NCBI GenBank assembly: GCA_030615655.1
Contig: JAUWYU010000002.1
Span: 1-32,845 of the forward strand
Reading direction: 5' to 3'
DNA: 32,845 bases
DNA from: Dehalococcoidia bacterium
Lineage (GTDB): Bacteria; Chloroflexota; Dehalococcoidia; Dehalococcoidales; RBG-16-60-22
Positions 1 through 32,845 of this stretch are shown here, piece after piece; position 1 is the first letter of the stretch, and each line of letters begins with the position of its first letter. Under the pieces are notes generated by a model. That model was not told where the DNA came from. It saw only the letters and a program-made list of their open reading frames with translations, and ran no database searches. The translations under genes and the position numbers were made by a program.

Positions 1-435
1 GGAGCGGGCGCCGGCAATGAGCGTTACCTTTTTCCCTTCCTTTAGGGCGACATCGGTGAGGAAGCGGAGGGGGGCGATACCGATACCGCCGGCTACAAGC
101 AGGAGATTTTTTGAATCCGGACTAATCGTGAAGCCGCTGCCCAGCGGCCCGAAGATATCGACAGTGTCGCCGGCTTTGCGCCGGGAGAGCCAGTCGGTGC
201 CTTTGCCGACCACGGTGAAGAGCAGGGCGAGTCTGACCCCGTCAACGCGGTGGACGCTGAGGGGCCGGCGCAGGAGGGTATCCCGGCCGCAGTAGACCAT
301 GAGGAACTGCCCGGGGCTGGTGGCGGGGGCTACCCCGGGGGCTTCCAGCCAGAGAAGGCGAGTCCCCGGCATGACCTCGGTGTTGGAGATAACGGGGGCC
401 GAGCAGATAAAAGTTTCAGGTGGTTTGGTGGTCAA
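1..435 (-). CDS. pyrK: Dihydroorotate dehydrogenase electron-transfer subunit PyrK, N-terminal part; continues past the left window edge
   Basis: Not in the ORF track because it runs off the edge. Reverse-complement translation from TTG (435..433) gives (M)TTKPPETFICSAPVISNTEVMPGTRLLWLEAPGVAPATSPGQFLMVYCGRDTLLRRPLSVHRVDG...DIFGPLGSGF...LLLVAGGIGIAPLRFL. This is the ferredoxin-reductase-type fold with PGQF, RRPxS, GPxG and AGGxGxAP motifs. AAGGAG RBS at 449..444, 8 nt upstream. Lies downstream of pyrR-pyrB-pyrC on the same strand. Confidence 0.75.
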   Translation of the reverse strand, partial: MTTKPPETFICSAPVISNTEVMPGTRLLWLEAPGVAPATSPGQFLMVYCGRDTLLRRPLSVHRVDGVRLALLFTVVGKGTDWLSRRKAGDTVDIFGPLGSGFTISPDSKNLLLVAGGIGIAPLRFLTDVALKEGKKVTLIAGARS

Positions 436-1640
436 TGTGGGTGCTCCTTAGATATTTCATCAAGGTTAATTCCAAGTTCTTTGATAGCTTCGATAAACGT
501 ATCAATTTCTGGTTCGCTCATCCTTTCTGTAGAAATAGTTGGATATTTGTGTTTTGATACGCTGGAAAATTCTCTAGCTAACCTTGGTATACTTCGTAAT
601 TTCCCCAAATATTTATTCCCTGCCTCAGCACTACTTTTTCTTAATATGATATCAGGCCAGATTTGAAGCTTGCCGTTACTAAACGCCGTAAATATTGTTC
701 CACCATTAATACAGCCTTTCCAAGGCATCCTGTAGCTGTAACCTGAGACTCCCCAGTTTATAAAGTCCCCGTTGACAAAACGACTTTCCTCTAAATCTTT
801 AGCCTTAGAGTACAGGTATATTGCTTTTTCGTGTCCACCTTCTTTACATCTATTAATGAAAATCTCCTCATTTATTTTTGTTGATTTTATTTTTCTTGTT
901 GTACTTTTTTCAAGGATTCTCATAAGAAGACTAGCAAAACCTACATATTCAAGAGTCTGAAAGGGATTCGATTGAGGAATAATTTTATGGGCTTTTGGGT
1001 TCCTTATAGCACCTGCAGCACCCTTATACAGAAACATGAACCCTTGCTGTTCACTACGGTCGGTACTATTTTTTAGCTCATTAATACGGATTATTGGATA
1101 TTTAGTTATCTTTTTAAGGTCTTTATCATAGTCGAATGAAAATACTTTGTTCATCAAATCATCGCCGTCTAGGTCAAGCCCTGTTACTTCTTTAACGTAA
1201 TCTATTAATCCGATGAAAGCATCAAGAATCGCACCGCGATAGTTGCCAGCAATAAAATATGACCTACTGGCCTCAATTACTCTAGGGTGAAATTGCATTT
1301 CATCAAAAAGATCATTAGGAGAATTTAAGGCATCCTTTTTCTCAGCGACATCTTCATAACGAGTTAATTCAATCGTTTCAATTATTGATGCTAAGGCTGC
1401 CTCTCTTCTATCCAGGTCTTTATAGTATTCTTTAAATTTTTCTTCTATAGCGCCGCGTTTAATCCCAGATTCCTTGAATGTTTGATACTCGATAGAATCC
1501 TCACCGAAGACTTTAAATAAGAACAATTCGATTGTTGTGCACCATCTTGGGAACTTATTGTTATTAATGGCTAATCTTTCGAAGCTGCTAAACTCTTGCA
1601 TTTTCTGATTTAGAAATTTCAGAACTTCACTTTTGTCCAT
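432..1640 (-). CDS. 402-aa protein with a central TIGR02391 (Hypoth_Ymh)-like domain carrying an R-x4-H (HEPN-type) motif; N- and C-terminal regions unrecognised
   Basis: Long ORF with AGGAGGGGAGG RBS upstream. Residues about 115-245 (FHPRVIEASRSYFIAGNYRGAILDAFIGLIDYVKEVTG...DGDDLMNKVFS...QQGFMFLYKGAAGAIRNPKAHK) match the TIGR02391 signature as I recall it. RNPKAH is encoded at 987..1004. Sampled 60-nt lines give 33-35% GC, against about 63% in adjacent pyrC. Confidence 0.8.
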   Translation of the reverse strand: MDKSEVLKFLNQKMQEFSSFERLAINNNKFPRWCTTIELFLFKVFGEDSIEYQTFKESGIKRGAIEEKFKEYYKDLDRREAALASIIETIELTRYEDVAEKKDALNSPNDLFDEMQFHPRVIEASRSYFIAGNYRGAILDAFIGLIDYVKEVTGLDLDGDDLMNKVFSFDYDKDLKKITKYPIIRINELKNSTDRSEQQGFMFLYKGAAGAIRNPKAHKIIPQSNPFQTLEYVGFASLLMRILEKSTTRKIKSTKINEEIFINRCKEGGHEKAIYLYSKAKDLEESRFVNGDFINWGVSGYSYRMPWKGCINGGTIFTAFSNGKLQIWPDIILRKSSAEAGNKYLGKLRSIPRLAREFSSVSKHKYPTISTERMSEPEIDTFIEAIKELGINLDEISKEHPH

Positions 1641-1707
1641 CTTTTCTACCTCCCCTCCTTTAGCCCCCTTAAAACAGGGGATAGGGTTACCACTAAAAAT
1701 CCCTTTA

Positions 1708-3012
1708 TTATCTTACCTCTATTTCGAGAGAGTCATCCATATAGACCGGCTTCCCGCTGAAAAGGGTCGCCATGACTTTGCCTTTGAGGGTGGCGCCGGC
1801 AAGGGGGGTGTTTTTGCCCTTGGAGGCGAAAAGAGACGTGTCGACCACCCATTCGCGGTGAAGGTCGAAGACGGTGATATCGGCGGGTAAACCGACCTCC
1901 AGAGTGCCCAGCTTCTCGTAACCGAGAACGCGCGCCGGGCCGACGGTCAGCGCGGCGATGAGGGTGTTCAGGCTAAGGTCGTTGTTAAAAATAAGGCCCA
2001 CCAGGCTGCCCAGGGCTGTTTCCAGTCCGCTGATGCCGAAGGCGGCTTTGATGAATTCACAGTCCTTATCGGCGGCGGTGTGGGGGGCATGGTCGGTGGC
2101 GACGATATCAATGACGCCGTCGTTCAGTCCCCGGAGAAGCGCTACAGTGTCCCGACTCGTTCTCAGGGGCGGGTTCACCTTGGCACCGGTATTGAATCCC
2201 AGCGCCGCTTCCTCGGTCAGGGTGAGGTGGTGGGGAGTAACCTCGGCGGTGACCGGTATTCCCTGCTCCTTAGCCCTGCGGATAAGCTCAACCGAGCCCT
2301 CGGTGCTGACATGAGCGATGTGCACATGGCCGCCGGTCTGGCGGGCCAGAGCCAGGTCGCGCTGCACGATGGTTTCCTCGGCGGCGACGGGTATGCCGCA
2401 AAGTCCCAGCTCCAGTGAAACGATGCCTTCGTTTATCTGTCCGCCCTCGCTGAGTGTTTTGTTCTCACAGTGGTCGATTATCGGCAGGCCGAAGGCGCGG
2501 CTATAGTCCAGGGCCTGTCGCATAATCAGGGGGCTCCTGACCGGCTCGCCATCGTCGCTGTAGGCAACAACGCCGGCCACCTCAAGCTCGCCCATGTCAA
2601 CCATTTCATCTCCCCTTATCCCCCTGGTAACGCGGCCTATCGGCAGCACCCGTATGACGCCCTCCTGCGCCGCGATTGCTTTGACATAGCTAACGGTCGC
2701 CTCGTTATCCAGAGGCGGGTTGGTATTGGCCATGCAGCAGACGGTGGTAAAGCCTCCCCTGGCCGCCGCCTGTGTTCCGGTGGCGATGGTCTCCTTCTCC
2801 TCAAATCCGGGCTGGCGGAGGTGGCAATGGAGGTCGATGAAGCCGGGGCAGACGATGAAACCTTCGGCATTAAGAGCATCATAGTCCGACTGTGGTGGAG
2901 TCCCTTCTCCCAGCCAGGCGATTTTACCTTCGGTGATGAGCAGGCCGCCGATGATATCAATTCCCTGACCGGGGTCAATTATGCGGCCACCCCGGATAAG
3001 CAGTGATTTCAT
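1708..3012 (-). CDS. pyrC: Dihydroorotase
   Basis: MKSLLIRGGRIIDP...GFIDLHCHLRQPG...DHAPH motifs typical of the amidohydrolase-type dihydroorotase. Start trimmed to the ATG at 3012 (MKSLL) because the longer track ORF overlaps pyrB. pyr operon context. Confidence 0.9.
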   Translation of the reverse strand: MKSLLIRGGRIIDPGQGIDIIGGLLITEGKIAWLGEGTPPQSDYDALNAEGFIVCPGFIDLHCHLRQPGFEEKETIATGTQAAARGGFTTVCCMANTNPPLDNEATVSYVKAIAAQEGVIRVLPIGRVTRGIRGDEMVDMGELEVAGVVAYSDDGEPVRSPLIMRQALDYSRAFGLPIIDHCENKTLSEGGQINEGIVSLELGLCGIPVAAEETIVQRDLALARQTGGHVHIAHVSTEGSVELIRRAKEQGIPVTAEVTPHHLTLTEEAALGFNTGAKVNPPLRTSRDTVALLRGLNDGVIDIVATDHAPHTAADKDCEFIKAAFGISGLETALGSLVGLIFNNDLSLNTLIAALTVGPARVLGYEKLGTLEVGLPADITVFDLHREWVVDTSLFASKGKNTPLAGATLKGKVMATLFSGKPVYMDDSLEIEVR

Positions 3013-3019
3013 CGATTTT

Positions 3020-4423
3020 CTAATGGTGGCCTCCCGTAAAGTGGCTGGGCTTGAATCCGTGGGCCTGTGCCGCCTCTTCCGTATCGAAAACAATCAGGTT
3101 CTCCGGCCGGATGGTCCGGACCCAATGGCTGTCAGCGCTGTGGTATTTCTTGGTATCCAGTTTGCCTTCATGCCAGTCGGCGCTGGCAACATATTTCGGT
3201 TCAAACCCGTGTTCGCAGTAGACGCACCTTAACGTTAGAGGCCGGGTGTTCACTATTTTGAACTCGGGCTTGAGGTACTTTGTTTCGGTTTCCTGAATCG
3301 ATACGCAGGTTGGATTGGGGCATGCGGGGCTTAAATACCGGCGATAGACAGGGTATTCTATTTTGGGAGGGGAGTCTTCCTCGGGAACGGCAATTTCTCT
3401 GGCGCCCAACAGCGTGGCGAGGAGCGCCATCCTGATAGGTACCCCCCGGGCGGCCTGTTCGAAGTACTTGCTTCTCGGGTCGGCATCAACTTCGTAAGCC
3501 AGTTCGTCGACCCGGGGCAGGGGGTGCATGACCAGCGTTTGCCGGAAAGCCTTGCCCTTGAGCAGCTTCTTATCTACCACCGGGTATTTTCCCTTGAGCT
3601 CCCGTCCCTCTTCGGCAGCGGCGAATCTCTCTTTTTGCGGTCGGGTAACGTAGAGGGCGTCAACGCCGGACTTCAACTCGGCCTGAAGGCTGATGCCCGG
3701 CATCATCGCCAGCTGGTGGGGGCTGCTGGGTGTCGTGTAAATGGCGTCCAGGGGAAAGAGATTGTCCTTAGCCTCCCAGCCTGAAGTTTCCAGTCTTTCC
3801 ACCTCGCCGCCGTATTCTGTAATCAGTTTATTGATAACGTGCTCGGGCACCTCCAGGCCGGGGCTGGGGCAGAAGAGAATATCGGCTCCGAATCTGGCCA
3901 GCGCGAAAATCAGGGAGTGGATTGTCCGGCCGTATTTTAAATCACCCCACAAGGCAATTTTCAGTCCTTTAACGGTATTTCTTTCCTTCTGGAGGGTGTA
4001 GAGGTCACACAGCGTCTGGGTGGGGTGCTGGTGACCGCCGTCGCCGGCATTGATAACCGGGATACCGGCGAAGTCGGCCACGACCTTGGCGGCGCCTTCC
4101 CACGGGTGGCGGACGACAATGATATCGGCATAGCTACCGACGATTCGCGCCGTATCCGCAATACTTTCACCCTTGGCCAGGGAGCTGGCACCGACGTCCG
4201 AGGCGGTAATAACACTCCCACCGAGCCGCTGCATGGCGGCTTCGAACGAGAGCCTTGTCCTGGTGCTCGGTTCAAAGAAGAGGCTGGCCATAATCTTGCC
4301 CCGGCACAGGCCGTGCTGCTCTTCCATCGCCGCCGACATTTCATCGGCCAGGGAAAAGAGCGCCAGTACTTCGCCGTTGGAGAGGTCGTCTATGGTAACC
4401 AAGCTTCTATTTGTCAGTGTCAT
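3020..4423 (-). CDS. pyrB: Aspartate carbamoyltransferase catalytic chain fused to a PyrI-type zinc domain plus a 60-aa C-terminal tail
   Basis: STRTR, HPTQ and HPLPR motifs of ATCase within residues 1-340. Residues about 355-407 (CPNPTCVS...LRCVYCEH) resemble the C-terminal Zn domain of PyrI. 467 aa, compared with about 310 aa for a stand-alone PyrB. Confidence 0.9.
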   Translation of the reverse strand: MTLTNRSLVTIDDLSNGEVLALFSLADEMSAAMEEQHGLCRGKIMASLFFEPSTRTRLSFEAAMQRLGGSVITASDVGASSLAKGESIADTARIVGSYADIIVVRHPWEGAAKVVADFAGIPVINAGDGGHQHPTQTLCDLYTLQKERNTVKGLKIALWGDLKYGRTIHSLIFALARFGADILFCPSPGLEVPEHVINKLITEYGGEVERLETSGWEAKDNLFPLDAIYTTPSSPHQLAMMPGISLQAELKSGVDALYVTRPQKERFAAAEEGRELKGKYPVVDKKLLKGKAFRQTLVMHPLPRVDELAYEVDADPRSKYFEQAARGVPIRMALLATLLGAREIAVPEEDSPPKIEYPVYRRYLSPACPNPTCVSIQETETKYLKPEFKIVNTRPLTLRCVYCEHGFEPKYVASADWHEGKLDTKKYHSADSHWVRTIRPENLIVFDTEEAAQAHGFKPSHFTGGHH

Positions 4424-4444
4424 GGTAACTCCTCCGTCCCGATT

Positions 4445-5026
4445 TCATCGGAATTCCTGCTTCTCCGGTTGACTGGTAGCGGGTCTATTGTCGGGCGGGC
4501 TTATGATGGCTACCTCATCGACGCCATCAGTCTCTAGCAAGCGAACCTTAATATCTTCATGCCGGGCGCTGGGTATGTTCTTGCCGACATAGTCCGCGCG
4601 TATCGGCATCTCACGGTGACCGCGGTCAATAAGGACGGCCAGTTGAATGGAGCGCGGTCTTCCCAGGTCAACCAGGGCGTCCATGGCGGCGCGAATGCTG
4701 CGTCCGGTATAGAGGACATCATCAACGAGCACCACGGATTTGCCGTCGATACCGGCCGGTATGTCGGTGTTCCGGACGATAGAGTTGGCTTCTGATGCGG
4801 GCAGGTCGTCCCGGTATGAGCTGAAGTCCAGAGCGCCGACGAGCAGTTTAGATTTATCGTAGATCTCGATATTGGCGGCCAGCCGCCCGGCCAGGGGGAC
4901 GCCCCGGGTTTGCAGGCCGACCAGCACCAGGTGGTCGGTGGACTTGTTGCGCTCGATAATTTCGTGGGCAATGCGGGCGAGGGTGCGCCGGATGTCCTCG
5001 GCCGTCATTACGATTTTATTATGCAT
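4445..5026 (-). CDS. pyrR: Bifunctional pyrimidine operon regulator / uracil phosphoribosyltransferase PyrR
   Basis: [27 protein letters not shown]...[16 protein letters not shown] (PRPP-binding motif). Start placed at the ATG at 5026, preceded by a GAGG RBS. First gene of the pyr operon, with a PyrR attenuator upstream. Confidence 0.9.
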
Positions 5027-5059
5027 AAAAATAACCTCTTGCACCGGCTGGCAAGAGGT
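5027..5059 (-). terminator. Intrinsic terminator of the pyr leader (attenuator), directly upstream of the pyrR start codon
   Basis: Minus-strand sequence ACCTCTTGC-cagccggt-GCAAGAGGT followed by TATTTTT then ATG. Perfect 9-bp stem. The 3' arm contains the pyrR RBS. Confidence 0.65.
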
Positions 5060-5087
5060 CATACTTAAGCGTATTCCCGTTGTATTT

Positions 5088-5118
5088 CCTTGCCAGCCTC
5101 GCGGGACTGGTTTAAAGG
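5088..5118 (-). promoter_or_regulatory. PyrR-binding RNA stem-loop (anti-antiterminator) in the pyr leader
   Basis: Minus-strand CCTTTAAACCAGTCCCGCGAGGCTGGCAAGG contains the conserved AGUCC-G-GAGGCU...AAGG PyrR binding-loop pattern. Its 3' half GGCTGGCAAG is perfectly complementary to CTTGCCAGCC in the terminator 5' arm, which would form the antiterminator. Confidence 0.6.
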
Positions 5119-5151
5119 TTCTAAGTTGGCTCCTTCCGGTTTATTTGGATA

Positions 5152-5181
5152 GAGTATAGCAGAAAAGGGGGGAGGGGAGCA
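5152..5181 (-). promoter_or_regulatory. Candidate sigma70-type promoter of the pyr operon
   Basis: Minus strand TTGCTC (5181..5176), 18-nt spacer, TATACT (5157..5152), placed about 30 nt upstream of the PyrR binding loop. Confidence 0.4.
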
Positions 5182-5232
5182 AGGGTTTGTTATAATTAAG
5201 CTTTGTTAGAGTTCATCAAGGTAGCGCATGTT

Positions 5233-5655
5233 CTACCCCTCACCCCACGCTTTCTTCGCTACCTCAATATCATAGATGTAGTCCCGGACCAGAACGGCCT
5301 TGCCCTTTTTAAGGTTGATTGTGGTGACGCCGCTATTTTGAAATTCTTTTCCGTCCCGGTTTGTAAGCTTGGTGTCCCAATGTACGGCAACATGGTTTGT
5401 GCCCACCATATCAAAAATGTTTTGAAGGCAGATATGCTTCAGGGTGAAGTTGACCTGGGTGAACTGTTCCATGAATTTCCGAAACCACTCCTCTATAGCC
5501 TTCTTGCCTTTTATCTCGCCACTGACAGATAAATTACCGGGATAAATAAAAGTGGCGTCGTCTGCCCAGGCAGCTAGAAAAGTATCCATGTCGTGCTGAT
5601 TCAGGGAATTGAATCCGGAGCGTATCTTACTTCTAGCAATAAAGGTACCTATCAT
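5233..5655 (-). CDS. SnoaL-like / NTF2-fold family protein
   Basis: 140 aa with the pattern ...FNSLNQHDMDTFLAAWADDATFIYPG...G..AIEEWF.. typical of the SnoaL/NTF2-like fold. AAAGGAGA RBS upstream. Confidence 0.75.
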   Translation of the reverse strand: MIGTFIARSKIRSGFNSLNQHDMDTFLAAWADDATFIYPGNLSVSGEIKGKKAIEEWFRKFMEQFTQVNFTLKHICLQNIFDMVGTNHVAVHWDTKLTNRDGKEFQNSGVTTINLKKGKAVLVRDYIYDIEVAKKAWGEG

Positions 5656-5684
5656 GCTATTGGTCTCCTTTCATTTTTGCACAT

Positions 5685-5713
5685 ATGATAGACCTGTATA
5701 TGACATAAGTCAA
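5685..5713 (-). promoter_or_regulatory. Candidate promoter for the SnoaL-like gene
   Basis: Minus strand TTGACT (5713..5708), 17-nt spacer, TATCAT (5690..5685). Divergent from the tRNA promoter. Confidence 0.4.
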
Positions 5714-5731
5714 TACCATCTTCTCGTTATC

Positions 5732-5761
5732 TTGAACAATTATGATATAATGGACTATAAT
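5732..5761 (+). promoter_or_regulatory. Candidate promoter for the tRNA-Trp/tRNA-Leu pair
   Basis: TTGAAC (5732..5737), 18-nt spacer, TATAAT (5756..5761). The tRNA 5' end lies 12 nt downstream. Confidence 0.5.
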
Positions 5762-5772
5762 CTGGTGAGCGC

Positions 5773-5848
5773 AGGAGTGTAGCTCAGTTGGTAGAGCAGC
5801 GGTCTCCAAAACCGCCGGTCCGGGGTTCGAATCCTCGCACTCCTGCCA
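5773..5848 (+). tRNA. tRNA-Trp (anticodon CCA), 3' CCA encoded
   Basis: Manual cloverleaf: acceptor AGGAGTG/CACTCCT, D arm GCTC-AGTTGGTA-GAGC, anticodon arm GCGGT-CTCCAAA-ACCGC, T arm CGGGG-TTCGAAT-CCTCG, discriminator G, CCA. 76 nt. Confidence 0.9.
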
Positions 5849-5857
5849 TGATATTGC

Positions 5858-5944
5858 GCCGAGGTGGTGGAATCGGTAGACACGCCATCTTGAGGGGGTG
5901 GTGAGCGTAAGCTCGTGGGAGTTCAAATCTCCCCCTCGGCACCA
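5858..5944 (+). tRNA. tRNA-Leu (anticodon GAG), long variable arm, 3' CCA encoded
   Basis: Acceptor GCCGAGG/CCTCGGC, anticodon arm CCATC-TTGAGGG-GGTGG (U33, GAG, G37), long variable arm, T loop TTCAAAT. 87 nt. Confidence 0.9.
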
Positions 5945-6087
5945 TACGGAATTTAATATGGGGGCAGGATTACGGCTTTATCCCTTTATATAGAAGTTAT
6001 CTATTCCCGCCGCTGACTTACCGGGAGTATCCTGCCATTGTTACCGCCGTAGTTGACATAATAGTTATTTTAAAGCTGAGGAGTTAA

Positions 6088-6792
6088 ATGGCAGAGCAAG
6101 CCCGGTTGATTGATATCTACATTATGGGCAGGCGTTGTCAGGTCCCGGAGGGGCTGACCATCCTGACGGCGCTGGAGTACTGCGGCTACCGGATGATTCG
6201 CGGCTGCGGCTGTCGTGCCGGCTTCTGCGGCGCCTGCGCCACCATTTACAATTTCAAGAATGACCCCCAGTTGAGATACGACCTTGCCTGCCAGAAGACC
6301 GTGGAACCGGATATGTACCTGGTACAGGTTCCTTTCTTCCCGGCCGTTAAGGCTCTTTATGACCTGGAAAAGCTGGAGGCAACCGGCGGAAAGGTCCTGT
6401 CTCTCTACCCCGACCTGGTAAAGTGTTTTGGCTGTAACACCTGTACCAAGACCTGTCCCCAGGAACTCGAGGTAATGTGGTTTGTCTCTGATGCCCTGAG
6501 AGGCGATATCCGGGAGGTGGCCGACAAGTCTTTTGACTGCCTGATGTGCGGTTTGTGCGCGGCACGTTGCCCGCAGGGGCTGGTGCCTTATAATATGGCC
6601 CTGCTGTGCCGGCGCCTGTACGGTCGCTACCTGACACCCGTTTCCGAGCACCTGGAGGAACGAATAACTGAAATAGAAGCCGGCAAGTTTGATGCCGATA
6701 TAGAAGAATTGAAAAAGACTGCGGAGAAAGAGCTGCGCCGGAAGTACACCGAGCGTGACATGGAGCCGGCTCTGGAACAGCACTGGGAATAA
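6088..6792 (+). CDS. Iron-sulfur protein, succinate dehydrogenase/fumarate reductase Fe-S subunit-like (2Fe-2S plus two CxxCxxCxxxCP motifs)
   Basis: N-terminal GCGCRAGFCGAC (2Fe-2S ferredoxin-like), then CFGCNTCTKTCP and CLMCGLCAARCP. GAGGAG RBS. Ends 12 nt upstream of the flavoprotein gene. Confidence 0.8.
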   Translation: MAEQARLIDIYIMGRRCQVPEGLTILTALEYCGYRMIRGCGCRAGFCGACATIYNFKNDPQLRYDLACQKTVEPDMYLVQVPFFPAVKALYDLEKLEATGGKVLSLYPDLVKCFGCNTCTKTCPQELEVMWFVSDALRGDIREVADKSFDCLMCGLCAARCPQGLVPYNMALLCRRLYGRYLTPVSEHLEERITEIEAGKFDADIEELKKTAEKELRRKYTERDMEPALEQHWE

Positions 6793-6804
6793 GAGTATCT
6801 GAAA

Positions 6805-8430
6805 ATGTACCCTGCTTATTTGGAAGAAAGTATTCATCTGGTCGAGGATACCCGGGTAAGGCGACTCCTGGAAACCATGCCGAGCCTGGATGAAATGGGG
6901 AAAAACGCCCTGTTGAAGCTTTACCACCCTGATTATATCGAGGCAAGCATGCGCCAGCTGCAGGCAGGGGTGAACAAAGGCGATTCTACACCTGTTGAGC
7001 TGGCTGATTTGCTGGAGGGAAACAGTCGGATTAACCCGGATACAATCGACCCTTCCAAGCCCGACCATAATGTAGATGTCCTGGTAATCGGCTGCGGGGG
7101 GGCCGGGGCTTCGGCGGCATTGCTTGCCAATGAAGAAGGGGCCAGAGTCCTCATCACCACGAAGCTTCGCATGGGGGATGCCAATACGGTCGGAGCGCAG
7201 GCAGGCACACAGGCCGCCGACAGGCCGAACGATTCACCCGCAATTCATTATCTGGATACCATGGGCGGCGGGCACTTCGATAACATACCGGAACTGGTCG
7301 AGGTGCTGGTGAGGGACGCCCCCTCGGTAATAAAATGGCTGGAACAGCTGGGGGTTAACTGGGATAAGGCACCGGATGGCACCATGCACGAATTATCCGG
7401 CGGCGGCACTTCACGGCGGCGGTTGCACTCCGCCCGGGACTACACCGGTCTGGAGGAAATGCGCGTTCTGCGTGACGAACTCAGGAATAAAAAAATAGAT
7501 TACCTTGAATTCGCACCGGCTGTGGAGTTGATACTGGATGACCGTGGACAGATAGCCGGGGCCGTACTGATAAATCTGGAGACTGAAGAACTAGTCATAG
7601 TGAGAGCCAGAGCGGTAGTCATGACCACCGGGGGTATCGGACGGCTGCATATTCAGGGTTTCCCTACCACCAACCATTACGGCGCCACGGCCGATGGCCT
7701 GGTGCTGGCTTACCGCGCCGGCGCCGAACTGGTCTTTATCGACACCATGCAGTATCATCCCACCGGGGCTATCTATCCGCTGCAGATTCTGGGGCAGCTG
7801 GTTACCGAGAAGGTGAGGACGTTGGGAGCGCAACTGGTCAATATCAGCGGAGAGCAATTCGTGATGTCTCTGGAACCCCGGGATATAGTTGCTTCAGCTA
7901 TTATCCGTGAGTGCCGGGAGCGCCAGCTCGGAATCGGTACGCCTACGGGCGAAACCGGTGTGTGGCTGGACTCGCCGATGATTGATATGATACGCGGTGA
8001 GGGGACAATTGCCCGGGAATTACCCGCCATGGTGCGGCAGTTCCGCCGACATGATATCGATATTACACGGCAACCGATACTGGTATATCCCACCCTGCAC
8101 TATCAGAACGGGGGCATCAAGATTGATACCGAAGGAGCCACTAATGTACCCGGATTATACGCGGCTGGTGAATGTACCGGCGGCGTGCATGGCCGGAACC
8201 GGCTCATCGGCAACTCGACGCTGGAGCTGTTTGTCTTCGGGAGGAGGGCCGGCCGGGTGGCGGCCCAGTATGCCAAAGCGGTAAAGAGGGGCAGCCCGAC
8301 GATGGAGCACGTGCGCCGATGGCAGCAGGAGCTTGCGAAGGTCGGCGTGGCCGGACAGCGGCCCGTCTCGCCGCGGCTGCTGCCGGATTATGTCAGGCGC
8401 ACACACGGACAGGCCAGGCAGGCAGCCTGA
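6805..8430 (+). CDS. FAD-binding oxidoreductase of the FrdA/SdhA/NadB flavoprotein family, with a roughly 95-aa N-terminal extension
   Basis: DVLVIGCGGAGASAAL dinucleotide-binding motif, ...TTGGIGRL..., MQYHPTG, GLYAAGECTGGVHGRNRLIGNS, all typical of fumarate reductase/aspartate oxidase-type flavoproteins. Confidence 0.85.
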   Translation: MYPAYLEESIHLVEDTRVRRLLETMPSLDEMGKNALLKLYHPDYIEASMRQLQAGVNKGDSTPVELADLLEGNSRINPDTIDPSKPDHNVDVLVIGCGGAGASAALLANEEGARVLITTKLRMGDANTVGAQAGTQAADRPNDSPAIHYLDTMGGGHFDNIPELVEVLVRDAPSVIKWLEQLGVNWDKAPDGTMHELSGGGTSRRRLHSARDYTGLEEMRVLRDELRNKKIDYLEFAPAVELILDDRGQIAGAVLINLETEELVIVRARAVVMTTGGIGRLHIQGFPTTNHYGATADGLVLAYRAGAELVFIDTMQYHPTGAIYPLQILGQLVTEKVRTLGAQLVNISGEQFVMSLEPRDIVASAIIRECRERQLGIGTPTGETGVWLDSPMIDMIRGEGTIARELPAMVRQFRRHDIDITRQPILVYPTLHYQNGGIKIDTEGATNVPGLYAAGECTGGVHGRNRLIGNSTLELFVFGRRAGRVAAQYAKAVKRGSPTMEHVRRWQQELAKVGVAGQRPVSPRLLPDYVRRTHGQARQAA

Positions 8431-8469
8431 GAGGGTTAACTGCGGGTAACGAAACGGGAGAGAGGTGAT

Positions 8470-8922
8470 ATGCCACTACCTATCCAGCGGGATATTAAAG
8501 AGATTGAAGGCATCCTGAATGAAATCCTGAATACCCGGTGTCCGCCGGTAGGCAGGTGCCGCCTTCTCTCCAGTGGTTTCGGCACGGCCCACTCCCTGAA
8601 TATAGCCGAAGATATCAGCGGACATAAGGAGTGCCTGGGCTGCGGTAACTGTGTCGATATCTGCCCCTTTTTGTCCCGGGAGCCGTCTCGCCGTGAAAAA
8701 ACGGAACAGCGCACCTCCATGGCTCTGGAGAGCATCGTGGGTGAGGACTGTGACCTTTGTAACGCCTGCATTCTCGTTTGCCCCCAGGTGGATACCACTA
8801 TCAAGAATTATGTCGTCAATCACCGCATGGTGGAAGTAATGTCACGCCTTGAGCAGAGAATCGGCGATGAAGATGAGCCTGACCTGGACCTGTTTCTTGA
8901 GGAAGCCATCAGTCAGGACTGA
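8470..8922 (+). CDS. 2x[4Fe-4S] ferredoxin-domain protein
   Basis: CLGCGNCVDICP and CDLCNACILVCP motifs. GAGAGAGG RBS. Same strand and tightly spaced within the cluster. Confidence 0.75.
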   Translation: MPLPIQRDIKEIEGILNEILNTRCPPVGRCRLLSSGFGTAHSLNIAEDISGHKECLGCGNCVDICPFLSREPSRREKTEQRTSMALESIVGEDCDLCNACILVCPQVDTTIKNYVVNHRMVEVMSRLEQRIGDEDEPDLDLFLEEAISQD

Positions 8923-8942
8923 CCGGACAGGGTGAAATAAGG

Positions 8943-10100
8943 ATGGACTTTAAACTATCGGAAGAACTGAAGATGATACAAAGTCTCGCGACAGACTTTG
9001 TTAATGAGCAGCTGAAGCCGCTGGAAAGGGATATCCTGGGGCGGGCGGCCGACCTGAGTGACGCTCAGACATATCTGCCGGCGAAGACGGAAGCAAAACT
9101 TGTAAAGATGGTCAGGAAAATGGGGCTCTGGGGGGCAGGTGTTCCGGAGGAGCTGGGGGGAGTCGGCTTGAGCACGCTGGGTGTTTGCCTGGTCGAGGAA
9201 GAACTGGCTCAGACGGTAGTCCCCTTTAATTTCGGGGATGTGACTCCGATTCTTTTTGACTGTAACACGGAACAGCAGGCCAGATTCCTGCGCCCGGCAC
9301 TTGATGGGCAGAAACGACCCTACCTGGCACTGATGGAGCCAGAAAGGGGTGCCGACCTCTCCGGCATGAAAATGAAAGCGGAGAAGGTTAACGGGGATTA
9401 CCTGCTGAACGGTAAAAAATTATCATTCTCCCGGGCCGGTGACGACTATTTCGCTGTTGTCTTCGCTGGTACCGATAAAGGTATAACCTGCTTTCTGGTG
9501 GAGAAGGATACGCCGGGATTCAGCGTTACCGGCGGTGGTGAGGGGACGGGGTGGTTAGCGCAAGTCAGGGAGCCCATGTCATTGGTATTTAAAGATTGCC
9601 GGGTGCCTGCGGAGAATATCCTGGGAGAAGAAGGGAAGGCCTTCCACCTGGGCGGGAAATGGCTCCCGCAGCGGCGGGTAGTCAGGGGAGCCCGGTGCGT
9701 AGGGGTTGCCCGCAGGCTGCTTGATGAGGCTACCGTCCAGGCACGGTCGCTGGAAACATTCGGGAAGTCTATTTTGAAGCGTACCAACATCCAGGCGGCA
9801 TTGGCCGACATCGCCACGAATATTCACGCCGGCAGGCTTATGGTGTATGAAGCTGCCTGGAAGTCGGATATTGGAAAATCGATACGGTGTAAGGCTGCTA
9901 TGGTGAAGTTATACACAACCCAGACAATACACACGGTTGCTGACAGGGTAGCCCATGTTTTCAATGGGCCGCCACACATAGATGGATTGCCAATGGAGAG
10001 GCTATGCCGCCGTGCCCTGGCAGCCAGCGCTACCGAGCTTGCCCTTGAGCTGCAGCGAAACATTATTGCCCGGGATATCTTGAAAGGGCGTGAGGCCTAG
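8943..10100 (+). CDS. Acyl-CoA dehydrogenase family protein
   Basis: 385 aa. N-terminal helical region (FVNEQLKPLERD...), middle beta domain (YLLNGKKLSFS) and C-terminal ...ERLCRRALAASATELALELQRNIIARDIL, which aligns by eye with the RDARITEIYEGTSEIQ region. The catalytic Glu position appears retained. Confidence 0.8.
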   Translation: MDFKLSEELKMIQSLATDFVNEQLKPLERDILGRAADLSDAQTYLPAKTEAKLVKMVRKMGLWGAGVPEELGGVGLSTLGVCLVEEELAQTVVPFNFGDVTPILFDCNTEQQARFLRPALDGQKRPYLALMEPERGADLSGMKMKAEKVNGDYLLNGKKLSFSRAGDDYFAVVFAGTDKGITCFLVEKDTPGFSVTGGGEGTGWLAQVREPMSLVFKDCRVPAENILGEEGKAFHLGGKWLPQRRVVRGARCVGVARRLLDEATVQARSLETFGKSILKRTNIQAALADIATNIHAGRLMVYEAAWKSDIGKSIRCKAAMVKLYTTQTIHTVADRVAHVFNGPPHIDGLPMERLCRRALAASATELALELQRNIIARDILKGREA

Positions 10101-10131
10101 CTGGAAAAGCCGGATATACGAAAGAGTTGAA

Positions 10132-11673
10132 ATGAACCAGTATGACTATATCGTAGTGGGTAGCGGCATCGGCGGACTCTATACTGCCCTGCTGGCCAAG
10201 GAGCAGGGCAGTGTGCTAGTTGTCACCAAGGGCAGCATTGATGACTGCAATACCAAGTATGCCCAGGGGGGTATTGCGGCGGCTATCAGCAAGGATGATT
10301 CGCCGGAGCTTCATTCGGAGGATACCGTGAATGCCGGCGGAGGCCTTTCTGATGAGGAAACGGTACGCATTCTGGTTAACGAAGCCCCGGCCCGTATCGC
10401 TGACCTCGTCGATTACCGGGTGCCGTTTGATACCCTTGATGGTGAGATAGCCCTGACCATGGAGGCGGCTCATAGTGTGCCCCGTGTCCTCCATGCCGGC
10501 GGTGACGCCACCGGTGAATATATTGAAGTTACCTTAAGTCAGCAGGTGCGCTCGTCCCGGATTCGGGTACTTGAGGATTTCCTGGCGACGGAGATACTGG
10601 TAGAAAGGGGTAGAGTTACCGGCATACGTGCCTTGGACTGCCGCACCGGCAGTATTGAGGAGTTTGCCTGCCGTTTCCTGGTTCTGGCTACGGGGGGCGC
10701 CGGGCAATTGTTCAAATACAACACCAATTCCGATGTGGCGACCGGTGATGGTATCGCTCTGGCCTTTAATGCCGGCGCCGAGATAGTCGACATGGAATTT
10801 TTCCAGTTCCACCCCACCGCCCTGCGCGTACCCGGTGTGCTCCCGTTTCTTATATCCGAAGCCGTCCGGGGCGAGGGGGGTGTACTGCGCAACGTTGAGG
10901 GCCACCGTTTCATGTCCGACTATAACTCGCGTGGGGACCTGGCGGCGAGAGATATCGTCGCCCGCAGCATACTGTATGAGATGGAGAAAACTCGCGTGGA
11001 TAGAGTCTACCTTGATATCACCCATCTGCCACCCCACACCATTACCACTCGTTTCCCTCATATTTACCGCTTTTGCCTTGACCACGGCCTGGATATCACC
11101 AGAGACCGGGTACCGGTGGCACCGGCCGCCCATTACATGATAGGCGGTATCAGGACCAACAGCTGGGGAGAAACGAATATAGTCGGTTTGTTCGCCGCCG
11201 GCGAAGCCGCCTGCACCGGAGTCCACGGCGCCAATCGTCTCGCCTCGAATTCGCTTCTTGAGGCGATTGTCTTCAGCAGAAGGATTGTCGAAAGAACCAG
11301 GGGTAAAGCCAGGGCAAAGGCATCTACCGGTGGCAGAGAGAAGGAAATTTACTCTTCACTCAGCCAGAGGCCGGTCCCCAGAGCGTTGCCGGCACCCAGT
11401 CTTACCGTCCTGCAGCAGTTGCACTGGGACAAGGTCGGCATCATTCGTGAACAGGAAGGCTTAAACCAGGCGGCCGGCATTCTGGCGGCCTGGCAACATT
11501 CATTGCCTCAGCCTACTGACCAACCTTCTTACGAACTGAGCAACCTGATATTGACCGGCCGGCTATTAACGGAAGCTGCGTTTATCCGGGAAGAAAGCCG
11601 GGGGACACATTTCCGGTCTGATTTTCCCCGGAGTTCACCGAAGTGGCAGCGCCACATCGTGTGGAGGAAGTAA
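10132..11673 (+). CDS. nadB: L-aspartate oxidase
   Basis: MNQYDYIVVGSGIGGL..., YAQGGIAAA, FFQFHPTAL, GLFAAGEAACTGVHGANRLASNSLLE, ESRGTHFRSDFP. The length and motifs fit NadB. Start trimmed from the track GTG at 10090, which overlaps the ACAD stop, to the ATG at 10132. Confidence 0.8.
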   Translation: MNQYDYIVVGSGIGGLYTALLAKEQGSVLVVTKGSIDDCNTKYAQGGIAAAISKDDSPELHSEDTVNAGGGLSDEETVRILVNEAPARIADLVDYRVPFDTLDGEIALTMEAAHSVPRVLHAGGDATGEYIEVTLSQQVRSSRIRVLEDFLATEILVERGRVTGIRALDCRTGSIEEFACRFLVLATGGAGQLFKYNTNSDVATGDGIALAFNAGAEIVDMEFFQFHPTALRVPGVLPFLISEAVRGEGGVLRNVEGHRFMSDYNSRGDLAARDIVARSILYEMEKTRVDRVYLDITHLPPHTITTRFPHIYRFCLDHGLDITRDRVPVAPAAHYMIGGIRTNSWGETNIVGLFAAGEAACTGVHGANRLASNSLLEAIVFSRRIVERTRGKARAKASTGGREKEIYSSLSQRPVPRALPAPSLTVLQQLHWDKVGIIREQEGLNQAAGILAAWQHSLPQPTDQPSYELSNLILTGRLLTEAAFIREESRGTHFRSDFPRSSPKWQRHIVWRK

Positions 11674-11719
11674 TAGAATCTGCCTCGGATATTTCTACCG
11701 TACTCCGTTATAGCTGCAT

Positions 11720-11748
11720 TTGAAAAGAACTGGCTTATGCATTATAAA
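11720..11748 (+). promoter_or_regulatory. Candidate promoter for the PPIase-hom-thrC-folE gene string
   Basis: TTGAAA (11720..11725), 17-nt spacer, TATAAA (11743..11748), 42 nt upstream of the TTG start. Confidence 0.4.
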
Positions 11749-11790
11749 TATAGGGACGGTGCACAATTCTATTGATTAAGGGGTGCCAGG

Positions 11791-13071
11791 TTGGCTAAGA
11801 AGAAAAAGAAGGCGGAGAAACCACCACGTGAGTTTACCCGGCGCCAGCTATCGCTTCACCAGCGGCAGAAGAGGCGGCAGCGTATTATTTTTGGCGGGGG
11901 GGTTTTTATCGTTGCCGCCGTTATTTTGATTTTAATGGGGGGGTGGTTTTTTGGGGAGTATCTCCCCCGGCATCAGACTGTCATAGCGGTAGGAGATGTT
12001 GAATTTGACATGGACTACTATATTGATGCGATGAAATTTGCCGGGAGAGACCAGCCGGTCGAGAATATACAGAATCTGACAAGCGGTGTGGTACAACAGA
12101 TTGAGCAGAACGAGTTAATCAGGCAGGGAGCTATGAGATTAGGGATAAGCGTTAGTGATGATGAGGTAAGAAGGGTGCTGGAAGGTTATGGTATTCCTGT
12201 AAATGATGCCAGTCTGGACATGGCCAGGGCTCAGCTGTTGCAGGGTCTGTTGTATAATGAGTATTTTCCATCTCAGATACCGGAGTCTGGCGAACAGGTG
12301 CATATCATGACCATGCTGCTGGAGAGCGAGAGCCAGGCGGCCGAGATTAGAACCAGATTGCAGAATAGTGAGAACTTCTCGGCACTTGCCGAAGAGTTCA
12401 CGCTTCATTACTATTTTGAAACCAATGTGGGCGATATTGGCTGGCACCCGAAAGACGTGATTGTTAATTTATTCAATTCTTTCGTGCCCGGGAATTTTGC
12501 CTTCAGTTCGGAAGCAGGAGCGTTAAGCGAGCCGATGTACGACGAAGTGAGAAGCAAGTCGATAGGGTACTGGCTGATTAATGTCCTGGGCAAGCCATCT
12601 GAGGATAGCGCCCAGGTCCAGGGAATACTATTGGGTAGTGAGGAGGAGGCGAAGGATGTGAGAGCCAAGCTGGAAGCTGGCGAGGACCTGGTCACTCTGG
12701 TTGCGGAATTCTCCCAGCACAACGATTCTAAAGTGAGGGGAGGAGAGTTTGGCCTGGTGATGCAGGGGGTGATGAGTGAAGCAGTTGACAGCTATGTTTT
12801 CGATGCGAACACGGAGGTAGGGGTATGGAGTGAACCGCTCCGTGACGAGACTATGATAACCATAGGCGGCTACTGGCTGGTGGAAGTGGTTGATAAGGAT
12901 GATGATAGAAAGCTCAGTGATGAAGACCGTAATACCTTGATAAATAAGGCATATAATGATTGGGTTACCGAGCTCTGGATGGAGAAAGCTGCTGTGATAA
13001 ATCATACTTTTTTGACTCCCGAGGTAGTACTATGGGCGATAGACAAGGTGGTGCAGGAGCTGCGGGATTAG
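11791..13071 (+). CDS. Membrane-anchored peptidyl-prolyl isomerase, PpiC/parvulin type (two parvulin-like repeats)
   Basis: TTG start with an AAGGGG RBS. Lys/Arg-rich N-terminus followed by a TM helix (IIFGGGVFIVAAVILILMGGWFF). Two segments resemble parvulin domains (...AAEIRTRLQNSENFSALAEEF... and ...AKDVRAKLEAGEDLVTLVAEFSQH). Confidence 0.75.
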   Translation: MAKKKKKAEKPPREFTRRQLSLHQRQKRRQRIIFGGGVFIVAAVILILMGGWFFGEYLPRHQTVIAVGDVEFDMDYYIDAMKFAGRDQPVENIQNLTSGVVQQIEQNELIRQGAMRLGISVSDDEVRRVLEGYGIPVNDASLDMARAQLLQGLLYNEYFPSQIPESGEQVHIMTMLLESESQAAEIRTRLQNSENFSALAEEFTLHYYFETNVGDIGWHPKDVIVNLFNSFVPGNFAFSSEAGALSEPMYDEVRSKSIGYWLINVLGKPSEDSAQVQGILLGSEEEAKDVRAKLEAGEDLVTLVAEFSQHNDSKVRGGEFGLVMQGVMSEAVDSYVFDANTEVGVWSEPLRDETMITIGGYWLVEVVDKDDDRKLSDEDRNTLINKAYNDWVTELWMEKAAVINHTFLTPEVVLWAIDKVVQELRD

Positions 13072-13096
13072 AGAAAAAAATCGAGAGGGAATAAAG

Positions 13097-14401
13097 ATGA
13101 GCAAACAGAGTATTGGCATCGGTTTGATGGGTCTGGGGGTAGTTGCCGGACAGGTAACCAGGGTTTTAACAGATAAGGCCGGGGATTTGGAGGAGAAGGT
13201 CGGCTGTCCTCTTGTCCTGCGGAAGGTTAAGGTCTTACCGCAGGACCTGTCACGTCCGCAGGCACAGCAGATGCCCTCTCAGCTTTTTACCACCGATGAT
13301 GAGGAGTTTTTCCAGGAACCCGGCATCGATATTGTCGTGGAGGCGATTGGCGGTGAAAGCCCGGCCCTGGAGTATCTGAAGAGGGCGATTGCAGGTGGCA
13401 AGCACGTCGTCACCTCCAATAAGGAGGTCATCGCCAAGCACGGTATTGAATTGCTGACTCTGGCCCGGCAGCACGGGGTGGGTCTACAATATGAGGCAAG
13501 TGTCGGCGGTGGTATTCCCTTGATTGCCCCGTTCAAACATGACCTGTTGGCCAATGATATCAGCGGTATCTTCGCCATAATCAACGGCACCACCAACTAT
13601 ATCCTCACCAGGATGGACAGAGAAGGCATGGACTTTTCATCGGCCCTCAAGCAGGCACAGGAACTGGGCTACGCTGAAGCTAATCCGGAAAATGACGTCG
13701 AGGGGATAGACGCCCACTATAAACTGGCAATCATGGCTTCGCTGGCTTTTCAGAGTCAGGTGCGGCCTGAAGATATCTACCATGAAGGCATTTCACGACT
13801 CACCAGCCGTGATTTCGGCTATGCCCGGGAGCTGGGATTTACCATAAAACTGCTGGCGATAGCCAAGAAGAGTAATGATTCCATCGAGGCCAGGGTTCAC
13901 CCGGTCCTTCTATCGAGGGACTCCTTTTTGGCCAAGGTTGACGGTGTCTATAATGCCGTCCAGGTCGAGGGCGATTTAGTGGGTAAGGTGCTCTTCATGG
14001 GTGAGGGTGCCGGCGCTTTGCCTACGAGCAGCGCCGTTGTTGCCGACGTTGTCTCATCAGCCCGGAAGATTGTCCTGGGTATTGGCAGTGTGTCCACGCG
14101 GAAACTGGATTCGGGCAAGCGTATCAAGCCCATGTCCGAGATTGAAACGAGGTATTATCTAAGATTGAATGCAGCCGACCGTCCCGGCGTCCTGGCCAAG
14201 ATTTCCAGGGTCTTCGGTGACCTTGCCATCAGTATTTCCCAGGCTATCCAGCAGGAGGTCGACCCCAGAGCGCGGACGGCGGAAATAGTTCTTATGACCT
14301 ATGAAGCTCCAGAGAAGGCGATGCAGCAGGCTCTTGCCGAGATAGACAAGCTTGATGTAGTTGAAGAGATAAACAACTTTATACGGGTTGAGAATATATA
14401 A
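13097..14401 (+). CDS. hom: Homoserine dehydrogenase
   Basis: GLMGLGVVAG NAD-binding motif, NKEVIAKHG...YEASVGGGIPLI, and a C-terminal ACT-like domain (YYLRLNAADRPGVLAKISRVFGD). Confidence 0.9.
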   Translation: MSKQSIGIGLMGLGVVAGQVTRVLTDKAGDLEEKVGCPLVLRKVKVLPQDLSRPQAQQMPSQLFTTDDEEFFQEPGIDIVVEAIGGESPALEYLKRAIAGGKHVVTSNKEVIAKHGIELLTLARQHGVGLQYEASVGGGIPLIAPFKHDLLANDISGIFAIINGTTNYILTRMDREGMDFSSALKQAQELGYAEANPENDVEGIDAHYKLAIMASLAFQSQVRPEDIYHEGISRLTSRDFGYARELGFTIKLLAIAKKSNDSIEARVHPVLLSRDSFLAKVDGVYNAVQVEGDLVGKVLFMGEGAGALPTSSAVVADVVSSARKIVLGIGSVSTRKLDSGKRIKPMSEIETRYYLRLNAADRPGVLAKISRVFGDLAISISQAIQQEVDPRARTAEIVLMTYEAPEKAMQQALAEIDKLDVVEEINNFIRVENI

Positions 14402-14416
14402 ATCGGGAGGTTAGCT

Positions 14417-15469
14417 CTGAAAAAAGGAGTTCTGCTTCAATACAAAGATTACCTGCCAGTTTCACCCAGTACACCGATATTCAGTATCGGGGAGGGGGAT
14501 ACGCCTCTGGTCAGGTGTGATAGACTGGCGGAGAAATACGGCTGTAAAGAGCTGTATTTCAAGCTGGAGGGGTGCCATCCGACCGGCTCCTTCAAGGACC
14601 GGGGCATGGTGATGGCCGTTGCCAAGGCGGTGGAGGACGGCAGCCAGGCTATAATCTGCGCTTCAACGGGAAATACCAGCGCCTCCGCAGCCGCTTTTGC
14701 GGCTCATTGCGGGCTTGGCTGCGTTATTATCATACCCAAGGGCAATATCGCTCTGGGTAAGCTGGCGCAGGCTATCGTTCATGGCGCCAGGATAGTCGCC
14801 ATTGACGGCAATTTTGACCAGGCGCTCAACATAGTGCTGAGGATTACAGAAAAGCACCCGGTAACGCTGGTAAACTCCCTCAATCCCAATCGCATCGAGG
14901 GGCAGAAGACAGCCGCCTTTGAGATTGTTGATGTTCTCGGTGATGCTCCGGACTATCACTTCCTGCCGGTAGGGAACGCCGGCAATATTACGGCCTACTG
15001 GAAGGGCTATGTGGAGTACCAGCGGGCGGGTAAAGCCACGAAGAGGCCGAAGATGATGGGCTTCCAGGCCGAGGGGGCGGCGCCGATTGTCCGGGGCTAT
15101 GCCATTGAGAAGCCGGAGACGGTGGCCACGGCGATACGCATCGGCAATCCAGCCAGCTGGCAGAAGGCAGTCGCGGCCCGCGACGAGTCCGGCGGCCTTA
15201 TTGATATGGTCAGTGACGAAGAAATTCTTTACGCCCAGAAAATCATGGCATCCGAGGCCGGAATCTTCGGGGAGCCGGCTTCAGCCGCCTCCCTGGCCGG
15301 TTTAATCAAGCTTTCCAGCCAGGGAACGGACTTCTCGCAGAAGGTAGTCGTCTGCGTGGTAACCGGCACCGGGCTCAAGGATACCGAGACCGCTTTGAGG
15401 GAACTCCCGCCGTTTCTGGAGCTTCCGGCGGAGCTTGAAGCGGTGGAGCGGGCTCTGGGCTGGGGATAG
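14417..15469 (+). CDS. thrC: Threonine synthase, apparent CTG start
   Basis: The track ORF starts at 14606 (MVMAV), but the frame is open from 14402. The upstream part encodes (L)KKGVLLQYKDYLPVSPSTPIFSIGEGDTPLV...LEGCHPTGSFKDRG, including the PLP-lysine motif. It aligns from its first residue with the Bacillus-type ThrC N-terminus. GGGAGG RBS at 14405..14410. Confidence 0.85.
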   Translation: MKKGVLLQYKDYLPVSPSTPIFSIGEGDTPLVRCDRLAEKYGCKELYFKLEGCHPTGSFKDRGMVMAVAKAVEDGSQAIICASTGNTSASAAAFAAHCGLGCVIIIPKGNIALGKLAQAIVHGARIVAIDGNFDQALNIVLRITEKHPVTLVNSLNPNRIEGQKTAAFEIVDVLGDAPDYHFLPVGNAGNITAYWKGYVEYQRAGKATKRPKMMGFQAEGAAPIVRGYAIEKPETVATAIRIGNPASWQKAVAARDESGGLIDMVSDEEILYAQKIMASEAGIFGEPASAASLAGLIKLSSQGTDFSQKVVVCVVTGTGLKDTETALRELPPFLELPAELEAVERALGWG

Positions 15470-15492
15470 CCATTAACTGAAGGAGACCGAGC

Positions 15493-16059
15493 ATGTTTGA
15501 TGAGGCCAAGATTAAGAGAGCAGTAGCCGATATCATCAAAGCCATCGGGGAAGACCCCGGACGTGAGGGGATAAAGGATACTCCCGGGCGTGTGACGGAG
15601 ATGTATGCCGAACTTTTCATGGGTATAGGTAAGGACCCCAAGGATGAGCTGGAAGTAGGTTTTGAGCTGGGGCACCGGGAGATGGTGGTCTTGAAAGATA
15701 TCCCGTTCTATTCGATGTGCGAGCATCACCTCCTGCCGTTTTACGGCGTAGCCCATGTGGGCTATATTCCTAATGCCGAGGGGCGTATCGTGGGCATCAG
15801 CAAGCTGGCCAGGGTGGTGGAAACCATTGCCCGGCGTCCGCAGGTCCAGGAGCGCATGACCACGGAGATTGCCGATGTTGTTTATGAGGGGCTCAATGCC
15901 GCCGGCGTGGCGGTGGTTATCCAGGCGGAGCATCTGTGCATGATTATGCGCGGCATCAAGAAGCCGGGGAGCAACGTTATTACCTCAGCCATCAGGGGTT
16001 CCTTCCACCGCGAGGCGGCCAGCCGCGCCGAGTTCTTCTCGCTGATACAGGGCAAGTAG
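15493..16059 (+). CDS. folE: GTP cyclohydrolase I
   Basis: 188 aa. ...DTPGRV..., [12 protein letters not shown] and HLCMIMRG motifs diagnostic of FolE. AAGGAGA RBS. Confidence 0.9.
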
Positions 16060-16217
16060 GCCGGGGCGCGAAAAAGTGCTCCAGCAGGGGTAGACATGCC
16101 GGTTTTTTATGGTATTATATAGATTGGCCGGTGGTTCAACGGGAGAACAATCGATTTAGGGTTCGAATTCACCTATCTTCACTTTATTTACCACGGAGGG
16201 AAAGGAGGTTAAAAGCT

Positions 16218-16931
16218 ATGAAGAAAGTGCTAAGAGTGCTGTTAGTCTTCTCTCTACTGGCGGCAATCTCATTCTTGCTCCCCGCTTGCCAGGGAGAGGA
16301 AGGAGAGGAGGAGAAAGCGCCAGAGGGGCAGTTGCCCGTCTATCAGGTCGGGGACAAATGGGTCTGGAGCTATGTGATGGATGGAACGGATTATACCCTC
16401 ACCGAGGAGATAACCGGGGAGGAAACGGTGGAGGGCCGCGACTGCTATGTTCTCGACATGTTGTTTGACCCGATCATAAGCTCCACCCATGATGATGTGG
16501 TCTACACCACTACCGGCATGAAGTACTGGATGGATAAAGACACCGCTCTTATGGGGGTCAAGATGGAAACATCGTTTACCGGTAATGGACGAACCTACAC
16601 CTCTTCAGAGATTTACTCCTACGACCCCTGGGTGAATCTATTCCCACTGGAGATAGGGAAGGAAGCAGAGTCAGAGTTAACCACCACGCAGTATGCAGGG
16701 GGCAGCCAGACAGGAGACCCCGTGGTAGTCACTGAGAAATACAAGATAGATAGCAGGGAGGACATCACCATTGCGGCCGGGACTTTTAACTGCTGGAAGA
16801 TAATTATATATGATGGCGCCGGCAGTGTTACCCTAATCATGTGGTATTCAGACCAGATTAAAAGCGCAGTTAAAATGACGGATGCAGAGGGCAACGTTAT
16901 GATGGAGCTTAAATCATACTCGATTGGCTAG
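16218..16931 (+). CDS. Lipoprotein of unknown function
   Basis: Start trimmed to the ATG at 16218, preceded by an AAAGGAGG RBS. Signal peptide MKKVLRVLLVFSLLAAISFLLPAC with a lipobox (LPAC), then an acidic linker. No recognised domain. Confidence 0.75.
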   Translation: MKKVLRVLLVFSLLAAISFLLPACQGEEGEEEKAPEGQLPVYQVGDKWVWSYVMDGTDYTLTEEITGEETVEGRDCYVLDMLFDPIISSTHDDVVYTTTGMKYWMDKDTALMGVKMETSFTGNGRTYTSSEIYSYDPWVNLFPLEIGKEAESELTTTQYAGGSQTGDPVVVTEKYKIDSREDITIAAGTFNCWKIIIYDGAGSVTLIMWYSDQIKSAVKMTDAEGNVMMELKSYSIG

Positions 16932-16973
16932 TTGGCTATTGACCGAGAGGGTATAGAGTGCTGGCACTTTTTA

Positions 16974-18899
16974 TTAGATATCCAGATTAGCCGTCTTGGC
17001 GTGCGCCTGGATGAAAGCCTTGCGGGGCGGGACTTCACCGCCCATCAGCATCTGAAAAACCTCATCGGCCCTGGTAGCGTCTTCAATGTTTACTTCGAGG
17101 ATGGTGCGGGTGTTCGGGTCCATGGTGGTCTCCCAGAGCTGTTCCGCCGTCATTTCACCCAGGCCCTTGTAGCGCTGAATCTCTGTCTTTCTTGAAGTAC
17201 TATTCTGTAGTACTTCCTCTTTTTCCTGTTCCGAATAGACCCATTTCAAGCCATCACTGCTTTTGATGCGGTAAAGAGGTGGTTGGGCGATGTAAAGGTG
17301 CCTCTGGCTGATGAGCTCCATCATGTGCCGGAAGAAGAAGGTGAGCAGAAGGGTGCGGATGTGGGAGCCGTCAACGTCGGCGTCGGTCATCAGAATGATA
17401 CGGTTGTAACGCAGGCGCGTCGGGTCAAATTCGTCGTCGATGCTGGTGCCGAGGGCAGTCACTATGGTGCGGATTTCGTTATTGGCCAGCATCTTGTCCG
17501 GCGGTGCCTTCTCCACATTCAGGATTTTACCGCGCAGCGGAAGTATCGCCTGGAAGCGGCGGTTCCGACCCTGCTTGGCGGAGCCCCCGGCGGAGGGGCC
17601 CTCCACCAGAAAGAGCTCGCACTGCTCCGGGTCTTTCTCCGAGCAGTCTGCCAGCGTGCCGGGCAGCGTACCCGTTTCCAGTCCGCTCTTTCTGATAATT
17701 AAATCGCGTGCCTTCCTGGCGGCTTCCCTGGCTTTGGAGGAGATAACGCATTTTTCTATGATTTTCTTGGCTTCATCGGGGTGTTCCTCGAGGTAGAGGG
17801 TTAAGCCCTCGTTGACGGCACTCTCTACCTGACTTTTGATTTCAATATTGCCCAGCTTGCTCTTGGTCTGACCCTCAAATTGCGGCTCGGAGAGCTTGAC
17901 ACTGATGATAGCGGTAAGTCCTTCCCTGACGTCCTCACCGGTCAGGTTGGGTTCATCTTCCTTGAGGAGCTTGTTTTTATGAGCGTAGTCGTTAAGCACG
18001 CGGGTCAACGCTGAGCGAAACCCGGTAATATGGGTGCCGCCATCTATGGTATTCACGCAGTTGGCGAAGCTGAAGGCGGATTCACTGAAGCCATCGTTGT
18101 ACTGGAGGGCTACCTCGACCGTCGTGCTGTTGACCATTTTGGAGATATAAATAGGTACCGGATGACGTACTACGCGGTTTCGATTGAGGTGGCGGACGAA
18201 GCCGGTAATCCCGCCTTCAAAATAGAAAGTCCGTTCCAGGTCCTTACCTTCGTCTTTGATGGTTATTTCCACAGCTTTATTGAGATAGGCCATCTCCCGC
18301 AGATGTTCGCTTAAGATATCAAAATCATAGCTGATATTACCAAATATCTCCGTATCGGCAAGGAAGGTAGTGGTGGTGCCGGTGTCATCGGCTTCGCCGA
18401 TTACTTCTAGTTCTCCCTGCGGTATACCCTGCCGGTACTCCTGGTAGTAAATCTTGCCGTTAAGCCTGACATCGACCCGGCAGTGTGAGGAGAGCGCATT
18501 GACCACCGAGGCACCTACGCCGTGCAGTCCGCCCGACACCACGTAGGTCTTACCGCCGAACTTGGCCCCGGCGTGGAGCACGGTCATTACCGTCTCCAGG
18601 GCTGATACATTGGTGGAGGGGTGGATGTCTACCGGAATGCCGCGCCCGTTGTCCACCACGGTTACGTAGTTATCCTCTTTAATGGTGACGGTAATGCGGT
18701 CACAGCAGCCGGCCATGGCTTCGTCAATGCTGTTATAGGCAACCTCGTAGACCAGATGGTGCAGTCCGCGCTGGTCCGTGCTGCCGATATACATGCTGGG
18801 ACGGCGCCGCACCGCCTCCCGTCCACCCAGTACCTGAATGTCCTCGGCGGTATATTTGTTATTGTTTTGCGGCTCTTCCGGCCTGGTTTTCTTCGGCAT
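16974..18899 (-). CDS. gyrB: DNA gyrase subunit B
   Basis: [92 protein letters not shown]. Start trimmed to MPKKTRPEE (ATG at 18899). Confidence 0.95.
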
Positions 18900-19039
18900 T
18901 ATATGTCTTCTCTCATTGGGCAGTGATAATAGGAGGCAGGCGAACGGCGGTGGTTGATGGGAACAGTGTGTCCTGAGTAGCTTACAGCTACAATTGAGCG
19001 GGCTGACCAACTAAAAAACGTACACATCTAGCCTGTTAA

Positions 19040-19068
19040 ATTTTAGCATAATTTAGCTATAAAGTAAA
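19040..19068 (-). promoter_or_regulatory. Candidate gyrB promoter
   Basis: Minus strand TTTACT (19068..19063), 17-nt spacer, TAAAAT (19045..19040). This would give a 5' UTR of about 135 nt. Confidence 0.3.
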
Positions 19069-19171
19069 GCTGGGGAGGGGTGTTTTTTGTCGTATGAGGT
19101 TGTATTGACGAGGCTTTTTATGCCAGGTATTCCATTTTTTATCCCAAAAGTGTATTATCAGAACAGGAATT

Positions 19172-19225
19172 AGAGAAAATGCAGACATTGCAGAAATTGG
19201 AGAAAATGCAGACATCTGGAGAAAG
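19172..19225 (+). repeat. Two tandem copies of a 27-nt unit with a 16-nt perfect core GAGAAAATGCAGACAT
   Basis: The core occurs at 19173..19188 and 19200..19215. The units agree at 18 of 27 positions without gaps. Ends 8 nt before the GH3 start codon and contains the RBS region. Confidence 0.85.
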
Positions 19226-19233
19226 GAGGTTCT

Positions 19234-20817
19234 ATGATGACTAAAGATGAGTTGTTCAGAACGGGAGACCAGGAAAGAATCTGGCAGAAATACTGCGGGT
19301 TTCTCGACCTCTCTATGACAGAGTTCATGGAGATACAGGAACAGTTGTTAATGGAGCATATTGAGCAGATAGCTGATAGCCACCTGGCCAAGAATTTCAT
19401 GCCGCAGAAACCGCGGAATATATCCGAATTCCGCAATCATGTACCGCTGACGACATATGAGGACTATGCCCCCTATTTCAGCGAGAAGAACGAGGATGTT
19501 TTGGCAGGTAAACCTTACGCATGGACTCATACCTCTGGTAGAGGAGGTAGCGTCAAGTGGGTGCCATACACCCAACGGGCTTTTGAACGTCTGGGTATCT
19601 CCGGCGTTACTACGCTCATACTTGCTTGTGCTTCCCGCAGGGGTGAGGTCAATGTCCAGCCGAATATTCGCCTCATGCAAAATTTGCCTCCCAAGCCTTA
19701 TTATTCATGGCTCGGTGCGTCTGCAATGCTAAGCCTTTTGGACGTTTACACGATACCTCCCCTGGAATTGTCCGAGGCGGAGACCTTTGAGAAGAGGATA
19801 CAGATGGGTTTTGAAATAGCGCTCCGGACCGGTGTAGATGTTCTGGGCTCTTTAACAACTGTTTTAATTAGAATGGGCGAACGCTTTACCGAAGGCTCGG
19901 CGCAATTTAAAATTTCCCGAACTATGCTACATCCAAAAGTAATGCTGCGCCTTGTAATGGCCTGGTTAAAGAGTAAAGTCCGCAAGAGAGCTTTGCTGCC
20001 GCAGGACTTGTGGCCTTTGAAGGGACTCATCTGCTACGGTATGGATACAAGCATTTACAAGGAGCAACTTGTATATTATTGGGGGAAGGAGCCCCTGGAG
20101 GTATACGCTGGTACAGAAATGGGACTGGTAGCAACTCAATCGTGGAACAAAAAAGATATGACGTTTCTTCCTTTTTCTTGCTTTCTCGAGTTTATCCCCG
20201 AGGATGAGTGGCTTAAGTCTCGTGAGGATAAAGACTATCAACCATCAACAATTCTCCTTGATGAGCTTGAAGAGGGAAAGCGTTATGAAGTTGTAATTAC
20301 CAGTTTTTATGGCATGCCTTTCTTGAGATACAGAGTGGGTGACCTTATCAAAATTATAGCCTTGAGCGATAGTGGAAGCGGGGTTAGGATTCCTCAGATG
20401 ACTTTTGATAGTCGGTCTGACGACTTGATAGACATCGGCGGTTTCACCCGGCTGGATGAAAAAACTGTCTGGCAGGCTATTTTTAACAGTAAAATAAGGA
20501 ATGTTGACTGGTGTTTACGAAAGGAATACGAAGAGGGGCAAGCGGTACTCCACCTCTATATTGAGTTTAAAGACGATACCGATGTTGAGGAGGTACAGCG
20601 TGTTATAAATGACCACCTAAAGTCTCTTGACCCTGACTACCGCAACCTCCACGATATGCTTGGTATGCAACCATTGAGGGTTACTTCACTGCCAAAGGGC
20701 AGTTTCCAGAGATATTACGAGGCGAAGCGGATGGGAGGTGCTGACCTATCCCACCTCAAGCCTCCTCATATGAATGCATCCGATTCTGCGATCCAGGAGC
20801 TCCTGGGACAAATTTAA
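19234..20817 (+). CDS. GH3-family (acyl-acid amido synthetase-like) adenylating enzyme
   Basis: 527 aa. N-terminal ...[16 protein letters not shown]..., then [15 protein letters not shown] (the GH3/ANL-type S-G-x-x-G-x-x-K nucleotide motif), and the overall length fit bacterial GH3 domain proteins. AAGGAGG RBS. Confidence 0.7.
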
Positions 20818-20837
20818 TAATTGCAGGCATAACAATC

Positions 20838-23324
20838 ATGAATTTATACTTAGCGCTGCCCATAGTCCAGGTTCTCTTCGCTGTAGTATTGGTTTTTTAT
20901 ATTTTAAAAAGGAATGCTCGCAGCTGGGTTCATAGACTATTTTCGCTCTATCTCATGGCACTGGCTCTCTGGGGCGGCGTCATCTTTGCCATGCGCGCAA
21001 GCCCGGACCTGGAGCATGCTTATATATGGGAAAAAGTATTAATACCAGTAGCTCCGCTCATGGCTGTCATCTTTTATCATTTTACCATTCGATTCACTAA
21101 GACTAAACTCCCCAGGTGGTGGCTTTTCTGTGCCTACATAGTCTGCGTCTTGTTTGCATCGATAGCCGGAACACGCCTGGTAATCGAAGGAATGCAGCTG
21201 AAATCTTATGGTTATGCTCCGATTCCGGGGCCGGCCATGCTACTGTGGGGACTGTTCAGTTATCTGATGATGATACTTGCGCTTCGGGTTCTCTTTAGAG
21301 ATATCAGGACAGCGGAGTCATCAGTCCAAAGAAACCGAAGTGCCTATATCCTTACTGGAATAATCGTTGCTCTGGCAGGCGGGGTGTTTGATGTGTTGCC
21401 CTCTTTCGGTTTTGTACTTTATCCTGGGGCTATCATTGGCAACATAGTTTTTTGCTTCTTGGTCGCCGTAGCCATAGTGAAATACCATCTTCTGGACATC
21501 AATATTGTCCTGCGTAAAGGCGTTGCCTACCTTTTAATAAGCGCCGTAGTTGCCATACCGGTGATAGGTCTGGCCTTTCTGGTTGCGAATATCCTTCATG
21601 AATCGCTACTCACTCTCTGGCTCTATCTTTTGCTCATTATTGTCCTAGCGTTCACTGTTCCGGCATTATGGAGGTTAGTCCAGCGGCAGGTAGACAGGTG
21701 GTTTTACCGTGACCGGTACGATTCCCTCAAGGCTCTGGAGACTTTCAGCTGGCACACGCAGAGCCTTTCCGATTTCACCAAGGTAGGGCGCACTACGGTT
21801 AAGATGGTCGCCGGGGCGCTGCATGCCTCAAGTGTTTACCTTTTGCAGCCGCTATCAAAAAACGGAGAGTTTCAAGTAGTATGTTCTGCAAATGAGAGTG
21901 AAGACGTTTCTGGCATAGTCTTTAAAGCTCAGAGCCCTCTGCTCAGGTGGCTTGAGCGTTCCAACGGATTATTACGCTATCAGGATATAGATGTCATCCC
22001 TCAGTTACAGAGTGTCATATGGGAAGAGAAAGAGTGCCTACAGGAGATAGGGGCGGAGTTCATTGCGCCACTGAGGTCACGCACCGCTCAGGTATCGGGG
22101 CTGCTCATAGTGGGCAGGAAGCTCTCGGGGCAGCCTTACAGTGTTGAGGACATGCAGCTGGCTTCTACTATAAGCAATCAGATAGCTATTACTTTAGAAA
22201 ATGCACGGTTGTACAGGGATATCCTTGAAGCCAGAGAGAATCTGGAAACATGGCTGAACAGCATGAGCGATTGCGTGATGATTGTCGATACCAACCAGAC
22301 GATACAATTCGTGAATCATGCCGCGGAGAAAAATTTTAGTATTAGCGGTGAAAAGAAATGCTGGAAAGCCCTCGGGAAAGAAGGGAAGTGTCCTGATTGT
22401 CCTGTTCAGGGAACTTTGGGTAATGGTGACGTGAAGCCAAGAAATATCGGTAACCGGTATATAGGTGATAAGGAGTACGAGGTGGCTACCGCTCCCCTGC
22501 TGAACCCGGACGGCAGCATATCGATTATGGGGGTGTACCGGGACATCACCGAAAGAAAAAGACTGGAAGAGGAGATTATCCAGGCTGAAGTCGAGATAGA
22601 AACTCTGCACCGATCAGAGCGCCTGAAGACCGAACTTTTGTCCATGGTTTCTCACGAACTGCGTACCCCGCTGGCCGTAATCAAGGGCTATACTACCACG
22701 CTTCTGCGTAAACGGAAGAAGTGGGGTGAGGGAGAGAAGAGGGAGTTTCTTATGGACATTAATCAGGAGACCGATTATCTGACCAGGCTGGTCGGGAACT
22801 TGCTGGATATGTCGCGTCTTGAGGCCGGAGCAATGGAGATGGAGAAGGACTGGTACCAGGTTTCCGAGATACTGGAGTGGGCGGATGGCGAACTGGGGGC
22901 AATTACCAAGCGTCACAAAATGCAGGTTTTGATACCTCCCGATTTGCCTTTTGTTTTCGTTGATAGGGTGCGTATCGGGCAGGTGCTGGTGAATCTCTGC
23001 GAAAATGCGGCGAAGTATTCCGAAAAGGGAAGCCAGGTTACAATTGAAGCCGAGCTTTCCGGGGAATCGGTTGTCGTGAGCGTTACGGATAAGGGTGAGG
23101 GCATAGCTCCGGAGAGTCTGGATAGAGTGTTTATCCGATTTTACCGGGTCGGGAGAGATCGCGATTCGAAATCAGGCATCGGCCTGGGGTTGTCCATCTG
23201 CCGGGGCATTGTTGAGGCACATGGCGGTGATATCCGGGTGCAAAGCGAGGTGGGCAAAGGTTCCAGGTTCTACTTCAACCTGCCGATAAGCGACAAGGAG
23301 GGCGGCAGGCTGACACTGCGTTAG
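20838..23324 (+). CDS. Sensor histidine kinase: N-terminal multi-TM (7TM-type) module, GAF-like, PAS, HisKA, HATPase_c
   Basis: About 280 aa of hydrophobic helices, then a GAF-like segment (...[38 protein letters not shown]), a PAS domain ([23 protein letters not shown]...YRDITERK), the H-box SHELRTPL, an N-box (NLCENAAKY) and G-boxes ([15 protein letters not shown]). Confidence 0.9.
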
Positions 23325-23344
23325 TGATAGGAGGCAAGGTACAA

Positions 23345-24040
23345 ATGGGCCATACTTATATTCTCGTTGTTGATGACGACGAAAAGATAAGGAAGTTTCT
23401 GAGGGTCAACCTGTCTGGAGAGGGGTGGCATATTCTTACGGCGGCGGATGGCGCCGAAGCACTCCGGAAGGTGGAAAGGGACCCGCCCGACCTCGTTATT
23501 CTGGACATAATGATGCCGAAGATGGATGGTTTTGAGGTCTGCCGCCGGCTCCGTCAGTGGTCACAGGTCCCGATTATCGGGCTCAGCGCCCGGGGCGATA
23601 TGGCGGACAAGGTGAAATGCCTGAACCTTGGAGTCGATGACTATATTACCAAGCCGTTTGGTATTGACGAGCTTATCGCGCGAGTTAAGGCGGTACTCCG
23701 GCGTAATAAATTTGATGATTCCATGTCCCCGAAATCATCTTTCACGAGCGGCGACCTTAAGGTTGACTTTACGGCAAGGAGGGTTACCACCGACGGTAAT
23801 GAGATAAGGATGACACCAACGGAATATAAGCTATTACGAGAGCTGGTTCTTGGTGCGGGACAGGCTCTTAGTTATAAATATCTCCTGGGCAAGATATGGG
23901 GTCCGGAATATAAAACGGAAAGGGAATACCTCCACGTATATATAGGTCACCTGCGGGCCAAGATTGAACCTGACCAGAGAAACCCCGTATACATTATAAG
24001 CGTGCCCGGGGTGGGCTATCAGTTCCAGGATATTACTTAG
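23345..24040 (+). CDS. OmpR/PhoB-family response regulator (receiver plus winged-helix)
   Basis: ILVVDDDEKIRKF..., DLVILDIMMPKMDG, C-terminal ...LTPTEYKLLREL...VYIGHLRAKIE...PGVGYQF. Start placed at the ATG at 23345 after AGGAGG (23329..23334). The track alternative, GTG at 23324, overlaps the kinase stop. Confidence 0.9.
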   Translation: MGHTYILVVDDDEKIRKFLRVNLSGEGWHILTAADGAEALRKVERDPPDLVILDIMMPKMDGFEVCRRLRQWSQVPIIGLSARGDMADKVKCLNLGVDDYITKPFGIDELIARVKAVLRRNKFDDSMSPKSSFTSGDLKVDFTARRVTTDGNEIRMTPTEYKLLRELVLGAGQALSYKYLLGKIWGPEYKTEREYLHVYIGHLRAKIEPDQRNPVYIISVPGVGYQFQDIT

Positions 24041-24088
24041 CCCTACACGGACTATCATACTGGGAACCAGTTGATTCCCGCTGAGATA

Positions 24089-24433
24089 TTATCCTGAGGG
24101 GGGCCTGGTATTCGGGGGTGGTGGGTTCTTCATGCCCAGGCGGAATAATTCCCCGGTATCCTTACGCTTCCAGTTCATTGATATCCGTTGCTGGGTGGGG
24201 TGGAGCATGGTAATAGCCCCTGGCCGGGGGCACTCTTCAACGCAACCGCCGCAGTACCAGCATTCCTCGGGATAAAGGACTATGGGGGGTTTCTTCTTTT
24301 CCGGATTCGGCATCATAACATCAGTGGGGCATACATCTACGCAAAGGTTACAACCGCTGCATATATCAGGATTGAACTCTACCGCTTTATTTGGTGTTGG
24401 TGGATTGGGTACCATATATACTTTATCGCTCAT
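24089..24433 (-). CDS. Small 2x[4Fe-4S] ferredoxin subunit, AprB-like
   Basis: CSGCNLCVDVCP and CWYCGGCVEECPRPGAI, followed by a basic beta-rich tail (ISMNWKRKDTGELFRLG). Lies 45 nt downstream of the flavoprotein gene on the same strand. Confidence 0.75.
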   Translation of the reverse strand: MSDKVYMVPNPPTPNKAVEFNPDICSGCNLCVDVCPTDVMMPNPEKKKPPIVLYPEECWYCGGCVEECPRPGAITMLHPTQQRISMNWKRKDTGELFRLGMKNPPPPNTRPPSG

Positions 24434-24478
24434 TATAATTTACCTCTTTCTTAGCTCTTCGAGTTATTAACTCCGGGC

Positions 24479-26479
24479 TTAAGAACCGCAGTGAAGCTGG
24501 TAATTCTCCTCGTAAGTTGGCGCATAGGGCGGCTTGAGATGAAAGTCCAGCGGTAAGTCTCTAACCTCAACTTTGTCATCCACCTGCTTGATGGGAAGCA
24601 GTTTCTGCCACTCGGGCGGGTCCATCTCGGGGTAGTCCAGCCGGTGGAAATCAAGGATGGAGTTGCTGGCCTTGCGTTCAAGCGAAGCCTTTATGACCAG
24701 TTCCCCGACCGAAATCAGCGCGTGGCATTCCAGCAGGCGCCCCAGTTCGTGCGGGTTGGAGGCGTACGCGGAGGCTAATTCCGTTGTCTTGAGTTCGTTG
24801 AGCAATCTCAGGCCCAGGTTAAGGGTCAGTTCATTCTTATGCCGGCCGCAATAGTCCCGCATAATCCGGGCAATGGCGGCATTAATTTCCTTCCAGCCGT
24901 TGCCTTCCTTGCTCTGTTTGACCGCTGAATAGGAGTGTGTTTTCTCCGCTTCAATCTGCCTGCTATCGGCGACCGGCTCGGCTGCCGTTTTAGCATACTC
25001 GGCGGCATGTCGGCCGGCGTACCTGCCGGTGGTATGCGACTCGCCGTGGCAGCCCCCGCCGAAGATGGTACCGCCCGCGGCGGCGTACAGCCCTTCCAGA
25101 TTGGTCTTCAAATCCCAGTCAAGCAGAAAGCCGCCGCCGCCCATTCCGCGTACTGTAGGCGGCGTGTTGGGCCCGCCGGCCCAGTAACATGCGTTAAAAT
25201 ATCCCTCGAGGGGCATGACCGGCGCCTGCATCATGTCTTTATCGGGGTCGAACCCGGCTTTTGTGTACGTGTCGTATATCGGTATGCGGGTTTTGCCCTC
25301 GTTGCCGACCATCATGCCCCAGATGCATCTTCGTTCCATCTCCGAAAGGCGGGTCATATCGGCATACAGAGGCAGCTTGAACTCGCCCCTGCGCAGGCGT
25401 TCGGGCAGGTCCGGATTAATGTCATTCAAGCGGAATTCTTGATTGGTGCGGGAGATCCCTATCCCGATACCCAGCTGGAATTGCTGCCCTTCCTGCGGCA
25501 GGAATCGGTCCTCGACGGTTTTCAGCTCCCTGCCGAATACGTCAATCCAGGGCACCTCTTTACCGTCGGCATCAACTATCGGTGTGCCGTGGTAGGTATT
25601 GCTGGCGTTTGCGGTGCTGTAGGGCGCGTAGCCGAAACCGACCAGACCGCCTGGTCCGGACGCTTCCGTGCAGACGAACTCGGCACCGGCGTTCCAGCCG
25701 ATAGCTTGGCCGACGCCAGCGGAGTTCATATCGGCCATGGTGCCGGAGGCGGTTATTTCCGGAGCGAACACGGAGAGGCGGCCGGCACCACCCGTGGCGA
25801 TTACGGTGGCCTTCGACCTAAAAACGTAGAACTCGCCGGTGTGCGTATCGACGCCGGTAGCCCCGACGACTCTGGCTCCCTGGTTGCCGCCTTCGGTAAG
25901 CAGGCTGGTGACCATCATCCTGTTGTAGATATTAACACCAACCCGCTTCGCCTCTTCGTAAAGTTTGGGCTTGATGTCATATCCCCAGACGCGGATGATA
26001 TGCTTGTTTTCATAATCGTAGGCGAACATGAGCTTGGTCTCTTCGTCGCGGAAGTCGGCCCCTTTGAACTCATCGTTGACGTCTCGAATTTGGATTCCCA
26101 TCTGTTCACAGTCGAGCAGGGTGTCCCAGCTTTCCTTGGTGATGATGTAGCGGACGTGTCCGCCGGTGTACCCCTGCATGCTATCGTAGCAGGCACGGGT
26201 ATACATTTCCGGGGTGACCTTGGAGCAGGGATTGGTGACGGCGCCGTGCCAGTGGTCGACACCCGCCCCGCCGGAGCCGCTCCTTTTAGCGTGGCCCCTT
26301 TCGGCGATGGCGACCTTGACTCCCTTTTTGGCGGCGTTAATGGCGGCCTGACAGCCGGCAACGCCGCCTCCGATAACCAGAACGTCGGTGACGACTTCAT
26401 TCACCTTGCCGTAGTTGATGGGGTACGGCCATTCGGGAATAGAAGCATTTCTCTGAATATATTCGTGCCAGGTACTCAT
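24479..26479 (-). CDS. Large FAD-dependent oxidoreductase of the FrdA/SdhA/AprA superfamily (666 aa)
   Basis: DVLVIGGGVAGCQAAINAAKKG, ERGHAKRSGSGGAGVDHW, VIATGGAGRL, GLYAAAGGTIFGGGCHGESHTTGRYAGRHAA. The C-terminal capping region ends ...LERKASNSILDFHRLDYPEMD. Size and the small ferredoxin partner resemble adenylylsulfate reductase alpha. Confidence 0.8.
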   Translation of the reverse strand: MSTWHEYIQRNASIPEWPYPINYGKVNEVVTDVLVIGGGVAGCQAAINAAKKGVKVAIAERGHAKRSGSGGAGVDHWHGAVTNPCSKVTPEMYTRACYDSMQGYTGGHVRYIITKESWDTLLDCEQMGIQIRDVNDEFKGADFRDEETKLMFAYDYENKHIIRVWGYDIKPKLYEEAKRVGVNIYNRMMVTSLLTEGGNQGARVVGATGVDTHTGEFYVFRSKATVIATGGAGRLSVFAPEITASGTMADMNSAGVGQAIGWNAGAEFVCTEASGPGGLVGFGYAPYSTANASNTYHGTPIVDADGKEVPWIDVFGRELKTVEDRFLPQEGQQFQLGIGIGISRTNQEFRLNDINPDLPERLRRGEFKLPLYADMTRLSEMERRCIWGMMVGNEGKTRIPIYDTYTKAGFDPDKDMMQAPVMPLEGYFNACYWAGGPNTPPTVRGMGGGGFLLDWDLKTNLEGLYAAAGGTIFGGGCHGESHTTGRYAGRHAAEYAKTAAEPVADSRQIEAEKTHSYSAVKQSKEGNGWKEINAAIARIMRDYCGRHKNELTLNLGLRLLNELKTTELASAYASNPHELGRLLECHALISVGELVIKASLERKASNSILDFHRLDYPEMDPPEWQKLLPIKQVDDKVEVRDLPLDFHLKPPYAPTYEENYQLHCGS

Positions 26480-26529
26480 AAAACTATATCCCCCTTAATA
26501 AATGTGAAATGGTAGCGTTTTGCGTGCTA

Positions 26530-26548
26530 GGGGATATAGTATATCCCC
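26530..26548. promoter_or_regulatory. 19-bp perfect palindrome GGGGATATA-G-TATATCCCC overlapping the -10 element (candidate operator)
   Basis: Read directly from the sequence. A third half-site, TATATCCCC, lies at 26485..26493 and overlaps the RBS of the flavoprotein gene. Confidence 0.5.
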
Positions 26549-26564
26549 GTTAGGGCTTTGTCAA
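26536..26564 (-). promoter_or_regulatory. Strong sigma70-type promoter for the flavoprotein/ferredoxin pair
   Basis: Minus strand TTGACA (26564..26559), 17-nt spacer, TACTAT (26541..26536). Confidence 0.55.
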
Positions 26565-26607
26565 ATAACGGTGATTCTTCCGGATTGACAGCAATCGGCA
26601 GATTTGT

Positions 26608-27348
26608 CTAATGCCGGCGCGTTATTATCAGCCAGCTAATGATGAGTGCGAAGACGCACCAGGCCCCGGTAATGGCAAACGCCAGTCCGAGATTTACATC
26701 AATATCGGTCAATGTACCGCGGGAGAGGTCGGCCATGTATTGCATGGGCAGCACCTTATGTACTGCTACCATCCAATCGGGCAAACGTTCGGCTGGGTAC
26801 AAAATCGGTGAGAAAAACATGATAATGAATATTAAGACCTGCGAGCCGACCTGCGCTATACGCGGACTGGGGACAGCCAGGGCAAAAGCGTAACCAACGA
26901 ATGAGGCGGCTATAGACATAAGTATAAAGGCCGGGACAATCAGCGGACTGACTTGGAGGGTAAAATCGTGGTAGATAGAGCCGACTACCAGCGAGATAAC
27001 CACTCCCGGTAAAGCTATAAGGAACCATACGGAAACGTCACCGGCAACATATACTATTCGTGGGACAGGCAGTGACCACATGTAGTCGAAGGTCTGCTCC
27101 AGGCGGGCCGCTGCTACGATTTGAGGTACGGTAACCAGCCCTGTTGTCAATAAAATCAGAGTGGGGGTACCCGTGATAAGGTATTTAGCAAAACCCGAGA
27201 ACTGTGGCGGCATAAATAAAGAAATACCGATAACGACACCCAGGGCCATCATAATATGGATTATCATAAAAAACGGCAGCAGCGACCGGTAAGATAGAGC
27301 GTGCCACTTGAGCATCAGTAGATAGCTGCGGAGCCAGCCCAATATCAC
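26608..27348 (-). CDS. ABC-2 type transporter permease
   Basis: 246 aa with six predicted hydrophobic helices. GTG start overlaps the ATPase stop (GTGA). Typical ABC-2/DrrB-like organisation. Confidence 0.8.
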   Translation of the reverse strand: MILGWLRSYLLMLKWHALSYRSLLPFFMIIHIMMALGVVIGISLFMPPQFSGFAKYLITGTPTLILLTTGLVTVPQIVAAARLEQTFDYMWSLPVPRIVYVAGDVSVWFLIALPGVVISLVVGSIYHDFTLQVSPLIVPAFILMSIAASFVGYAFALAVPSPRIAQVGSQVLIFIIMFFSPILYPAERLPDWMVAVHKVLPMQYMADLSRGTLTDIDVNLGLAFAITGAWCVFALIISWLIITRRH

Positions 27349-28295
27349 TTCGTTTCTCCTTCCGGCGTTTCCTCATCCTCTTCCAGGCGGCCCACCATCC
27401 TGATATAAATATCCTCCAGCGTAATCGGTCCCAGCGAAAATTCTTCCACCTTGCCGTCATCTTTCAGCTTGCTGGCCAGTTCAAGAGCGGAAACAACGTT
27501 TTCCTTTTCTACTTTCGATATCATGCGGCGGTTGGAAGCTACGGTCTCCAGCAGGAAATCGGGCAGCGGTGGCGGTTCCATGCCGGGTTCCAGGATAAGC
27601 TCCAGCCGCATGCTATCGCCTTCGGATGCCTTGAGCTCGGCCGGAGTTCCCGACCCCAGTACTCTGCCCTCGTCGATAATGGCCAGCCGGTCAACGACAC
27701 GTTCGGCTTCGTGGACGTTATGGGTAACCAGTAGCACGGCGGAGCCCGCCTCAGCTAGGGAGCGGACTTCCTGCCAGAGCTGGCGGCGGCGGAGCGGGTC
27801 GATATCATTGGTCGGCTCATCCAGTATTACAATATCACCCGGCGCAACTACTGCCATGCAGAAGCATACCAGCCGGCGTATGCCGCCGGTGGAATTCTGG
27901 CCTATGACGTTCCGCCACTGACCGATGCCAAGGCGGTCAATCAGTTCATTGGCTCGCCGGCGGACATCGGCTTTCCTCATGCCGCGTATCTGGCCGACCA
28001 GTTCAATGGCATTGATGGCGGGAAGTAGGTAGACCGGCAGCTGGTTCTGAGGTTGAAAGGAGCAGGCCTGCCGGGCGAAAGCGGGGTTGGCGATGACATC
28101 TACACCATCGATAGTAATGGTGCCTGAGTTTGGCACGGTAATGCCGATAACCTGGTTAACCAAGGTGGTCTTGCCGGCTCCGTTCGGGCCCAGCAGCCCG
28201 AAGACCTCGCCCTTGGCCATGGAAAGGCTGATATTGTCATTGGCTTTAACCTTGCCTTTGTAGACTTTACAGACGTCTTTTATTTCTAGAAGCAT
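27345..28295 (-). CDS. ABC transporter ATP-binding protein (DrrA-like)
   Basis: Walker A GPNGAGKTT, a diverged signature-motif region (NSTGGIRR), Walker B IVILDEPTNDID and the H-loop VTHN, plus a C-terminal accessory domain. Confidence 0.9.
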   Translation of the reverse strand: MLLEIKDVCKVYKGKVKANDNISLSMAKGEVFGLLGPNGAGKTTLVNQVIGITVPNSGTITIDGVDVIANPAFARQACSFQPQNQLPVYLLPAINAIELVGQIRGMRKADVRRRANELIDRLGIGQWRNVIGQNSTGGIRRLVCFCMAVVAPGDIVILDEPTNDIDPLRRRQLWQEVRSLAEAGSAVLLVTHNVHEAERVVDRLAIIDEGRVLGSGTPAELKASEGDSMRLELILEPGMEPPPLPDFLLETVASNRRMISKVEKENVVSALELASKLKDDGKVEEFSLGPITLEDIYIRMVGRLEEDEETPEGETK

Positions 28296-28340
28296 TTTCT
28301 CGTTGGGAAACTACTGGATAAATACAGGTATTTAACCTAC

Positions 28341-28370
28341 ACATTACCCGTTAAAGGTGGGGTTTGTCAA
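28341..28370 (-). promoter_or_regulatory. Candidate promoter for the ABC exporter
   Basis: Minus strand TTGACA (28370..28365), 18-nt spacer, TAATGT (28346..28341). Confidence 0.3.
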
Positions 28371-28394
28371 CGGGTGGGTCGGATTATCCAGAAA

Positions 28395-28471
28395 GTGGTA
28401 CCCCTGGCGCGACTCGAACGCGCGACACGCGGTTTAGGAAACCGCTGCTCTATCCACCTGAGCTACAGGGG
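28395..28471 (-). tRNA. tRNA-Arg (anticodon CCT), 3' CCA encoded
   Basis: Manual cloverleaf on the reverse complement: acceptor GCCCCTG/CAGGGGT (terminal G1-U72 wobble), D arm GCTC-AGGTGGATA-GAGC, anticodon arm GCGGT-TTCCTAA-ACCGC, variable GTGTC, T arm GCGCG-TTCGAGT-CGCGC, A, CCA. 77 nt. Confidence 0.9.
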
Positions 28472-29664
28472 CGTGAAGCTAAATGACCATGTTCTGTCGC
28501 TAAATATTCCGAAGTTGGCGACATTTTGGCGACGGAATTTTTATTTACCCCCGCGGGCAGCACCTCGTCTAATAGCGCCATAGCATCGCTTTGCATCCCC
28601 TCAATTATATGGCTGTAGACATCCATTGTAAAGGCTACCGAACTGTGACCCAGGGCTTCAGAGATAACTTTAGGCTTTGCCCCATGCAGTAACATAAGGC
28701 TGGCGAAGGTATGTCTCAGATCGTGGAATCTCACCTTCTCCAGTCCGGCTCGGGATACCAGTTTGCTAAAATTATGGGTCAATACGCAGGGGTCAATTGC
28801 CCCGCCTTCCACACTACCAAAAACGAGGTCGTCCAGGGTGAGTTGCTTTCCTAGTTGCCAATAAAGCGATTCCCTCTCCGCCCGGTATTCTCTTAAGAAC
28901 AGGGCTAACTTCGGGGTCATAGCGACCCGCCGCCGACTATGGGTTGTCTTAGGCTCTTTGAACTGGCAGACGCCACGTCTCTTGTATAGCACCTGGCTGA
29001 CCGATATCGAGAGAAAATCGAGGTCAACATCACGCCATCTTAAGCCCAGTAATTCAGCCTGCCTAAGTCCAGTGCTGACGGCGGCATAGACTACCGGGTA
29101 ATAGTAGTTGCCTATTGACTTCTCAAAAAGGACTTCAACTTCATTAGAGGTCAAGGTGCGCATAGCCCTCCCCTTCGGTGAAGGTGGGTCTACAAACTCA
29201 CAGGGATTGCGGCCCAGGTAACCTTGCCGGACGGCGTACTTCAAGCTTTGAGACAACACCCGGTGCTGGTGGTGTACTGTCCGAGAAGATAACCGCTCGC
29301 AAGCCTTGCCATAATAGCTCTGAATTGCCTGCGGGTGAAGGTGCTTTAGCTGAATATGTCCCAGAGCGGGTATTAGGTGAACCTCTATAATGGACTGGTA
29401 GCCGTCGAGAGTACGCTGAGAGCAGTTAGTCTTAACATACCCTTCAAGCCAATTATGAAGGTGCTCTCCCACTGTGAGCCGCCCCGGAGGGGTGTGTATG
29501 CCCTTCTCTAAATTGACAAGTAATTCATTCAGCCTCTTTTGGGCGTCTGATTTGCGCCCGTGTATTGCCTCGAAATACCGGCGTCGCTTCCCATCAGGCC
29601 CGGTACCCGTGTCGAGGGTGATCTGCCAGGAGCGCTCCCCCTTTCTGCGAATGTATCCTCTCAT
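28450..29664 (-). CDS. Tyrosine-type site-specific integrase (phage integrase family) with an N-terminal arm-binding-type domain
   Basis: MRGYIRRKGERSWQITLDTG..DGKRRRYF (AP2-like N-terminus), a core-binding region, and catalytic residues in LRQAELLGLRWRDVDL (R), HDLRHTFAS (HxxR), LGHSS (H) and DVYSH (Y). AAAGGAGA RBS. The ORF 3' end overlaps the tRNA-Arg 5' end by 22 nt. Confidence 0.9.
   Translation of the reverse strand: MRGYIRRKGERSWQITLDTGTGPDGKRRRYFEAIHGRKSDAQKRLNELLVNLEKGIHTPPGRLTVGEHLHNWLEGYVKTNCSQRTLDGYQSIIEVHLIPALGHIQLKHLHPQAIQSYYGKACERLSSRTVHHQHRVLSQSLKYAVRQGYLGRNPCEFVDPPSPKGRAMRTLTSNEVEVLFEKSIGNYYYPVVYAAVSTGLRQAELLGLRWRDVDLDFLSISVSQVLYKRRGVCQFKEPKTTHSRRRVAMTPKLALFLREYRAERESLYWQLGKQLTLDDLVFGSVEGGAIDPCVLTHNFSKLVSRAGLEKVRFHDLRHTFASLMLLHGAKPKVISEALGHSSVAFTMDVYSHIIEGMQSDAMALLDEVLPAGVNKNSVAKMSPTSEYLATEHGHLASRPCSSGG
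28515..28533. repeat. Tandem direct repeat TTGGCGAC-att-TTGGCGAC (11-nt period) next to the tRNA, inside the integrase 3' end
   Basis: Read directly: 28515..28522 and 28526..28533. Confidence 0.7.
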
Positions 29665-29702
29665 TGCTATCTCCTTTCATTAGTTTCTTCGTATATTTCC
29701 TA

Positions 29703-30650
29703 TTATACAGGGCACAACTCGCACCGCGTACGAACTAATAGGGGACGCAGTACGAATGGGTCCAAAGCATCGTCGATCTCTTCAATTTTTTCATCCATCC
29801 TATGGAGTATCTCGGCTATGTTCTTATCACTGAAGCTCTGGCACACGGTTTTAAAGGCAAGTTCACATACCGCTACCATGTCTGGGCCCAGAGAAACCTC
29901 CCTCAATCTATGCCCCAAGTCATAACGCGTTTGATCACTAAAGTAGGCTACGACTTGACCCTCTTTAGCTCGAAACTCTAATTTTTCCACTGGCTTGTTG
30001 CCCGTGCCAACCCACCATACTACCCAAAGCACGTCATCCGCTATCCTTCTCACCTCATCCCTTTCTTTGCTAATTTGCCTCTCGACTTCTTCTTTAAGAT
30101 TAGGGTTTTGATTAATAAGGTCCTCCACTATTTCGCCCGCTTCCCTCCGGAGTTCTCGAAGAGCATCCCGGCATGCGTTCCAAGCCTCTCGCCATTCCTC
30201 GAAGGCTGCCCACCATCCTTGGCCACGGGTATGTTCCCGTAAAGACATCAAAAGCATCCTGTTTCGGCGGTTTATCTGCCGCTGCTCTCTCCTAGCCTGG
30301 TCGGAGTCCGAATCAAGCCCTCGGGGAAGTTCCTTGTCCAACAGGGGCTTAAATACCGTGTCAGCATCTCTGTCCTCAGCAAATGAACCAGGTCTTGTGA
30401 CATAACTCTTGAAGGAAACCGCAAATTCAGTAAGGTCATTTAGGTGCTTCTGCAATTCATCTGTCAGGAACTGCTTTCTGATTTCAGTAGCAAGAATATC
30501 CCCTCGCCGTCCTGCCAGATAAGCCTTCACCGTCTGACGATGACATCCGGTAGCCCGGCTTATAGCCGAAATCGACTCGCCTTGATGGTGAAGCTCAACC
30601 ATGCGCCTGACTTGGTCATCAGTCACTCGACTACCTCTATGTCTTGCCAT
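29703..30650 (-). CDS. HTH-domain protein (N-terminal resolvase/transposase-type helix-turn-helix), C-terminal about 260 aa unrecognised
   Basis: MARHRGSRVTDDQVRRMVELHHQGESISAISRATGCHRQTVKAYL is an HTH of the HTH_23/resolvase type. The rest is a charged helical region and a Trp-rich segment. Lies upstream of the integrase on the same strand. Confidence 0.7.
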   Translation of the reverse strand: MARHRGSRVTDDQVRRMVELHHQGESISAISRATGCHRQTVKAYLAGRRGDILATEIRKQFLTDELQKHLNDLTEFAVSFKSYVTRPGSFAEDRDADTVFKPLLDKELPRGLDSDSDQARREQRQINRRNRMLLMSLREHTRGQGWWAAFEEWREAWNACRDALRELRREAGEIVEDLINQNPNLKEEVERQISKERDEVRRIADDVLWVVWWVGTGNKPVEKLEFRAKEGQVVAYFSDQTRYDLGHRLREVSLGPDMVAVCELAFKTVCQSFSDKNIAEILHRMDEKIEEIDDALDPFVLRPLLVRTRCELCPV

Positions 30651-30761
30651 TTTGACACCTCCTCATTATTTTAGTTATCCGTGAGGATTTCACCAGCGAC
30701 ACTATTCATAAGTATACAATTATAGCGATATTTAAAGCTAATTAATCATCATTTACCACAA

Positions 30762-30823
30762 TTGACAAACCTGTAAATATACTTTACTGTCTAATTGTAT
30801 AAGTAATCTGATAAGTTTGTCAA
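30762..30823. promoter_or_regulatory. Inverted pair of TTGACAAAC 9-mers in the divergent intergenic region (candidate face-to-face -35 elements or operator)
   Basis: TTGACAAAC at 30762..30770 on the plus strand, and its exact reverse complement at 30815..30823. AT-rich 182-nt intergenic region between divergent genes. The -10 elements are weak: TATACA on the minus strand with a 16-nt spacer, and no good -10 on the plus strand. Confidence 0.3.
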
Positions 30824-30832
30824 GAGGTTATC

Positions 30833-31054
30833 ATGGCTGAGATAAAAGATGCTACGTACAAAAGACGTTATAGGATGAGAGCCGTTGGCGAAGGCGGATT
30901 AAACATTGTCGTCTCAATCCCCCGGGTGGTTATCGAGAGAGAAGCAGAGAAGCACGAACTAACCATTACGGAATTCTTGCAACGATTTAAGGCAGTAGCC
31001 CAGTACGATAATTTCGATGGGATTCGTTATACCTTTGAGGAAATACCCGGGTAA
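30833..31054 (+). CDS. Hypothetical 73-aa protein
   Basis: ORF with a weak AGAGG RBS and no recognised motif. First gene of the rightward unit of the element. Confidence 0.5.
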   Translation: MAEIKDATYKRRYRMRAVGEGGLNIVVSIPRVVIEREAEKHELTITEFLQRFKAVAQYDNFDGIRYTFEEIPG

Positions 31055-31092
31055 GAGAGAGCGCCTTAGTCAAGCTAAAGAGGAGAGCAGTA

Positions 31093-31299
31093 GTGGAAAA
31101 CAGCAGTGAGTCCCTCGTTTTAACGCCAGAAGAGGTACGTAAGCTGCTAAAAATTTCGAGGAGCGTGCTTTATTCTGCTCTGGCGCAGGGCACCATTCCG
31201 TCAATTCGCGTATCCTCTAGAAAAATCGTCATTCCCAAGCATAGGTTTCTGAGATGGTTAGACGAAGGCGGAGGAAACAATTTGTATCCAAAAGAATGA
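31093..31299 (+). CDS. Excisionase-family / MerR-like HTH DNA-binding protein
   Basis: GTG start after an AGGAGA RBS. LTPEEVRKLLKISRSVLYSALAQGTIPSIRVSSRKIVIPKHRFLRWL matches the HTH_17/excisionase pattern. Confidence 0.65.
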   Translation: MENSSESLVLTPEEVRKLLKISRSVLYSALAQGTIPSIRVSSRKIVIPKHRFLRWLDEGGGNNLYPKE

Positions 31300-31305
31300 A
31301 GAAAT

Positions 31306-31327
31306 CTCCGGGGTGCTGAACCCGGAG
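31306..31327 (+). terminator. Hairpin downstream of the excisionase-like gene (weak terminator candidate)
   Basis: CTCCGGG-gtgctgaa-CCCGGAG, a perfect 7-bp stem, followed by CTTCTTT, which is a poor U-tract. Confidence 0.35.
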
Positions 31328-31354
31328 CTTCTTTAGGAAGGGAGAGGCTGAGAC

Positions 31355-31798
31355 ATGGACCACTCTACTTTTATACGTAATACTCCAGGACAAGGCAAAG
31401 GTCAAGCGCCTTTTTCTAGTGAAGTACCGGAGCTCCTACAACACCACCTGGAGCATCTCCAGGCATCGGGCATCTCCATTGAGGTCATTCGGGAAAGGGG
31501 CTACGAGTCAGTCCTAGGCAAAAAGCATCTGGCTGACTTAGGTTTCAGTAAAGCACAGCAGCGAACTCCCGGTCTTCTCTGTCCTGGGTGGAGCGTCGAT
31601 GGGCAGCAAATCGGCTGTCAATACCGCCCGGATCATCCCCGCGACGACCACAATCTCGGCTGGTCGAGGATGGCAGAAGTATATCGCAAGTTGACCGGTG
31701 AGTATGTTAGCCGGAATACCATGAAGCGAAGATACCTCGAGGCTAAGCGCCAAATCAAGGATTCTCTGGAAGCACCCGCTAATGAAAGTCTACGTTGA
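31355..31798 (+). pseudogene. DUF3854-like (primase-associated) N-terminal fragment, apparently truncated after about residue 98
   Basis: HLEHLQASGISIEVIRERGYESV...LGF...GLLCPGWSVDGQQIGCQYRPDHPR resembles the start of DUF3854 domains. The expected continuation (KYExP, Toprim-like part) is absent. The last 50 aa look unrelated and overlap the next gene by 17 nt. Confidence 0.4.
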
Positions 31799-32471
31799 AC
31801 CAGAGGAGATAACTCTGATGGAGAAGGCGACAACTAACCTGAGAGACAGGTTGTTGATTCGCCTGCTATACCGTCTTGGCTGTCGCATCTCCGAAGCCCT
31901 GGGTCTCACCGTGCAGGACATTGACTTCCACCAGGGTACGGTAACAATCCAGCACTTGAAGACCCGACTGAAGCTCTCCTGTCCGCACTGCTCATCCCGC
32001 CTCGGCCGGTCGCACCAGTTTTGCCCCAAATGCGGGCTCGAGGTGAAGGATGTAGTGGCTCGAGAGAGCGAACACCACCGGCTGAGGACGCTGCCAGTTG
32101 ACGAGGAGACGCTGGCGGTGCTCAAGGAGTACGTTGATCGGGGAGGGCCGGTGTCCCACGGCGGGAAGCAGCTTATCTTCGGTATTAACAGACACCGGGG
32201 CTGGCAGGTCGTTCGGGAGTGCGCCAGAAAGACGGGGCTCGGCAGCCTCCAAAACCCGGAAACAGGCAAGCTGCGTGGTATCAGCCCTCATCGATTGAGG
32301 GATGCCTTTGCCGTTCATGCGGTAAAACTGGATGATACGGGAGATGGTCTCAGACTCCTCCAGGAGCACCTTGGGCACCAGAGTTTCAACACCACAGCTA
32401 AGTACCGAAAGGTAGCTGGTGAAGAACACCGGGAATGGTATCAGCGGCTCTGGCCGGAGAATGAACCATGA
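31782..32471 (+). CDS. Tyrosine recombinase, catalytic domain only, with an inserted CxxC...CxxC zinc ribbon
   Basis: RDRLLIRLLYRLGCRISEALGLTVQDIDF (catalytic R), zinc-ribbon insert CPHCSSRLGRSHQFCPKCG, HRLRDAFAVH (HxxR), LGHQS (H), TAKY (Y). Only 229 aa, with no N-terminal core-binding domain. Confidence 0.85.
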   Translation: MKVYVEPEEITLMEKATTNLRDRLLIRLLYRLGCRISEALGLTVQDIDFHQGTVTIQHLKTRLKLSCPHCSSRLGRSHQFCPKCGLEVKDVVARESEHHRLRTLPVDEETLAVLKEYVDRGGPVSHGGKQLIFGINRHRGWQVVRECARKTGLGSLQNPETGKLRGISPHRLRDAFAVHAVKLDDTGDGLRLLQEHLGHQSFNTTAKYRKVAGEEHREWYQRLWPENEP

Positions 32472-32845
32472 CCCTGCTTCTCAAACCTCAGCATGGCGGA
32501 TTCCTGCGCCCCTTCGGCTGCGGCTGGTTTATCCGCGAATTTCTGATGGGGAGTGGCCCCTACAGTTCGCCCAAAATAGACCCGGATATCGGCGCGCCTC
32601 AGGCCGATATTTTCCACCACTACAAGATGGCTCTGATGCAAACCACGGCGCTGGATAGAGCTACCCGAGTAGAGGAGAAGAGAGCCAGGCGGGAGAAACG
32701 GCTAATCAACCCCGACAACATCGACAGGCTTGCTGAGAGATATCTGGCCCGTATGCCTTACAAGGCACAGGGCTGCCGTTCCCACAGCTTTGTCACTTAC
32801 TTTTCAACCATCCAGAAACTAGGCTGGGTTGAATTCACAGGCAGG
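32468..32845 (+). CDS. Hypothetical protein, 5' partial view (open to the window end)
   Basis: The ATG at 32468 overlaps the recombinase stop (ATGA). I translated 126 codons with no stop: MTLLLKPQHGGFLRPFGCGWFIREFLMGSGPYSSPKIDPD...FSTIQKLGWVEFTGR. Absent from the ORF track because it has no stop in the window. Confidence 0.5.
   Translation, partial: MTLLLKPQHGGFLRPFGCGWFIREFLMGSGPYSSPKIDPDIGAPQADIFHHYKMALMQTTALDRATRVEEKRARREKRLINPDNIDRLAERYLARMPYKAQGCRSHSFVTYFSTIQKLGWVEFTGR

Follow-up and report, generated by a model that had tools for sequence, protein, structure and literature searches.

The window analysed here (32,845 nt, the whole of the stretch shown above, from a Dehalococcoidia bacterium) begins within a pyrimidine biosynthesis operon, which is read on the minus strand in the order pyrR, pyrB, pyrC, ORF402 and pyrK (Table 1). 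pyrK encodes the dihydroorotate dehydrogenase electron-transfer subunit. The pyrC profile matches begin at aa 28 to 31, and the true start of pyrC is likely M28 (position 3012); that of pyrR is likely M13 (position 5026). The operon is of the PyrR-attenuated type, with a pyrR gene, a PyrR-binding leader ahead of it and a terminator-like hairpin in that leader, and no terminator-like site was found on the operon strand from pyrR to pyrK. The earlier note, made from the letters of this DNA only, had placed ORF402 inside a PyrR-led operon, and these features agree with it; transcription of ORF402 most likely starts at the pyr promoter, under PyrR attenuation. A prophage or IS remnant was considered and rejected: among the ORFs scanned in the window, none within or beside the operon encodes an integrase or transposase, and the remainder of the window carries housekeeping genes. 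An integrase fragment upstream of pyrR was seen at two related loci only (L091 and L092).

ORF402 is the deepest AT trough in the window (z = −3.4 relative to 400-nt windows in the rest of the sequence), with a GC content of 36.1% and a GC3 of 0.318, against 0.70, 0.69, 0.71 and 0.77 in pyrR, pyrB, pyrC and pyrK. The earlier note had described a horizontally acquired, AT-rich gene of 402 codons between pyrC and pyrK, on the strand of both; the gene and its foreign composition are borne out, and the AT-richness stands, with the figure given (about 34% GC) slightly low. At the downstream junction, the ORF402 TGA (432..434) overlaps the pyrK TTG (433..435) in a shared TTGA (432..435), and the last ORF402 codons contain the AAGGAG ribosome-binding site (RBS) of the downstream gene, both as previously read. 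TTG is the only start codon that preserves the conserved PyrK N-terminus. At the upstream junction, the spacer holds no terminator-like site and is a degenerate copy of a cassette leader, made up of a short hairpin and an extended Shine-Dalgarno (SD) sequence; its alignment with the leaders of other slot genes, described below, gives ...GGAGAGGGGGAT.AAGGGGGTGAGGTA...ATG.

No promoter or terminator belonging to ORF402 itself is evident. Eight promoter-like hexamers lie within the gene, not above the shuffled expectation (5.2 ± 2.5), and they were not counted as promoter evidence because such hexamers are expected in AT-rich DNA; given their presence, pyrK could be transcribed partly independently of PyrR. 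The ORF listing confirmed the absence of an adjacent antitoxin-like gene, no ORF separating ORF402 from pyrC on one side or from pyrK on the other, and a conserved partner gene is absent from the homologous loci too.

Table 1. Features of the pyr operon and of ORF402 in the window
Feature	Positions	Strand	Description	Basis
pyrK, 5′ part	1..435	minus	Cut by window edge	NCBIfam NF000798, E = 2e-24; tblastn, 47% to L087 pyrK
carB-derived start and first seven codons heading pyrK	415..435	minus	TTGACCACCAAACCACCTGAA	Alignment to relatives' carB
ORF402	432..1640	minus	402 aa, 36% GC; three modules (N domain, Ymh-type HEPN, C domain)	ORF listing, profiles, model
C-terminal alpha/beta module	435..887	minus	aa 252-402; shared module	Domain model
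AAGGAG ribosome-binding site for downstream gene	444..449	minus	Within last ORF402 codons	Sequence read directly
HEPN domain, Ymh/TIGR02391 family	912..1295	minus	Pfam match, aa 116-243	PF09509, TIGR02391
RNPKAH (R-x4-H motif)	987..1004	minus	aa 213-218 (R213...H218)	Translation
N-terminal helical module	1329..1640	minus	aa 1-104	PADLOC PDC-S35 match; secondary structure from model
Spacer, pyrC stop to ORF402 start	1641..1707	minus	67 nt	Sequence, leader alignment
pyrC	1708..3093	minus	Dihydroorotase	NCBIfam, E = 8e-176
pyrB	3020..4423	minus	With C-terminal PyrI_C zinc domain	NCBIfam
pyrR	4445..5062	minus	Longest ORF	NCBIfam PyrR, E = 2.4e-72, aa 13-188
PyrR-binding leader	5024..5122	minus	Ahead of pyrR	Rfam RF00515, 55.8 bits (gathering score 54)
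Terminator-like hairpin	5062..5031	minus	In PyrR-binding leader	Terminator-site scan

Modules of the ORF402 protein

The central domain scored above the cut-offs of both families to which it had been provisionally assigned, PF09509 (E = 1e-28, 100 bits; cut-off, 25) and TIGR02391 (E = 2.3e-19, 69.7 bits; cut-off, 39.45), and its RNPKAH motif lies exactly where the earlier note had found it. R213 and H218 are invariant in all 79 homologous domains, and N214 is kept in 77 of the 79. Anantharaman et al. (2013, PMC3710099) count Ymh among the HEPN families that conserve an Rx4-6H motif; its members occur in conflict-related contexts, solo or fused to AbiJ-NTD1, AbiTii or pMORC, and are linked to R-M operons. 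ORF402 shares the family domain and its motif. It differs in having a PDC-S35-type N domain before HEPN and a very rare C domain after it, and in being encoded within a biosynthetic operon. On these profile matches, ORF402 is assigned to the Ymh/TIGR02391 branch of the HEPN superfamily.

An AF2 model of full-length ORF402 (mean pLDDT, 91.4) was mostly helical, at high confidence, over aa 108 to 245 and placed a long helix at aa 65 to 104 of the N module; the C domain was modelled with a pLDDT of 91.5 and a pTM of 0.87. The structural comparison that had been suggested as a check on the HEPN reading gave no significant match: Foldseek found no HEPN structure and nothing at E ≤ 0.001 for the full model against PDB and BFVD, and nothing at that threshold for the C-domain model against PDB. 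Profile searches of PDB sequences with the full and HEPN-only alignments returned no relatives. What supports the HEPN assignment is therefore the motif together with the sequence profiles. The best match of the C domain, the DNA-binding domain of phage T4 MotA, was rejected as too weak (E = 0.25; target-normalised TM, 0.60).

The regions flanking the HEPN domain had been said to match nothing, which holds for Pfam; aa 1 to 101, however, match the PADLOC candidate PDC-S35 (E = 1.3e-6), and both ends are recurrent modules. The N module is fused to a CAP12/Pycsar-type TIR domain in two homologues (P0066 and P0098) and at two related loci (L007 and L064), and wherever it occurs without HEPN, among slot ORFs and homologues, it is paired with such a TIR domain, a combination taken to be the PDC-S35 architecture. 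The C module, in which D292, W296, G297 and S302 are invariant, is also found in proteins of ~360 aa whose N-terminal part differs, and is very rare: 1.84 billion representative proteins yielded only 14 relatives. Judged by these combinations, the N, HEPN and C modules are exchangeable units.

The slot upstream of carB and the carB remnant

The Dehalococcoidales operon has the order pyrR-pyrB-pyrC-carA-slot-carB-pyrK. All eight ORF402 homologues with a readable context (P0002, P0003, P0004, P0005, P0008, P0046, P0064 and P0089) sit in Dehalococcoidales pyr operons with carB as the next gene downstream, most with a stop codon that overlaps the carB start, and these carB-slot homologues are 44 to 74% identical to ORF402. 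Among related species chosen by PyrC only, inserts of >300 bp were found at the carA-carB junction in 31/37 species, against 0/48, 1/54, 5/60 and 1/18 at the other pyr junctions, and every one of the 31 was AT-richer than its flanks (mean GC, 0.41 versus 0.55). Fifty slot ORFs formed 21 clusters, and the Pfam census comprised the HEPN domains Ymh, AbiU2 and Abi_C, together with CAP12-TIR, AbiJ_NTD4, 8xMP, DUF559, GIY-YIG and Y1 (IS200-like) transposase domains. Slot ORFs also matched the PADLOC candidates PDC-S35, S32 and S11 (PDC-S35 models matched 13 of 62), and recurrent hairpin-plus-SD leaders precede slot genes in the leader alignment. The slot is lineage-wide, hypervariable, AT-rich and dominated by conflict-type families; as in a defence hotspot, one position between conserved genes holds differing conflict-related genes across related genomes. 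Comparison of junctions between relatives, on which the claim of an insertion had been made to depend, gave a divided answer: the closest host relatives (L001 to L004, 77 to 79% PyrC identity) lack ORF402 and carry other cargo, but homologues occupy the carB-proximal slot elsewhere. Cargo identity compared with PyrC/PyrB identity across loci showed no clear outliers and no clear recent transfer event (comparable cargo pairs were mostly DUF559 genes, roughly tracking host identity), so we infer slot turnover from the diversity and patchy presence of the cargo.

Several slot ORFs are nuclease or mobility genes (DUF559, 11; GIY-YIG, 3; IS200-like Y1 transposase, 5), and duplicated carB 5′ ends bracket GIY-YIG genes and small palindromic elements at seven loci (L002, L005, L006, L024, L031, L057 and L091). 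Both would suit an account in which slot genes, ORF402 included, are selfish passengers that persist mainly by being locked to an essential gene through a common transcript, an embedded RBS and an overlapping start, rather than by defence, and that spread by nuclease or transposase genes or by flanking homology. The carB RBS carried in the last codons of the cargo and a frameshifted Ymh gene still present in the slot of L033 are likewise consistent with it. We regard this as an unlikely main explanation, since the HEPN catalytic residues are invariant in all 79 homologues and three-domain ORFs remain intact at 33 to 74% identity, which argues for selection on the protein, and since members of these families elsewhere lie within defence operons (PADLOC PDC matches). 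The passenger and defence views are compatible.

A lineage-specific RNase or RNA-binding regulator of pyr mRNA or nucleotide metabolism, retained at this site because of that role, would fit an operon position that is consistent over divergent species, the placement of ORF402 under the PyrR leader and the presence in the slot, at three loci, of PEP carboxylase, a metabolic gene. Such a housekeeping role is very unlikely, given that close relatives differ in slot content (often a TIR, AbiU2, AbiJ-like or membrane protein), that 6/37 species have no insert, that the inserts are foreign in composition and that plasmids and viral contigs widely carry the domain family (110 plasmid records and 12 IMG/VR contigs, the viral scan having used the HEPN alignment).

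In the window, pyrK begins with what alignment identifies as a carB remnant. Nineteen of the 21 nt at its head are identical to the first bases of carB in the closest relatives, TTGACCACCAAACCATCTAAA (L002, L003, L031 and L057), NCBIfam PyrK profiles match the window protein only from residue 15 onward, and the AAGGAG-N8-9-TTGA junction also precedes carB at L095, L096 and L081. L033 has an independent carB remnant of 29 codons. Because the first seven codons of pyrK are those of carB, the order pyrC-ORF402-pyrK arose by deletion of carB, and presumably of carA, around a resident cassette, and the RBS in the last codons of ORF402 is the ancestral RBS of carB. The reading drawn from the earlier note, in which a solo HEPN gene entered horizontally, in one recent event, straight between pyrC and pyrK, would agree with the strong compositional contrast of ORF402 and with its absence from L001 to L004; it is contradicted by the carB remnant, by homologues that fill the slot next to carB in eight or more other contexts, by an AAGGAG-N8-TTGA junction common to carB junctions and by the high occupancy of the slot, and we consider it highly improbable. 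That ORF402 is a chimera of metagenome assembly, or a pseudogene in decay, is scarcely credible: the related sequences are all metagenome assemblies and the L033 relative is frameshifted, but ORF402 is intact with in-frame junctions on both sides, its structure model is confident, its key residues are invariant and the same arrangement recurs in independent JGI, ENA, NCBI and Logan assemblies.

Proposed function and comparison with known systems

We consider it probable, if far from certain, that ORF402 is a single-polypeptide predicted HEPN RNase with an abortive-infection-like role, the current occupant of the slot, stranded by deletion of carA and carB. Diverse cargo occupies the slot upstream of carB, ORF402 being the present occupant in the source genome; carA and carB were later deleted, leaving the cassette between pyrC and pyrK, with the carB RBS, TTG start and first seven codons still joined to ORF402 and heading pyrK in frame. 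The pyr promoter, under PyrR attenuation, would drive the ORF402 transcript, and translation of ORF402 would be coupled to that of the essential gene that follows. The modules at its two ends may hold the predicted RNase inactive until a phage-derived cue activates it, upon which RNA cleavage and growth arrest would follow. A single-protein abortive-infection-type RNase is the most likely function; from the sequence we infer co-transcription, RNase activity, a defence role and a possible response to pyrimidine level.

A broader reading, which we put forward tentatively and regard as rather doubtful when all its steps are taken together, is that the position upstream of carB forms a genuine cassette system housed in an essential operon. 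Promoterless single-gene immune effectors with a shared hairpin-plus-SD leader would insert at the conserved carB 5′ end, and the incoming unit would supply a replacement carB start, which would account for the duplicated carB 5′ ends. DUF559, GIY-YIG or Y1-transposase genes, or flanking homology, would mobilise the units, and falling pyrimidine nucleotides, perhaps during phage replication, would induce abortive-infection effectors through the PyrR-attenuated transcript. Nucleotide status would then be an input to immunity.

Searches for defence genes usually turn to islands that carry promoters of their own. In this case, a whole lineage keeps diverse effectors of abortive-infection type at a single junction between cistrons of an essential biosynthetic operon, and the carB remnant heading pyrK records operon remodelling around a cassette. 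If confirmed, the slot would be a new genomic niche for immune genes, open to discovery through "guilt by position" in uncultured Chloroflexota, a natural case of toxin genes under a nucleotide-sensing attenuator and, through coupling to carB or pyrK, a means by which foreign genes resist loss or silencing. ORF402 also adds an undescribed three-module Ymh protein with a very rare C domain.

No account of such a defence-type slot at carA/carB, or of a HEPN gene in a pyrimidine operon, came up in the literature searches. Defence hotspots and embedded genes resemble the slot in having a fixed site between conserved genes and diverse, AT-rich, fast-turnover conflict genes; the slot differs in lying at an intercistronic junction of a biosynthetic operon, with cargo that is co-oriented, apparently promoterless and overlapping the start of the next essential gene. 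The lactococcal proteins AbiD, AbiF, AbiJ, AbiU2 and AbiV, like ORF402, are single polypeptides with HEPN and accessory sensor-like domains and no antitoxin gene, and AbiU2-type, Abi_C and AbiJ_NTD4 domains are alternative slot occupants, but the lactococcal proteins belong to other HEPN families, and their genes are driven by separate promoters on plasmids or islands, not placed within an essential operon.

PDC-S35 is a single-gene PADLOC phage defence candidate (bioRxiv 10.1101/2024.01.29.577857) and has its N-terminal module in common with ORF402. ORF402, in contrast, carries HEPN and C domains and no TIR domain, and was not classed as PDC-S35; the TIR versions are sister proteins. PD-lambda-3 is an Escherichia coli two-gene system, used as an abortive-infection control (PMC13190303), which needs gene A, reported with a PD-(D/E)xK nuclease domain (PMC10952713). 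The PD-Lambda-3_B model matches the HEPN region of ORF402 through its C-terminal half (E = 5.3e-14), but the neighbours of ORF402 are pyrC and pyrK, with no component A beside it, and its N and C modules differ; assignment to this two-gene system was rejected, only the HEPN part of component B matching. The match to the short pAgo-associated HEPN effector (Aga_HEPN, E = 4.6e-20) was similarly taken as domain-level only, no Argonaute-sized gene being adjacent. HEPN-MNT type II toxin-antitoxin pairs share a HEPN RNase toxin with an R-x4-H motif, but no MNT (nucleotidyltransferase) or other small partner gene adjoins ORF402, which belongs to another HEPN family, and this assignment was rejected too.

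Integron arrays are similar in consisting of co-oriented, promoterless single-gene units, each with a palindromic element and its own RBS, behind an upstream promoter. The slot appears to differ in lacking a conserved integrase and attC/attI, no integrase lying beside the operon among the window ORFs scanned, its enzymes being DUF559, GIY-YIG and Y1 transposase and its repeated boundary a copy of the carB 5′ end.

The first ten carB codons examined have a GC3 of 0.40, against 0.65 to 0.78 further in (codons anchored four before the conserved K-V-L-I-I-G-S-G-P motif). This was set aside as a sign of a cassette-borne carB 5′ end because AT-rich gene starts in general explain it equally well.

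ORF402 and the predicted protein

The AT-rich gene between pyrC and pyrK described in the earlier note (ORF402, on the minus strand) was confirmed, as were its TGA/TTG overlap, the AAGGAG near the pyrK start and the RNPKAH motif; the gene stops at 1640, so that the rest of the span first assigned to it (432-1707) is spacer (see table). ORF402 has a GC content of 36.1% and a GC3 of 0.318 (neighbors, 0.69-0.77) and forms the deepest AT trough across the 32.8-kb window (z = -3.4). Two shallower AT-rich stretches (minimum, ~0.39-0.40 GC) lie at or near gaps between long ORFs. Elsewhere, the window consists of ordinary chromosomal DNA with housekeeping genes, among them gyrB and those for homoserine dehydrogenase, flavoproteins, and a histidine kinase.

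Profile searches upheld the TIGR02391/Hypoth_Ymh assignment of the central domain, with matches far over the curated cut-offs to PF09509 (aa 116-243, E = 1e-28) and TIGR02391 (E = 2.3e-19). Ymh is listed as a HEPN family with an Rx4-6H motif (Anantharaman et al., PMC3710099), and R213 and H218 were invariant in 79/79 homologous domains. The same region matched PADLOC models of the pAgo-associated HEPN (4.6e-20) and of PD-lambda-3 component B (5.3e-14); PD-lambda-3 serves as an abortive-infection control (PMC13190303).

The protein is modular (N, HEPN, and C). The earlier note recognized no match for either flank; the N module (aa 1-100) matched PADLOC PDC-S35, a candidate predicted via "guilt by embedding" (bioRxiv 10.1101/2024.01.29.577857), and both modules recur elsewhere. 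The N module is found fused to a CAP12/Pycsar-type TIR domain (homologous proteins P0066 and P0098; comparison loci L007 and L064), and the C module (aa 252-402) behind a different ~210-aa N-terminal part (P0059-P0095, one with a sub-threshold NucS_C match). The C module is very rare: a search of 1.84 billion representative proteins turned up 14 relatives. The AlphaFold2 models of the full-length protein and of the C domain were confident (pLDDT 91.4 and 91.5, respectively; C-domain pTM, 0.87); Foldseek searches (full length against PDB and BFVD, C domain against PDB) gave no significant match and PDB sequence searches found no relative, so HEPN membership rests on profiles and motif, not on a fold match.

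Coordinates of features in the window and, with L-numbers, in comparison loci from related genomes
Feature	Location	Strand	Remark
PyrR-binding site	5024..5122	minus	Rfam, 55.8 bits vs gathering score 54
Terminator-like hairpin	5062..5031	minus	just ahead of likely pyrR start
pyrR	5062..4445	minus	longest ORF
pyrB	4423..3020	minus	with PyrI_C zinc domain
pyrC	3093..1708	minus	
Spacer, pyrC stop to ORF402 start	1641..1707	minus	
ORF402	1640..432	minus	402 codons
RNPKAH	987..1004		aa 213-218
AAGGAG	444..449	minus	upstream of TTGA
TGA/TTG overlap (TTGA)	432..435		
pyrK, 5' part	435..1	minus	start overlaps ORF402 stop
First seven pyrK codons	415..435	minus	
Shallower AT-rich stretches	18851..19400; 30401..31100		
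carB stub	L033:8322-8410		29 codons
Split Ymh gene	L033:7503-8293		200-aa + 63-aa ORFs
Leader examples	L096:565-611; L002:10261-10337; L010:8526-8590		
Duplicated carB 5' ends	L031:3726-4210; L006:10490-10760 and 11059; L057:9790-10360; L091:7078-7240; L002:10216; L024:9810; L005:4727		
PEP carboxylase in slot	L022:5454-6941; L024:9964-11430; L062:8415-9881		
GIY-YIG gene, pyrC-carA	L005:2014-2364		
GNAT gene, pyrC-carA	L006:7298-7726		also on P0004 contig
Integrase fragment	L091:1-289; L092:1-289		PF00589

Operon expression and a carB remnant

The longest pyrR ORF overlaps both the PyrR-binding site and the terminator-like hairpin; since profile matches begin at aa 13, translation probably starts from the ATG at 5026. 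Given this leader, and with no terminator-like site found from pyrR to pyrK on the operon strand, co-transcription of ORF402 within the operon and translational coupling are plausible. In Bacillus, PyrR-regulated transcription rises when UMP and UTP fall; by analogy, pyr transcription here would do likewise. The window PyrB (467 aa) has a PyrI_C zinc-binding domain in its C-terminal part (PF02748, aa 368-408) and a weak "sunset" domain match, and looks like a catalytic subunit fused to part of the regulatory subunit. This form is common to many related loci; a subset has a different, non-fused PyrB type (~30% identity).

Comparison of junctions did not bear out a simple insertion, as the pyrK start is a carB remnant. 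The first seven pyrK codons (TTGACCACCAAACCACCTGAA) are identical at 19/21 nt to the first carB codons in the closest relatives (TTGACCACCAAACCATCTAAA), the AAGGAG-N8-TTGA junction is that preceding carB in L095, L096, and L081, and PyrK profiles match the window protein from residue 15 only. Among possible start codons, TTG alone retains the conserved PyrK N terminus. From these junctions, we infer that the ORF402 cassette sat upstream of carB, that an in-frame deletion later removed carB and joined its start to pyrK, and that carA was lost upstream; both genes are missing from the window's pyr operon. An independent deletion in L033 (Dehalococcoidia isolate S120) left a 29-codon carB stub, with its TGA overlapping the GTG of pyrK. 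In L027, L030, L035, and L051, too, no carAB lies between pyrC and pyrK. The Ymh gene that L033 has at that position lacks the C domain and differs in its N-terminal part; its split is either a frameshift (decaying copy) or a sequencing error.

A cargo slot upstream of carB

All eight homologues of ORF402 or its modules that were looked up (P0005, P0004, P0008, P0064, P0046, P0089, P0002, and P0003) lie in pyr operons immediately 5' of carB, and in three-domain homologues the stop codon overlaps the carB start wherever the DNA junction was readable. Slot statistics used only L001-L080, with species chosen by PyrC similarity alone (best match to the PyrC of the host, a Dehalococcoidales bacterium, 79%; almost all of the 80 loci Dehalococcoidia or other Chloroflexota); L081-L096, found via ORF402 homology and biased to occupied slots, were left out. 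All comparison sequences were metagenome assemblies, and ORFs were called mechanically. Inserts of >300 bp were counted at 31/37 carA-carB junctions (median gap, 1061 bp), 0/48 pyrR-pyrB, 1/54 pyrB-pyrC, 5/60 pyrC-carA, and 1/18 carB-pyrK junctions. Every one of the 31 carA-carB inserts was AT-richer than its flanks (mean GC, 0.41 versus 0.55). The pyrC-carA junction is now and then filled by a GIY-YIG or GNAT acetyltransferase gene, also AT-rich.

Across 62 slot ORFs, Pfam identified DUF559 (11), Hypoth_Ymh (6), CAP12-type TIR (6), Y1 transposase (5), PEP carboxylase (3), GIY-YIG (3), 8xMP (3), AbiJ_NTD4 (2), HEPN_AbiU2 (1), Abi_C (1), and GNAT (1), and PADLOC identified PDC-S35 (13), PDC-S32 (2), and PDC-S11 (1). 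Fifty slot ORFs (36 species) formed 21 clusters, 13 of them singletons. Cargo in the closest host relatives (PyrB, 82-85%) differs from ORF402; among three-domain homologues of known context, the nearest occur in more distant hosts. The archaeal-type PEP carboxylase (PF14010, best E = 9e-198) filling the slot in three species is a metabolic rather than a conflict gene; the L022 copy is AT-rich (36% GC).

Cargo genes share a leader in which a hairpin (CCCCTCTCC-loop-GGAGAGGGG) precedes an extended Shine-Dalgarno sequence (GGGGGTGAGGTA); an ATG follows. Leader copies (n = 47; 45 on the operon strand) are strongly concentrated in pyr-operon junctions, before many different cargo genes, with 28 inside annotated slots (8% of the DNA examined); the window spacer is a degenerate copy. 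The carB 5' end is duplicated at cassette boundaries in seven loci, which suggests repeated, site-specific insertion there by units restoring the carB start. In L006, L031, L057, and L091, where the duplicated copy spans ~35-70 nt, what lies beyond the break is either a GIY-YIG gene or a palindromic element of ~100 nt (ends, CTGTCATTCTGAG...CTCAGGGTGACA). L091 and L092, from a close relative of the host (PyrB, 85% identical), have a phage-integrase-family gene fragment directly upstream of pyrR; the window has no counterpart, its pyr operon being preceded by a SnoaL-like gene and tRNA-Trp/tRNA-Leu.

Predicted role and distribution

On balance, we favor ORF402 as a predicted single-protein HEPN RNase of the abortive-infection type. 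Its N and C modules would regulate or sense, and it would be expressed as a passenger on the pyr transcript; the identity and slot parts of this composite are strong and the functional part moderate. A selfish passenger with no defense benefit, an account not exclusive with the favored one, is possible but rather unlikely. A housekeeping regulator is improbable, and the original one-off insertion between pyrC and pyrK, contradicted by the carB remnant and disfavored by the eight carB-adjoining homologues and the frequency of carA-carB inserts, is very improbable. An artefact or pseudogene is scarcely credible.

Neither the Ymh domain family nor the single-protein HEPN effector is new. The searchable literature yielded no description of the N-HEPN-C architecture, of the rare C domain or, above all, of a lineage-wide, co-oriented, start-overlapping cargo slot in an essential biosynthetic operon. 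Searches for Ymh-type domains gave 110 records of plasmids and 12 IMG/VR contigs, none with the three-domain architecture. N-plus-HEPN proteins with 30-37% identity to ORF402 (over aa 10-244 or aa 41-244) are encoded on IMG/VR viral contigs (L099:4677-5378; L097 and L098:4773-5369) that have no pyr genes in the vicinity, so the two-module core is in circulation on phage-like elements as well.
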